Assembly: GCA_002478275.1 (NCBI GenBank)
Contig: DLMY01000009.1
Coordinates: 18,991 to 82,990 of the forward strand
DNA from: Actinobacteria bacterium UBA7524
GTDB taxonomy: Bacteria > Actinomycetota > Coriobacteriia > Anaerosomatales > UBA912
Length of the DNA stretch: 64,000 nt
Reading direction: 5' to 3'
Positions 1 through 64,000 of this stretch are shown in pieces (the stretch's first letter is position 1; each line of letters opens with the position of its first letter). The translations under genes were made by a program, and so were the position numbers. Under the pieces are notes generated by a model, which made no database searches, was not told the origin of the DNA, and saw nothing but the letters and a program-made list of their open reading frames with translations.

Positions 1-751
1 AAGCCGAGAACGCGTACATGAACCAAAGGAGCGCGAACTGTTTCGTGCGCACCATGTCGCGCCAGTCGAAGTCACGGGTCTCAGGCTCGAGGTCGGAAAC
101 GCGCGCGGCAGCCCCGACACTGCGGGCCACAGGCGCCGGCACCGCCGTGAGCCCGGCAGGCACATAGCCAGCCGGAGGATTCATGAGCAGCTGAGAGAGA
201 CCGACACACGTGACAAGGAACGCCCCGCCCAGGATCCTGAAGGTACCGGAAACGCCATACTCGCCAAGGAGCCATGTCGTGAGCGGCGCGATATACACGC
301 TTGCCAGGCCGAACCCGCTGACGACGAGTCCGGTGATCAACCCCTTGCGCGCGGGCGGGAACCACTTGACTGCGGCCGGCGTAGCAGCGGCATAGCCGAG
401 CCCGATCCCGGCACCGGCCAGGACCCCGAATCCGACGACGATCGGAAGAGCGTTGTCCGCGGTCCCCACACTGGACACGAGCATGCCGCCGCCCGTGAAC
501 AACCCACCGAGCGTGGCGACGACTCTGGGGCCGAAACGGTCCTGCGCGCGACCCGCGAAGACCATCGAGAGCGCGAAGACGCCCACGGCGATGGCGTAGG
601 GCAAGCTTGCCTGTCCGGCGCTCCAGCCCCAGTCGCCCGTAAGCGTCTTGGCGATCACGCTCCAGGCATACAGCACGCCGAGCGCAAGATTGATCCCTAT
701 TCCGGCAAGCGTGACTATCCAGCCACGCCGCATAGCGGCATCCCGTGTCAT
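1..751 (-). CDS. OFA-family (oxalate/formate antiporter-like) MFS transporter, runs off the window start
   Basis: My translation (not in ORF track): MTRDAAMRRGWIVTLAGIGINLALGVLYAWSVIAK..., with GRAQDRFGPR and GIGLGYAA..PAVKWF; GGAGG RBS upstream of ATG at 751. Confidence 0.85.
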   Translation of the reverse strand, partial: MTRDAAMRRGWIVTLAGIGINLALGVLYAWSVIAKTLTGDWGWSAGQASLPYAIAVGVFALSMVFAGRAQDRFGPRVVATLGGLFTGGGMLVSSVGTADNALPIVVGFGVLAGAGIGLGYAAATPAAVKWFPPARKGLITGLVVSGFGLASVYIAPLTTWLLGEYGVSGTFRILGGAFLVTCVGLSQLLMNPPAGYVPAGLTAVPAPVARSVGAAARVSDLEPETRDFDWRDMVRTKQFALLWFMYAFSA

Positions 752-998
752 AACGTCGTCCCTCCGCCGGCACGGTCGAATATGGACGAGCGGCTCGAGC
801 CTACCCCCAGACCCGATGGCGCCACTCGTTAACACAATCACTCATTATGCCGCGTATCCGGTTGTGAAACCGGGCGATCAGGCGAGCGGCGTCAGATCAT
901 CCGTAAGCGGTGCTAACGATTCGAATCGAGAATATCGGGTACTCACTATACACCGGCGCGACTACGTCGGATGGCTCACGCGTTGAAAGGGGACAGTC

Positions 999-2318
999 AT
1001 GAGGATACGAAGCTTCTTTGTGCTTCTCCTCGCCACAATGCTGGTCGCAACGACCTCATTAGGTTGTCGACCCGCTGAGGAGGAAGAACCCGACGAGAAC
1101 GGCGTCGCCGCGCTGGGTACCGTGACCGTGATGGGTGTGTGGGGAGGCGATGAACTCGCCGCATTCGAAGCAGTCGTCGCCGGATGGGAGGCTCAGACTG
1201 GCGGAACAGTCGACTTCGAATCGACCCGAGACCTCTCCGCCATCCTGCGCACGCGAGTTGCTGGCGGAAACCCGCCGGACCTCGCGATCCTGCCTAACCC
1301 TGCACTGATGCAGGAGTTCGCCACCGCCGGGCACCTGGTGTCACTGAACGACGTCCTGGACATGAGCATGATGCAGGCTGACTTCAGTGACGCCTGGATC
1401 GATCTGGGCAGCGTCGATGGCGAACTGGTCGGCGTGTTCGTGAAGGCCGCCACCAAGAGCACGATCTGGTACAACCCGAAGGTGTTCGCCGACAAGGACT
1501 ACGAGGTTCCCGCGACCTGGGATGAGCTGCTGAGCCTTTCCGACCAGATCGTAGCCGACGGCGGCACCCCGTGGTCTATCGGTATCGAGTCCGGTGGCGC
1601 CACTGGCTGGCCGGCCAGTGACTGGATCCAGGAGATCCATCTCGCAGAGTCCGGTCCGGAACTTCACGACCAGTGGGTGAACCACGAGATCCCATGGACT
1701 CACGAATCGATCAGATCTGCCTTCGAGCGTTTCGGTGAGATCGCGCTCAACGAGGACTACGTGGTTGGCGGTGTCGACAACATACTCGCCACAGGCTTCG
1801 AGGACGCCTCCTACCTGCCCTTCGAAGATCCGCCCCGCGCGTACCTGTACGCCCTCGGCGGGTTCACCCAAGGCTTCATCGAAGCACAGTTCTCCGACCT
1901 CGTGGCGACCGAAGACTACGACTTCTTCAACTTCCCGGATATCGACCCCAGGTACGCTGGTTCGGCGACTGGCGGAGCGGATGTCGCGGTCATGTTCAAC
2001 GACACTCCGGAAGCGCGATCGCTCATGGAGTACCTTGCGGACGGCGCCAACTGGGAATCGTGGGCCAGTGCGGGAGGCTACGCGTCACCCAGTACCGCGC
2101 TTCCCTTGAGCGCATACCCGGACGACTTGGCAGCCAAGGCGGCCGCCCAGCTCACCGAGTCCGAGATCTTCCGTTTTGATGCAGACGACCTGATGCCGGC
2201 CGAGGTACAGAGTGCGTACCTCACCGGGATCATAGACTACCTGCAAGACCCCGGGTCCCTTGATGACATCCTCGCACGGCTGGAAGCGGTCGCTGTGAAC
2301 GCGTATTCAGCGCAGTAA
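999..2318 (+). CDS. Carbohydrate ABC transporter substrate-binding lipoprotein (AglE-like)
   Basis: Lipobox SLGC, GNPPDLAILPNP, KSTIWYNPKVF, GWPASDW, FRFDADDLMP; followed by permeases and ATPase. Confidence 0.9.
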   Translation: MRIRSFFVLLLATMLVATTSLGCRPAEEEEPDENGVAALGTVTVMGVWGGDELAAFEAVVAGWEAQTGGTVDFESTRDLSAILRTRVAGGNPPDLAILPNPALMQEFATAGHLVSLNDVLDMSMMQADFSDAWIDLGSVDGELVGVFVKAATKSTIWYNPKVFADKDYEVPATWDELLSLSDQIVADGGTPWSIGIESGGATGWPASDWIQEIHLAESGPELHDQWVNHEIPWTHESIRSAFERFGEIALNEDYVVGGVDNILATGFEDASYLPFEDPPRAYLYALGGFTQGFIEAQFSDLVATEDYDFFNFPDIDPRYAGSATGGADVAVMFNDTPEARSLMEYLADGANWESWASAGGYASPSTALPLSAYPDDLAAKAAAQLTESEIFRFDADDLMPAEVQSAYLTGIIDYLQDPGSLDDILARLEAVAVNAYSAQ

Positions 2319-2344
2319 CGACACCGCCCACCGCGTACAGTGAT

Positions 2345-2372
2345 GGCGGGCGGTCCTCAATGGGCCGCCCGC
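2345..2372 (+). terminator. Stem-loop between SBP and permease genes (terminator or mRNA stabiliser)
   Basis: GGCGGGCGGTCC-TCAAT-GGGCCGCCCGCT inverted repeat. Confidence 0.5.
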
Positions 2373-2422
2373 TCCACATCAGCTGAACAGACTGCGACAG
2401 GCTCGTCGAGAGGCATCGACTG

Positions 2423-3292
2423 GTGAAGAAGAGGGCTCTGAGGATCGCAGCATCGCCATGGCTCTACCTTGCGCCCGCGCTCACCCTTCTCAGTGTCTTC
2501 CTGCTGTATCCGGTGACGAACACCATCTATCTCAGCTTCTTCGACCGCAGCTCAACGACGTTCGTCGGAATCGACAACTACGTCTATCTGGCCAGTCATC
2601 CCGAAACCATCATCGTCCTACGCAACAACCTGATGTGGCTCGTGTTGTTCACTGGAACGACGGTCACGCTCGGATTACTGCTCGCTGTTCTGACCAACCA
2701 GGTGCGTTACGAGGCTGCTGCAAAGGCGATCGTGTTCGTTCCGATGGCAGTCTCCTTCACGGCGGCAGCGGTCATCTGGCGTTTCATGTACATCTACCAA
2801 CCAGTGGAGTTCGCACAGACCGGCGTGGTCAACGCCCTCCTCGGCCTGGTCGGACTCGATCCGGTGGCCTGGATCACCAACAAGTCGGTCAACAACCTAG
2901 CGCTCATCGCTTCGGGTGTCTGGATGTGGACCGGCTTCGCACTCGTGGTCATATCCGCGGGTCTCAAGGGGATTCCCACCGAGGTGATCGAAGCTGCGCG
3001 CGTGGACGGCGCCAGTGAGACCCAGATATTCTGGTATGTCCTTCTCCCGATGCTGCGCTCAGTGGTGCTCGTCGTGGCGGTGACCCTTGTCATCAACTCA
3101 CTGAAGGTCTTCGACCTTGTCTACGTCATGACATTCGGCAACTACGACACCGACGTACTGGCGAATCGAATGTTCAAAGAGATGTTCACGTTCGGTAACT
3201 TCGGACGAGCCAGCGCCGTGGCCGTGGTGCTCCTGCTTGCCATCGTGCCGCTGATGCTCCTCAATATCCGACGATTCAGACGGGAGCAGTGA
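2423..3292 (+). CDS. Sugar ABC transporter permease 1
   Basis: Multiple TM helices, EAA loop EAARVDGA. Confidence 0.9.
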   Translation: MKKRALRIAASPWLYLAPALTLLSVFLLYPVTNTIYLSFFDRSSTTFVGIDNYVYLASHPETIIVLRNNLMWLVLFTGTTVTLGLLLAVLTNQVRYEAAAKAIVFVPMAVSFTAAAVIWRFMYIYQPVEFAQTGVVNALLGLVGLDPVAWITNKSVNNLALIASGVWMWTGFALVVISAGLKGIPTEVIEAARVDGASETQIFWYVLLPMLRSVVLVVAVTLVINSLKVFDLVYVMTFGNYDTDVLANRMFKEMFTFGNFGRASAVAVVLLLAIVPLMLLNIRRFRREQ

Positions 3293-4191
3293 TGGCAGTC
3301 AACGAGCACGCTGACCCGGCGAGGACCCACCTCGAAACACCCGCTGAGCGCATCGTTCGCAGACTTTCGCGTGGACCACTGCACGCCGTGATCATAGCGG
3401 TGTGTCTGGCGTGGATGACTCCCACCGCAGGCCTGTTCATCAGCTCCTTCCGCACCAAGGCCGACATAGCGACGACCGGCTGGTGGACCGCCCTGGTGCC
3501 GCCACTGCAGTTCACTCTGGACAACTACGATCATGTCCTGACCGCGAGGGGCATGGGTCGAAGCTTCATCAACAGCCTCCTGATCTCCGTGCCTGCGACC
3601 ATGCTGACCATCCTGGTCGCGGCACTCGCCGCCTACGCGTTCTCCTGGATAGAATTCCGTGGCCGGGAAGCGCTGTTCCTCCTCGTGGTCGCACTCCTGG
3701 TCGTCCCGATCCAGTTGACGCTCATCCCTGTTCTGAGAATGTTCGCGAACTTCGGCATGACTGGCTCGTTCCCAGCGATCTGGCTCGCGCATACGGCCTA
3801 CGGACTACCCTTCGCCGTCTTCTTGTTGCGCAACTTCTTCGTTGCCCTGCCGAAGGACCTGCTCGAATCTGCGTTCCTCGAAGGAGCCTCTCATTTCGTG
3901 GCTTTCACACGCATAGTCATGCCACTGTCCGTCCCCGCGGTTGCCGCACTCGGAATCTTCCAGTTCCTGTGGTTGTGGAACGACCTGCTGGTGGCCCTGG
4001 TCTATCTCGGAGGCTTTCGTGACGTCGCACCGATGACGGTCGCGATCAGCTCTCTGGTCAGCTCGTTCGGGAGCGAATGGCACTTGCTCACGGCAGCCGC
4101 CTTCGTGTCGATGGTTCTGCCTCTTGTCGTCTTCTTCGCACTGCAGAAGTACTTCGTCGAAGGCATCCTCGCCGGTGCTGTGAAAGGGTAG
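3289..4191 (+). CDS. Sugar ABC transporter permease 2
   Basis: TM helices, ESAFLEGA loop, FLWLWNDLL; overlaps previous stop. Confidence 0.9.
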   Translation: MMAVNEHADPARTHLETPAERIVRRLSRGPLHAVIIAVCLAWMTPTAGLFISSFRTKADIATTGWWTALVPPLQFTLDNYDHVLTARGMGRSFINSLLISVPATMLTILVAALAAYAFSWIEFRGREALFLLVVALLVVPIQLTLIPVLRMFANFGMTGSFPAIWLAHTAYGLPFAVFLLRNFFVALPKDLLESAFLEGASHFVAFTRIVMPLSVPAVAALGIFQFLWLWNDLLVALVYLGGFRDVAPMTVAISSLVSSFGSEWHLLTAAAFVSMVLPLVVFFALQKYFVEGILAGAVKG

Positions 4192-4196
4192 AGATC

Positions 4197-5312
4197 ATGG
4201 CTAGCGTCCTCTTCGATCACGTCTGGAAGCGATTCGGTGACTTCGCAGCACTCAAGGACTTCCATCTCGACATCGAGGACAAGGAGTTCCTGGTTCTCGT
4301 GGGACCCTCTGGATGTGGGAAATCGACCGCATTGCGTCTACTTGCCGGTCTCGAGAGCGTCACTGAAGGATCGATATTCATAGGCGAGGAGAGAATCAAC
4401 GACACCCCGCCCAGGGATCGGGACATAGCCATGGTGTTCCAGTCATACGCTCTGTACCCGCACATGACGATCAAAGACAACATCGGCTTCGGCTTGAGGC
4501 TGCGCAAGGTACCCAGGCAAGAGGTGGAACGTCGGGTGAGCGATGCCGCAGTGATTCTCGGGGTGGAAGGACTCCTGGACCGTAAGCCCGGTCAGCTCTC
4601 GGGAGGTCAGCGACAGCGTATAGCGGTAGCGCGCGCCATCGTGCGCGAACCCCGAGTGTTCTTGCTGGATGAACCGCTCTCCAACCTCGACGCCAAACTT
4701 CGCGTCAATACCCGTGCGGAGATCTCCAAACTCCACAAACGGCTCGGCACGACCTTCATATACGTCACACACGACCAGACAGAAGCCATGACGATGGCCA
4801 CGCGCATCGCGGTGATGGATGCGGGCATCATCCAGCAGGTGGGTACGCCACAACAGCTCTACGATCATCCAGCGAACACGTTCGTGGCTGGTTTCATAGG
4901 CAGTCCCGCCATGAACTTCTTCTCGGCTCTGGTGACCGAGTCTGAAGGCCACCTCGAACTACGGGGCGACACGTACTCAGTTCGGGTTCCACTGGATAGA
5001 GCAGGGGAGATACGGCAGTTCAAGGATAGAGAGCTGTTGTTCGGAATCAGGCCGGAGAACATCCACGACCAGGAGTTCGTCCCTCGCGGCGTGAACGCGG
5101 TACCGATCGAAGTGGTCGTAGACGTGACGGAACTGATGGGCAACGAGGTCTTCTTGCACCTGCTCGCGGGGGAGAACAAGCTGCTTGCCAGAGTCGATCC
5201 ACGCACAGGACTGCGCGCTGGAGCGCGGACAGAGGTCCTGATGGACCTCGAGCGACTGCACGTGTTCGATCCAGCGACCACCGCCGTACTGGTCAGTGCT
5301 TCCGATGCCTGA
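4197..5312 (+). CDS. Sugar ABC transporter ATP-binding protein (MalK/MsmX/UgpC family)
   Basis: Walker A GPSGCGKS, LSGGQRQR, LLDEPLSNLDAKLR; start moved to ATG 4197. Confidence 0.93.
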   Translation: MASVLFDHVWKRFGDFAALKDFHLDIEDKEFLVLVGPSGCGKSTALRLLAGLESVTEGSIFIGEERINDTPPRDRDIAMVFQSYALYPHMTIKDNIGFGLRLRKVPRQEVERRVSDAAVILGVEGLLDRKPGQLSGGQRQRIAVARAIVREPRVFLLDEPLSNLDAKLRVNTRAEISKLHKRLGTTFIYVTHDQTEAMTMATRIAVMDAGIIQQVGTPQQLYDHPANTFVAGFIGSPAMNFFSALVTESEGHLELRGDTYSVRVPLDRAGEIRQFKDRELLFGIRPENIHDQEFVPRGVNAVPIEVVVDVTELMGNEVFLHLLAGENKLLARVDPRTGLRAGARTEVLMDLERLHVFDPATTAVLVSASDA

Positions 5313-5324
5313 CCAGAAGGCCCT

Positions 5325-5795
5325 TCAGTACTCCACTCGGTCCTCTTTCTGCACCCACTCATCGAAGACAGCACGGGCTTCCTCGGCAAGTAAGCGGGAC
5401 CTGCGCAAGGAGCGCTCGTCGGCGGGTAGGGCAAACTCGCGATAGAAAGCCCCGTCATCAAAGCCCGCTGCCTCAGCGTCTTGCGTCGTGTTCGCGTAGT
5501 ACATCGCCGGGATACGCGCCCAGTAGATCGCGGCGAGGCACATCGGGCACGGTTCACACGTCGTGTAGATCGCTGCGCCTTCGAGCGAGAATGTGCCGAG
5601 CCGCTCGCACGCGGCACGGATCGCGACGATCTCTGCATGTGCCGTGGGATCGTTCATGCTGGTCACCTGGTTCCAGCCCTCGCCGACGATCTCGCCGTCT
5701 CTGACGACGACCGCCGCGAACGGCCCACCCTGGTTCGCCTGCATGTGCTCCCGCGACAGCACGATCGCGCGACGCATGTGGTCCTCGTGAGTCAC
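5325..5795 (-). CDS. guaD: Guanine deaminase (cytidine-deaminase fold)
   Basis: GGPFAAVV, HAE, PCPMC, AIYWARI, GFDD, C-terminal Tyr. Confidence 0.85.
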   Translation of the reverse strand: MTHEDHMRRAIVLSREHMQANQGGPFAAVVVRDGEIVGEGWNQVTSMNDPTAHAEIVAIRAACERLGTFSLEGAAIYTTCEPCPMCLAAIYWARIPAMYYANTTQDAEAAGFDDGAFYREFALPADERSLRRSRLLAEEARAVFDEWVQKEDRVEY

Positions 5796-5892
5796 CGGCC
5801 CTCCTGTAGGTCGCTTCCCACAGGATAGGACATCGACCGGTCGCGCGCTCCTGCAGCGCCGGCATCGTGGAGGATGACTGCATCCCCCACTG

Positions 5893-5923
5893 GCGAGGCC
5901 CCGGCGATGTGCCAGGGCCTCGC
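5893..5923 (-). terminator. Hairpin downstream of hsp20
   Basis: GCGAGGCCCCGGC-GATGT-GCCAGGGCCTCGC. Confidence 0.5.
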
Positions 5924-5984
5924 GAGATGACAGCCTGTGAGTAACGCTTCGCGAATCCGGCCAAGCGCCGACATCACACGGCCG

Positions 5985-6443
5985 CTACCTGTCCTCGCCG
6001 ATAGCTATCTTCGTCGTCTTGGGCTTCGCCGCCTCAAGCGCCTTGGGCACGTGGATCTCGAGTATGCCGTCGGTGTAATCCGCCTTGATGTCCTCGGCGG
6101 TCACACCTTCAGGCAGCACCATCGAGCGCTCGAAGCTACCGTAGCTCGACTCGCGGATGAGCCAGCCTTCGCCCTCTCGCTCCTCCTCGGCCTTGCGTTC
6201 ACCCTTGATCGTAAGGACTCCGTCGGTGACCTCGATATCGACCTCGGCGGGATCGACACCGGGTAGTTCGGCACGCACGACGATGTCGTCGCCCTTCGAC
6301 TTGACGTCGATCTTGGGCATCCATGCCACCGCTGCAGCGGTCTCGCCACGACCCTCAGTCGTACCCATGCGCGTGAAGATACGGTCCATGTCACGCTGCA
6401 TCCTGAGCATCTCGCCGAACGGGTCCCATCTCATGATCGCCAT
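5985..6443 (-). CDS. Hsp20/alpha-crystallin small heat-shock protein
   Basis: MAIMRWDPF, AELPGV, DGVLTIKGER, YGSFERS, DGILEIHVPK; RBS GGAGGTG before 6443. Confidence 0.93.
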   Translation of the reverse strand: MAIMRWDPFGEMLRMQRDMDRIFTRMGTTEGRGETAAAVAWMPKIDVKSKGDDIVVRAELPGVDPAEVDIEVTDGVLTIKGERKAEEEREGEGWLIRESSYGSFERSMVLPEGVTAEDIKADYTDGILEIHVPKALEAAKPKTTKIAIGEDR

Positions 6444-6530
6444 CTCTGTACACCTCCACTGTTCATCTCGCCGCCCGGCCACGTACCGGACGCGCCTCTT
6501 CCTACTTCCTTCTGCTTCACACGTGATGCA

Positions 6531-9122
6531 TTACCTCAGTTCGATCTCCCCTTCCGCGCTCACATCGATGGTGACGGTATCCCCGTCACCGACTGCCCCT
6601 TCAACCAACGCCTTGGCCACGCGGTCGACGACCTCACGCTGGATGACGCGCTTGAGCGGCCTGGCCCCGAACACCGGGTCGAAGCCGTCGATCGAGATGC
6701 GCTCGGCCGCCGCGGGCGTGACCTCCAGCGAGATCTTGCGCTCGGCAAGCCGCTCGCGCACCTTGGCCAGTTGGATCTCGACGATCTGCGCGATCTGCTC
6801 CATCGAAAGCGAATGGAAGAGCACGATATCGTCGATCCGGTTGAGGAACTCCGGACGAAACGTCTGCCTCAGCGCTTCTTCGACCGCGTTGCGCATCTGC
6901 GCTTCCTCGCCGCCCGCGCGTGCGAACTCCTGGATGAACTGCGAGCCTACGTTGCTCGTCATGATGACGATGGTGTTCTTGAAGCTGACGACGCGGCCCT
7001 GGCCATCGGTCATGCGACCATCGTCGAGAACCTGCAGCAGTACGTTGAACACGTCGGGGTGCGCTTTCTCGATCTCGTCGAGCAGCAGCACGGAGTACGG
7101 ACGGCGGCGCACCGCCTCGGTCAACTGACCGCCCTCCTCGTAACCGACGTATCCCGGCGGAGCACCGATCAGGCGCTGTACGCTGAACTTCTCCATGTAC
7201 TCGCTCATGTCGATGCGGACCATCGAGCGCTCATCGTCGAACAAGAACTCTGCGAGCGCCCGGGCGAGTTCGGTCTTACCCACGCCGGTCGGCCCCATGA
7301 AGATGAACGAGCCGATGGGCCGGTCAGGGTCGGACAAGCCCGCGCGCGAACGCCGTATCGCTGCGGCCACAGCTGAGACCGCCTCGTTCTGGCCGACGAC
7401 CCGCTCGTGCAGATGCTCTTCCAGAGTGGCGAGCTTGGCCATCTCGCCCTGCATGAGCTTGGAGACCGGCACTCCCGTCCACGCGGCCACGACCTCGGCG
7501 ATCTCCTCCTCGGTGACCTCTTCGCGCAGCATCGCGGCGCCTGCCTGCAGCTCCCGCAGGCGCACGTCCGCGGCCTCCAGGTCGCTTTCCAACTGGGGGA
7601 TCCTGCCGTAACGGATCTCCGCCGCTCGCTGCAGGTCGCCTTCGCGCTCGGCTCGCTCCGCATCGACCTTCGCTTCATCGAGCTCGGCCTTGAAGCGCTG
7701 TACGTCGGTGATCACGCCCTTCTCAGACTCCCAGCGCGCCTTGAGTCCTGAGAGCTGCTCGGTCACGTCCGCCATCTCGCCGCGCAGCACCTCAAGGCGC
7801 TCCGCGCTTGCCTCGTCGGACTCCTTGGAAAGTGCGGCCTCTTCGATCTGAAGCTGGCGCAACCTACGATCCAGCACATCGATCTCGGTCGGCATCGAGT
7901 CGATCTCGATCCGCAGTCTTGATGCCGCCTCGTCGATCAGGTCGATCGCTTTGTCCGGCAAGAAGCGATCGGTGATGTAGCGGTCAGACAGGGTGGCAGC
8001 GGCCACGATCGCGCCGTCGGTCACCCGCACGCCATGGTGCACCTCGTACTTCTCTTTGAGGCCTCTAAGGATCGCTATGGTGTCCTCGGCAGAAGGCTCA
8101 CCCACGTAGACCGGTTGGAAGCGCCGCTCAAGCGCCGCGTCCTTCTCGATGTGCTTGCGGTACTCATCGAGCGTGGTCGCGCCGATCGCGTGCAGCTCGC
8201 CGCGCGCGAGGGCGGGCTTGAGCATGTTGCTCGCATCCATCGAGCCCTCCGCGGCGCCGGCGCCGACCAACGTGTGCAACTCGTCGATGAAGAGCACCAA
8301 CCGCCCCTCGGCCTGCTCGATCTCGCGCAGCACCGCCTTGAGCCGGTCCTCGAACTCGCCGCGGTACTTCGCGCCGGCGACCATGGCGCCCAGGTCGAGC
8401 GAGACGACGTCTTTGTCGCGCAGGCTGCTCGGTACATCGCCATCGACGATACGTTGCGCGAGCCCTTCGACGATCGCCGTCTTGCCCGTGCCCGGCTCGC
8501 CTATCAACACCGGGTTGTTCTTTGTGCGTCGTGAGAGCACCTGTACCAGCCGGCGGATCTCCTCATTGCGCCCGATCACCGGGTCGAGCTTGCCATCACG
8601 CGCGGCCTGCGTGAGGTTGCGCGAGAAACGCTCGAGCGCCTGGAACTGCGCTTCGGGGTTCTGGTCGGTCACACGCGAGCCGGCACGCAGTTCCCCTATC
8701 GCTTCAAGCACCCGGGCAGCGGTCACGCCCGCGCCGCCGAGCAAACGACCGGCCTCACCGCCGTCCTCAGCCAGCCCGATCAGCAGGTGCTCGGTGGACA
8801 CGTACGCGTCCTTGAGCTTCTCGGCGTGCTTGAACGCCGCGCTCAGCACCGTGTTGAGCCGAGGACCCACGCCGGCCGGCCCGCTGACACCGCCACCGCT
8901 CACGCGCGGCATCGCTTCGATAGCGGCCGTCACGCCGGCTTCGAGCGCGTCTGCATCCGCGCCGACCTTCTGTACGATCGGCCGCACGATACCTTCTGCG
9001 GCATCCAGCAGCACCTTGAGCAGATGCTCCGGCTCTATGACCTGCGATTCGGCGTCATCGGCCACCCCTTGGGCCGCCTGCAGCGCCTCCTGCGCCTTTA
9101 TCGTCAGCTTGTCGAGCCTCAT
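6531..9122 (-). CDS. clpB: ATP-dependent chaperone ClpB
   Basis: Two AAA modules ([16 protein letters not shown]), KYRGEFE, coiled-coil M domain, GARPLKR; start MRLDKLT at 9122. Confidence 0.96.
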
Positions 9123-9347
9123 GACACTCGATCCTCCTCTGCGAGGGCGCTTCCACACCCCGCCATCACCGTGCACGCCCGTCCGGGCGTCAGCGCTTCA
9201 CCCGTCAACTCGGTGCCGGGCGTTCCTTGCTCAGGCATGACCATGCCCAGGCGAGGAGCCATCAAATCGGTCCGCCCGCGATCTCGCCACGACGCACGCC
9301 GTGCGCCCAGCACGAGAACTCGCTCTTGCCGCTACCGGTCACCCCAC

Positions 9348-9782
9348 TCACTCCTTCAGCCGCCACTCGCCGTCGCGATACTCCAGCGTCAGCGTCGTCT
9401 CCTCGGTGCCGGTGAACCGACCGCTGAGCCGCACGATGTCGAGTCGCTCACCGTACTCGACGGTCAACTCACCACCCATCACCGGCGGTACCCCGGCGTT
9501 CGACAGCACGTCCACGAGTTCGTAGACGGTCTCATCCGGCACCTGCTCGCCCGCCCGCGCGGGCTCAGGGCTGCCCGGCGTGCGCGTCTCCTCGACACCT
9601 TCGCCCGCCGAGGAACCCTCGTCGCCCTCGGGCGCTTCAAGCACAGGCGCCTGGCGCGAGAACAGCCCGAGGATCCCAGAGCCGTCCTCGCCGTCGCGAG
9701 ACGCCGCGATCGCCCAGGCCACAAGCCCCGCGAGCGCCACTGCGGCGACGACCGCCCCGATCATCCAGCGCTTCCTGCTCAC
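9348..9782 (-). CDS. Hypothetical membrane-anchored protein
   Basis: N-terminal TM, acidic linker; 4-bp overlap with hspR stop. Confidence 0.65.
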
Positions 9783-10195
9783 GACCGCCCGCCTTCCCTG
9801 CGCACGAGACCGCCGCGCTGCACCATCACGAGCTCGGTGCGGTACTCCGCCCGGCTACGTGCACGCTCGCGGGCGGCTATGCGGCTGGCCTCGTCGAGAG
9901 ACGAGCGCAACCTCAATGCTTCTCGGCGCGCACGGTCCACCTCCGCTTGCAGCTCGAGTATCCTGACCACGCCGGCCAGGTTGATGCCCTCAGCGGTCAG
10001 CTCCTGTATCAACCGCAGCTGCTCGATGTCGGAGTCGGAGTACAGGCGGGTGTTGCCCGAGGAGCGCTGCGGCTTGATAAGCTCCTTGCGCTCGTAGATA
10101 CGCAGAGTCTGCGGATGCATCCCGGCAAGCTCCGCCGCCACACTGATCATGTACAGCGGTCTTGCTCGGTTGTCTTTGCTGCTTCCTCTTGCCAT
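9779..10195 (-). CDS. hspR: Heat-shock repressor HspR (MerR family)
   Basis: [28 protein letters not shown]; follows dnaJ. Confidence 0.93.
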
Positions 10196-10217
10196 CTTCC
10201 TCGCCTCCGTCGGACCC

Positions 10218-11339
10218 TTACTTCATGTGTGCCCGCAGGTCTTCGTCGCGCTTCTCTGCGAACTCTTCGAGCAATGCTCTCTCCTCGGCGGAAAGCTTGG
10301 CCGGCACCACGACGTGGGCCCTGACCCTCAGATCGCCGTGTCCCTTGCCCTTGAGCTTGGGTGCGCCCTTGCCCGCCAGGCGAAAGACCTTGCCGTCCTG
10401 TGTGCCGGGGGCGACCTTGAGCTTCGCCCGCTTACCGTCCGGCGTCGGGATCGTCACCTCGGTGCCGAGCGCCGCCTCGGTGAAGGATATCGGCAGGTCC
10501 ATCAACACGTTGGCCCCATCACGCGTATAGAACGGGTGAGGTTTCACGCGCGTGACCACGTACAGGTCTCCGGCCGGCCCTCCGTTCTCGCCGGGCTCAC
10601 CCTTGTTCTTGAAGCGGAGCTTACCGCCGTCGGTGGCGCCGGGGGGCACGTTCACGGTGACCGGCTTGACGCGCAGTACGCGACCCTTGCCGCGACAAGT
10701 CGAACACGGCTCCTCGATGATGGTGCCGGCTCCGCCACACCGCGGGCAGGGGCGCGAGAACGCGAACATGCCGCCGCCCTGGCTGACGTGCCCGCTGCCC
10801 GAACAAGTCGGGCAGGTCTTCGGCGAAGTGCCGGGCTTGGCCCCGCTTCCTCCGCACACCTTGCAGTTCTCGGCGCGCTGGACTTCCACCTTGGTCGAAG
10901 TGCCGCTGAAAGCCTCGTCGAACGTGATCGTCGTCTCGTACGTCAGGTCACGGCCCCGCCGTGCCGAGGAGCGCTGACGCGCCCCCCCACCGCCGCCGAA
11001 TCCGCCGCCGAAGATGTCACCGAACATGTCGCCGAGATCGACCTCGACACCTTGCCATCCGGCGCCACCACCGGCAGCCCCGGGCCATCCCGCACCGGGA
11101 GCTCCCGCTCCCGGCGGGACGTTACCGCCGAAGTACTGCCCGTACTGGTCGTACTGCTTGCGCTTCTCGGTATCCGAGAGCACCTCATACGCCTCGTTGA
11201 TCTCCTTGAAACTCTCCTCGGACCCGCCGGCATCCGGGTGGTGCTTGCGGGCAAGACGGCGAAACGCCTTCTTGATCTCCTCGGCGGAGGCGCCTTTCTT
11301 CACTCCCAGGATGTCGTAGTAGTCCTTGCCGGCGGCCAT
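10218..11339 (-). CDS. dnaJ: Chaperone DnaJ
   Basis: J domain HPD, G/F-rich region, four CxxCxGxG. Confidence 0.96.
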
Positions 11340-11346
11340 GTCAACG

Positions 11347-11925
11347 TCACTCCTCGCGCGCCGGTCCTCCGGTGGTCACGACAACCATGGCCGGCCGGAT
11401 CACGCGGCCGTGCATCTCGTAGCCCTTCTGGAAGACCTCGGCGACGGTGCTGTCGGCGACCGAGACGTCCTCCTTCTGTCCGACCGCCTGGTGCAGCATC
11501 GCATCGAACGGCTCGCCTTGCGGATCGAGCTGCTCCACACCTTCCTTGGCGAGCACGTCGAGGAGCTGGCCGAGCACCATCTCGACCCCGGCATGCAGGT
11601 CAGGGTCGGAGTCACCCGCGTGCGCGAGCGCCCGCTCCAGGTTGTCGACGATAGGCAGCAGCGCCACGACCACGCGTTCGCCGGCGCGCTTGACCGCATC
11701 GGCCTGGTCGCGCACGACCCGCTTGCGGAAGTTCTCCAGCTCCGCCTGAAGCCGCTGCGCGGTCTCCAGGTTCGCCGCGGCTTCGGCCTGTGCGGCCTCG
11801 AGCTCCGTGCGGGCGGCCGCAGCCTCGGCCTCGAGCTGGTCGCCTCTCAGCGGGAACTCCGCTCCCAGATCGGCTTCCAGCTCGGGGTCGATGCGAGCGA
11901 CATCATCGTGTCTCAAGTCGGTCAT
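11347..11925 (-). CDS. grpE: Nucleotide exchange factor GrpE
   Basis: [19 protein letters not shown]...RPAMVVV; between dnaK and dnaJ. Confidence 0.95.
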
Positions 11926-11927
11926 GA

Positions 11928-13823
<1,896 letters not shown>

Positions 13824-13888
13824 CTTTCATTCTCCTTTCACCACGCGCCCGTGACGGGGCGCGCGAATACGGCATGTATCCGGATGTG

Positions 13889-13918
13889 AATCTAAAATCT
13901 CAGTCACTCATTGTCAAG
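13889..13918 (-). promoter_or_regulatory. dnaK sigma-70 promoter overlapped by a HAIR-like HspR operator
   Basis: Minus strand TTGACA-N17-TAGATT; CTTGACA-N7-ACTGAGA (13898-13918) resembles HAIR CTTGAGT-N7-ACTCAAG. Confidence 0.8.
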
Positions 13919-14005
13919 TTTTCTGTCAACATACACAGTATACCCATGCGCTCTCAGGGCCAATCACCCCCGACCGGAGAATCCAGAGAACGGCCCAGAA
14001 GTGTC

Positions 14006-14034
14006 TTTACATCAGGTGCGCTCGTCGGTAGAGT
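14006..14034 (+). promoter_or_regulatory. Sigma-70-type promoter for ferredoxin
   Basis: TTTACA-N17-TAGAGT. Confidence 0.55.
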
Positions 14035-14081
14035 GACGTGCGATACGCACCGGTCATTCAGAGAATCGCCGAGGAGGCCCG

Positions 14082-14270
14082 ATGCCCCGACCCATCATCA
14101 ACGAAGATGACTGCTCCGCCTGCGGGATATGCGTTGACACCTGCCCCGAGGGCGTACTTGAGATCGTCGGAGACACCGCCGAAGCCGTGAACGACGAAGA
14201 CTGCACCGCCTGCGCCGCATGCATGGAAGAATGTCCCATGGGTGCGATCACAGAGATCGAAGAGGACTAG
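14082..14270 (+). CDS. 2x[4Fe-4S] ferredoxin
   Basis: CSACGICVDTCP and CTACAACMEECP; RBS GAGGAGG. Confidence 0.93.
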   Translation: MPRPIINEDDCSACGICVDTCPEGVLEIVGDTAEAVNDEDCTACAACMEECPMGAITEIEED

Positions 14271-14295
14271 CGCCCCGTCTCTGGACCCGTCGCAC

Positions 14296-14862
14296 TCACC
14301 AGGCACTACCTCGGGGCTTGAGATTCCTGAGCTGGTTCCACACCTTGCGCTTGCGTGACGTCGTGCCGAGCGAGGCCTCAAAGCCGTCCAGCGCAAGGAA
14401 GGTTCTGCCATGATGCGCCCGCGTCTTCCCAGGCTCGAGCCGAGGAAGACCGAACGCCGCTGCGAGGTCGGATGCGGCCGTGCCGTCTAGAGCGATGACT
14501 GCCTGCGGGTCGACCGTCTCCACCTGCTCGCATATCCTCCTCGCGGCTTCTGCCGCGTCGATAGGTCCGGACGGGCGAGACAGGGTGCAGAAGACCTTCG
14601 GCGAATCGAAACCAAGCGCTTCAAGAGCCTTGCGGATGGCTTCGCCATCCTGTCCGGTGAGTGCACCGCCGCCCGAAGCCTCAGCGGGACCGGGACCGCC
14701 CTTGACGAGCACCACCTCCGCCATCACATCGCCGGTCCACGGCACCCAGGCGACATCGGAAACGCGCAGGTCGGCGTCGTGGAGTTCGGTTGTGGCCTTG
14801 GTGACGCACAAATCGTGGACCGCTGCCGGGTCGTCCGCGACGACGGCACCGTCCCTATGCAT
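14296..14862 (-). CDS. Hypothetical protein, degenerate uracil-DNA-glycosylase-like fold
   Basis: GDVMAEVVLVKGGPGPAE..G.ALTGQDGEAI and VDPQAVIALDG resemble family-4 UDG; ATG 14862 overlaps epimerase stop. Confidence 0.6.
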   Translation of the reverse strand: MHRDGAVVADDPAAVHDLCVTKATTELHDADLRVSDVAWVPWTGDVMAEVVLVKGGPGPAEASGGGALTGQDGEAIRKALEALGFDSPKVFCTLSRPSGPIDAAEAARRICEQVETVDPQAVIALDGTAASDLAAAFGLPRLEPGKTRAHHGRTFLALDGFEASLGTTSRKRKVWNQLRNLKPRGSAW

Positions 14863-15799
14863 CACTCGACTCCGCGAACCATCCGTACGTCGCGGCGATG
14901 CCTGCATCCAGAGGGACGCGCGCGTCCCAACCGAACACCTCCAGGGCTTTGGCCGGGTCCAGCACACTGTGGGGGACGTCTCCCGCCCGTGCGGGAGCGT
15001 GCTGGACGGGCCCCGCGTATCCGCTCGCGGCGCGCAGCAGCTCGACCAACTCCAGCACGCTGACGCTGCTGCCGGTGGAGATGTTGTAGGCTGGCCCTCT
15101 CCCACGGCCTTCACACAGTCTGTGTTCGGTGGATATCGCAGCCGCGACAGCGGAGATCACGTCCCCGACGTAGATGAAATCCCTGGTCTGTTCACCGCTA
15201 CCGAAGAGTACCGGAGCCTTCCCGTCGACCATACTCGATGCGAATATGGCCACCACGCCGCCTTCACCTTGTGCGTCCTGGCGCGGTCCGTAGACGTTGG
15301 CGAACCGGAAGCTCGCGAAATCGACGTCCCCGCTCGTCAACTCCGCCGCGAGCACCTCTTCTGCCGCCAGCTTCGAATGCCCGTAGGGACTCTCAGGTGA
15401 CTTGCGTGCCGTCTCGGCAAGTGGCAACTCAACCGGGTCCCCGTAGACGGCCGCAGACGATGCGGAGAGTACAAGCCGGGCTCCTGCCTCACGGGCTGCG
15501 ATGGCCACCGCCCGGGTACCCTCGACATTGGTCCTCCAGTCCAGTTCGGGGTCGCGCAAGGACACAGGGACGCTCGACTGGGCCGCGAGATGGACGACGA
15601 CCTCGGGTCCGAAACGCTCGAATTCCTTCATGATCCGCTCGTCCAGTATGTCCAGATGGGCGAAGTCGACCTCGGGGTGCAGGTTGGCCGAAGACCCTGT
15701 GGACAGATCATCGACGACCAGGATCTCATGCTCGCCGACCAGGGCCCACGCCAGATTGGACCCGATGAAGCCGGCACCTCCCGTGATCAGCAATCGCAT
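14855..15799 (-). CDS. NAD-dependent epimerase/dehydratase (UDP-glucose 4-epimerase-like)
   Basis: TGGAGFIG, SSAAVYG, YGHSK, NVYGPRQ, QTRDFIYV. Confidence 0.92.
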   Translation of the reverse strand: MRLLITGGAGFIGSNLAWALVGEHEILVVDDLSTGSSANLHPEVDFAHLDILDERIMKEFERFGPEVVVHLAAQSSVPVSLRDPELDWRTNVEGTRAVAIAAREAGARLVLSASSAAVYGDPVELPLAETARKSPESPYGHSKLAAEEVLAAELTSGDVDFASFRFANVYGPRQDAQGEGGVVAIFASSMVDGKAPVLFGSGEQTRDFIYVGDVISAVAAAISTEHRLCEGRGRGPAYNISTGSSVSVLELVELLRAASGYAGPVQHAPARAGDVPHSVLDPAKALEVFGWDARVPLDAGIAATYGWFAESSDA

Positions 15800-15814
15800 C
15801 TCTCGTTCCAGCTC

Positions 15815-16513
15815 CTAACGGTCAGTGGCTATGCGCGCGACGCCGGTCAGGTCTGCATGGACTATGAGGCGATATTGCGCGCTGTATGGCGGGTCGCATG
15901 CCGAAAGAGTCAGCCGGGGATCCTCGGTCGAATCCATGACATCGACCCTGTCGGGAGTCACGCGTACCTTCTCGGTCACGATGTAGCGATAGCGCCGGTA
16001 CGGCGAGTACAGGTCGATGGTATCACCTTGTTCGAGCTCGTCGATCCGCCGAAAGGGCCCACCGTACGTGGTCCGGTGACCAGCGATGCCGCAGTTGCCG
16101 ACGGGACCGGGTAGATCGGTGTATGCGATCCAGCCCGGGCCGCGTTTCAGCTCAGGTCGCCCGTGACCCTTGACCACGAACACGTCCACCCCGATGCTTG
16201 CCGCCACCAGGCGGCCGAATACCTCCCCATCTGCAAGCCCCGTCCAATACGCGGCGTCCTGCTCCTCCCAGCCTTCAAGATCGAACGGCTCGTCCCCGAC
16301 AAGGACGGGATCGCCGGATCCCGCCGGGCCGGGAAGGCCCTGCGCGAGACGGGTCTGGTCGAGACGGGCAGCGATGTCGGTCACGCCATAGTAGACAGCC
16401 AGGCCTACGGACAGTCCTAGCAGCAGATTCCCTACAGCGTGAGCCGTCAACCTCATGAAGCTTCGGCGCACCGGCAAGACCTCTCCAGCGACCGCTTCTC
16501 CCGCCAACGTCAT
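15815..16513 (-). CDS. Sortase (class D/E-like)
   Basis: N-terminal TM, AGHRTTYGGPF, LTLSAC..PYSAQYRL (His/Cys/Arg triad); start uncertain. Confidence 0.88.
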   Translation of the reverse strand: MTLAGEAVAGEVLPVRRSFMRLTAHAVGNLLLGLSVGLAVYYGVTDIAARLDQTRLAQGLPGPAGSGDPVLVGDEPFDLEGWEEQDAAYWTGLADGEVFGRLVAASIGVDVFVVKGHGRPELKRGPGWIAYTDLPGPVGNCGIAGHRTTYGGPFRRIDELEQGDTIDLYSPYRRYRYIVTEKVRVTPDRVDVMDSTEDPRLTLSACDPPYSAQYRLIVHADLTGVARIATDR

Positions 16514-16594
16514 GGCTCGTCTCCGGTGTTCCTCGGCATCACTGAATCCTATTCTGCCGCACTTTCCCGATTGTGACCCACGTTGCAGAAAAAC

Positions 16595-16610
16595 TGTGAC
16601 GAATCCCACA
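16595..16610. promoter_or_regulatory. CRP/FNR-family-like site
   Basis: TGTGA-N6-CCACA (9/10 to TGTGA-N6-TCACA); weaker copy at 16572-16587. Confidence 0.45.
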
Positions 16611-16618
16611 AATGGGCC

Positions 16619-16645
16619 TAATGATTCCGAACGGGATGCCGATAA
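16619..16645 (+). promoter_or_regulatory. Sigma-28 (FliA/SigD/WhiG)-type promoter
   Basis: TAAT-N15-GCCGATAA versus consensus TAAA-N15-GCCGATAA, about 40 nt before the riboswitch. Confidence 0.7.
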
Positions 16646-16685
16646 GAGAGATGTAGGGATTTGAGAACTGCACAGAGGGACCAGC

Positions 16686-16784
16686 TCCCCGAAAAAGGCA
16701 CAGCTCACCGAAAGGCGAGTGTCGCAAAGTCACGGGTCTACCGGAGGCCGTAAGAGACCTCCCACGACAGCCGGACTGCCGGGT
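16686..16784 (+). ncRNA. c-di-GMP-I (GEMM) riboswitch
   Basis: GGCACAGCTCACC-GAAA-GGCGAGTGTCGCAAAGTCACGGGTCTAC...GACAGCCGGACTGCCG: GNRA loop, CGCAAAG junction, receptor and GCCG..CTGCC 3' end. Confidence 0.88.
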
Positions 16785-16883
16785 ACGAAGCCGGTCGCAG
16801 AAGCGGCCCGGATCCACCCAGCACTTTGAAGGGAGGAGCCGGGCTCTTTGTGCGAACGAGGCTCGTACCAAGGGGTGTTGGAG

Positions 16884-17480
16884 ATGAAGACCACAAACCA
16901 CGCGAGAGTCGCCAGAACGGTAGCTTTGCTTCTGGCCACCTCACTGATCGCAAGCGTCGCGCCCGCCGGCGCGGCGATCGACGGACCACGGGCCACCCGC
17001 TCCTTCACCTCTGGACTCGCCGAAGCGATGCCGCTTGAGGCCACCGAGAAGGTCCCGGTCACAGCCACCCGTCCTGCGAAGGTCGAGCAGGTCACTCCCA
17101 GAGTTCAAGTGAAGGTGGATCCCGCCCCGGCCAGTGTCTCCGTGAGCGGCCAGGCGACGACGGCCAATAGCACTCCGGTCAAGGCCACCGGAACCGCCTC
17201 CAGCACTTCCAGCCTCGCCCGCGCCCGCGCGATCCTGACGGACAGGATCGCCCGCTTCCCGATCCTGAGAGGGACCACCGTGGAGTTCGGCGACGCGCGC
17301 GGGTACCAGGCCATCGCACTGTACAAGAGCGGGCGCATCATCATCAGCCCGACCCACACCGCCTCCCTTGAGCGAATCATCGACCACGAGATCTGGCACA
17401 TCATCGACTGGAGGGACAACGGCAGCATCGATTGGGGAGAGAACGTACCGCCGGCCGACTGGAAGCAGTACATGAACTAG
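16884..17480 (+). CDS. Secreted protein with HExxH zincin-like motif
   Basis: Signal peptide ending APAGA, Ala/Thr/Pro linker, IIDHEIWHIID near the C-terminus. Confidence 0.75.
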   Translation: MKTTNHARVARTVALLLATSLIASVAPAGAAIDGPRATRSFTSGLAEAMPLEATEKVPVTATRPAKVEQVTPRVQVKVDPAPASVSVSGQATTANSTPVKATGTASSTSSLARARAILTDRIARFPILRGTTVEFGDARGYQAIALYKSGRIIISPTHTASLERIIDHEIWHIIDWRDNGSIDWGENVPPADWKQYMN

Positions 17481-17555
17481 CAGCAACTCTCCTTGCGCAG
17501 CACTCCTCCCAACGAAGTCTTCCCGCAAAGCGATGCCGACCCTCCAGGTCAATGT

Positions 17556-17591
17556 GTGAAGCCCCGGCGGGGCCCCTCCCCGGGGCTTCAC
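17556..17591. terminator. Terminator hairpin between convergent genes
   Basis: 12-bp inverted repeat GTGAAGCCCCGG...CCGGGGCTTCAC; second hairpin near 17628-17653. Confidence 0.65.
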
Positions 17592-17679
17592 TGCATCACG
17601 CGACCGGCAACAAGCACGTGAATAGAGAGAGGAGCCCCCGTGGGGGCCCCTCGTGTGTGTCCGTGATCGATCCGTGTCG

Positions 17680-19662
17680 TTATGCCTTGCGCACCGCCAA
17701 TCTCAACGTCGCACCAGCCAACGCCGCGAACAGCGCGGCCATGGCCAGCAGCATCGACTCACCGCCGGTGAAGGGCAGGAACTCTTCGTCCGCCTTCACT
17801 GGCTTGACCGTATCGGTCTCGTCCTCAGTGAATGGCACGAAGGGGTTGTCGACCTTCACGGTCGCGTCGTCTGTGTTGTTCGACAGGTTCTCGTCATCGG
17901 GGTGGCTGATGACCACCACGTTATCGATGTCGGTCTCGCCGATCGGCATCGTCGTCTTCACGCGGGCTGTGTAGCTGATGGTCTGGGGTCCGTCCTCGGC
18001 CGCAAGCGGTCCGGGCATCATCCAGGTGATCTTCCCATCCGCCACGATACCTCCCGCCGAATCGATGATGTCGAGATAGCGCTCATCGTAGTCATCGACG
18101 ATCAGGTAGTTCGAAGCCGCACCGTCACCGATATTGCGGAACGTGAGCGTATAGACCACGGTCTGTCCCGGGCTTGCGCTCGACACGCTCGCGACTTTCT
18201 CGATCGCGAGATCGGGAGCGGTGAAGGGCTCGAACGGATCTTCGCTGTTACCGAAGATCAGTCCCTCTATGGCCGAACCGTTGGAGACCTCGAACGGGTC
18301 CTCGGGTCCGACTGTCATGAACCAGCCGTCGCGGTCTTCCTCGGCGACCTTGTAGGAGCCGGGAACGAGTCCGCTGAAGCTGAATGCTCCACCGTCACCT
18401 GTGGTGGTGACTGCGTAGAGGATCTCTTCGATTCCGCCTTCACCCTCAACCAGGCGGTACAGGTAGATGGTCCAGCCGGCCATGCCGTCCTCGCCATCGT
18501 CCCAGATACCATCAGCGTCGGCGTCATCGAACTTGAAGCCGGAGGCGCTTGCTTCATAGTCGAACTCGTTGAGTTCGTCTTGGAGCAATGTCTCGGGCTC
18601 ACCGGTACCGAGCAAGATGTGCTCCTCGCCCAGTACTATCCACCAGGACACGGTGATCGTGCTTCCGTGCGGCAGATCGACCTCACCGACGTAGGGTCCA
18701 TCGCCGGTCAGCGGGACCTCGATGGTTCCCGATCCCTCAAGCGAGAAGCTTGCATAGAACTCAGCTCCCAGCGGCGGGGCGTCGAACGTGAGGCTGAAGG
18801 ACTTGGTGACGTCCTCTTCGGGCTCATCGCATTCCTGGATCGTGTGTGTGAACAACAGGCCGGGCCATTCACCCTGACCTGCCCAGGCGGTCTCGCCCTG
18901 CTGGCCGTTGGAGACTTCAGCGTGCGCTGCGATGTAGACCGTATCGCCAGGAGCCGCACCGATATCTGCCAACGGGATGGTGTACGTGAAGGATGTGACT
19001 GCCGGATCATGTGTTGTCTGGTAGGGGAACGACCCGGGTGCATAGGACGCCGGGGGAACAAGGCCCACGTAGAGGTGGGTCAGCCCCATCGTCCATCCAC
19101 CTGTGGTCGCGAACGTCACGTACAGGTTGTCCGCATCCTGGGTTGCGGAAACAGTACCCACATCGATGTGCTGGCCCGCCCAGAACGTCGCGATCGTCGT
19201 GAGCTCACAGCCCTCGCCGACCACTATCGGAGCGGGGAAATCATCGCGCGGCCCATTGGCCGCCTCGACCTTACCATCGTCTTCGACCTTGAGCGGAAGA
19301 GCGACGACCGGGACCGTCACGGGTGCTACCTCGACGGACTCGGACGCGTCCTTCTCAACCTCGGATTCGACGTGAACCTCAGCGGAATCATCTACTGCCT
19401 CTTCCGGTACTCTCTCCTTGTCGGGGACCGGGGCCTCTATGACGACCTCGTCCTCCACCGGTACCGGAACTGGCTCCTCTTCAACGACCGGATCGGGCTC
19501 CGGTGTCTCCGGGGCCAGAACAGTCTCTTCCAGAGGTGCCGCTGGTGTCTCGTCGGCGAAGACGGCAACGCCTGGGCTCGCAAGTGCGGTGACCAACATG
19601 AGTGCCATCGCTACCGACATCACGCGTCCTGCACGGTGCTTACGTACGCTTGCCCACAACAT
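17680..19662 (-). CDS. Sortase-anchored surface protein (SdrD-B/Cna-like and DUF11-like domains, LPFTG)
   Basis: Signal peptide, acidic Pro-rich linker, GFKFDDADADGIWDDGE, DLAIEK..PGQTVVYTLT, C-terminal LPFTG + TM + RK. Confidence 0.85.
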   Translation of the reverse strand: MLWASVRKHRAGRVMSVAMALMLVTALASPGVAVFADETPAAPLEETVLAPETPEPDPVVEEEPVPVPVEDEVVIEAPVPDKERVPEEAVDDSAEVHVESEVEKDASESVEVAPVTVPVVALPLKVEDDGKVEAANGPRDDFPAPIVVGEGCELTTIATFWAGQHIDVGTVSATQDADNLYVTFATTGGWTMGLTHLYVGLVPPASYAPGSFPYQTTHDPAVTSFTYTIPLADIGAAPGDTVYIAAHAEVSNGQQGETAWAGQGEWPGLLFTHTIQECDEPEEDVTKSFSLTFDAPPLGAEFYASFSLEGSGTIEVPLTGDGPYVGEVDLPHGSTITVSWWIVLGEEHILLGTGEPETLLQDELNEFDYEASASGFKFDDADADGIWDDGEDGMAGWTIYLYRLVEGEGGIEEILYAVTTTGDGGAFSFSGLVPGSYKVAEEDRDGWFMTVGPEDPFEVSNGSAIEGLIFGNSEDPFEPFTAPDLAIEKVASVSSASPGQTVVYTLTFRNIGDGAASNYLIVDDYDERYLDIIDSAGGIVADGKITWMMPGPLAAEDGPQTISYTARVKTTMPIGETDIDNVVVISHPDDENLSNNTDDATVKVDNPFVPFTEDETDTVKPVKADEEFLPFTGGESMLLAMAALFAALAGATLRLAVRKA

Positions 19663-19897
19663 CGCCGTTCACCTCCTCCTCTGTCTCGGGACCTTTGTCT
19701 TGGTCCCGTTCGCGTCACCCCTGCCCCTTTCGGGATGACCTGTATTGTTCTCTGAAGATTACGTACCCGAACTTAGTCTCTACTAATCTTCTTTCTTCCT
19801 GTCTACTAACATCTTGCGACTGCCGCTGTGCTTTCCCGCCTCGACCCCTCACCTCCTATGAGGCTCTCGTGCGGCGGCCTTCTCCGTCAGAGACACG

Positions 19898-19934
19898 AAA
19901 AGACCGGCCCGCTAGTACAAATGCGGGCCGGTCT
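19898..19934 (-). terminator. Intrinsic terminator (minus strand) between lon and the surface-protein gene
   Basis: 12-bp perfect stem AGACCGGCCCGC/GCGGGCCGGTCT with a short U tract. Confidence 0.75.
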
Positions 19935-20015
19935 CACCATTGACTCAGCACTGGCTTACTGGTGACCGAAACACTGACTCCAGTGCGTCCATGTCTCCCG
20001 TCTTACACCGAGGAC

Positions 20016-20031
20016 TGTGACGTGCGTCACA
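20016..20031. promoter_or_regulatory. CRP/FNR-family binding site (perfect consensus)
   Basis: TGTGA-CGTGCG-TCACA, intergenic. Confidence 0.6.
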
Positions 20032-20130
20032 CTTCCCTGGCAAGACAGTACATACCCCGTGCGGAGAAAATGCCACGAAGAATCGGATGCGTAAGGACGA
20101 ACAGTTGCCGGTCTGTGCAGCGTGCCGCGC

Positions 20131-22536
20131 TCAGCCACGAGTCTTTCGCGCGCGGTTCTTGATCTTCGGTTTGCACGTGCGGACGAGAGCTTTCTCCAGC
20201 ACATCATCCATGCTGTCCACAGGGATGATGGAAAGATCCTCGCGGACGTGATCGGGCAGCAGGTCGAGGTCGCGAACGTTCTCCTTGGGAATCAGGACCG
20301 TCGACACGCCCGCCCGATGCGCAGCGAGGAGCTTCTCCTTCAGGCCTCCGATCGGCAACACCCGGCCCCTGAGCGTGATCTCCCCAGTCATCGCGATGTC
20401 GCGACGCACCGGGCACCCCATCAGACAGGAAGCGAGTGCTGTCGCCATCGTGATCCCTGCTGAGGGGCCGTCTTTAGGGATCGCGGCTGCGGGCACATGG
20501 ATATGCATGTCGTACTTCTCGTTGAACTCCTCATCGAGGGCTAACTCGGTGGTGCGCGTCCTTATGTATGAGACCGCCGCCTGGGCAGACTCTCTCATAA
20601 CATCTCCAAGCTGACCGGTCAGAGTCAGCTTGCCGTTCCCCTTCATCTTGGTCGCCTCGATGAAGATGACGTCTCCTCCGACCTCGGTCCACACCAACCC
20701 GGTCGCCACTCCGACCTCATCGCGTTCCTCGGCAAGGCCGTACGAGAACTTCGGCGGACCCAGGTACTTGTGCAACGTCCGTGCGGTGACCCGCGTCTTG
20801 CTCTTCTTTCCCTCCACGACCTTGCGAGCGACCTGCCGGGCGATCATCGCGATGGTACGCTCCAGGCCGCGCACGCCGGCTTCGCGCGTGTACCTGCGCA
20901 CGATCTCCCTGATCGCGTCGTCCGTGATCTCTAGCTTGCCCGAGGAGAGTCCGTGCTCCCGCAGCTGCTTGGTGACCAGGTACTGATGCGCGATGTTCGC
21001 CTTCTCGTCTTCCGTGTAGCCGGGGAAGTGGATGACTTCCATCCTGTCACGCAATGCGGGCGGTATGGGGTCGAGTAGATTGGCGGTGGTGATGAACATG
21101 GTGTTGGACAGATCGAATGGCGCCTCGAGGTAGTGGTCCTGGAACGCGAAGTTCTGTTCGGGGTCGAGGACCTCGAGCAACGCGCTGGTCGGATCGCCCC
21201 GGAAGTCCATCCCCACCTTGTCAATCTCGTCCATCATGAACACGGGGTTCTTGGTGCCCGCGGTGGTGATCGACTGGATGATGCGGCCGGGCAGTGCACC
21301 CACGTACGTCCGCCGGTGTCCCCGTATCTCCGCCTCGTCACGCACACCACCGAGCGACATGCGGATGAACTCGCGTCCGAGCGAGCGCGCGATCGACTTG
21401 CCGATGGACGTCTTGCCGACGCCCGGAGGTCCGACGAAGCAGAGGATCGGCCCGCGCATCCTGTCGGTAAGCTTGTGCACGGCCAGGTATTCGAGGACGC
21501 GCTCTTTGACCTTCTCCAGTCCGTAATGGTCCTCGTCCAGGATGTTCTGGGCTTCGACGAGGTCGAGTTTCTCCTCGGACTCCTTGGTCCAGGGCAGCCC
21601 TATGAGCCAGTCCAGGTAGGTGCGGATGACCGACGTCTCGGCGCTCGCGGGGGGCATCTTCTCCAGGCGGCTCAGCTCTTTGAGTGCCTTCTCCTCGACT
21701 TCTTCGGGCATCCCGGCTGCGGCGATGCGCTCGCGGTACTCGTCCATCTCCGCCTGTATCTCGTCGTACTGGCCGAGCTCCTGCTGTATCGCCTTGAGTT
21801 GCTCACGGAGGAAGTACTCTCGCTGCGTCTTGGTCATCTGCTCCTTGACCCGGGACTGGATCTTGCTTCCCAGTTCGAGGATCTCGAGTTCCTTGCGCAG
21901 AAAACCCGCTGCCAACTCAAGCCGTTCCCGCGCATCGATGGCCTCGAGGATCTGCTGCTTCTCTTCCACCTTCAGGTTGAGATGGAATGCTACGAAGTCC
22001 GCCAGCCGGCCGGGTTCCTGGATCGTCGAGGCCGCCATGAGGACCTCTTGGGGGATCGGCTTGCCCAGCTCACCGGCTTTCTCGAAGTCGTTGATGAGCG
22101 CCCGCATGAGTGCTTCGAGTTCGACATCGACGTGCGGAGATTCATCGATGAGCTCTACCCTGACCTGGAAGTAAGGCTCAGACTGGATCCATTCGAGGAT
22201 CCGTATGCGCTTCTGCCCCTCGACCAGCGCTTTGGCTGTACCGTCCGGGAGCTTGAGTTCTTGCATGATCGTCGCCACGCAGCCGATCTCGTAGACGTCT
22301 TCGGGTCCCGGGTCGGCGAGCTCCGCGTGCTTCTGGGTCACGAGGGCCACCATATGACTCTGGCGCATCGACTCTTCAAGGGCGTTGATCGACCGCTCTC
22401 TGCCGACGAACAGAGGCACCACGAGATTCGGGAACAGAATGAGGTCCCGAAGCGGGATGAGTGGCAGTATGGTGGGTATGGGTTGGACTCCGCTGTGCTC
22501 CGACATCTCGGGAGCGGCTCCTTTCACAGGGGTCAT
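20131..22536 (-). CDS. lon: ATP-dependent Lon protease
   Basis: Lon N domain, [27 protein letters not shown]; start may be 22506. Confidence 0.96.
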
Positions 22537-22646
22537 ACGACACGCGCAGCCGTGCGATAATCATTCTGCCCGATTCCTTACCACGATACACGAGCGCATC
22601 CTGCCGGATGTGCTGAGAATGGAAGAAGATCCCGGAGCCATGAAGC

Positions 22647-24647
22647 ATGTCTCGTGACGAGAGATTCCATAGTCGCGGCGGATCCAGCCGCACGTTACCG
22701 CGTGTCCTTCTCGTCACGTCAGTACTTCTGGCCGTCGCGTGTTCGGTCGGGCCCGCACGCAGCCCGGCGGCTCCGGAAGCCGTGACAGGCCCCGTTTCGC
22801 CGGTGACCGTCGATCTCGGACCGGTATCGCTGCCGGTCGATGGGGCCTTCACCATCAAGGTGAGCGTGGAGGTGAATGAACCCGCCACGTACTTCGAGTC
22901 GCGCGTCCAGATACGCCGGCCGGCCGGAAGCCTTCTGTATCAGAAGACCGAGGTCCGCAGCGATCTGGCGACCGGCACCATCGATATCGCGTATGCCCGG
23001 GAACTCGCCGACCTCGACCTTTCACCAGGCATCTACCCCGTGCAAGTCCGCGTCAGGACCGACACGGGAACCGTCAACGAATGGATCGTGGAAGACAGGC
23101 TACTGCTCCACGACCCGTCGGACACCCCGACACCGCTGGCGATGATCGTGAAGATCGCCGCGACACCCGCGACAGACGCCAACGGGCGCTTCGTGGTCGA
23201 ACCGTCAGCGACCTCCCACGTACGGCAGCAGGCCGAGGAGGTCGCAAGCCTGGTGATCGACAACCCTGGTGCTCGATTGACCCTCGCCATACCCCCTCTG
23301 CTCCTGGAGGAGTGGCTGAAAGCGAGCCAGGGCTACTCTGTCGCCAGGGACGATGGAGCCGCAGAGGTCCCCGCAGACGACCCTATCGCGCTCGCGCACG
23401 CGAACACCCTGGAATTGCTGAAACGGGCACTTGCCACCGGGCGCCTCGAGCTGCTGACCGTGCCCTACGCCGAACCGGATATCGGGGCGCTCGCCCGAAC
23501 CGACCGCACGATCGACCTGGGCGACCATTACATGCGCGCGGTCTCGGGCTACCTGGCGACACTGGAGACCACACCAGTCGCCGGTACCGCACTGCCCGGA
23601 GACACGCTGCCCGCCAGCGCCCGTGCGCTCCTGACCGAGAGAGGCATCTCGTTCGCCGCTCTCCATCCCCGAAGCCTCGCGTCGTTCGAAGCGACGCCTT
23701 CGTCGGGGACCTACCGCGCGGACGGGCTCGACGTGCTGCTGATCGACACGGATGCGTCTGCGGCGATCGAAGCGGGGGACCCGGATCTCATGGTCGAGCG
23801 TCTCTTCGCGCGCCACGTGTCCGATGAAGCGTCCGCCCCTTTGATCGTAGCCGTCGACCTGGGTCCTGGCCGACCCGCACGCGCTTCAACGGTCACCGAG
23901 GTCGCCAGGATGCTGCGCTCCGCACGATGGACACAACCCGTCACCGCCTCGGATTGCACACGGGACGAACCGCCCGCCACACTCGAGTTGACCGCATCGG
24001 TCTCCCCGGGACCCGGAGCACCACCCGGCTACTGGGAGGAAGTCGCCGACGCCCGACGGTACTCCTCGGCGTTCCTGAACGCCGTCGGGGTCAACGACCC
24101 GGATGCCCAGGCCGCAAACGATGCCTCTCTCATATCCCAGAGCAGCCTGTGGTCGGGACCCGACGGAAGCTGGGCGATGGCGGATCGCGGGCGAGCGTTC
24201 GCTGCGGCGGCCAAGCGCTCCTCGGCCGCGGTTCTCGACTCCATCGGCATCAGCGCGCCGGACATAACCCTTTCCTCGACGACTGGCGAGGTTCCCGTCT
24301 CCGTCACCAACGGCTCGGACAAGAACCTCGAGCTCACCATCTACGCCCAGGGTGACGGTATCCTGCTGCCCGAGCCGCGACAGACGGTGCGGATCAGGCC
24401 ACAGGAGAACTTCGTGACCGTACCGGTCGACCTGCAGTCCTCGCTATCGGGGAACCTCAGGGTGCAGATCCTCGCTGACGACGTGCTCCTCGCCGAGACT
24501 GCCAGCCAAGTCCACGCATCCTACCTCGATAGGCTGGTCGTCGTCGGGGGCGTGGCGGTCGTGTTGGTAGGAATCCTGCTATTCATACGTCACCGGCTAC
24601 GCGAAAGCCCGCGGGCTGGTACCATTACCGAGCAGGAAGACGTGTAG
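22647..24647 (+). CDS. DUF6049-like actinobacterial exported/membrane protein
   Basis: N-terminal signal, VPYAEPD, ITLSSTTGEVPVSVTN, C-terminal TM followed by basic residues. Confidence 0.7.
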   Translation: MSRDERFHSRGGSSRTLPRVLLVTSVLLAVACSVGPARSPAAPEAVTGPVSPVTVDLGPVSLPVDGAFTIKVSVEVNEPATYFESRVQIRRPAGSLLYQKTEVRSDLATGTIDIAYARELADLDLSPGIYPVQVRVRTDTGTVNEWIVEDRLLLHDPSDTPTPLAMIVKIAATPATDANGRFVVEPSATSHVRQQAEEVASLVIDNPGARLTLAIPPLLLEEWLKASQGYSVARDDGAAEVPADDPIALAHANTLELLKRALATGRLELLTVPYAEPDIGALARTDRTIDLGDHYMRAVSGYLATLETTPVAGTALPGDTLPASARALLTERGISFAALHPRSLASFEATPSSGTYRADGLDVLLIDTDASAAIEAGDPDLMVERLFARHVSDEASAPLIVAVDLGPGRPARASTVTEVARMLRSARWTQPVTASDCTRDEPPATLELTASVSPGPGAPPGYWEEVADARRYSSAFLNAVGVNDPDAQAANDASLISQSSLWSGPDGSWAMADRGRAFAAAAKRSSAAVLDSIGISAPDITLSSTTGEVPVSVTNGSDKNLELTIYAQGDGILLPEPRQTVRIRPQENFVTVPVDLQSSLSGNLRVQILADDVLLAETASQVHASYLDRLVVVGGVAVVLVGILLFIRHRLRESPRAGTITEQEDV

Positions 24648-24679
24648 GCGCACGTCACCATAGCACTAAGGTGGACCGC

Positions 24680-25036
24680 ATGAAACGCATCGTGACGATA
24701 GTGCTCGTGGCCGCAGTGGCCCTGACGCTCATCAACGACATCGGAAACTACATAAGAACGGCCTACAGGGTCGATGAGCTCGCCCTGGAGACGGCGCGCG
24801 TCGCGTCGCAGCGCAACCTCACGCGCAGCCAGAACGCAGCGGCTGCCGCGCGATATGCCGCGGAGCACGGGGCGACCGTCTTCGCCTTCGATCAGAACGA
24901 GACCGCCGTACGGGCGTATCTGCAGATGCCCGTCACCGGCACATGGGTCACCGCCCGGCTCTATGGTCTACTGGCCGGTGATTCGTCCGAGAACCCGCTG
25001 ACGGTCAGAGCGGACCGGGGCACGGCCCTCAAGTGA
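24680..25036 (+). CDS. Small TadE/TadG-like membrane protein
   Basis: N-terminal hydrophobic helix then DIG...DELALETARVAS. Confidence 0.55.
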   Translation: MKRIVTIVLVAAVALTLINDIGNYIRTAYRVDELALETARVASQRNLTRSQNAAAAARYAAEHGATVFAFDQNETAVRAYLQMPVTGTWVTARLYGLLAGDSSENPLTVRADRGTALK

Positions 25037-25064
25037 ACCTGATGTCCTCGAACCGGAGCAGTGT

Positions 25065-26192
25065 ATGCGAACGATAGTGCTCGATACGAATGTGCTTCTG
25101 GCTGATCCAGGAATCCTGTTCAGCTTCCCTGACGCTACTCTGGTCATTCCTGAGACGGTGCTCGGGGAGCTCGACAAGCTCAAGACCTCACGAGTCGACC
25201 CCGATCTGCGCTTCCGTGGCCGAGAGGTCAGCCGGATGCTGTTCGAACTCTCGGAACAAGGCAGCCTGGTCGAGGGTGTGGAACTGCCGGACGGGGGTTC
25301 GCTCAGGGTCGCACCACTCGACCCGGACGTCAGCCTTCCAGAAGGGCTGAACGGCCGCAACGCGGATGACCGCATCCTCGCGGTCGCGATACTCACGTGC
25401 CAGGAGGATTGTGAGGACCTCACGCTTGTCACCAACGACCTGAACATGCTCCTCAAGGCGCAGGCGTTCGGTCTGTCGGTGGAGCGGCATGGTGACGGCA
25501 CCGAAGGGGGCTTCGCGCGGCGTTACATCATCAGGCCTTTCCAGCGCTACAAGATCCCTCTTGGGATCCTCGCCGTCGCCGTCGCGGTGTTCGCCGCCGT
25601 GCTTGTCCTCGCCTTCTATGGATCTCGGTTGTTCGCTCCGGCCACAAGTGCTGTACCCGAAGAATTCCTGCAGCTGATGAGTACCGAGCAACGTGCCGTG
25701 CTCGAAGACCTGCAAGTCCTGGCCGACAACCCGCACGACACGCAGGCATTGCTGGACATGGCCAACTTCTACTACGGGCTCAGGGAACAGACCGGCGATC
25801 TGAGATGGGGGCGTCAGGCGATCCGCTACTACGAGCGCTACCTTGCGATCGACCCTCAGGACGTGAACGCCCGCACAGATATGGCCGTACAGCTCTACCT
25901 GATAGGGCAGTCCGACAGGGCGATACAGGAAGTCTCGGCGGCGCTTGAGATAGAACCCACACACGTCAACGCCAACTACAACCTCGGCGTGTTCTACTGG
26001 AAGGCCCGCAAAGACTATCCTGGGGCCGAAGCTCAATTCCTCAGAATACTGGATCTCACGAGTACCGCCCCGGACGCACCGGATCACGCGGTACGCCAGC
26101 AGGCGCTCGCGAGCCTGGAGCAGCTACGCGCCGAGGCAGACGCAGCGGGAGTACCTTTATCGACGGAGACGACGCAGGGAGGCACGTTCTAG
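25065..26192 (+). CDS. PIN-domain (PhoH-type) + TM + TPR protein
   Basis: VLDTNVLL, GELDKLK, NADDRIL, LVTNDLN; single TM; TPR-like repeats. Confidence 0.8.
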   Translation: MRTIVLDTNVLLADPGILFSFPDATLVIPETVLGELDKLKTSRVDPDLRFRGREVSRMLFELSEQGSLVEGVELPDGGSLRVAPLDPDVSLPEGLNGRNADDRILAVAILTCQEDCEDLTLVTNDLNMLLKAQAFGLSVERHGDGTEGGFARRYIIRPFQRYKIPLGILAVAVAVFAAVLVLAFYGSRLFAPATSAVPEEFLQLMSTEQRAVLEDLQVLADNPHDTQALLDMANFYYGLREQTGDLRWGRQAIRYYERYLAIDPQDVNARTDMAVQLYLIGQSDRAIQEVSAALEIEPTHVNANYNLGVFYWKARKDYPGAEAQFLRILDLTSTAPDAPDHAVRQQALASLEQLRAEADAAGVPLSTETTQGGTF

Positions 26193-26196
26193 CCAT

Positions 26197-27135
26197 ATGG
26201 AGAACATCGACATCGCCATAGTGGGCGCCGGACCTGCCGGCCTGACCGCAGCACTGTATGCCGCCCGAGCGCGAGCCAGGACGGTCGCGTTCGAACAGGG
26301 CATCCCCGGCGGTCAGATCGTGACCACGGACTGGGTCGAGAACTACCCTGGGTTCCCCAACGGCATATCAGGTCAGGCACTCGGTGACCTGATGCTCGCA
26401 CAAGCCGAGGAGTTCGGTGCGGACGTCAAGCCTTTCTGCTCGATCACCAGGATCGAGCCGGACGATCTCGACTTCATCCTGACCACCTCCGAGGAGGAGC
26501 GCTACAAGGCGCATGCGGTCATACTCGCCACCGGGGCGGTGCCTCGCAAGCTCGGGGTGCCTGGTGAGGTCGAATACACGGGCCGCGGAGTGTCCTGGTG
26601 CGCCACATGTGACGGGGCGCTGTTCAAGGACAAGACCGTCTGCGTGGTCGGAGGCGGGGATGCCGCGATCGAAGAAGCGCTGTTCCTCACTAAGTTCGCA
26701 TCGAAGGTCCACGTGATCCACCGCAGGGACGAGCTGCGAGCGACCAAGTGCATCCAGGAGCGCTGCCTTGCCCACGACAAGATCGAGGTCCAGTGGAGCA
26801 GGGCAGTGCGAGAGATCAAGGGCGAGAACGGCAGGGTCGTGGGCGTGGACCTCATCTCGACCAAAGGTGAACCCGGATTCTACCTTCCCGTCGAAGGGGT
26901 CTTCATCTTCGTGGGCGTGAATCCCGTGAACGAGTTGGCCCAGGACCTCGTCGACATGAGCGATAACGGGTACATCACAATAGACCACGACGGCCGAACC
27001 TCATGGCCGGGTCTCTATGCCGCAGGAGACGTGACCGATTCGAGCCTCAAGCAAGTGGTCACCGCGGCAGCCAAGGGCGCTTCGGCGGCGTTCGAGGCTT
27101 TGAGGTACATAGATGAGAGAGTCTGCTCCATCTGA
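26197..27135 (+). CDS. trxB: Thioredoxin-disulfide reductase
   Basis: GAGPAG, GVSWCATCDG, GGGDAA, HRRDELRA. Confidence 0.95.
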   Translation: MENIDIAIVGAGPAGLTAALYAARARARTVAFEQGIPGGQIVTTDWVENYPGFPNGISGQALGDLMLAQAEEFGADVKPFCSITRIEPDDLDFILTTSEEERYKAHAVILATGAVPRKLGVPGEVEYTGRGVSWCATCDGALFKDKTVCVVGGGDAAIEEALFLTKFASKVHVIHRRDELRATKCIQERCLAHDKIEVQWSRAVREIKGENGRVVGVDLISTKGEPGFYLPVEGVFIFVGVNPVNELAQDLVDMSDNGYITIDHDGRTSWPGLYAAGDVTDSSLKQVVTAAAKGASAAFEALRYIDERVCSI

Positions 27136-27169
27136 CGGCGACGCCGTACGGCGAAGGGAGTCATCCATC

Positions 27170-27496
27170 ATGGGAGATATCGTTCAGGTCACGGATGCCA
27201 GCTTCGACACCGATGTCATCGGTAGTCCAACACCGGTGATACTCGACTTCTGGGCGCCATGGTGTGGCCCGTGCCGGATGATGGAGCCCGTGCTCAAGGA
27301 GATCGCCGAGGAATACGGCGAGAAGCTGACCGTCGCCAAGCTCAATGTGGACGAAAACCCCGGCACCGCCACGAAGTACGACATCCTCTCGATACCGAGC
27401 CTGTTGGTCTTCGCGAACGGCGAGATGACCAAGAAACTGGTAGGGGCTATGCCCAAGAAGCGCCTTCTGGAAGAGCTTGCCCCCTGGATCGGATGA
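27170..27496 (+). CDS. trxA: Thioredoxin
   Basis: DFWAPWCGPC; ATG 27170. Confidence 0.95.
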   Translation: MGDIVQVTDASFDTDVIGSPTPVILDFWAPWCGPCRMMEPVLKEIAEEYGEKLTVAKLNVDENPGTATKYDILSIPSLLVFANGEMTKKLVGAMPKKRLLEELAPWIG

Positions 27497-27565
27497 CACT
27501 CACTTCCTGGCCTTTCCGTCAGGGGTGACGCGGCACCGGCCAGGGCAACGACACGGAGGGTTTCC

Positions 27566-27811
27566 ATGTGTGAGAAAGGCGTCAATCCGGACCAGATGCG
27601 GATGATGGTCGCGCAAGTCGATGACTCATTGGCCATGGCCCAGCAGTGGCTCGAGCAGATCCACCACCTGGCGGACCACGCCGGGCTGCACGATGGCAGC
27701 GTGCTGGTTGCGCAGACCACGGTTCTCCTCGGCGAAGCCAGGGCAAGACTGGAGTCCGCCGGGAATGAGATGGCCTCCCCCGACGACGGCGTCACCGTAG
27801 AGCGTGTCTAG
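27566..27811 (+). CDS. Hypothetical small helical protein
   Basis: RBS GGAGG; fills the intergenic space. Confidence 0.55.
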   Translation: MCEKGVNPDQMRMMVAQVDDSLAMAQQWLEQIHHLADHAGLHDGSVLVAQTTVLLGEARARLESAGNEMASPDDGVTVERV

Positions 27812-27856
27812 CTTCCGGTGGACCCGCGGAACGGTCGGGGTATTCCCGGTTCGCAC

Positions 27857-27865
27857 TGATACAAT
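27857..27865 (+). promoter_or_regulatory. Extended -10 promoter, probably giving a leaderless mRNA
   Basis: TGaTACAAT 6 nt before GTG 27872; no SD. Confidence 0.55.
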
Positions 27866-27871
27866 CGAAGC

Positions 27872-28522
27872 GTGAAGAAATCCCGCCAGATAAAGCACAC
27901 GCTGCACAAGCGCGACTCGGAGACGGCTCCCCTTTATTTCGAGTGCCCAAAGTGCGGTTTCCTGACCGCCGACGAACGTTTCGGAGCAGACCAGATCCTC
28001 TGTCCGGTATGCTCCGCCCATGGCGACGGACGGCGCACCTTCCCGCCAGAACGTCTGCGGCGCCTCGACACCCGGATCCGCAAGTACCAGAGGGACGGCG
28101 AGCACGAGATCGTCGTCATCCTGGTCGAGACGTTCCTGGAGTCCATCCTGGAAGACATCATCGACCGTATCCTGACCGCTCGCGGCGCGGACGTGACCGT
28201 GCGCGAGGTCGTGCTGGACGGCCAGCGCGCGATAGGGGCCCGGATAGGCAGGCTCTTCCCTCACCTGACCGGAGAGGTCTTCGAGGATGCCGCGTCCGAA
28301 CTGGGATACCGGGACTTCCCCCGACGATGGCGGGACCTGCGCTCGGCACGCAACGCCTTCATCCACGACTCCCCGTTCCGGGGGCCTCAAGAGTCCCTGA
28401 CCGCGCGGGACGGAATCACGGCGATGGAGCTCCTCGACCAGGCGTACGAGCTGTTCGTGCTGCTCAACAACCGTTTTGTCGCGCATGAGAAGCCCGATGT
28501 GCCCTTCTGCGAACGAGGCTGA
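27872..28522 (+). CDS. Zn-ribbon + HEPN-like domain protein
   Basis: CPKC..CPVC; VETFLESIL helix; RNAFIH (RxxxxH). Confidence 0.65.
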   Translation: MKKSRQIKHTLHKRDSETAPLYFECPKCGFLTADERFGADQILCPVCSAHGDGRRTFPPERLRRLDTRIRKYQRDGEHEIVVILVETFLESILEDIIDRILTARGADVTVREVVLDGQRAIGARIGRLFPHLTGEVFEDAASELGYRDFPRRWRDLRSARNAFIHDSPFRGPQESLTARDGITAMELLDQAYELFVLLNNRFVAHEKPDVPFCERG

Positions 28523-30896
28523 CGCCCACCGCGCAGTCCTGCTGCACGTGACCGGCGTCGTTCAGGGTGTCGGATTCCGTCCGCACGTCCACAACCTCGC
28601 GACGAGACTTGGATTGACCGGCTGGGTCCTCAACTCGAGCGAGGGCGTCTCGTGCTTCGTCCAGGGTCCCGCCTCCGCGGTCGGATACTTCATAGAGAAG
28701 CTCGTGAGCGAAGCCCCGCCTGTGGCGGTGATCGATTCGCTCACCGCCACCGAGAGCATGCCGGAGCCCCTCTCCGGTTTCGAGATCCGTGAGTCGAAGC
28801 GCCTGGACGGTGCGATGACGCTCGTCTCACCCGACATCGCCACCTGCGACAGGTGTGTCGCCGAGCTACGCGACCCTGGAGACCGGCGATTCCATTACCC
28901 CTTCATCAACTGCACGAACTGCGGTCCGCGGTTCACAATCATCGATGACGTGCCCTACGACCGTCCCACGACGACGATGCGCGACTTCCCGATGTGCCCC
29001 GAGTGCGCCGAGGAATACGCCGACCCCGCTGACAGGCGCTTTCACGCACAACCCGATGCTTGCTTCGCTTGTGGACCCCGGCTGTACCTCAACGTCAACG
29101 GCGAACCGGACGCGGAGGCCGGGGAGAGCGCGCGAGCCGGGACGGGATTCACCTGGCATCCGGGACTGGAGCAGGTCCCACGGCCTCACCGGGATGTCCA
29201 CGCCGAGAGGGAGCGCAGCGACGCGATCCTGGCCCAGGCTGCGCTGCTGCTCAAAGGTGGACGCATCCTGGCGGTCAAGGGACTCGGGGGGTTCCACCTT
29301 GCCTGCGACGCGACCGACGAGCGAAACGTTTCCCTGCTGCGGCAGCGCAAGAACCGTTGGGGCAAGCCTCTCGCGGTCATGATGCGCGATGTGGAGGAGG
29401 TCCGGACGTACTGTGAGGTCGACCCGCAGGAGGAAGCTCTGCTCACCGGTAGTGCACGCCCGATCGTACTGGTGCGCAAACGCATCGACCCCCCTGCCTC
29501 GCTGGCTCGCTCGGTCAGCGGCGACCTGCCCGAACTCGGCATCATGCTCCCCTACACACCTCTCCACCACCGCCTGCTCGACGCTGCCGGAGTGCCGCTC
29601 GTGATGACTTCCGGCAATCTGTCCGAGGAACCCATCGCTGCGAACAACCAGGAAGCCCTTGAGAGGCTCGCCCGGATCGCCGACGCCTTCTTGCTGCACG
29701 ACAGGGAGATACGTTCGAGATACGACGACAGCGTCATGCGCGTGATCGGCGGGACACAGGTACCGGTCCGCCGGGCCCGCAGCTACGCCCCATACCCCCT
29801 GGCCATGCCGCATCCCGCTGCCCGTCAGATTCTCGCAGTCGGACCCGAGCAGAAGAACACGTTCACTCTCGCCCACGGGGAGCACGCCTTCGTCTCCCAA
29901 CACATCGGCGACCTGGACGATCGCGAGACCCTCGCGCACTTCGAAGACACGATCGCGCTGTACGGGCGCCTGTTCCGGATCGAGCCCGAGCTGCTGGCTC
30001 ACGACATGCACCCCGAGTACCTCTCCACCAAGTACGCGCTCGCATCAGATCTGCCCAGGACAGCGGTCCAACACCACCACGCCCACATCGCGTCTGTCAC
30101 CGCTGAGCACGGGATCGACGGTCCAGTCGCCGGAATCGCCTTCGACGGCACCGGCTTCGGCACCGACGGCAGCATATGGGGCGGCGAGGTGCTGCTTGCA
30201 GACCACCGGGGATTCGAGCGGTTCGCGCACCTCGCCTACGTGCCGATGCCCGGCGGCTCGGCGGCGATCCGACGGCCGGCGCGGATGGCGATAGGCACGC
30301 TGCACGCCCTCGGGCTCCTCGACCACCCTGGCGTGGACCCGCTCCGGGCACGCCTGAAGGAGAACGAGGAGACGACACTGCTGGCCATGCTGGACCAGGG
30401 GATCAACAGCCCGTTGACCTCCAGCATGGGCCGGCTGTTCGACACCGTTGCGGCGGTGACGGGGCTGCGTGACGAAGCGGGATACGAAGGAGAGGCCGCC
30501 ATCGAGCTTGAGGCACACGCCGACCCGTCGGCCGTAGGTGCCTACGCGTTCGAGACGGCGATGCGGGACGGGGTGCGGATCATCGACCCGAGTCCGGTTC
30601 TCCTCGGCGTGCTTGATGATATCGAGTCCGGTGCGTCGCTTGCGGAGATGTCGATGCGCTTCCATCGGGCGGTGGTGAACGCTATAGTCGAGCTCGGATG
30701 CGCTGCGGCCCGCGAGACGGACAGCCCGCATGTGGCACTGGCGGGCGGCGTGTTCATGAACCGCATCGTGCTGGAGGGTGCGGTGACGGCTCTGGCCTCA
30801 GTGGGATGTACGCCGCTTGTGCACGTACGACTGCCGATGAACGACGGAGCCATCTCGTACGGGCAGGCCGTGATAGCCGAAGCGCTCAGCAGATAG
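28497..30896 (+). CDS. hypF: Carbamoyltransferase HypF
   Basis: GVVQGVGFRP, Zn fingers, RRFHAQP, QHHHAH, NDGAISYGQ; start 28485 or 28497. Confidence 0.95.
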   Translation: MCPSANEADAHRAVLLHVTGVVQGVGFRPHVHNLATRLGLTGWVLNSSEGVSCFVQGPASAVGYFIEKLVSEAPPVAVIDSLTATESMPEPLSGFEIRESKRLDGAMTLVSPDIATCDRCVAELRDPGDRRFHYPFINCTNCGPRFTIIDDVPYDRPTTTMRDFPMCPECAEEYADPADRRFHAQPDACFACGPRLYLNVNGEPDAEAGESARAGTGFTWHPGLEQVPRPHRDVHAERERSDAILAQAALLLKGGRILAVKGLGGFHLACDATDERNVSLLRQRKNRWGKPLAVMMRDVEEVRTYCEVDPQEEALLTGSARPIVLVRKRIDPPASLARSVSGDLPELGIMLPYTPLHHRLLDAAGVPLVMTSGNLSEEPIAANNQEALERLARIADAFLLHDREIRSRYDDSVMRVIGGTQVPVRRARSYAPYPLAMPHPAARQILAVGPEQKNTFTLAHGEHAFVSQHIGDLDDRETLAHFEDTIALYGRLFRIEPELLAHDMHPEYLSTKYALASDLPRTAVQHHHAHIASVTAEHGIDGPVAGIAFDGTGFGTDGSIWGGEVLLADHRGFERFAHLAYVPMPGGSAAIRRPARMAIGTLHALGLLDHPGVDPLRARLKENEETTLLAMLDQGINSPLTSSMGRLFDTVAAVTGLRDEAGYEGEAAIELEAHADPSAVGAYAFETAMRDGVRIIDPSPVLLGVLDDIESGASLAEMSMRFHRAVVNAIVELGCAAARETDSPHVALAGGVFMNRIVLEGAVTALASVGCTPLVHVRLPMNDGAISYGQAVIAEALSR

Positions 30897-30926
30897 GCCG
30901 CGGACCCGAGAAGGAGGAACGAGGAC

Positions 30927-31178
30927 ATGTGCCTCGCGATACCCGCACAGATCACCTCGATCGAGGCGAACAACATGGCCAAGGTCGATATCCTCGGCGT
31001 GATCAGGCACGTCAGCGTGGACCTGGTCCCGGAGGCTAAGCCCGGGGACTGGGTGCTCGTGCACGCCGGCTTCGCGATCCAGGTCGTCGACGAGGAGTAC
31101 GCCGCCGAGACACTGCAGATCCTGCGCGACATCAACGTGATCGATACGGACCTCGAACCGGCCGCCGGGGAGAGCTGA
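30927..31178 (+). CDS. hypC: Hydrogenase maturation chaperone HypC
   Basis: MCLAIP, GDWVLVHAGFA. Confidence 0.95.
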   Translation: MCLAIPAQITSIEANNMAKVDILGVIRHVSVDLVPEAKPGDWVLVHAGFAIQVVDEEYAAETLQILRDINVIDTDLEPAAGES

Positions 31179-31179
31179 C

Positions 31180-32277
31180 GTGGACCTTTCCGGCTTCAGG
31201 GACCCCGGCATCGCGCGCGGGATCATCGAAGCGCTCGCGGAGACAGCGACCACACCCGTCAAGTTCATGGAGGTCTGCGGCACGCACACCGTAGCGATAG
31301 CCAAGCACGGCCTTCGTGGCGTGATGCCGGAGGCGATCACGCTGCTCTCGGGCCCGGGATGCCCTGTGTGCGTCACGAGCAACCGCGACATCGACACCGC
31401 CATCGAGTTCGCGCGGCGGCCGAACGTGATACTCGCGACCTTCGGCGACATGATGAAGGTGCCCGGCTCGCACTCCTCGCTCTCGGCGGAGAAGGCGCAG
31501 GGGCGCGACGTGCGCATCGTCTACTCCCCTCTCGACGCGCTCGACATCGCCGAGGAGAACCCGGACCGCCATGTCGTCTTCGTGGGCGTCGGCTTCGAGA
31601 CGACCGTGCCCGTGATCGCGGTCGCGATCGAACACGCGATGCGCCGCGACATCGACAACTTCAGCGTCTTCTCGGCGCACAAGACGGTGCCCGAGGCGCT
31701 GCGCGCACTCGTCAACGATCCCGAGGTCGCGGTGGGCGGCTTCATCCTCCCCGGCCACGTCTCGACGATCATCGGTACCGGACCCTACGGCTTCCTCGCC
31801 GAGGAGTACGGTGTGCCCAGCGTCATCACAGGATTCGAACCTGTGGACGTGCTGCAGGGCATCCTGATGCTCACCAAGCAGGTAGCCGAAGGACGCGCGG
31901 AGGTCGAGGTCGCCTACACCCGCGCGGTGCCGACGCAAGGCAACCCCGTCGCGGTGGCGAAGATCGCGCAGGTGTTCGAGGCGGTCGACGCCGAATGGCG
32001 CGGCATCGGCACGATCCCCGGAACCGGGCTTGCGATCCGGGAGACCTACGCGCACTGCGACGCCGAGCTGCGGGTGCCGGTCACACCGCCGGAGCCGAAA
32101 GAGATCGCGGGCTGTCAGTGCGGCGAAGTGCTCCGGGGCGTGACGCTGCCCTTCGAGTGCAGGCTGTTCGCACGTGCGTGCACACCGGAGCACCCTGTCG
32201 GCCCGTGCATGGTCTCCTCGGAAGGATCCTGCGCGGCATATCACCGGTTCACCGACTACGGGAAGGCGGGCCGATGA
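31180..32277 (+). CDS. hypD: Hydrogenase maturation protein HypD
   Basis: MEVCGTHT, GPGCPVC, GFETT, PGHVS, GPCMVSSEG. Confidence 0.96.
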   Translation: MDLSGFRDPGIARGIIEALAETATTPVKFMEVCGTHTVAIAKHGLRGVMPEAITLLSGPGCPVCVTSNRDIDTAIEFARRPNVILATFGDMMKVPGSHSSLSAEKAQGRDVRIVYSPLDALDIAEENPDRHVVFVGVGFETTVPVIAVAIEHAMRRDIDNFSVFSAHKTVPEALRALVNDPEVAVGGFILPGHVSTIIGTGPYGFLAEEYGVPSVITGFEPVDVLQGILMLTKQVAEGRAEVEVAYTRAVPTQGNPVAVAKIAQVFEAVDAEWRGIGTIPGTGLAIRETYAHCDAELRVPVTPPEPKEIAGCQCGEVLRGVTLPFECRLFARACTPEHPVGPCMVSSEGSCAAYHRFTDYGKAGR

Positions 32278-33284
32278 AAGCCGACCGGATACTGCTGGCC
32301 CACGGCAGCGGCGGAACGATGATGCGGGAGCTGGTCGAGGACGTGTTCGTGGCGGACTTCGCAGACGAAGCGCTCTCTCGGATGGACGATGCGGCCACGC
32401 TTGAGATGCCGCCCGGTCGTATCGCCATGTCGACCGATACGTACGTGGTCGATCCCGTGTTCTTCCCCGGAGGCGATATCGGGCGTCTGGCCGTCTGCGG
32501 GACCGTGAACGACGTGGCGACCTCGGGCGCCCGTGTACTCTACCTCACGGTGGGCTTCGTGCTGGAGGAAGGCTTTCCCGTCGAGGACCTCAGACGCATC
32601 CTGGTCTCGATGCGCGAATGTGCGGCCGAAGCCGGCGTGCGCATCGTGGCCGGCGACACCAAAGTGGTGCAGAAAGGGCACGGCGACGGTGTCTACATCA
32701 ACACCGCCGGGGTGGGTGTGCTGCCCGAAGGCCTCGACCTCACAGGCTCGGGGTGTCGGCCAGGCGACCGCGTCCTGCTCTCAGGCACGCTGGGCGACCA
32801 CGGCATCACCGTCATCTCCCAGCGTGAGGGACTGCGCTTCTCGACCGACCTGCGCACCGACGCCGCGCCACTGAACCATCTCGTCGCGGCGGTGCTTGCG
32901 GCGGCGCCCGGAACTCGCTGCTTCCGCGACCCCACCAGGGGTGGACTGGCGAGCACTCTCAACGAGCTCGCAGCAGCCTCGGGAGTCTCGATCACCGTCG
33001 AGGAAGACGCGGTGCCCGTGCACGACCAGGTGCGCGGAGCCTGCGAGATGCTGGGCTACGATGTGTTCCACGTCGCGAACGAGGGCAAGATGGTCGCGGT
33101 GGTACCGGCCGAGCAGGCCGGGTCTGCGCTCGAGGCGATGCGAGCGGCGCCCTACGGGGAGAATGCAGCCCTGATCGGTGCGGTGGCTGCAGAGGATGCC
33201 GGACGCGTCTACGTCCACACCTCGTTCGGATCGACGCGCATCATGGACATGCTCGTCGGCGAGCAGCTGCCGAGGATCTGCTAG
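32274..33284 (+). CDS. hypE: Hydrogenase maturation protein HypE
   Basis: LAHGSGG, GTVND, GDTKVV, RDPTRGG, C-terminal PRIC. Confidence 0.96.
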   Translation: MKADRILLAHGSGGTMMRELVEDVFVADFADEALSRMDDAATLEMPPGRIAMSTDTYVVDPVFFPGGDIGRLAVCGTVNDVATSGARVLYLTVGFVLEEGFPVEDLRRILVSMRECAAEAGVRIVAGDTKVVQKGHGDGVYINTAGVGVLPEGLDLTGSGCRPGDRVLLSGTLGDHGITVISQREGLRFSTDLRTDAAPLNHLVAAVLAAAPGTRCFRDPTRGGLASTLNELAAASGVSITVEEDAVPVHDQVRGACEMLGYDVFHVANEGKMVAVVPAEQAGSALEAMRAAPYGENAALIGAVAAEDAGRVYVHTSFGSTRIMDMLVGEQLPRIC

Positions 33285-33297
33285 GCGCTGGCCCACC

Positions 33298-34260
33298 GTG
33301 AGCGCACGGAACGACAACGTCCGCGGACTGGCCTACATCGCGACCGCTGCCACCATCTGGGGTTCGATAGGGGTGTTCGTGCGCATGGTCGACGCGCATC
33401 CCGCGGTCATCGTGTTCTGGCGCGTCGCGTTCGCGGGCGTGACGATCGGACTGATCGCCGCTTTTCGAGGGCGCCTTGCCGAGCTTGCGTCGTTGCCGAT
33501 GCGAAAACGTCTCGCACTCGCGGCCATGGGTGCTCTTCTCTCGCTGAACTGGGTGCTCTTCATGGCCGCACTGCAGCTCACCGATGTCGCGATCGCCGTG
33601 CTTCTCGCCTACTGTGGCCCCGTGTTCGTGGCCGCCCTGACCCCACTCGTGATGAAGGAGCCGTTCGACAAGAGGGTACTCTTCCCCCTGGCTCTCGCTT
33701 TGACCGGGACGGTCATCATCGTGAGTCCGGCCGATATCACTTTCACCGGGGGCACCTCGGCGATCGGCGCTTCATTGGCGTTCTCCTCGGCGATCACCTA
33801 CGCCGTACTCGTGCTCAACGCGAAACGGCTGCTCAAGGGCATCTCCGCGACCGTCTACATGCTCGGTGAGTATGCGGCCGCCGGCGTTCTGCTCCTGCCC
33901 GCTGTGTTCCTGTTCAAAGGACCCGTCACACCGGTCCACTGGCTCGCTCTGCTGTTCCTGGGTGTGGTCACCACGGGCCTGACCGGACTGCTGTTCCTGT
34001 CGGGGCTCAGACATGTACGCGCCGACCACGCGGCCATTCTCACGTACGCCGAACCCGTGAGCGCGGTCGCGTTCGCGGCGGCGTTCCTCGGCGAGTCGGT
34101 AACGACCGCCACACTCATCGGTGGGCTCGCGGTACTCGCGGGAGGACTCGCGGTCACCCGCCTGAAAGGCGGCGCAAGCGTCGAGGGGCCACCCGTCCTG
34201 ATCGATGTAGACGCTCATAGCTCGGATGAACCGGGCGGACCCAAAAGGGAAGATACCTGA
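33298..34260 (+). CDS. EamA/DMT family transporter
   Basis: About 10 TM helices, ILTYAEPV. Confidence 0.85.
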   Translation: MSARNDNVRGLAYIATAATIWGSIGVFVRMVDAHPAVIVFWRVAFAGVTIGLIAAFRGRLAELASLPMRKRLALAAMGALLSLNWVLFMAALQLTDVAIAVLLAYCGPVFVAALTPLVMKEPFDKRVLFPLALALTGTVIIVSPADITFTGGTSAIGASLAFSSAITYAVLVLNAKRLLKGISATVYMLGEYAAAGVLLLPAVFLFKGPVTPVHWLALLFLGVVTTGLTGLLFLSGLRHVRADHAAILTYAEPVSAVAFAAAFLGESVTTATLIGGLAVLAGGLAVTRLKGGASVEGPPVLIDVDAHSSDEPGGPKREDT

Positions 34261-34295
34261 GAGAAGCCAATGGAACGTGCCTACCAGGAGGTCGA

Positions 34296-35942
34296 ATGAG
34301 CGCCATCGAACGGCTCGTCGCGGATGACGCGGTACGCAGGCTGACCGAACGAGACCCTTCCCTCTACACCGACCAGCTCGACATGCGCCAGGCGATCACT
34401 CACAGACTCGGCTGGACGGACCTCGCACAACGAGCGCCTTCGCGCATCCCGCTCGCGGAGAACCTGGCCCGACAGGTAGTCGAAGAGGGTGCGACGGACG
34501 TGGTACTCCTCGGCATGGGGGGGTCGTCACTGACAGCGCTCGTGTTCGCGCAGGTCCTGGGCAGCGCGGAGGGGATGCCGCAGCTTCACGTGATGGACAC
34601 CACCGACCCTTCGGCCGTGCTCGGCCTGCTGGAGCGACTGGATCGCCGGAGCACGTACTTCTTGCTCTCCAGCAAGTCGGGCACGACCATCGAGCCGCTG
34701 TCGCTCTACCGGATCTTCCGGCAGTGGATGGACGATGAGCTCGGCCGCCCCGCTGCAGGCAGGCACTTCATCGCCATCACGGACCCGGGCAGCCCTCTCG
34801 AGGAGTTGCGCCGACACGACGTCATGCGCCAGGCGGTCGCAGCTCCTGCCAACGTCGGCGGCCGCTTCTCGGCGCTGAGCGTGTTCGGCCTGGTACCCGC
34901 CGCCATGCTTGGCGCGGATCTGTCCGCGATCGTAGGCAAGGCGCTTGAGATGGAGACCGCCTGCTCGCTTCCCGCCGAGGAGAACCCTGGTGCGTCGCTG
35001 GCCGCATGGATCGCTGATGCCCATGCGGATGGACGAGACAAACTCACGCTGGTCATCTCGCAGCCTTACGCTTCGTTCGGGCTGTGGGTTGAGCAGCTCG
35101 TCGCAGAGTCGACCGGCAAGCACGGCGTGGGCGTGGTGCCGATCATCGACTACGCCGCTGCCGCTCCGGAATCGTACGGACCGGACCGTGCGTTCGTGAC
35201 CATGGGATCGGCGCAGGACGCGAAGCTTGAAGAATTCGCCACGGCTCAAGCGGCCGCCGGTGCTCCGACCTTCGAGATCACCCTCGATGGTCCTGAGGAC
35301 ATAGGCGCGGAGTTCGTGCGATGGGAGTTCGCCGTCGCGTTCCTTGGCCACCTCTTAAGCATCAACCCGTTCGATGAGCCCAATGTGTCCGAGGCAAAAG
35401 AGGCGACTGCGGCGGTCCTCGCGGGTCAGAAGGATGTCCCCCGGCCGGTCGCCGATATCGATGAGTTCGCAGTCACCTACTCCGGCGCTTTGAGCGGTGC
35501 GGCCGCCCCCGCCGACCTATCGACCGCCTTCGCACCCATTGTGGCCGGGCTCCAGCCAGGCGACTACCTGGCCGTCCTGGCCTACCTCCCCGACACGAAC
35601 GAGTACCTGTCGCCCCTGCGGCACGCGCTCACCGAGATCTCGAGCTCGGCCAGGCTCGCCACATGCCTGGAGTTGGGTCCCCGCTACCTCCACTCGACCG
35701 GACAACTGCACAAGGGCGGCGCCGATAACGGTTTATTCGTGGTTCTGACCATGCAGGACTCCGGAGACCTGGAGATCCCCGGCTCCACCTACACCCTCGG
35801 TGAACTCTATCGGGCCCAGGCCGAAGGCGACCTGGTTACCCTGGCAAGCCTCGAGAGGCGTGTGATGCGACTCCACATCGCAGGTGCCGACCCGGCCAGC
35901 ACGAAGCGTGTCGGCGAGGCCATGATCGAAGCGTTCCGGTAG
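34296..35942 (+). CDS. pgi: Glucose-6-phosphate isomerase (Tal-Pgi-type SIS domains)
   Basis: GMGGSSL, SSKSGTTIE, VGGRFSALS, EQLVAESTGK, INPFDEP, RYLHSTGQLHKGG. Confidence 0.8.
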   Translation: MSAIERLVADDAVRRLTERDPSLYTDQLDMRQAITHRLGWTDLAQRAPSRIPLAENLARQVVEEGATDVVLLGMGGSSLTALVFAQVLGSAEGMPQLHVMDTTDPSAVLGLLERLDRRSTYFLLSSKSGTTIEPLSLYRIFRQWMDDELGRPAAGRHFIAITDPGSPLEELRRHDVMRQAVAAPANVGGRFSALSVFGLVPAAMLGADLSAIVGKALEMETACSLPAEENPGASLAAWIADAHADGRDKLTLVISQPYASFGLWVEQLVAESTGKHGVGVVPIIDYAAAAPESYGPDRAFVTMGSAQDAKLEEFATAQAAAGAPTFEITLDGPEDIGAEFVRWEFAVAFLGHLLSINPFDEPNVSEAKEATAAVLAGQKDVPRPVADIDEFAVTYSGALSGAAAPADLSTAFAPIVAGLQPGDYLAVLAYLPDTNEYLSPLRHALTEISSSARLATCLELGPRYLHSTGQLHKGGADNGLFVVLTMQDSGDLEIPGSTYTLGELYRAQAEGDLVTLASLERRVMRLHIAGADPASTKRVGEAMIEAFR

Positions 35943-36090
35943 TCGGCCCGTTTACCAGCTGCCGAACGAAACGGAAGACGCCACCGGGACATGGTGACGC
36001 CTTCCGGGTCCGGACCCGAGCCCCTGGGACGTAGGGGCCGGGTCCGGGAGTCCAAACAGTCCCTGGGGGTAGGGACCATTTGACCGAGAT

Positions 36091-37941
36091 CTAGTGACCG
36101 CCGCTCGAGAACATGGTGCCGACCTTGTCGGTACCCATCTCGCGCTCGTGGCGCTCATGAGCGGTACCGTGGATCCGCATCCAGATCTCGTCCACGTTCT
36201 TGGGCAACTGGCCATCGAGCTTGCTCACGACGATGATCGTGAGCAGTGCAGCCGGGAAGGTGAACAGTGTCGGGAAGGTCAGACTGCCAAGGAAGGACAG
36301 CGTCCCTTCAGCCGGCAGATTTCCGAGCTGCTTGAGGATGTTCATGATGATGAAGAAGAAGGAACCCAGGCCGCCGACGAGCATTCCCGCGATGGCACCT
36401 CTTTCGGTGGTCTGCTTCCACCAGATACCGGTGAGTAGCATCGGCACGAACGCTCCTGCACCTACGGCGAATGCCCATGTGACCATCATCGCGATGAGCG
36501 CGGGGTAGGCCTTGTCCAGACCGACGGCCGGGATGCCCAGGCCGATACCGAGCGCTACGAGAGCGAAGAACAGTACGGATGCCTTTCCGACGAACACCTT
36601 GCGGAGTTCGGGCGCGTCGGGGTTGACGTACTTCTCGTACACGTCATGACCGATCGCCGAGGCAGCAGCGATCAGCAAGCCGCCTGTGGTCGAGAACATC
36701 GCGGCGAACGCACCGGCCGCTACGGCACCCATCAGCCACTCGCCACCAAGGATCTGAGCGAGCGTGGGCATGATCGCATCGGATTTGAGCAGTAGCCCGT
36801 CTACGTAGGCGGCATTGATTGGAGCCGTGCCCGCTCGCCACGCATTGTCGATTATCTGTCTGCCTGCAAGACCTGCGATGGGTGCCAGGATGTAGAACGT
36901 TCCGATGAAGACCAACACCCAGAAGGTCGACCGTCGCGCCGCCGAACCAGACGGGTTGGTGTAGTAGCGGTTCAGGATGTGCGGAAGACCCGCCGTACCC
37001 AAGACGAGCGCAAGCACCATGGAGAACTGGTTGAAGGCGTCATAGCGGTGACCCGGCTCGTTGAAGAACATCTCGCGCAACGTATGGAGCTTGTTCTTGG
37101 CTGGAAGGAGTACTCCAGCAGTCGCCTCCGGATCGCCGGCATCCACGACTTCCTGAACACTCTCGAACGCCTCAGGGCTCATGGCCGACTCGGCAGCCGC
37201 AAGCATCGCACCATCGTCGGCAGTGAGCTCTGCGACGGTGGCCGTCTTGACGTCACGGTGCTGCTCGTGAGTGACCTCATTGAGTGCCTTCGGGTAACTG
37301 AAGTTGCCTGCGAAGAACGCGAACACGCACACCAGGAACATGGCCGTCCACAACCACCAGAACTGGAAGATCTGGTTGAGCGTGGTTCCCTTCATGCCGC
37401 CGACCATGACGTAGAACATGATGATCAGGCCCACGATGATAACGCCGGTATTGTACGGAGAGAGTCCGAACAGCCCGGCGCCGACCAGGACGGTCCACGT
37501 GGTCCCGGCACCGTACATCTGTGGGGCCATGTAGAACAGGCTCGTAAGAAGCACCATGACAACGGTGACCAACCTGATGCGGTCGGACCCGAAGCGCCCG
37601 TATGCGAAGTCGGCGACGGTGTACTCTCCGAAACGCCTGAGGGCAGACGCGATGAACAGCACCACGACGATGAACCCGCCGGCAAACCCTGCCGCGTACC
37701 ACACGCCGTCGAGGCCCGATGCATACACCGCTGCCGCAACACCGAGGAACGAGGCCGCCGACAGGTAGTCACCGGAGATGGCCGATGCGTTCGCGATCGT
37801 GCCGACCTTGCGTCCGGCGAGATAGAAGTCCGCAGTGGTACGAGTGAAGCGACGTACGAAGATGGCCAGGCCGACCGTGAATACCGTCAAGCCGATGACC
37901 ATGATGATAGCTATGACATTCAGGTTTCCCACGTCACTCAC
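36091..37941 (-). CDS. Cation/acetate symporter ActP-like (SSS family)
   Basis: ISGDYLSAASFLG, GGMKGTT, LGTAGLPHIL, AFAAMFST. Confidence 0.88.
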   Translation of the reverse strand: MSDVGNLNVIAIIMVIGLTVFTVGLAIFVRRFTRTTADFYLAGRKVGTIANASAISGDYLSAASFLGVAAAVYASGLDGVWYAAGFAGGFIVVVLFIASALRRFGEYTVADFAYGRFGSDRIRLVTVVMVLLTSLFYMAPQMYGAGTTWTVLVGAGLFGLSPYNTGVIIVGLIIMFYVMVGGMKGTTLNQIFQFWWLWTAMFLVCVFAFFAGNFSYPKALNEVTHEQHRDVKTATVAELTADDGAMLAAAESAMSPEAFESVQEVVDAGDPEATAGVLLPAKNKLHTLREMFFNEPGHRYDAFNQFSMVLALVLGTAGLPHILNRYYTNPSGSAARRSTFWVLVFIGTFYILAPIAGLAGRQIIDNAWRAGTAPINAAYVDGLLLKSDAIMPTLAQILGGEWLMGAVAAGAFAAMFSTTGGLLIAAASAIGHDVYEKYVNPDAPELRKVFVGKASVLFFALVALGIGLGIPAVGLDKAYPALIAMMVTWAFAVGAGAFVPMLLTGIWWKQTTERGAIAGMLVGGLGSFFFIIMNILKQLGNLPAEGTLSFLGSLTFPTLFTFPAALLTIIVVSKLDGQLPKNVDEIWMRIHGTAHERHEREMGTDKVGTMFSSGGH

Positions 37942-38311
37942 CTCCCGCCACGTTCACCGCTGTCGCCGCAGCGATCTCATCGGCCATATGGGACAGACGC
38001 TCGTCCAAAGCGTCGGCCTTCTTGATGTACGTGTAGCTCAATCCCCACAAGAACACGTAGTACAGCAGGGACACGAACAGGTAGTTGAGCGTGAATCCGC
38101 CCCAGACCGGATTCGCATACCAGCCTTCCCACCAGACCGAAAAAGCCGGAATGGCCAGCGTAACCGCGAAGAATATGACTCCGTAGGTGAAGCTGAGTTT
38201 GCGCTGCTCACGGAAGACCGCATCGACGCTTTCGATGGTATCTATGTGAGTACCGTGCTGGACTTGCACCCCGGACACCGTTGCTGCCGTCGTCTGTGCA
38301 CTGCTCGCCAT
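37934..38311 (-). CDS. DUF485 (YjcH-like) small membrane partner of ActP
   Basis: Two TM helices, Y.KKADALD; overlaps symporter start. Confidence 0.8.
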   Translation of the reverse strand: MASSAQTTAATVSGVQVQHGTHIDTIESVDAVFREQRKLSFTYGVIFFAVTLAIPAFSVWWEGWYANPVWGGFTLNYLFVSLLYYVFLWGLSYTYIKKADALDERLSHMADEIAAATAVNVAGGE

Positions 38312-38393
38312 CTCCTACACCTCCTTCTCGTTCACCTGCGTCACCACTTGCCGGCGACGCATCCGTTGATTCGGCCACCACCGGGCCACTTGC

Positions 38394-38888
38394 CTACTCG
38401 TACTTGACGACCATGACCGGGATCGGAGACCCCTTGACGACCGTTTCGGCCACAGACCCGAGCGCGATGCGCTTGATGCCCGTCCGTCCGGTGTCGCCAC
38501 AGACGATCAGGTCGGCGCCCCATTCCTGCGCCGTGGCGATGATGCGCTTGGCTACGCCACCCTGGACGATCTCAACCTCGCACGCGACACCGTTGCGCTC
38601 GCACATCGTCTTCGCGATCACGAGGCCCTTCACCGATGCGTGAACTCCTTCGAACATCTCCTCCGACATCGCTTCCTCGGGATATTCGAGAGACTCGTAA
38701 CCCGTGTCCACGAAGATGGCCTTGAGCGTTGCACCGAACGTCTTGGCCATGATCACGGCATACTCGGTCGCCGCGACTGACGGCGCTGAGCCGTCTGTGG
38801 GTAGCAGAATCTTGCTGATCTCGTGGCAGACCTCACCCACGTCAGACAGTCTTACGTCCTCTGCCGCACCCTTGATGCAGACCTTCAT
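38394..38888 (-). CDS. Universal stress protein
   Basis: KILLPTDGS, ADLIVCG..GRTG...LGSVAETVV; RBS GGAGGTG before 38888. Confidence 0.9.
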   Translation of the reverse strand: MKVCIKGAAEDVRLSDVGEVCHEISKILLPTDGSAPSVAATEYAVIMAKTFGATLKAIFVDTGYESLEYPEEAMSEEMFEGVHASVKGLVIAKTMCERNGVACEVEIVQGGVAKRIIATAQEWGADLIVCGDTGRTGIKRIALGSVAETVVKGSPIPVMVVKYE

Positions 38889-39065
38889 GCGTTTCACCTC
38901 CCTGTGAGGGGACACATGCATCCCCTGATCCGCACGTGCACATGCTGAAGATACGCCCGAAACGACTGCCAAGAAACGACATCGTGGCAGGTGGGGCCTG
39001 TCAGTCGGCGTGAGGTGCGATGTGAACCGCAGATGGAGTCCTGGCGGTGTTGCAGATGCCGCTGT

Positions 39066-39115
39066 CACCGCTCGCGGCCGCCGATGCGCCGCTCACCGCC
39101 GATAGAGCACCGTCG
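39066..39115. promoter_or_regulatory. Candidate LytTR-type direct repeats, 21-bp period
   Basis: CACCGCTC (39066), CGCCGCTC (39087), CACCGTCG (39108). Confidence 0.45.
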
Positions 39116-39147
39116 GAGTGGGCACAGGAGTGCCGGCGGGCGGACTC

Positions 39148-39648
39148 TCAGTCCAGTCGGGCCACCTGCACGGTCGGCGCAGAGTCGCCCGCGAGCTGGA
39201 TGAAGGCCACCGTTCGGCCCTCTGGACCCCGCGGACGAGAAGCGGAACCCGGATTGACCACGAGCAGCTCCCGGGCACGACCGACTGCTGCACGACCGAC
39301 TGCTGCACGATGCGTATGCCCCACAATCGCGATGTGTGCCTGATCCACTCCCGGTACTCGCCTGAGCTGGCCCGGATCGTGCACCACGGCAAGACGGACA
39401 TCGCCCACGACCATCGTGGCGAACCAGTCGATGCCGGGCAGGTTCTGACTGTGATCGGTATTGCCCAGGACCGCAGTGACGGGTGCGATGCACTCAAGCC
39501 GGTCAAGCACCTCACGGTATCCGATATCACCCGCATGGACGATTCGATCCACGACCCCGTCGAAAGCCTCAAGAACGTCGTCGCCCAGATGCCCGTGCGT
39601 GTCCGACAACACCCCGATGACAAGTGAGCGCGGAGAAGCCGGACTCAC
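39148..39648 (-). CDS. YfcE-like metallophosphoesterase
   Basis: SDTHG, HAGD, GNTD, GHTH, NPGS. Confidence 0.87.
   Translation of the reverse strand: MSPASPRSLVIGVLSDTHGHLGDDVLEAFDGVVDRIVHAGDIGYREVLDRLECIAPVTAVLGNTDHSQNLPGIDWFATMVVGDVRLAVVHDPGQLRRVPGVDQAHIAIVGHTHRAAVGRAAVGRARELLVVNPGSASRPRGPEGRTVAFIQLAGDSAPTVQVARLD
39275..39310. repeat. 15-bp in-frame tandem repeat (RAAVG x2)
   Basis: GCACGACCGACTGCT x2.4. Confidence 0.8.
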
Positions 39649-40355
39649 AGGCCCAACGCGCGCTTGAGCGAGGGCACCCTGCGCCGCGACACGGGTATCT
39701 GCGTTCCCTGCCCGTCTTTGAGCGTAAGCAGAAGCGTCCCGCCGTACATCGGAACGACCTCACTGACCTGCGCGAGGTTCACCAGATATCGTCGGTGGAC
39801 CCGGAAGAATCCACTCGGCTCGAGCTTTCGCTCGAGTTGCGCAAGGGAGATCGTGGACAGGTATCGCTCGCTGGCCGTATGCAGGTACGAATAGTCGTCC
39901 TTGGCCATGATGTAGAAGATGTCCTCGACCTGCAGAAGCAGCTTCTTCCCCGCCTTCTCCACCGGGATCCGCTCTATCCTCGTGCCCGCACTCTCTGCAG
40001 GACTCAGCCGCGCGATGGCTTGGCGCAAGCGTCCGACCTCCACCGGCTTGACGAGATAGTCCGCTGCAGCCACTTCGAACGCCTTGACCGCGTGCTCGCC
40101 GTGAGCGGTGACGAAGACTATCGCAGGTTGCCGGTCCAATTGCGTGAGCGTCTCGGCCAACTCGACGCCCGACAGGCCAGGCATGTCGATGTCGAGGAAG
40201 ACGACATCGTACTTGATGGCTTCGATGAGCTGGCGGGCCTCTGTGGAATTGGATGCTTCGCCGACGACCTCGACCCCTCCCGCCTCTTCGAGCAGGAAGC
40301 GCAATTCTGAGCGCGCGGGAGCCTCATCGTCGACCACCAGCGCCTTGAGAGTCAC
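39645..40355 (-). CDS. LytTR-family response regulator
   Basis: VVDDE, FLDIDMPG, DYLVKP, FFRVHRRYLVNL. Confidence 0.94.
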   Translation of the reverse strand: MTLKALVVDDEAPARSELRFLLEEAGGVEVVGEASNSTEARQLIEAIKYDVVFLDIDMPGLSGVELAETLTQLDRQPAIVFVTAHGEHAVKAFEVAAADYLVKPVEVGRLRQAIARLSPAESAGTRIERIPVEKAGKKLLLQVEDIFYIMAKDDYSYLHTASERYLSTISLAQLERKLEPSGFFRVHRRYLVNLAQVSEVVPMYGGTLLLTLKDGQGTQIPVSRRRVPSLKRALGL

Positions 40356-41656
40356 CGCTCACCTCCCGCCTCTAGCGGGGTCTGGACGATTCGAAATGTC
40401 ACGCTTGTCCCGACGTCCTGCACACTCTCGACCTCCAGTCCCGAACCGGAGCCGAAATACCCCTTCAGTCTATCGTTTACGTTGGTGAGGGCGATACCCA
40501 GGCCCTTGCCGACTCCTGGTTCGAAGATGCGTGGAAGCTTGTGAGCGGGTATCCCCAACCCGTCGTCCTCGACCCGTAATATCAAGTCCTCACCCTCCTG
40601 GAGCGCGACGACCCTCAAATGGAGCGTCCCCTCGGCCCGCATCCCATGCTGTATCGAATTCTCCACGATGGGTTGCACGATGAAGGCGGGAACACGAACT
40701 TCGAGCACGTTAGGCTGAACTTCCTCCACGATCTCGATCCTGTCGCCGAAACGCGCCTGTTCGAACGTCAGATACGTGCGTACGTACTCGAGTTCCGAGG
40801 AAAGAGGCACGAGTTCGTCGCTCGTCTCCAGGGTTCTGCGATAGAAGCTCGCGAAATCCCGCAACAACACGCGCGCCCGGGGCGGATCGGTCCTGATGAG
40901 CGAGGCGATGGTGTTGATGGTGTTGAACAAGAAGTGCGGGTTTATCTGCGCCTGCAGAGCCTTGAGCTCCATCCTGCATGCCAATTCTGTCTGCCTGTCC
41001 AGTTCTGACAGTTCGAGCTGAGTGGACAGGAGCTTCGCAAGACCCTCGGCCATCGTGACCTGCGTCTCGTTGAGGAGCCTGGGAGTGGTGTAGTAGAACT
41101 TCAACGTCCCGCAGGCCTCATCGCGCATCTCCAGCGGCACCACGATCGCCGCGCGCAACAGGCAGCCCCGTTCCGGACATCCGATGTCCTCCTTCGCAGG
41201 CAGGATGCGATGTTCGTTGTGGTATATCGCCTCTCTCGTCGCCCTCGTGAGGATCGGCCCACCCACATGGTGGTGGTCCTGGCCCAAGCCCGCGAAGCCG
41301 AGGACTCTGTCCCTGTCCGTGATGGCGACCGCTGCCGCCTCTGTGTGCTCCAACGCGATCGCACAGACCGCCTGGGCGCTCTGCTCCGTCAATCCCTGTC
41401 GCAGATACGCGAGACTCTCATTGGCGACTTCGAGGATGAGATGTGACTGGAGTGCCCTCAGATGATCGGGACGCAGAACAAAACGCATGATCACGCTGCC
41501 AAGCGCGACCGTCGCCAGCCCCAGAAGCGCCACGCCCATCAGCCAGCGCGGCTCGCTCGAGGTTATCAGCCCCCAGGCTGCGACCACCGCCAACACCGTT
41601 ACGGCGAACAGCAACAACATGTCGATGACTATCGTGCGCCTGGCAGTCACTGGCAC
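40352..41656 (-). CDS. LytS/YehU-type histidine kinase (2 TM + GAF)
   Basis: LQAQINPHFLFNT, QPIVENSIQHG, DDGLG. Confidence 0.92.
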   Translation of the reverse strand: MPVTARRTIVIDMLLLFAVTVLAVVAAWGLITSSEPRWLMGVALLGLATVALGSVIMRFVLRPDHLRALQSHLILEVANESLAYLRQGLTEQSAQAVCAIALEHTEAAAVAITDRDRVLGFAGLGQDHHHVGGPILTRATREAIYHNEHRILPAKEDIGCPERGCLLRAAIVVPLEMRDEACGTLKFYYTTPRLLNETQVTMAEGLAKLLSTQLELSELDRQTELACRMELKALQAQINPHFLFNTINTIASLIRTDPPRARVLLRDFASFYRRTLETSDELVPLSSELEYVRTYLTFEQARFGDRIEIVEEVQPNVLEVRVPAFIVQPIVENSIQHGMRAEGTLHLRVVALQEGEDLILRVEDDGLGIPAHKLPRIFEPGVGKGLGIALTNVNDRLKGYFGSGSGLEVESVQDVGTSVTFRIVQTPLEAGGER

Positions 41657-41669
41657 CTCGATGGAGGAG

Positions 41670-42509
41670 TCACGTTGCGGTCTTGCAGAGCATCAACACC
41701 AGCCGTTCACTCAGTTCGGTCATTCCGGCTCGGCGATACAGCGCCCGCGATGCGATGTTGTGGTCCTGTGTGCACAGACTGACCGACCTTGCACCCTGTC
41801 GAACCAGACCACGGACCGCTTCCGCAAGCAATGCGAACCCGATACCGCGAGACCTGCTCCCGGGTGCCACCGCAAGGCGACCGATGGTACCACTGCCCCG
41901 TTTGACCGTGGACAGAGTATAGCCGATGAGCCTGCCTTTCTCCTCGGCAACTACCATTCGCTCCTCGGCATAAGCGGTGAGCAAGCGCCTCGGCTCGTAT
42001 GCCCAGAACGGCGAAAAACACTCGGAGTCGATCTCCAGAACCTCACTGAGATCGGCTTCGATCGCCGGGCGCAGCCGGATTCCCTCGGGCGGCGCCTGCT
42101 GTTCGGGCAGCTTGCCTGTTCTGACTTCCAGCCGAAACGCGATGAGGCGCTCGTACGGCTCGAAGCCAGCTGTCTCGTAGTGCCCCGTGGTCACTTCCGC
42201 GAGGAGTGGACTGACAAGCCGTGTGAATCCACGGGCTCCACCGAGCGCTCGCACGTCGTCTATCAGGACCGGGATCATCTGCTCACGCGCCCACAGTCCA
42301 CGGATCGCCAGGATGTCCAGATGGTCTCTCCAGCGCTCGACGACAGCCGCACAACCCTGTGGGCCGACCAGCAATCGCCATGGAGCATCGGCCTGGAAGC
42401 TCTCGAGCTCTTCGCGAGTCTCGAACAGATGAGCGCTCCTGACGGCGGGCCAGATCCGGTCCACTTCCGACTCGCTGGCCGTTCGGAGATACCGCATCTT
42501 CCGGCTCAT
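41670..42509 (-). CDS. GNAT acetyltransferase (RimI-like C-terminal domain)
   Basis: LAVAPGSRSRGIG, N.ASRALYRRAG. Confidence 0.85.
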   Translation of the reverse strand: MSRKMRYLRTASESEVDRIWPAVRSAHLFETREELESFQADAPWRLLVGPQGCAAVVERWRDHLDILAIRGLWAREQMIPVLIDDVRALGGARGFTRLVSPLLAEVTTGHYETAGFEPYERLIAFRLEVRTGKLPEQQAPPEGIRLRPAIEADLSEVLEIDSECFSPFWAYEPRRLLTAYAEERMVVAEEKGRLIGYTLSTVKRGSGTIGRLAVAPGSRSRGIGFALLAEAVRGLVRQGARSVSLCTQDHNIASRALYRRAGMTELSERLVLMLCKTAT

Positions 42510-43276
42510 AAGAGTCCTGCTTCACTGAAGCCAAGCCACGCCGCGACGAGCGCCAGAAAGACACCGAACCACAACTGCACGTGCCTGTCCGAGGCGAGGG
42601 TCGTCAGCCTCGCTCCCAATACCGCACCCGGCACGACGCCCAGGACGAGCATCAGGGCGAGTCGGATATCTACGTGACCGAATGTCGCATGTGCAATGGT
42701 CCCGGGCACGGCCATGATGGCGACGACAAGAAGACTGGTGCCGATCGCCCGTTTGACGGGCAAGCCGAAGATTCGGTAGAGGCCGGGAACGATGATGAGT
42801 CCCCCACCAAGACCCAGAAACCCGGAGTACAGGCCAGCCACCAGTCCGAGAGCGGCGGTACCCGCTCGAGAAGGTCTACGCGGGGAAGCCTCGGGCGCTG
42901 GCGCGATCCGCTTTCGACCAGCGGACCAGAGCATGTCACCGGCAACGTAGGCGATGAGTCCTGCGGTGATCAACAGCACCACCCGTCCACCGACAAGCGA
43001 GGCGAACCAAGCGCCCATGGCCGCCGTGAGCGCCCCCCAGGCGCCCACCCACAGCCCCAGTCGGACATCGAGCAGTCTTGCGCGGCCGTACGACACCGCA
43101 CCGGCGACGGCTGTCGGAATGATGACGAGAAGCGGCGTCCCCACAGCCACGAGTTCCGGGTAGCCGAGTAGTAGGCGGATAGCCGGCGTCGTCACGACGC
43201 CTCCACCGATACCGAAAGCACCAGACAGCGTACCGGCCACGAGGCCGACGACGGCCGCCATGAGCGGCCCGGACAC
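42506..43276 (-). CDS. TauE/SafE (TSUP) family permease
   Basis: GAFGIGGG, GFLGLGGG, AIGTSL. Confidence 0.9.
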   Translation of the reverse strand: MSGPLMAAVVGLVAGTLSGAFGIGGGVVTTPAIRLLLGYPELVAVGTPLLVIIPTAVAGAVSYGRARLLDVRLGLWVGAWGALTAAMGAWFASLVGGRVVLLITAGLIAYVAGDMLWSAGRKRIAPAPEASPRRPSRAGTAALGLVAGLYSGFLGLGGGLIIVPGLYRIFGLPVKRAIGTSLLVVAIMAVPGTIAHATFGHVDIRLALMLVLGVVPGAVLGARLTTLASDRHVQLWFGVFLALVAAWLGFSEAGLL

Positions 43277-43278
43277 GG

Positions 43279-44520
43279 TCAGTCGCCTCTGATCGTGGGG
43301 AATCGCCCTGTGATCGTGGTGCGATCGACCTGTCGCTCGCCGGTGAACAGCGGCTTGAGGGCGATGTCCTCCGAGATCCTATCCATCAGCATCGGCCACC
43401 TGCGCTGGAAGTCGAAGTAGTTCTGGCAGTTCTCCAAGGCGTAGGTGGACGCATCTCTCAGAGCCACGCGCGCGATGCGGAGGTACTGACCGCCCTCCTT
43501 GCGTGAGATTCCACGCAACATGGATGTCAGCATGGCTCTCCACACCACCGACGATCCGATGAATTGGCCGGGGAACGGCATCATCGACTCCGGCGTGACC
43601 TGTCTGAGGTCGACCTGCGACTTCGCGAACTCGATCTTTCGATGTTCGTAGACGAACCGGTACACGTCTTGCCGGAAATGCAGCGCTGCATTGGAGAGTC
43701 TGGGGGGATTGTGTATCACGTGCCACTCACCATCGAGGAAGACGTCCCCACCGTGCATCCTCGCGTTGATGACGTAATCGACGTCCTCTCCGCGCATCAC
43801 CCACGGATCGAAGCTGACATTGAAGAACATGTCCCGATGCAGCGCCAGGCAGCCGCCGAACGCTATCGTGCTCGTCTGGATACGTGGTGGCGCATCGACT
43901 CCCGCCAGGGCCTGGTTGAAGGCGTCGTTCTTGCGCCAGAAGACGTCCGCCCAGTGAGGAGTACTGTGCCGCTGATGGCGTCCTTGTTCGTCAACGTAGT
44001 ATCCGGACTTGGCGAGGATCATCCGGCCGTCATCGAGACGCTGGCCCAGCCCCTCCATCGCCTTTCGCAGGAAGGCGGTGTCGGTGATGATCTGGTCATC
44101 GTCGAGGAACACCGCGCTGTCGCAACCGAGTACCGCTGCGGCCATCAGTCCGACGTTGCGTACTGCTCCGTAACCGACCAGGCTCACTCCACGGATGACG
44201 TCGGCGAACTCGAGCTGCTCCAACCTGCGATGCAACGAGCCGAGCTCCGCCGGCCCGAACACGAATGCATCGATGCCCGGAAAGTCGGCAAGTATCCTTC
44301 GGACCCTGTCTTCCGCCTGATGCTCGATGCTCGGATCCGTCGCTGCGACGATCAAGACGACCTTCCCGAGACCCTCCACATCTTCGAGCGACCTCAGACA
44401 GTCAGGTAACGTGCCGTCGCTGTCGACGGGGGTGGGGTGGTCGTACACGGTCAGGGGATCCTCGGTGACGCGCCCCCTACGACGCGTCCAGAAAGTCGGT
44501 ATGATCACGCAAGGCGTCAC
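43279..44520 (-). CDS. GT-A fold glycosyltransferase-like protein
   Basis: IIPT, GYGAVRN, FLDDD, RGEDVDY; GTG start after GGAAGGTG. Confidence 0.7.
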   Translation of the reverse strand: MTPCVIIPTFWTRRRGRVTEDPLTVYDHPTPVDSDGTLPDCLRSLEDVEGLGKVVLIVAATDPSIEHQAEDRVRRILADFPGIDAFVFGPAELGSLHRRLEQLEFADVIRGVSLVGYGAVRNVGLMAAAVLGCDSAVFLDDDQIITDTAFLRKAMEGLGQRLDDGRMILAKSGYYVDEQGRHQRHSTPHWADVFWRKNDAFNQALAGVDAPPRIQTSTIAFGGCLALHRDMFFNVSFDPWVMRGEDVDYVINARMHGGDVFLDGEWHVIHNPPRLSNAALHFRQDVYRFVYEHRKIEFAKSQVDLRQVTPESMMPFPGQFIGSSVVWRAMLTSMLRGISRKEGGQYLRIARVALRDASTYALENCQNYFDFQRRWPMLMDRISEDIALKPLFTGERQVDRTTITGRFPTIRGD

Positions 44521-44603
44521 GAGCGCACCTTCCAGTTGTCTAATGCGCGGATGTCGAGCCAAGAACAGGGCCGTTAGAATGATACCGCTCTACGCCCTGC
44601 CCG

Positions 44604-45296
44604 TCAGTCATCGGCAAGATGCTCGGCGATGTTGTCCGGAGTCACGAGGCATCTGTCCACCGAGTCTTTGAGGACCGCATACGGTCGCGAGCCGGTCAAC
44701 AACTCGTTACAGATGAGGGCAGCGGGTGTGCCGTCGATACCGAGATGCAGTCCAAGATGACGAAAACGGTGAAGCCGGTCGGCGTAGGCATCTTGCTCCC
44801 AGACCTCCTCGGCTTCATCCCTCGAGAGACCCTCCCTGGCAGCTACCTCGAGCAACACATCCCGCGAGCCGATGTCCTCACCGCGCCCGAAGTAGGCCCC
44901 GAAGATCGCGTGATGGACAGAGCTGTGTACTTCGGGACCTTTGTCCCTGCCGAGTTCGGAAAGGGACATCGCGAGGTGGGTCTTCGGCAAAAAGGGGGGG
45001 ATGACCAGGGGGAAGCCTTCTCGAGCGGCAAGCGTGTGCAGGTGTTCCTCCACCCGTTCGGAGGCTCCGATGGCCTGGAGTTCACTGATCTGATAACCCT
45101 CTTCGGGCATGTCCGGCCTGAGTTCGAAAGGTACGAGGAACACCTCGACGTCCCTTTCCCGCGCAAGCATGTCGAACCGGAACTGGTCGACGTAGCAGAA
45201 CGGTCAAGCGTAGTCGAAGAACACAAGTACCCTTGGGACCACCACCGATGGCTCCGGAACCGCTTTCTCGTCTGGCAGCTCGTCGGTGTGAGTCAT
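44604..45296 (-). CDS. DsbA/FrnE-like thioredoxin-fold selenoprotein (Sec at codon 31)
   Basis: RBS GGAGGT, ATG 45296; ...LVFFDYA-TGA(45204-45206)-PFC in frame with ORF 44604-45170 (PFELRP, GIDGTP); SECIS-like hairpin follows. Confidence 0.8.
45171..45191 (-). promoter_or_regulatory. Candidate bacterial SECIS element
   Basis: GUCGACC-AGUUCC-GGU-UCGAC hairpin; apical loop 19 nt after UGA with G then U. Confidence 0.6.
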
Positions 45297-45328
45297 CCGG
45301 TACCTCCACGCCCGGACGGGACCGGGCC

Positions 45329-46342
45329 TCATTCGACCATGCTCAGTGAGCCTCCGCACCGGGCACAGGTCCCATCGCGTGTGTGCCTTCCGATTATCGT
45401 ATACCCGGAACGCCTCACCGCGACCGCTCCGCAGGAAGGACAGGTCGTGTCTTCACCTCCGGGCTCGTCCACATTGCCGAGGTAGACGTAGTCCAGGCCC
45501 GCCTGCTCCCCGATCGCCTTGGCCCGGCGCAGGGTCTCTATGGGGGTGGGCTCGAGGTCCGCGAACTCGAGATAGGGGAAGAAGCGCGTGATGTGCCAGG
45601 GAGTCCCGACGCCGAGGTCCTCGGCTATCCAGGCGGCCATCGAGCGGAGTTCCTCGACGGAGTCATTGACTGTCGGCACGATGTTGGTGACGACCTCTAC
45701 GTGCATCCCGTGGCGGTGTTTCGCTCTCTCGGCGGCACGCCGCACGTGCTCGGCCCCCGAGACATGACACAGTGTCCGGTACGTCTCTTCGGAAGCTCCC
45801 TTCAAATCCACTCGCCAGACATCTATCAGGTTCCCGAGTAGGTCCAGCCCCGCCTCGGTGATGTAGCCGTTCGTGACCATGACAGTGAACAGGCCACGCC
45901 GACGGCACTCCGCTGCGACATCGATGACGTATTCCAGCCAGATGACAGGTTCGTTGTAGGTGAACGCCACGCCAGGGCACCGATAGCGTTGGGCCATCTC
46001 GACGACCATGACAGGTGTCAACGTGTGCAGCTGGTCCGCATCCTCCTCGGGAGTGGCTCTGCTGATGCGCCAGTTCTGGCAGTGCCCACACTTCATGCTG
46101 CAGCCGACGCTCCCGATGGATAGGACAGCTGCACCCGGGTTGAAATGGAAGACCGGCTTCTTCTCGATGGGATCGGCCGCGATCGAAGCGATGCGACCAT
46201 AGGTCATGGCCGCCAGCGTGCCGTCCACGTTGCGCCGCACGCCGCAGATACCTGATGCACCCTCGCCTATCAAGCATGCATTCGGGCACAGGCCACATCG
46301 GATGCGATCACCCTCTGGTGCCCAGAGCTGTGCCGTGTGCAT
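45329..46342 (-). CDS. amrS: AmmeMemoRadiSam-system radical SAM enzyme
   Basis: CGLCPNAC, DPIEKKP, CSMKCGHCQN, FTYNEP, YVYLGNV. Confidence 0.88.
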   Translation of the reverse strand: MHTAQLWAPEGDRIRCGLCPNACLIGEGASGICGVRRNVDGTLAAMTYGRIASIAADPIEKKPVFHFNPGAAVLSIGSVGCSMKCGHCQNWRISRATPEEDADQLHTLTPVMVVEMAQRYRCPGVAFTYNEPVIWLEYVIDVAAECRRRGLFTVMVTNGYITEAGLDLLGNLIDVWRVDLKGASEETYRTLCHVSGAEHVRRAAERAKHRHGMHVEVVTNIVPTVNDSVEELRSMAAWIAEDLGVGTPWHITRFFPYLEFADLEPTPIETLRRAKAIGEQAGLDYVYLGNVDEPGGEDTTCPSCGAVAVRRSGYTIIGRHTRDGTCARCGGSLSMVE

Positions 46343-46351
46343 ACTGCCCCC

Positions 46352-48175
46352 TTATCCGGCCGACAACCTCACCTGGTCCCGGCCGGACTCCTTGGCCACA
46401 TATAGCGCCCGATCGGCGGCCTCGAGCAAGTCGAGTGGGGTGCCGTCAGGCACTCTGAGCGCTGCCACTCCTATCGAGATCGTCACGCTGATGGAAGGGG
46501 GATCCCCGTTCACGGGAACAGGCCTTCGCGCAATGGACTCCCTGAGCTTCTCGGCGACCGCGAAAGCGGCGGTCTTGTTCGTGGCAGGAAGAACAAGGGC
46601 GAATTCGTCACCACCGTACCTCACCGCGATATCAACATCGCGGACATCGGAGCACAAGGAGGTGGCGACCGATTTAAGCACGTGGTCTCCAGCGAGATGC
46701 CCGTACGTGTCGTTGACACGCTTGAAGCCATCGATGTCGATCATGAGCAGGGAGAGCGGTGTTTCGTAGCGCAACGCCCGTGCGACTTCCTCGACGATCC
46801 TGTCGTCAAATGCTCTTCGATTCCAGAGGCCCGTCAGTGCATCGAGAGTCGCTGTCCGTTCCAGTTCCTCGGCCACATTGGCGCAGCGACGGCGCTGCAA
46901 CGGGAAGCACATGTCCCAGCTCGAGTTCTTGTGGTAGATGGCCACAGCGTGTGCCTCACAGGTCTGGTATCCGCATGCCCCGCAGTCCAGCGTCTCATCA
47001 CGCGTCTCGAACTCACCTTCGGCGAGGATGAGGTCGATCTCCTCGGCAGGTGGTGTTACCTGATCGACTGGGGACGCACGGAACGACCTGAGTAGCGACA
47101 CCGTCGGCATATGGTCGAGTATCTCTCTGGTGGTCGCGTGCGACAGCGGCGCGGAGTCCCTCTCGGCGGCCATGATGTTGCGCTTGGCGAATACCGACAT
47201 CCCGGAGTTCACGGCGGGTCCGTCGATGCAGCCCTCGCAGTTGAGCATGTCGATGACCGCCGGCGCGGTCTCCCCGTCCATTATCGCTTTGAGCAGGTCA
47301 TCGAGCTGGCGAAGGCCGCGAACCTTCACCACCGTCTCGTCGATGGCCGTACGCTCGGCAAGCGTCTTGCGCGGAAAGCCGTCCGTGAGGGAGATCTCCT
47401 TGACCGGTTGCGGGCGCCTGGATCCCGCACGCGTACGACGACCGGTCTTCGGTGGCGCTCCCTGGAGCAAGCGCCCCAGTTCGGTGAAGTCTATGACGGC
47501 ATCGACAGCGCCCTCGAACTGAGGGTCGAAGGCCTCGTCCTTCCTCGCGTAGCAGGGCGAGACGTAGACCACCGCAGTACCTTCGGGATACATCGCCTTC
47601 ACGAGCCTGGCCTGGGCCACATAAGGCGGAACGACCGGCACGAGTGCACTTACGAGCCGAGGATAGAAGAGCCGGACCCAGTCGACCGCGACGGGACACG
47701 TGGAGCGGAGCGACAGCGGCGCACAGGGACGTGTGTGATCTCGCTCGTAGGCGAGCGCGACGAGCTCTTCGCCGAGCAGCGTGCTCTCCACCGCGAAGAA
47801 GCCAGCGTCTTCGAGCACGCGCTCGACTTCTTCGGGGGACCGGGGATGAAGGGCCGCCACGAACTCCGTCGCGAGCACCGCGACGACGGGGCGTCCACTG
47901 ACGAGCAGCTCTCGTACGCTGGCGGTATCGTCACGCACGCCATGCCCGCAATTACCGCACTCCGAGACGCAGAGGCCGCACTTCACGCAGCGTTCCTCGA
48001 TGATCTCGGTCCGGTGGTCCACTACTCGGATCGCACGCGCGGGGCAGTACCTCACGCAACCCCAACACTCGCGGCACGCGTCCTCATGGTTGGTGATCAG
48101 GAATCGGTCGGGTGCAGCAGAAGCCCCTCGCACCGCGCCGTCTGCCGGGCGGGTCATCTGTGAGCGATCACTCAT
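46352..48175 (-). CDS. Fe-S sensor diguanylate cyclase: ferredoxin + [FeFe]-hydrogenase-like + FeS + GGDEF
   Basis: CRECWGC..CP, CVKCGLC; STCP, SPCYARKDE, MLNCEGCIDGP; CGACGYQTC; DIDGFK, RDVD..RYGGDEF. Confidence 0.85.
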   Translation of the reverse strand: MSDRSQMTRPADGAVRGASAAPDRFLITNHEDACRECWGCVRYCPARAIRVVDHRTEIIEERCVKCGLCVSECGNCGHGVRDDTASVRELLVSGRPVVAVLATEFVAALHPRSPEEVERVLEDAGFFAVESTLLGEELVALAYERDHTRPCAPLSLRSTCPVAVDWVRLFYPRLVSALVPVVPPYVAQARLVKAMYPEGTAVVYVSPCYARKDEAFDPQFEGAVDAVIDFTELGRLLQGAPPKTGRRTRAGSRRPQPVKEISLTDGFPRKTLAERTAIDETVVKVRGLRQLDDLLKAIMDGETAPAVIDMLNCEGCIDGPAVNSGMSVFAKRNIMAAERDSAPLSHATTREILDHMPTVSLLRSFRASPVDQVTPPAEEIDLILAEGEFETRDETLDCGACGYQTCEAHAVAIYHKNSSWDMCFPLQRRRCANVAEELERTATLDALTGLWNRRAFDDRIVEEVARALRYETPLSLLMIDIDGFKRVNDTYGHLAGDHVLKSVATSLCSDVRDVDIAVRYGGDEFALVLPATNKTAAFAVAEKLRESIARRPVPVNGDPPSISVTISIGVAALRVPDGTPLDLLEAADRALYVAKESGRDQVRLSAG

Positions 48176-48761
48176 CTCCACCCCCAACCGCTCGGCCCTC
48201 GACCCCCGCACCGAGCGTTCGTCCCAGTCCACTCCTCCGCACCGCGATCGACAACGGTAGGCCCATACCATACACCACGACCGCCTGCCCGATACAGACG
48301 GTGACAAACCCGAACGCGTACATGGCCGGCCAGCTGCCTTCAAGATCGAGCCCGAGCACAGGGATCTTATAGAGCCCCAGTCCGGCCAAGATGAAGGGCA
48401 GGTATGCCGGGACGATAACCGCATTGCTCAGCACCGGACCCGCGAGAGCGAGCACCGGACGCTCGCGCATCCGCCACGTCCAGGCGACACCGATCAGTGT
48501 AGCCACCGAACCGAACACCATGTCGAGTAGACCGATCGGCCCGACCTGGGTCAGCATGAATCCGTTCGCCACCGCGGTGCCGATCGTCAGCCCAGGGAGG
48601 GCCGCCGGGGTGACGAGCGCGAGCACCGTGAGGCTCTCGCTGACACGGAGTTGTATCGGCCCCCAGCCCAGGTATCCCAAAAACTGCACCGCGACAAGCG
48701 TGAATACCGCATAGAGCGCGGCGATCACTCCCGCTTGCGCGATGTAGGTCGAGCGTCGCAC
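48168..48761 (-). CDS. queT: QueT-family membrane transporter
   Basis: IAALYAV, GPIQLRVSESL, GLTIGTAVAN, DMVFGS. Confidence 0.8.
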   Translation of the reverse strand: MRRSTYIAQAGVIAALYAVFTLVAVQFLGYLGWGPIQLRVSESLTVLALVTPAALPGLTIGTAVANGFMLTQVGPIGLLDMVFGSVATLIGVAWTWRMRERPVLALAGPVLSNAVIVPAYLPFILAGLGLYKIPVLGLDLEGSWPAMYAFGFVTVCIGQAVVVYGMGLPLSIAVRRSGLGRTLGAGVEGRAVGGGDE

Positions 48762-48852
48762 GTGTCTTGTCCCCCTCGGTCAGGCTGGTTCAGGGATTCT
48801 AGCAGGGCGACAGCCTCTGCGTCATCATCACGACAGCCACCCGGATCGGAGG

Positions 48853-50979
48853 TCACGCGGGCAGCTGCGGTTCGTCGCCCCGGGGCGTCATGAGCCCTGT
48901 TGCACCTGCCAGTGCCCTGCGGTCCATCGCTTCCAGGAAACTGTCCACGACGCCGGGGTCGAACTGAGTGCCCGCTCCCGACCGCAGTTCCGCCTTGGCC
49001 TGCGTGAAGGACAACCGCTTCTGATAGGGACTCTCCGACGTCATCGCGTCGAAAGCGTCGGCCACCGCCAGGATGCGCGCAAGCAGCGGGATGTCCTCTC
49101 CTGCAAGTTGCATCGGATAGCCGGTCCCGTCCCAGTTCTCGTGATGGTGCATGATCACGGGGGCGATGGCGTTGAGGAAGTCTATCTGCTCGACGATGTT
49201 CGCTCCGATCTGAGCGTGGAGTTTCACGCGCTCTCTTTCTTCGGGGGTCAATTTCGACGGCTTGAGCAGGATCTCCTCGGCGACGCCGGTCTTGCCGATG
49301 TCGTGGAGCAGGCCCGCGAACCTCAGGAGTTCGACTTCTTCGAACGGCAGGCCCATCTGCTCGCCGGTCGCCATCGCGTAGTCCATCACGCGGTCCGCGT
49401 GACCCGGTGAGGCGTGTTCTGTCGCGTCGAGGGTCGCCGAGAGCGCCGCGATGGTCTTCATCAGGTCATCTCTCGTGCGGACGAACACGGCCGCGCGCTC
49501 AAGCGCAAGCGCGGTGTGCTGGCCCAGGCCCTCGAGCAACCGGCGGTCGTCGCTGTCGAACAGGCCTTCACCGCACCCGGCGATGAACGCATATCCGACC
49601 ACGTTGCCCTGTACCATCAATTCGGACGCCATGACATTCCACTCAGGACACGCATCGGTCTGCGCAAGGTCGCCACGGTGCGTCACGAAGCGTACGGACT
49701 CGAAGGGGTCCGTGGCAACATCACGGCCGGCGGCCTCGGCGAGTATCGCTTCCACGTCCGACTGGGACACGTCGGCACAGAGCACCACGGTCGCATGGTC
49801 CCTGCCCCAACCCGTAAGCACGAGGCCGCCCACATCGATGTCGAAGGCCTTCTCCAACAGACTCGACGCCAGCTGGAGTACTTCTTCGATGTCCGCGGAG
49901 ATCCCAAGCGTGTTCGCGATCCCTCCGAGCTGGATCAGCTCGTACATCCTCCGCTCGGTCGCCTCATGCTTTCGGGCATTGGATATGACGGCTGCGGCGA
50001 ATTGCGCGTACTGCTCGATGAGAAGCAGATCGGCTCCGGACAGCCTGCGCCCAGGGTCTGAGATATTGAGATTGATCACGCCGAGAGTCTCTCCGCCGTG
50101 AACCAGGGGTACGCTCAACGAGGTCGCGATGTCTCGACCCGGCGCCAGTGAATGCTCGAGCATCGGATCGGCCGAGCCACTCACGAGCACGCCTCTGCCG
50201 GTCAAGGCCACCCGTCCGGCGATGCCCTCGCCGAGACGTACCATACGTCCCCGCGCCTTGCTGACAGCCGGCCCTCGAGGTGCGACCACCTCAAGCAGGT
50301 CGGTGCCCGGTCTGGACAACATGAGCGAACCACTGTCGGCGCAGACGATGGACATGCCGCGCTCAAGCACCGCTTCCAGAAGATCCGGACCCATGCCGCG
50401 CCGCTCTATGAAAGCCCGGCTTGCGCCGACGAACACTTCGAGTTCACGAGTTCGAGTCTGCCATGTCCGGTCATCGCATTCACGCCTGAGTGTCTCCTCG
50501 GCGCTGATGCGGGCAAGGTCCACGAGCGCCTCGATCTCGCGTCGCGGCAGGACTGGGATGCTTCGCACGATGCGCCTGGCTTCAGACTCGACCACTCCTT
50601 TGGCCAGGAGACGCTCGAAGAGCCGCTTGCGTTCCCTGGTCGAGGAGACGAATCCTCCGACGACGAGCGTTGCCACTTGATGGTCCTGATGAGTGATGGG
50701 GGCCACGTAGCAGCTCAGCCCGGCGCGACAGCCGATCTGGATCGAACCCGCCGCAAGATCGGGGAGCGGGTCGTCGAAGCAGGCTGCTGGAGCGGTCGCG
50801 GATTCGGAGACTGCGAGCTGACAGTAGCTGCAGTGCCCCGCAGTTTCGATCACGGAGCACGTCCCGAGTCCCATGACAGAGACAGCAAGACCCGTGGCAT
50901 CGAACAACGCATCCATGCCTTCACGCCAGGCCTTGCCTTTGAAAGCCGCTGCCAGGGTCTGCTGGTCGAGGTCCACCAT
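48853..50979 (-). CDS. PocR-GAF-GAF-HD-GYP phosphodiesterase
   Basis: PocR-like N-terminus (CSYC, CRAGL), GAF domains, HDIGK, HHENWDGTGYP. Confidence 0.88.
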   Translation of the reverse strand: MVDLDQQTLAAAFKGKAWREGMDALFDATGLAVSVMGLGTCSVIETAGHCSYCQLAVSESATAPAACFDDPLPDLAAGSIQIGCRAGLSCYVAPITHQDHQVATLVVGGFVSSTRERKRLFERLLAKGVVESEARRIVRSIPVLPRREIEALVDLARISAEETLRRECDDRTWQTRTRELEVFVGASRAFIERRGMGPDLLEAVLERGMSIVCADSGSLMLSRPGTDLLEVVAPRGPAVSKARGRMVRLGEGIAGRVALTGRGVLVSGSADPMLEHSLAPGRDIATSLSVPLVHGGETLGVINLNISDPGRRLSGADLLLIEQYAQFAAAVISNARKHEATERRMYELIQLGGIANTLGISADIEEVLQLASSLLEKAFDIDVGGLVLTGWGRDHATVVLCADVSQSDVEAILAEAAGRDVATDPFESVRFVTHRGDLAQTDACPEWNVMASELMVQGNVVGYAFIAGCGEGLFDSDDRRLLEGLGQHTALALERAAVFVRTRDDLMKTIAALSATLDATEHASPGHADRVMDYAMATGEQMGLPFEEVELLRFAGLLHDIGKTGVAEEILLKPSKLTPEERERVKLHAQIGANIVEQIDFLNAIAPVIMHHHENWDGTGYPMQLAGEDIPLLARILAVADAFDAMTSESPYQKRLSFTQAKAELRSGAGTQFDPGVVDSFLEAMDRRALAGATGLMTPRGDEPQLPA

Positions 50980-51010
50980 ACCTCCCGTACAGGCAAAACA
51001 TCTGTACGGA

Positions 51011-51038
51011 CTATCGGCAGCGAGCGCCGTGCGCTTGA
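51011..51038 (-). promoter_or_regulatory. Sigma-28-type promoter for the PocR-HD-GYP gene
   Basis: Minus strand TCAAG-N15-GCCGATAG about 30 nt upstream of ATG 50979. Confidence 0.65.
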
Positions 51039-51049
51039 ATCACCTGCGC

Positions 51050-52513
51050 TCAGACGCGGCCGCGAGGGAGCTTGATGGTGAACACCGAACCCACTCCCAC
51101 AGTGCTCTCGACCTCGATGCTTCCTCCGGCAGCATCGATGATCGCGCGGGCAATCGGAAGCCCCAGCCCGAAGCCGGTCTTCTCCGACCGCGAGATGTCA
51201 GAACGGTAGAATCGCTCGAAGATACTCTGTATGTCCTGTTGCGGGATTCCCTCACCGGTATCTGCGACCTCGATCATCACCATGTCGCGGCGACGGCGCG
51301 TCTTGAGCGACACCATTCCGGCACGGGTGTATTTCGCCGCATTGTCGACGAGTATCGCCACCGCGTCCTCGATGCGATCAGGGTCTCCGACCATGATGAG
51401 CTGACCTTCGTCAGGACCGACGAACTCCAGCCCCTTGGACATGTAACGAGTCGCTGCGGCGGCCAGCGTCTGCCGACACCTGGCATTCAAATCGAACCTC
51501 ACGTTGGTGAAGGTCAGTGCGCGCTCGTCGCGTACAAGGGCGAGCAGATCGCTGCATAGGCGCGCCATCCTGCGCGATTCCCGGTCAATCGCGTCGATGG
51601 CCTCATTCCTGACCTCCTGATCGTCAGCGCCCCATGCGCGCAAGATGTTGGTGTACCCCCGGATACCCGCGACCGGTGTGGCAAGCTCGTGGGAAGCATC
51701 GGCGATGAAACGCGTCTGCGCCTCGGACTTCCGGCGCAAGCGGTCGATCAACCCGTTGAGGGCACGGGCGAGGTCCCCGATCTCATGCTCGGCCTCGTCA
51801 GGCAGGTGGACGTTGAGTTGGCCGGCATCGACGGACTCCGCTGCGCGACGCAGGTCGTCGATGAGCTTCAGTACCCAACCCATGCTCGCCTGCATCATGA
51901 TGACCATGATCGACATCGCTGAGACCGCAAGCACGGTCATGGGCGTGCGAATCGCGTCAATGACCTGCTCCTCGCGCTCCGGGACGTACGTCACGTCCAT
52001 CACGCCGACCTCACCCGCCGGTAGCCCGACGTGCAGGTGGACGATCTGCATCGGCAGAACCGCAGGTCCCAGCAGCCCTCGCAGGGGATTGACGTCTTCG
52101 CGCGACACCCTCACGACTTCATTCTGGTGCAGGGCCTGCTCCCTGCCGGGAACCGCGCCCTCAACAAGCGCCTCCTCGGAACTCGCCCATACGAGTTCAA
52201 GCTCGCTGTCGTATATGGCCAGCTGCGGCTCGGACGACGTGCGTCCGGTATAGATGAGGTCGAGACGGCCCGCGATCTCCGAAAGAGCCGACGAGCCGGA
52301 CGCGTCCTCTCCGAGCTCGCCTTCCACCGCACGAACCTGAAGTTCGACGATGTTCTGTGAGACTCCGACGAACTGGTCGACGCGCTCTCGCGCTACGGAG
52401 ACCATGCCGTCGGAGACCACGATGTAGGTCGTCAGTGAGATGCCGCCCACGGTCAGTACCGCGAACAGCACCGACACGAGCAGCAGCCACGTCCTCAGAG
52501 AGGAGCGGCGCAC
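51050..52513 (-). CDS. HAMP sensor histidine kinase
   Basis: 2 TM, HAMP, DASHELATP, DNAAKYT, GFGLGL. Confidence 0.92.
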   Translation of the reverse strand: MRRSSLRTWLLLVSVLFAVLTVGGISLTTYIVVSDGMVSVARERVDQFVGVSQNIVELQVRAVEGELGEDASGSSALSEIAGRLDLIYTGRTSSEPQLAIYDSELELVWASSEEALVEGAVPGREQALHQNEVVRVSREDVNPLRGLLGPAVLPMQIVHLHVGLPAGEVGVMDVTYVPEREEQVIDAIRTPMTVLAVSAMSIMVIMMQASMGWVLKLIDDLRRAAESVDAGQLNVHLPDEAEHEIGDLARALNGLIDRLRRKSEAQTRFIADASHELATPVAGIRGYTNILRAWGADDQEVRNEAIDAIDRESRRMARLCSDLLALVRDERALTFTNVRFDLNARCRQTLAAAATRYMSKGLEFVGPDEGQLIMVGDPDRIEDAVAILVDNAAKYTRAGMVSLKTRRRRDMVMIEVADTGEGIPQQDIQSIFERFYRSDISRSEKTGFGLGLPIARAIIDAAGGSIEVESTVGVGSVFTIKLPRGRV

Positions 52514-52517
52514 GCTA

Positions 52518-53198
52518 TCAGCCCCTCGCGAAGAAGTACCCGACGCCCCGGATCGTCTGGATGATGGTGTTGTCCTTGTCGCCTATCTTGTTGCGAAGGT
52601 GGCAGACGAACACCTCGATCACGTTACTGTCGGTGGCGTGTTGGCCACCCCAGACGGCCTTGAGTATCTCGTCACGCGAGATGACCCTACCCGAATTCGC
52701 GACGAGGTAGCTCAGCAGATCGTACTCCTTGGCGGTCAGCTCGAGCGGTTGCCCGTCTGCGGTCGCGCGCCGGGAATCGGGGTCGAGCACGATCCCCGAG
52801 GCTTCATACTGACTGGTCCCCCGGGACTGGTCCACCCGTTTGAGCAGAGCCCTGACCCGGGAAAGCAGCTCGGGGATCTCGAACGGTTTGCGCAAATAGT
52901 CATCAGCACCGGCCTCGAAACCGGATACTAAGTCATGCGTCTCAGCGCGGGCGGTCAGCATGAGGATGGGAACGTGGCTTCCGTTCTCCCGCAACCTCTC
53001 CGCGACCTCCATACCCGTGATCTTGGGCAGCATCAGATCGAGGATGATCAGGTCCGGCTCCTTCTCTTCCACTGCAGCGAGCGCCGACTCTCCATCCGCA
53101 ACCTTCTTCACGGAGTAGCCAGCATGGGCCAGCTCGAGTTCGACGAAGCGAGCGATCGTCGCGTCATCTTCCACGATGAGTATGTCTGCTTTGCTCAT
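52518..53198 (-). CDS. OmpR-family response regulator
   Basis: VEDD, LDLMLP, GADDYLRKPF, TIRGVGY; start MSKAD at 53198. Confidence 0.93.
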   Translation of the reverse strand: MSKADILIVEDDATIARFVELELAHAGYSVKKVADGESALAAVEEKEPDLIILDLMLPKITGMEVAERLRENGSHVPILMLTARAETHDLVSGFEAGADDYLRKPFEIPELLSRVRALLKRVDQSRGTSQYEASGIVLDPDSRRATADGQPLELTAKEYDLLSYLVANSGRVISRDEILKAVWGGQHATDSNVIEVFVCHLRNKIGDKDNTIIQTIRGVGYFFARG

Positions 53199-53280
53199 GC
53201 ATTCCTCCACAGCCGGTCGCCACCCGGTTCGTCCCTTGATGAAAGCATACCGCACGAAAGCCGTTTGGGGGTGTCTTTGG

Positions 53281-54853
53281 TCAGCCGAGAAGCATCTCGG
53301 CGATCTGCACCGCATTCAATGCCGCGCCCTTGCGAAGCTGGTCCGCCACAACCCACATCGATATCCCGTGCGGCACCGTGGCGTCTACGCGCACTCTTCC
53401 CACGTAGGTGTCGTCGGTGCCCTCCAGCATCGCCGGCATCGGGTATTGCGCCTGACTCGGATCGTCCAGCAACCGGATCCCCGGTGCCTGGCGCAGGGCC
53501 TCCACCGCGTCATCGACCTTCACTGCCGAGGAGAACTCGACGTCGATCGCCTCGCTATGGCACCTGAGCACCGGCACACGCACACACGTCGCGTGCACGG
53601 CAAGGTCGGGCGCGTGCATGATCTTCTTGGTTTCGACCACCATCTTCCATTCCTCTTTCGTCGAACCGTCTTCGNNNNNNNNNNNNNNNNNNNNNNNNNN
53701 NNNNNNNNNNNNNNNNNNNNNNNNNNNNNNNNNNNNNNNNNNNNNNNNNNNNNNNNNNNNNNNNNNNNNNNNNNNNNNNNNNNNNNNNNNNNNNNNNNNN
53801 NNNNNNNNNNNNNNNNNNNNNNNNNNNNNNNNNNNNNNNNNNNNNNNNNNNNNNNNNNNNNNNNNNNNNNNNNNATATGGGGAATGCAGTTGAAGGCTAT
53901 GCGATGTGCGAACTCGGAGACTGTGAGCTCTTCGCCATCCAGGAACTGCTTGGACTGCGCGTACAGCTCGTCCATGGCAGCCTGCCCGGCGCCGCTCGCA
54001 GCCTGGTAGGTCGCCACCACCACTCTCCTGATCGGTGCGAGGTCGTGCAGCGGTTTGAGCGCGACCACCATCTGGATCGTCGAGNNNNNNNNNNNNNNNN
54101 NNNNNNNNNNNNNNNNNNNNNNNNNNNNNNNNNNNNNNNNNNNNNNNNNNNNNNNNNNNNNNNNNNNNNNNNNNNNNNNNNNNNNNNNNNNNNNNNNNNN
54201 NNNNNNNNNNNNNNNNNNNNNNNNNNNNNNNNNNNNNNNNNNNNNNNNNNNNNNNNNNNACCATCTGGATCGTCGAGCAATTCGGGTTCGCGATCACTCC
54301 CTGGTGAGCGAGTATGTCTTGCGGATTGACCTCGGGCACCACGAGAGGAACGTCGTCTTCCATGCGAAAGGCCGAGGAATTATCGATCATCACCGCACCT
54401 GCGGACACGACCTGATCGCGGAACTGCTTGCTTATCGACGCCCCCGCGCTGAACAACGCGATATCCACNNNNNNNNNNNNNNNNNNNNNNNNNNNNNNNN
54501 NNNNNNNNNNNNNNNNNNNNNNNNNNNNNNNNNNNNNNNNNNNNNNNNNNNNNNNNNNNNNNNNNNNNNNNNNNNNNNNNNNNNNNNNNNNNNNNNNNNN
54601 NNNNNNNNNNNNNNNNNNNNNAGAACAACGCGATATCCACATCGGCGAAGCTCTCGGGCCGCATCTCCTCGACCACCAATTCCGACTCGCCGAACGGCAA
54701 GCGTCTTCCTGCCGAACGCGATGAAGCCAGCGCCCTGACTTCGGATGCGGGGAATCCACGCTGATCCAGAACGGCGAGCATCTCGGCTCCGACCGCCCCG
54801 GTGGCACCGGCCACGGCGACCACTGGTCGCTCGGGCATCTTACTCCACCCCAT
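53281..54853 (-). CDS. asd: Aspartate-semialdehyde dehydrogenase (split by three scaffold gaps)
   Basis: [52 protein letters not shown] across frames. Confidence 0.93.
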
Positions 54854-55380
54854 CCTACTCACCACCGGAACCGGCGGGAGCGGACACCGCCGCTACCTGA
54901 TCGCCAGCCAGTCCGAAACCCTCGTGCAGCGCGCGCACCGCGGTTTCGACCTGATCGAGCGCGATGACGCACGAGATCCTGATCGAAGACGTGGAGATCA
55001 TATCGATGTTGACGCCCGCCCCGGCAAGCGTCGTGAACATCTTGGCTGCAACTCCCGGATGCGTCTTCATACCGGCGCCCACCAGCGAGACCTTGGCGAT
55101 ATGCTCGTCGACCAGCCACGTCCTCGCGCCCAACCGGTCGGCTACCTCCTGCGTGGCCCGCCGTGCACGAGCCAGGTCCTCACTCGGCACCGTGAAGGAG
55201 ATGTCGNNNNNNNNNNNNNNNNNNNNNNNNNNNNNNNNNNNNNNNNNNNNNNNNNNNNNNNNNNNNNNNNNNNNNNNNNNNNNNNNNNNNNNNNNNNNNN
55301 NNNNNNNNNNNNNNNNNNNNNNNNNNNNNNNNNNNNNNNNNNNNNNNNNNNNNNNNNNNNNNNNNNNNNNNNNNNNNNNN
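53675..55380. other. Four assembly gaps: 53675-53874, 54085-54259, 54469-54621, 55207-55380
   Basis: N runs; gaps 2 and 3 have identical sequence on both flanks. Confidence 0.95.
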
Positions 55381-56276
55381 TCCGAGACGTTCTGGATGAT
55401 CATATCGACGTTCACGTTCTCCTCGGCAAGACGCGCGAACACCGTTGCGGCCACGCCCGGCGTGTCAGGCACATCACGCACCGTCACTTTGGCCTCGGTG
55501 ACATCGTGAGTGACGCCTGAGATCATCGCCTGCTCCATGGACTCATCGCCCTCCTTGACGATCGTGCCCTGTTTGTCATTGAAACTCGAACGGCAGTGAA
55601 GCACCACGCCGTGATTGCGTGCGAACTCGACGCTTCGGACCTGAAGGATACGTGCGCCTGTCGAAGCCATCTCAAGCATCTCCTCGTACGAGATGACATC
55701 GATCTTGCGCGCATCACGGACGATGCGCGGATCTGCGGTGTAGACACCGTCCACGTCGGTGAATATCTCGCAGACATCTGCCTGGATACCCGCAGCGATG
55801 GCAACGGCGGTCGTATCGGAGCCACCTCGCCCCAGCGTGGTGATCTGGCCATCGATGGTCACGCCCTGGAAGCCAGCGACGATGACGATCCGGCCTTCAT
55901 CCAGGGCCTGGATGACCCTCTCGGCGCGCACCTCCTGGATTCTGGCCTTGGTGTGTCCCGCATCGGTGAGGATGCCGACCTGGTGGCCCGTGAACGAGAT
56001 GGCCTCATGCCCAAGTTCGTGCACGGCCATGGCGAGCAGCGCGATTGTGACCTGCTCACCCGTGGCGAGCAGCATGTCCATCTCACGCTCGGTCGGGTCC
56101 GAGGAGACCTCGGCGGCAAGCGCCAGTAGCTCGTCGGTCACATCACCCATGGCGGACACGACGGCAACGACCTGGTCGCCCGAATCCCTGCGTGCGACCA
56201 AGCGCTTCGCCACGGCCATGATGCGTTCGGGGTTCCCAACCGAAGTCCCGCCGAACTTGGTGACGACGAGCGCCAT
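54855..56276 (-). CDS. lysC: Aspartate kinase (one gap inside)
   Basis: KFGGTSV, TTLGRGGSDTTA, DVDGVYTADP, two ACT domains. Confidence 0.95.
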   Translation of the reverse strand: MALVVTKFGGTSVGNPERIMAVAKRLVARRDSGDQVVAVVSAMGDVTDELLALAAEVSSDPTEREMDMLLATGEQVTIALLAMAVHELGHEAISFTGHQVGILTDAGHTKARIQEVRAERVIQALDEGRIVIVAGFQGVTIDGQITTLGRGGSDTTAVAIAAGIQADVCEIFTDVDGVYTADPRIVRDARKIDVISYEEMLEMASTGARILQVRSVEFARNHGVVLHCRSSFNDKQGTIVKEGDESMEQAMISGVTHDVTEAKVTVRDVPDTPGVAATVFARLAEENVNVDMIIQNVSXXXXXXXXXXXXXXXXXXXXXXXXXXXXXXXXXXXXXXXXXXXXXXXXXXXXXXXXXXXDISFTVPSEDLARARRATQEVADRLGARTWLVDEHIAKVSLVGAGMKTHPGVAAKMFTTLAGAGVNIDMISTSSIRISCVIALDQVETAVRALHEGFGLAGDQVAAVSAPAGSGGE

Positions 56277-56369
56277 CGTATCCCTCCATCCGATCGACCC
56301 GGGACCGCTCGGCCGCCAAGCCTGAGCGCGTGCGCCATAGTTTAACACCGTCAACTGTCTTGAGCTCCA

Positions 56370-58946
56370 CTACCTGCGACAGAAGCCCAGTGCTTCGGCC
56401 ATGCCCTGCATACGGGTGGAGAGCCCGGCAAGAGCATCGGCGTAGAAGTGGTCGACGAGCGACGCACCCGATGCCTCGCTCATGGCCCGATCGACATGAT
56501 GCAGAATGGCCCGCATCTCGTCATCGGTACACTCGCCTGGTCCATTGGCGACCAGCGACACCTTCCCCTGGGCGACTCGAACCGGCAGGCCATCGGCCAC
56601 GAATCTCTGATTCAGCTCCTCTTCCACGTTGGATGCGAGGCGCGGACCGGAAAGTCTGCGGAAGCTCGTGATCATCCCCTCGATCAGCGCAACGAAGATC
56701 GCTTGAGCCTCCTCCTCGCACGGAGACTCCTGATCGATCGCACCCGGTATCCCCGTGGAGTCCGTCTCCGCGAGCGCCTCGACGAACGCTTCCACGACTC
56801 GAGGATCGAAATGCGATCCCGCACAGGCATGAAGCTCGTTGACAGCCCCCTCGATGGTCCGGCCTGCGCGGTAAGGCCTGTCCGACACCATGGCCTCGAA
56901 GGCATCTGCGGCGGTGAGTATCCGGGCAAGCAACGGGATCTCCTCGCCCCGCAACCCTGCTGGATAACCTCGTCCGTCCCATCGCTCATGATGATGACGT
57001 ACGACCGGTGTGATGAGCCAAGGAAACCCGACGGGCTTGAGTATGTTTGCGCCGATCAGAGGATGGTGGCGCATCTGGCCCATCTCCTCGTCGGACAGCT
57101 TGCCGGGTTTGAGCAGGATCTCCTCCTTGATCCCGATCTTGCCGATGTCGTGAAGGTAGGCCGCCATCTCCAAAGCCGTGCGCTGGTCCTGCGATAGGCC
57201 CATCTTCTCTGCGATCATCACGGCGTAGATGGCCACCCGCTCCGAATGACCTCTCGTGTACGGGTCCTTCGCGTCGACAGCAGCCGCCAGGGAGCGAACG
57301 GTGGCCAGGTAGGCCTCCTGAAGGCTTGAGAACAGATCTATGTTACCTATGGCGATAGTCACATGGTTCGCGATCGTCGAGAGCAGGCGAACGTCATCAC
57401 CAGTGAAGCGGACCTTGTGGTTCGTCGAGCCCACGGTGACGGCTCCAAGCACCCCTTCGGCTGAGACGAGGGGTACACACAGCGCAGCCGGAGCCCCGGT
57501 CAGGGCGTCGACCTGATCGGCAACCTGGCTACTCGATGGGTTGAAGATCAGGGGGCGACCCTCTCGGATCACCCATTCCGCCATCGAAGATCGCAGACCC
57601 TCGCTGTCGGGGCGCGGAGCGTCGCCGGCCCTCCAGGCACGCAACTCGAGCCGGCCCGTGTCCTTGTCCTGCACGGTCACATAACCGAGGTCGACGCCGA
57701 AGATCCGCAAGACCGAGTCGAGGACTGACTCGAGGAGCACGTCCATCTCCAGCGTCGAGCCCAGAGCACGACTCATCTCGTAGAGCGTCGCCAACTCCAA
57801 GACCTTCTTGGTCAATGTCTCGCTGCGCTCGCTCAGGGACTCGGTCATCCCATTGAAGGTCTTGGTGAGTTCAGCGATCTCGCTGGCGCCCTTCACAGGT
57901 ATCCGGATACTGAAGTCCCCATCAGCGATCCTCTGTGCTCCGGTACTCAGCTCTTCCAATGGTGCCGAGACCCTGAAGGCCACCCAGAACCCAAGGCCCG
58001 CCAGGATGAGCACTCCAACGAGAGAACCCGCTGTGACTATCTCCATCGCCGTCAGTCGCGCCCTGTCGCTCGCGACCTGTGAGACGAGCGTGACCAGATA
58101 GCCCTCGCTGCGCCCAGCGTCCCCGCCCAGTGTCAGCCTGTCCGCTGCCACGCGATAGTTGATATTGCCCGAAGTCAGAGTAGCCCAGCCCGGACCATCC
58201 GAGATCCCACTCAAGGCGGCTACCACCTCCGGTGACCTACGCTCGAGCGCCCTGCCAAGCGGGACGGAGGACTCCGACCGTCCCCCACCGTCATGCTCAC
58301 GAGTATCCTCGACTTCAGCCTTCGCGATGAGGACACGATCGGCATCGTATACGGCGAACGCATCCCCGCTCGCTCCAGTGGCCAGAGATTCGAGCATCTC
58401 GTTGTCGATCACTCGCGCCAGGCGCAGAAGGTAGACGACTCCATCGACCTCCAGGGCCCTCGTCACCGATAGGGCGAGGCGTCCATCCACCGTGGGCAGA
58501 ACGGAGCGCCACGCTGTGGGCTTGGTCCCGATCACCTGTGCCCCGCCGGCCCTGTAGTCATCGATCGCCTCGATGGGAAGGCCCTCCGACACGAAGACAG
58601 TCCCGTCGTCGCGCAGGATCTCGATCCGGTCCAGCCCGGTCGCGACCGTCGCCTGGGACAGAACACCGGAAGCCAGACTCTTGTCCAGAGTCCTCAATGA
58701 GTCCGTCACGCGAGGATCATCTACGATGAGATCGGTCGTACGCATCATGTCCTGTGCGCTGGCCGCGAAGCGTGACTGGGTGTACTCCAGGGCAGTCTGC
58801 GCGTGCTGGTCCACCCAGCCGCGGGTCAACGCGGAGATGAAGTAGACGGCGACCAGGTTCGCCGAAAACCCCACCACGACGATGGCGATGAGCATGGGCC
58901 ACACGATCTGACCATACAGACGCCTGCCGAACACATGGCGGAGCAT
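56370..58946 (-). CDS. Membrane sensor-HAMP-GAF-HD-GYP phosphodiesterase
   Basis: TM-extracellular-TM, HAMP, GAF, DPYTRGHS, HDIGK, HHERWDGRGYP. Confidence 0.9.
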   Translation of the reverse strand: MLRHVFGRRLYGQIVWPMLIAIVVVGFSANLVAVYFISALTRGWVDQHAQTALEYTQSRFAASAQDMMRTTDLIVDDPRVTDSLRTLDKSLASGVLSQATVATGLDRIEILRDDGTVFVSEGLPIEAIDDYRAGGAQVIGTKPTAWRSVLPTVDGRLALSVTRALEVDGVVYLLRLARVIDNEMLESLATGASGDAFAVYDADRVLIAKAEVEDTREHDGGGRSESSVPLGRALERRSPEVVAALSGISDGPGWATLTSGNINYRVAADRLTLGGDAGRSEGYLVTLVSQVASDRARLTAMEIVTAGSLVGVLILAGLGFWVAFRVSAPLEELSTGAQRIADGDFSIRIPVKGASEIAELTKTFNGMTESLSERSETLTKKVLELATLYEMSRALGSTLEMDVLLESVLDSVLRIFGVDLGYVTVQDKDTGRLELRAWRAGDAPRPDSEGLRSSMAEWVIREGRPLIFNPSSSQVADQVDALTGAPAALCVPLVSAEGVLGAVTVGSTNHKVRFTGDDVRLLSTIANHVTIAIGNIDLFSSLQEAYLATVRSLAAAVDAKDPYTRGHSERVAIYAVMIAEKMGLSQDQRTALEMAAYLHDIGKIGIKEEILLKPGKLSDEEMGQMRHHPLIGANILKPVGFPWLITPVVRHHHERWDGRGYPAGLRGEEIPLLARILTAADAFEAMVSDRPYRAGRTIEGAVNELHACAGSHFDPRVVEAFVEALAETDSTGIPGAIDQESPCEEEAQAIFVALIEGMITSFRRLSGPRLASNVEEELNQRFVADGLPVRVAQGKVSLVANGPGECTDDEMRAILHHVDRAMSEASGASLVDHFYADALAGLSTRMQGMAEALGFCRR

Positions 58947-59070
58947 CTACTCACCCGTTCCAGTAATCAAGCTCTCCGACGTAACCGCCGCTCTGCGCCT
59001 TGGTCTGCCCCAAGGTCTCGAGACCGTCGCGACAAGCCCGATTCTAACATCGGAGCAGTCCCGAGATGAC

Positions 59071-59106
59071 AAAACGGACCCCGGAGCACATTCGCTCCGG
59101 GGTCCG
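59071..59106 (-). terminator. Intrinsic terminator of por operon
   Basis: CGGACCCCGGAGC/GCTCCGGGGTCCG stem followed by UUUU on minus strand. Confidence 0.8.
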
Positions 59107-59132
59107 GTGATGATGCTACAGCCTACGGGGCG

Positions 59133-60080
59133 TCACTTCTCGCCGCAGCGCCCCAAGACATACTCCCAATACGCATCGACGTCGTCCTGTATCTCGGCAA
59201 GAAGTTCTGCGTTGTCTTCGCTGAGCAGGTGCTTGAATCGTCCCTGCACCTTGAAGAACTCCTCGACCGGCTTACGCCCCGTCTTGATCAGTGCTTTGCT
59301 CGGGTTGGAGAGCTTCCACTGGCCGTCCTCGACCTCGAACAGCGGCCAGTAACCGGTCTGAACGGCCAGCTTGGCATGCTCGACGGACTTGTTGTACGCG
59401 CTGCGCCAACCACGGGGGCAGGTAGCGAGCACGTTGATGAAAGCAGGACCCTCGACCGCGAACGCCTTCTCGGCCTTGTCAGTCAGGTCCTTCCAGTGGC
59501 TGATGGATGCCTGTGCAGCGTAGGGCACACCATGTGCCGCGATGATCGATGTGAGGTCCTTGCGCTTCTGGATCTTGCCCTGCTGCGCCTTGCCGACCTC
59601 CGCGGTAGTGGCCCAGGCGCCCTTCGGGGTCGCCGAGGAGCGCTGGATACCGGTGTTCATGTACGCCCCGTTGTCGTAGCAGACGTAGACCATGTCGTGC
59701 CCGCGCTCCATGGCGCCGGAAAGCGACTGCAGGCCGATGTCGTACGTGCCGCCATCGCCGCCGAACGCCACGAACTTCATCTTCTTGTCGGCAGGTATCT
59801 TGCCGGCGGCCTTAAGACCATTGAACGCAGCCTCAACACCGGAGATAGTGGCGGCCGAGTTCTCGAACGCGTTGTGGATGAACGACGTCTTCCACGACGA
59901 GTACGGATAGATGGTCGTCGAGACCTCCAGGCATCCCGTGGCACACCCTGCCACCACCGGATCGACGCCGGCACCCAGGAGTATCTGGCGCACGGCGATG
60001 GAAGCGCCGCATCCGGCGCACAAGCGGTGACCGCCCTCAAGACGGTCCTCGCGGTGACTCAGTTCACGAAGCGTTGCCAT
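59133..60080 (-). CDS. porB: Pyruvate/2-oxoacid:ferredoxin oxidoreductase beta subunit
   Basis: GHRLCAGC, GGDGGTYDIG, YDNGAYMNTG. Confidence 0.92.
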   Translation of the reverse strand: MATLRELSHREDRLEGGHRLCAGCGASIAVRQILLGAGVDPVVAGCATGCLEVSTTIYPYSSWKTSFIHNAFENSAATISGVEAAFNGLKAAGKIPADKKMKFVAFGGDGGTYDIGLQSLSGAMERGHDMVYVCYDNGAYMNTGIQRSSATPKGAWATTAEVGKAQQGKIQKRKDLTSIIAAHGVPYAAQASISHWKDLTDKAEKAFAVEGPAFINVLATCPRGWRSAYNKSVEHAKLAVQTGYWPLFEVEDGQWKLSNPSKALIKTGRKPVEEFFKVQGRFKHLLSEDNAELLAEIQDDVDAYWEYVLGRCGEK

Positions 60081-60092
60081 GTGACCTCCCTC

Positions 60093-61280
60093 CTACCGTG
60101 ATCCGAGGTAACGGAGCCCGGCGCTCTGAGCTGCACCGGACGCGATGTCGGACAGGTCTGTGTACACCTGATGCATGAGCTCAAGCTGCACGTCGCTGCC
60201 GCCCAGCCCGTAGATGTAGTTGACGACGGGGACGCGAGCTTCCAGATCGTACAGGGCGCTTCGGACCTCAAGGTACAGTGGTCCGCCCTCGGCACCGAAA
60301 GACTCGGAGCGATCCAGGACCGCCACCGCTTTCATGCCCTTGAGCGCCTCCGCGATCTCGCGGGCAGGGAAAGGCCTGAAGCAGCGAACCTTGACGACGC
60401 CGGCCTTGATGCCTTCGGTCCTCATCTGCTTGGCCACATACCTTGCGTTACCCGCCGAGGAGCCGATGACGACGATCGCCACGTCGGCATCGTCCATCAT
60501 GTCCGTCTCGACAAGTCCGAACGGACGCCCGGAGATCTCGGCGAACTCGGCGCCAACGCGCTCTACGACCGCCTTGGAGCGGTCGATCGCGTTTCGTTGC
60601 GACCTCTTGAACTCGAAGTACGGTCCACCGAGACCGGCGAAGTTGCCGTGGCTTACCGGGTTCTCGTCGTCGAGCAGCGGGCTATCCGGCTCGTACTGAC
60701 CGACGAAGCCCTTCACGGTCTCGTCATCGAGCAGATCGACCCTGTCGATGGAGTGAGTCGTGATGAAACCGTCCAAGCAGGTCATCGCAGGCAGGAGGAC
60801 CTCGGAATCCTCGGCGACCTTGAGCGAGATCAGCGTGTTGTCGTACGCCTCCTGTGCGGTTTCGGCGAACAGGATGATCCAACCCGCATCCCGCGCACCC
60901 ATGATGTCGCTATGATCGCAGTGGATGTTGATCGGGGCGGAGAGTGCGCGGTTCGCGTTGGCCATGACGATCGGCAGACGCATGCCCGAAGCGATATAGA
61001 GCTCCTCCCACATCAGAGCCAGGCCCTGTGCAGAGGTCGCCGTCATCACCCTGGCACCTGCGGCCGATGCACCGATGCACGCACTCATCGCGGAATGCTC
61101 GGATTCCACGGTGACGTACTCGGTGTGCACCCGGCCCTGCGCGACGAACTTAGCGAACTCCTCGACCATGGTCGTTTGTGGCGTGATCGGATACGCAGCC
61201 ACGACGTCGGGGGCGCACTGGCGCATGGCTTCGGCAACTACGAGGTTGCCCGTGGTGGCTAGTGTCTTGTGCTCTGGCAT
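60093..61280 (-). CDS. porA: Pyruvate/2-oxoacid:ferredoxin oxidoreductase alpha subunit
   Basis: AAYPITPQT, ESEHSA, NRALSAPINI, GLGG. Confidence 0.92.
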   Translation of the reverse strand: MPEHKTLATTGNLVVAEAMRQCAPDVVAAYPITPQTTMVEEFAKFVAQGRVHTEYVTVESEHSAMSACIGASAAGARVMTATSAQGLALMWEELYIASGMRLPIVMANANRALSAPINIHCDHSDIMGARDAGWIILFAETAQEAYDNTLISLKVAEDSEVLLPAMTCLDGFITTHSIDRVDLLDDETVKGFVGQYEPDSPLLDDENPVSHGNFAGLGGPYFEFKRSQRNAIDRSKAVVERVGAEFAEISGRPFGLVETDMMDDADVAIVVIGSSAGNARYVAKQMRTEGIKAGVVKVRCFRPFPAREIAEALKGMKAVAVLDRSESFGAEGGPLYLEVRSALYDLEARVPVVNYIYGLGGSDVQLELMHQVYTDLSDIASGAAQSAGLRYLGSR

Positions 61281-61284
61281 AGCG

Positions 61285-61611
61285 CTACTTCACCTCCGAG
61301 ATGTCGCAGCCTTCAGGAACCATGGTGATGGCCTCGACCGGGCATTCGTTGGCGCAGATGCCACAGCCCTTGCAGTGATCCAGGTTGACCCATTCATCAG
61401 CCAGTTTCTCGTCCTGGACGGCAATCGCCGAGTCCGGGCAGAATATCCAGCAGATAAGGCAGTTGGTGCAGGTCTCGACGTTGCGCCACGGCCTGTCGCT
61501 ACGCCAGCCGCCAGTGACGTAGTCGCACGAATTGCCCGCCTGCGGGATCATCGCGCCACGAGGGAACTCCTCGGCCTTCCAGGTGTTCATCTTCGAGATG
61601 TCCCATCTCAT
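61285..61611 (-). CDS. porD: POR delta subunit (2x[4Fe-4S])
   Basis: TGGWR, CTNCLICWIFCP, CKGCGICANECP. Confidence 0.92.
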   Translation of the reverse strand: MRWDISKMNTWKAEEFPRGAMIPQAGNSCDYVTGGWRSDRPWRNVETCTNCLICWIFCPDSAIAVQDEKLADEWVNLDHCKGCGICANECPVEAITMVPEGCDISEVK

Positions 61612-62183
61612 CCTACGGTCACCTCCTGAAACGCCCTGTCGACCGAGGCGAAGTTCGCATCGATCATCTCCTGGCCGAACTTCTTACCGAGGTTCTTGGC
61701 GAGGAGGTCCTTGAACACTTCGATGTCGATGACGTCGGTGGTCTTGATGAGCGCACCGACCATCGGCGTATTGGGGATGTCACGCTTGATGGTATCCAGC
61801 GCGATGCCCGACGCGTCGACGCATGCGACGCGCACGCCATCGCCGACCTTCAACGCCGCACGCACCTGATCGGGAGGCGTGCAGGTGTTGATGATGATGA
61901 CGCCATCGTCCACAAGCCCTTCGGCGACGTCGACCACATCGATCAGCGAGTCGTCGAGCACTACCACGACATTCGGGTTCTCGATGTTGCAGTGGATCTC
62001 GATCGGTTCGGCGCTGATGCGCGTGAACGCCTTGATCGGCGCGCCCATCCGCTCGGGACCGTACTCCGGCATCGCCTGCATGTACTGATCGGCCGCCAAC
62101 GCGGTCTCGGCCACGACCTTCGCCGCGGTGACCGCGCCCTGGCCGGCACGCGCATGCCAACGGATCTCCGTCAGCTGCTGCAT
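61608..62183 (-). CDS. porC: POR gamma subunit
   Basis: EIRWHARAGQG, YGPERMGAP, PNTPMVGA; start 62183. Confidence 0.9.
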   Translation of the reverse strand: MQQLTEIRWHARAGQGAVTAAKVVAETALAADQYMQAMPEYGPERMGAPIKAFTRISAEPIEIHCNIENPNVVVVLDDSLIDVVDVAEGLVDDGVIIINTCTPPDQVRAALKVGDGVRVACVDASGIALDTIKRDIPNTPMVGALIKTTDVIDIEVFKDLLAKNLGKKFGQEMIDANFASVDRAFQEVTVG

Positions 62184-62390
62184 CTTCACACCCCTTTCTC
62201 GTCCGTCGCATCGCTGCGACACGTCGTCACTGCGATAGCGGGTGCCCGTCCTGCGGCGGGAACCCACCGAGCGACAGGTCACAATAGGATAGCGGCGCGC
62301 CCGGTGAACGGCGCGCCTGCGCCTGTAGACGGTCGCAGACGGCTGTCAGCAATCGGTGAACGGTAGCAAGATACTGGAAATCTCGACCTG

Positions 62391-62981
62391 TTACATGTCT
62401 CTCCGGGCCTCAAGAGCCCTGCCGAGCGTCACCTCGTCCGCATACTCCAGGTCGCCTCCCACCGGCAATCCCGAAGCGATGCGGGTGACCCTGATGCCGA
62501 GCGGCTTGATCAGTCGCGCGAGATACAGAGCTGTCGTCTCGCCTTCGACATTGGGGTTGGTCGCGATGAGCACCTCGGTGACCTCACCAAGTCGCGCGAG
62601 CAGCTCCTGGATCCTGAGTTGCTCGGGCCCTATTCCGTCTATCGGGGAGATAGCGCCCTGCAAGACGTGATACCTGCCGCGGAATTCGCCTGTCTTCTCG
62701 ATCGCTACGACATCTCTGGGCTCCTCGACGACACACAGGAACGAACCGTCCCGCTCGGGGTCAGCGCAGATCGCGCAGACCTCCCCTTCCGCGAAGTTGA
62801 AGCAGCTCGGGCAGAAGTGGATGGAGCGCTTCACCTCTACGATGGCCGCGGCAAGGTTCTCGGCCTGCTGCGTCTCGGAGCGGAGGATGTGGTATGCGAG
62901 GCGCTGAGCCGACTTCGGACCCACTCCAGGTAGACGCTCGAGCTCGTCGAGCAGCCTGGCTATGGGGGCTGCGTAGCGCAC
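62391..62981 (-). CDS. recR: Recombination protein RecR
   Basis: [10 protein letters not shown]4 Zn finger, Toprim EGETTA. Confidence 0.96.
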
Positions 62982-62982
62982 G

Positions 62983-63297
62983 CTACATCAGGCCGGGGAT
63001 GTTCAGGCCACCGGTAACCGCTGCCATCTTGCGGCTCGCCAGTTCCTGCGCCTGACGCGCTGCCTCGTTCACTGCGGCGACCACCATGTCCTCGAGCATG
63101 CCGATGTCGTCCGGATCCACCGCGGCGGGATCGATCATGACACGCTCGACCGCCTGCTCCCCGGTCATGACGACCTTGACCATGCCGCCGCCGACCGAGG
63201 CCTCGACCCTCTCCTCGGCGAGTTCGGCTTGCACGCGGGCCATGTCCTGCTGCATCTTCTGGGCCTGCTTCATCATGTTGCCCATGTTCGGCTTCAT
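62983..63297 (-). CDS. ybaB: YbaB/EbfC nucleoid-associated protein
   Basis: [26 protein letters not shown]; between dnaX and recR. Confidence 0.93.
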
Positions 63298-63298
63298 C

Positions 63299-64000
63299 TC
63301 AGGTCTCGTCTCCTTCGTTCTCGACGTGGTGTGGGTGTTCGGCGATTATCTCAGCACCGAGCTCGGCCATGAGCATACGCTCCACTTCCGCTTCGTCCAC
63401 CTCGGATTCCGACGGCGTGTCAATGGGTGCGGTCGACTCCTCCGCCGCAGGAACGGGCACATCGACATGACGCGGCGGATCGGGCGCCGGGACCGGCTGC
63501 ACCGACCCCCGGCCCAGCTGGTATCTGACGGGCGGCGTCGAGCCGAGTACGCGCGTCAGTGCGGCTAGCAACAGCTGGCGCGTCTCCGAGTCGGAAGCGA
63601 GCCGGTCCATTGTGAACTTCTGGTCGGCCGGGAACTCGATGACGAGAGTGTCGCCGCCCGCATCGATATCGACTTCCGTGTTAGCGAAGATGTGAGCTCT
63701 GGAGGACTTGACGCGCTTGATCTCGGCGATGACCGCAGGCCATGCCCGCTTGATGTGCCCGCGGTCAAGCGGACCTGTGGGCGAGGTGCTTTCGATGACG
63801 ACCGGCTCGTCGGTGACGGTCGCTGCTGGCTTGGATGCAGCCGTGGCTGGCTCCGGGTCGGTTCCTCGGGCAGGGCCAGGCGCTTTGTCCGCTCGCTCTG
63901 CCTTCGACTCCGCCGCAGCTGAGGGGGTATGCGCGGTGTCGGGTGCGGGCGCGGGTGCAGGTACGGCAGGTGCGACGGGCCGGGCCTCTACCGCCACGCC
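63299..64000 (-). CDS. dnaX: DNA polymerase III gamma/tau C-terminal part (begins beyond the window end)
   Basis: Pro/Ala linker, WPAVI domain, LMAELGAEII end; dnaX-ybaB-recR synteny. Confidence 0.8.
   Translation of the reverse strand, partial: GVAVEARPVAPAVPAPAPAPDTAHTPSAAAESKAERADKAPGPARGTDPEPATAASKPAATVTDEPVVIESTSPTGPLDRGHIKRAWPAVIAEIKRVKSSRAHIFANTEVDIDAGGDTLVIEFPADQKFTMDRLASDSETRQLLLAALTRVLGSTPPVRYQLGRGSVQPVPAPDPPRHVDVPVPAAEESTAPIDTPSESEVDEAEVERMLMAELGAEIIAEHPHHVENEGDET

Follow-up and report, generated by a model that had tools for sequence, protein, structure and literature searches.

A hydrogenase-like, putative Fe-S sensor module fused to a diguanylate cyclase in the order Anaerosomatales

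The stretch of DNA analyzed here (the window) comprises 64,000 nucleotides of contig DLMY01000009.1 from Actinobacteria bacterium UBA7524, a member of the order Anaerosomatales within the Coriobacteriia. Its reverse strand carries a genuine open reading frame at 46352–48175, encoding a 607-aa protein (P0001) that joins a hydrogenase-like Fe-S sensor to a diguanylate cyclase, as judged from the reading frame, Pfam, an AlphaFold model, and structure matching. The public gene call (P0002) begins at a later start and yields a protein of 544 aa. The 607-aa start is the better choice because it retains both ferredoxin motifs, most close homologs measure ~570–620 aa, and its ATG closely precedes the stop codon of the upstream QueT gene.

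From the N terminus, and all on the reverse strand, the protein contains a 2x[4Fe-4S] ferredoxin domain (47948–48094; Fer4_10, residues 28–73), whose eight cysteines (C34, 37, 40, 44, 63, 66, 69, and 73) are all present in 40/40 sequences from the order; an H-domain (47216–47890; Fe_hyd_lg_C, PF02906, residues 96–320, E 2.8e-27, above cut-off) with four cubane cysteines (160, 208, 313, and 316) and, in alignments, a remodeled 2Fe pocket; and a C-terminal [4Fe-4S] domain (46901–46990; FeS, PF04060, residues 396–425; C398, 401, 406, and 423), the Cx2Cx4Cx16C motif of which is typical of group C/D sensory hydrogenases (PMC8163306). A signaling helix of fixed length (46844–46906), delimited by alignment and model, leads from the last Fe-S cysteine to Asp445 and into the GGDEF domain (46373–46852; residues 442–601, E 1e-47). 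The initial annotation, made from the letters alone, had described a ferredoxin-like N terminus, three H-cluster-like motifs, a further Fe-S domain, and a GGDEF domain with an I-site. Indeed, each of these could be located, as RSTCP (157–161), SPCYARKDE (206–214), DMLNCEGCIDGP (309–320), CGACG..TC (398–406), GHLAGD (492–497), the RDVD I-site (512–515), and GGDEF (521–525), and Pfam matches all four regions.

The AlphaFold model of the 607-aa protein (pLDDT 89.8, pTM 0.80) agrees with this layout: residues 14–367 match solved [FeFe]-hydrogenases (Z 34.4, rmsd 3.6, 344 residues aligned; 9f46), and residues 437–607 match the GGDEF domain of PleD (Z 28.5, rmsd 1.7, 170 residues aligned). Matches in the ESM Atlas were Fe_hyd_lg_C clusters only. 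All 16 cluster cysteines are invariant in 40/40 order sequences drawn from 22 families, and the four cubane cysteines C160, C208, C313, and C316 are present in each of the best 120 of 559 homologs.

The gene sits in a run of four on the reverse strand. A QueT-family transporter gene (48168–48761) precedes it in 39/39 order loci as its upstream operon partner. Downstream lie a radical SAM gene of the AmmeMemoRadiSam type (45329–46342; TIGR04337 above cut-off), present in 37/39 order loci and in 6/25 outside the order, and a DsbA/FrnE-like gene (44604–45296), present in 28/39. The latter carries an in-frame TGA (45204–45206) within a UxxC motif; among 28 orthologs, the position is TGA in 10, Cys in 16, and uncovered in 2, and the TGA probably encodes selenocysteine. 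A search of the source genome (83% complete) found neither SelA nor tRNA-Sec; SelA was found in 19/22 tested genomes and not in 3 of 10 that carry the TGA. Ahead of the operon is an extended -10 promoter-like site (48796–48825, reverse strand), at chance level on its own; TGnTAnnnT precedes QueT in 22/39 order loci, a count made with no shuffle control. A 427-aa ORF (43279–44562, reverse strand), which matches nothing in Pfam and only faintly suggests a glycosyltransferase, stands beside the operon in 37/39 order loci. Outside the order, the neighbors are mostly different, so the operon genes are not required partners. Upstream flanks there (L133–L157) mostly hold a YbaK-like gene with a LOG/TIGR00725-like gene, or an anti-sigma antagonist, these names having been assigned by inspection. 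Many M2e/M2f sensory genes adjoin a catalytic [FeFe]-hydrogenase (PMC8163306); no such catalytic gene was found near the locus in either the order or the outside-order neighborhoods. The source genome does contain [NiFe] enzymes, group 1-like and 3b-like, matching the description of Anaerosomatales in PMC9686372. The gene for a group 1-like [NiFe] large subunit (L043, G000:C45:800-2269) has an in-frame TGA at its C-terminal motif, and its product is probably a [NiFeSe] enzyme.

The fusion is widespread within the order. PF02906 matches occur in 132/146 Anaerosomatales genomes, including 90/98 of high quality, and are nearly always single per genome: an extra, canonical copy was seen only in G124, and the source genome (G000) contains one H-domain protein and no second. 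Genes were inspected in 71 order genomes besides the source (32 taken by score or by sampling, and 39 selected by hand across 22 families), and all 71/71 have the fusion. A search with the sensor part matched 559 proteins among 8000 scored; in the best 120 of these, every protein combines PF02906 with GGDEF, and those named by taxon belong to Coriobacteriia or to Actinomycetota metagenome-assembled genomes. In a 401-genome sample of the phylum, PF02906 matches appeared in 29 genomes outside Coriobacteriia. Of 27 outside-class genomes whose genes were inspected, 26 carry the clade signature (25 of them including GGDEF and one truncated by a contig end), and the 27th, G175, encodes canonical-pocket proteins with kinase-like tails. 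Two apparent members lacking GGDEF (P0139 and P0150) proved to be frameshifted gene predictions and were rejected as such, and a related-locus search seeded with P0134 returned almost exclusively unrelated GGDEF domains. A literature search, with subscription papers and supplements beyond its reach, found no description of an [FeFe] H-domain–GGDEF fusion.

What distinguishes these proteins is the pocket that would hold the 2Fe subsite. CpI numbers were counted from alignments and transferred via the canonical sequence L010; the comparison involved 40 family-spread order sequences, 25 clade members from outside the order, the best 120 homologs, and 118 relatives without GGDEF, drawn from the best 150 representatives once rows shorter than 380 aa had been removed. 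Glu104 (47864–47866, reverse strand, as are the following codons) occupies the CpI S232 position, the proximal cyanide contact; it is Glu in 120/120, 40/40, and 25/25 sequences, the residue being Ser, Ala, or Thr in 117/118 other relatives. Glu136 (47768–47770; CpI A272) is Glu in 40/40 and Glu or Asp in 25/25, against Ala in 107/118 others. Arg157 (47705–47707; CpI T297) is Arg in 40/40 and 25/25, and in just 2/118 others, both frameshifted clade members. Arg211 (47543–47545), at the position of the distal cyanide anchor CpI K358, is Arg in 120/120 and 40/40 order sequences, with Lys in 103/118 others. In addition, CpI S323-P-Q325 is PPY, G418 is Ser262, and G421 is Asp265. The residues holding the 2Fe cyanides (APS/APA, SPQ/SPM, and Lys358) are replaced by ATE, PPY, and Arg. 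Within the order, E104, E136, R157, R211, S262, D265, and Y185 are each found in 40/40 sequences. Outside it, D265, Y185, and R211 are not conserved, and the Lys position holds Ala in 13, Gln in 7, Lys in 3, Val in 1, and Trp in 1 of the 25 members. The changes constant across the clade are Glu104, Glu/Asp136, and Arg157 (E/E/R), and Lys-to-Arg is fixed only within the order.

We take residues A94 and K228 (Cr numbers) to be equivalent to CpI S232 and K358, equating them by motif. A94 contacts the proximal cyanide, and H-cluster assembly fails in K228 variants (PMC9516953); genuine sensory enzymes retain the residues that hydrogen-bond the 2Fe subsite (PMC10055695). Because Glu104 and Arg211 are substituted at the positions to which the PMC9516953 residues map, both cyanide anchors appear to have been lost. 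A canonical 2Fe subsite is thus, with considerable confidence, predicted to be absent, and it is the pocket, not the missing maturase genes, that carries the argument for its loss. The initial annotation had arrived at a possible lack of this subsite by another path, pointing to a CxxC last motif and to the Lys-to-Arg change in what it called a degenerate protein. The rebuilt pocket upholds the suspicion, with corrections. CxxC was rejected as a mark of cofactor loss, being common to 61/118 non-GGDEF relatives; 12 CxxC proteins scanned with Pfam retain Lys and have histidine kinase, MCP, or sigma54 outputs. The Arg, although present in all order sequences, gives way to A/Q/K/V/W elsewhere in the clade. 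Nor does "degenerate" describe the protein, which, to judge from conservation across the order with all 16 cysteines kept and the pocket rebuilt, is remodeled and conserved rather than a decaying gene.

The proton path is likewise altered. The group A cysteine (C299) is absent, with Thr159 in its place, and Ser206 stands at the M353 position, as a hydroxyl does in group D. E252 of TamHydS is the proton-path Glu of group D (PMC10407848). On our mapping of the V423 position, this Glu (Val in group A) would correspond to Phe267 here, where 120/120 sequences have Phe or Tyr.

Profile searches, in which positive controls matched, found HydG, HydF, and HydE above cut-off in 0/146 genomes of the order each (related genomes that are not independent), including the whole source genome (82.9% complete); the initial annotation had noted no hydEFG in the window. 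HydG and HydF were likewise found in 0/29 matched genomes of other classes. Five order genomes gave sub-threshold HydG matches, and the one inspected (L040) is ThiH-like and adjoins thiG- and thiC-like genes, named by inspection. The adjacent radical SAM gene was rejected as a substitute maturase: it encodes an AmmeMemoRadiSam enzyme and lies within ~1 kb in only 6/25 outside-order loci. The absence of maturases is nevertheless weak, supporting evidence, because HydG and HydF are also absent from 6/8 Actinomycetota genomes with canonical H-domains (G124, G175, G300, G313, G482, and G515, that is, G124, G175, and four of the six genomes of family f28) and because of a published precedent, in which full maturase sets occur in 5/130 archaeal [FeFe] genomes, some eukaryotes lack them, and an alternative route is argued (PMC11216029). 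Two canonical [FeFe]-hydrogenase genes, L199 (G175:C19) and L010 (G124:C104), lie in genomes that are 100% and 94% complete, with no HydG or HydF found.

In trees, one branch sets the E/E/R proteins (30 rows) apart from the rest, with an SH-aLRT of 97 when the pocket columns are included, and of 94 after masking 16 pocket columns without a group A outgroup; both trees are quick ones that use 32 unnamed relatives drawn at random for comparison and have no firm root. The best reading of the sequences is that the sensor-cyclase arose within the group C/D sensory [FeFe]-hydrogenases, from their CxxC branch.

The output domain appears functional. The A-site, D480, N488, D497, R512–D515, and GGDEF (521–525) are all intact; D480, N488, and D497 correspond to metal- and guanine-binding residues of PleD. 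D497 is present in 39/40 family-spread order sequences. Hypr cGAMP synthases carry Ser at the position of this guanine-binding Asp (PMC6456294), and the Asp of GHLAGD was correctly read at the outset as the mark of a c-di-GMP-type enzyme. The protein is thus very probably an active c-di-GMP cyclase, and the original proposal of an Fe-S sensor fused to such a cyclase stands. The A-site is intact in 34/40 family-spread sequences. It is dead in all 27/27 genomes of family f2 that were examined (e.g., L011–L022), in f16, and in two f1 genomes; every ortholog with a dead A-site retains RxxD and the pocket, and these proteins are probably c-di-GMP receptors.

Between the last Fe-S cysteine and Asp445, the linker measures 23 residues in 40/40 order and 24/24 outside-order sequences. 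It is hydrophobic at positions 424, 431, and 438, in heptad spacing, in 40, 37, and 38 of 40 sequences, and residues 424–443 are helical in the AlphaFold model, which together suggest direct coiled-coil signaling by the established cyclase mechanism. Pairwise identity is 0.57 for the H-domain, 0.62 for the FeS domain, and 0.52 for GGDEF.

Other c-di-GMP components accompany the protein. The source genome contains 8 GGDEF, 9 HD_5, and 3 MshEN matches, two of the last with the RLG..L...G motif. Within the window, a c-di-GMP-I riboswitch (16687–16783, forward strand; 60.3 bits) precedes the gene for a 210-aa protein that is probably secreted and has no Pfam match; the G before the GC of its P1 marks it as c-di-GMP type, not cGAMP type. 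A c-di-GMP-II-GAG riboswitch (19917–20007, reverse strand) precedes the gene for an SdrD-B/DUF11 surface protein (17680–19662) that ends with an LPFTG sorting-like motif, and a sortase gene (15815–16708) is found further downstream. Two HD-GYP-type proteins are encoded near the cyclase, PocR-GAF-HD (48853–50979) and HAMP-GAF-HD (56370–58946), both on the reverse strand; the former adjoins the cyclase locus in 7/33 other order loci with short flanks.

Among described proteins, TamHydS (group D/M2e) shares the N-terminal 2x[4Fe-4S] domain, the H-domain, the C-terminal Cx2Cx4Cx16C cluster, the lack of PAS and of C299, Ser at M353, and Leu at M497 (PMC8163306). It differs in that it takes up 2Fe, turns over H2, uses the E252 path, has no fused output, and adjoins a group A hydrogenase (PMC8163306, PMC13104023, PMC10407848), whereas the present protein has replaced the cyanide-contact residues, has Phe at E252/V423 and a fused GGDEF domain, and is without an [FeFe] partner. 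The same sensor module occurs in TmHydS and in HydDB classes C1 (histidine kinase), C2 (chemotaxis), and C3 (phosphatase) (PMC10055695, PMC5037454), but these relatives keep APS/SPM/Lys, and TmHydS has a PAS domain. In group C, PAS follows the cluster; here, GGDEF follows after 23 residues. In the CxxC sister proteins, the module is likewise joined directly to a kinase, MCP, or sigma54 activator. Among the [FeFe] classes of HydDB, none is linked to a cyclase; [NiFe] group 2c, whose members are diguanylate cyclase-linked, offers a proposed hydrogenase–c-di-GMP link, although its fold is unrelated and its role only putative (PMC5037454). PleD/WspR-type cyclases share the GGDEF fold, A-site and I-site, and a helical linker with a DxLT motif at its end, but their input is a receiver domain instead of a multi-cluster Fe-S module. 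Eukaryotic Nar1/IOP1 (CIAO3) has the [FeFe]-hydrogenase fold with [4Fe-4S] clusters only; it serves cytosolic Fe-S assembly, belongs to a different branch, and has no signaling output.

Taken together, these features favor, at a probability of roughly 55%, a cytoplasmic Fe-S sensor-cyclase with four cubanes and no 2Fe subsite, in which the redox state of the H-site would control the cyclase via the linker. Glu104, Glu136, Asp265, Arg157, and Arg211 would form a charged network in the emptied pocket, next to the H-site cubane, a geometry read from the alignment. Electrons from a low-potential carrier could reach this cubane via the N-terminal clusters, and the resulting redox change may shift the H-domain and the C-terminal Fe-S domain, such that the heptad linker helices would re-register in a dimer and c-di-GMP synthesis would be switched, with feedback through the RxxD site. 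H2 does not reduce the C-terminal cluster of TamHydS, and the redox state of that cluster does not serve as the signal (PMC13104023), which counts against the present reading; we therefore infer that the switch lies in the H-domain. The signal would, on balance, be the redox state of the cell. Likely outputs are the MshEN pilus ATPases and the riboswitch-controlled surface proteins, so that attachment would follow energy status. Also against this reading, 3/25 outside-order members keep Lys.

The invariant charged residues of the pocket would fit a ligand site equally well. The emptied 2Fe pocket might have become a new binding site controlling the cyclase, with a single metal bound by Glu104, Glu136, Asp265, and the bridging Cys316, now free, or an anion, for instance a carboxylate or a sulfur species, bound by Arg157 and Arg211. 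Its residues are invariant in the order and kept even where the cyclase site is dead; however, D265, Y185, and R211 vary outside the order, the neighboring genes name no single ligand and differ outside the order, and the whole ferredoxin relay is retained, making this arrangement unlikely. A true H2 sensor, obtaining its 2Fe subsite or a variant thereof by a HydEFG-independent route, is an improbable alternative, despite a domain layout identical to that of TamHydS/TmHydS, the precedent of hydrogenases without maturases (PMC11216029 and the canonical H-domain genomes above), and the use of H2 by cultured Anaerosomatales (PMC9686372). Glu stands at the proximal cyanide position, Lys is missing from 22/25 outside-order and 40/40 order members, neither the group A Cys (Thr159) nor the group D Glu (Phe267; PMC10407848) of the proton path is present, and no catalytic [FeFe] gene lies nearby. 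Of the three signals originally offered (H2, O2, or redox), H2 is the least supported.

Nar1/IOP1 in eukaryotes, or FNR-type sensors, provide a precedent for sensing through cubane loss. An H-site cubane without its 2Fe cap could be labile, and its loss or repair might switch the cyclase in response to O2, oxidative stress, or Fe-S supply. The thiol/selenol oxidoreductase gene in the same run in 28/39 loci would suit such a role, as would the character of cultured members, which are strict anaerobes and catalase-positive (PMC9686372), but the DsbA-like gene is missing from 11/39 fetched stretches and cluster loss would not need an N-terminal electron relay, leaving the idea as improbable as H2 sensing. 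It is still harder to credit that the Fe-S part is merely a dimerizing scaffold for a constitutive or partner-controlled cyclase: a housekeeping-type extended -10 motif in 22/39 loci (no shuffle control) and the partly structural accessory clusters of TamHydS (PMC13104023) would agree with this, yet pairwise identity in the H-domain (0.57) and the FeS domain (0.62) does not fall below that in GGDEF (0.52), and linker length and pocket residues are fixed. More tentatively, the family may represent an old lineage internal to Actinomycetota that converted the H-cluster pocket into a lone [4Fe-4S] cluster plus a Glu/Glu/Arg site for some other metal or ligand, without a need for HydEFG. The result would serve as a one-component switch for c-di-GMP, comparable in bacteria to Nar1, and some families would later have turned it into a receptor for c-di-GMP while leaving the sensor unchanged; we rate this as possible but doubtful.

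For group C/D [FeFe]-hydrogenases, a sensory role is so far putative (PMC8924675), and their mode of signal transmission has yet to be established (PMC13104023). The present protein combines sensor and output in one soluble chain with an easily assayed product. Three GGDEF fusions with a canonical APS/SPM/Lys pocket (P0142, P0147, and P0222), which fall outside the E/E/R clade, are candidates for true H2-sensing cyclases; two natural forms, one with the rebuilt E/E/R pocket and one with the canonical pocket, thus allow paired comparison. If the redox-switch reading is true, the hydrogenase fold has been reused as a bacterial sensor free of 2Fe, and an annotation of "[FeFe] group C" in these Actinomycetota need not imply H2 sensing. 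It would also link energy status to attachment in subsurface reducers of Fe(III) and sulfur.
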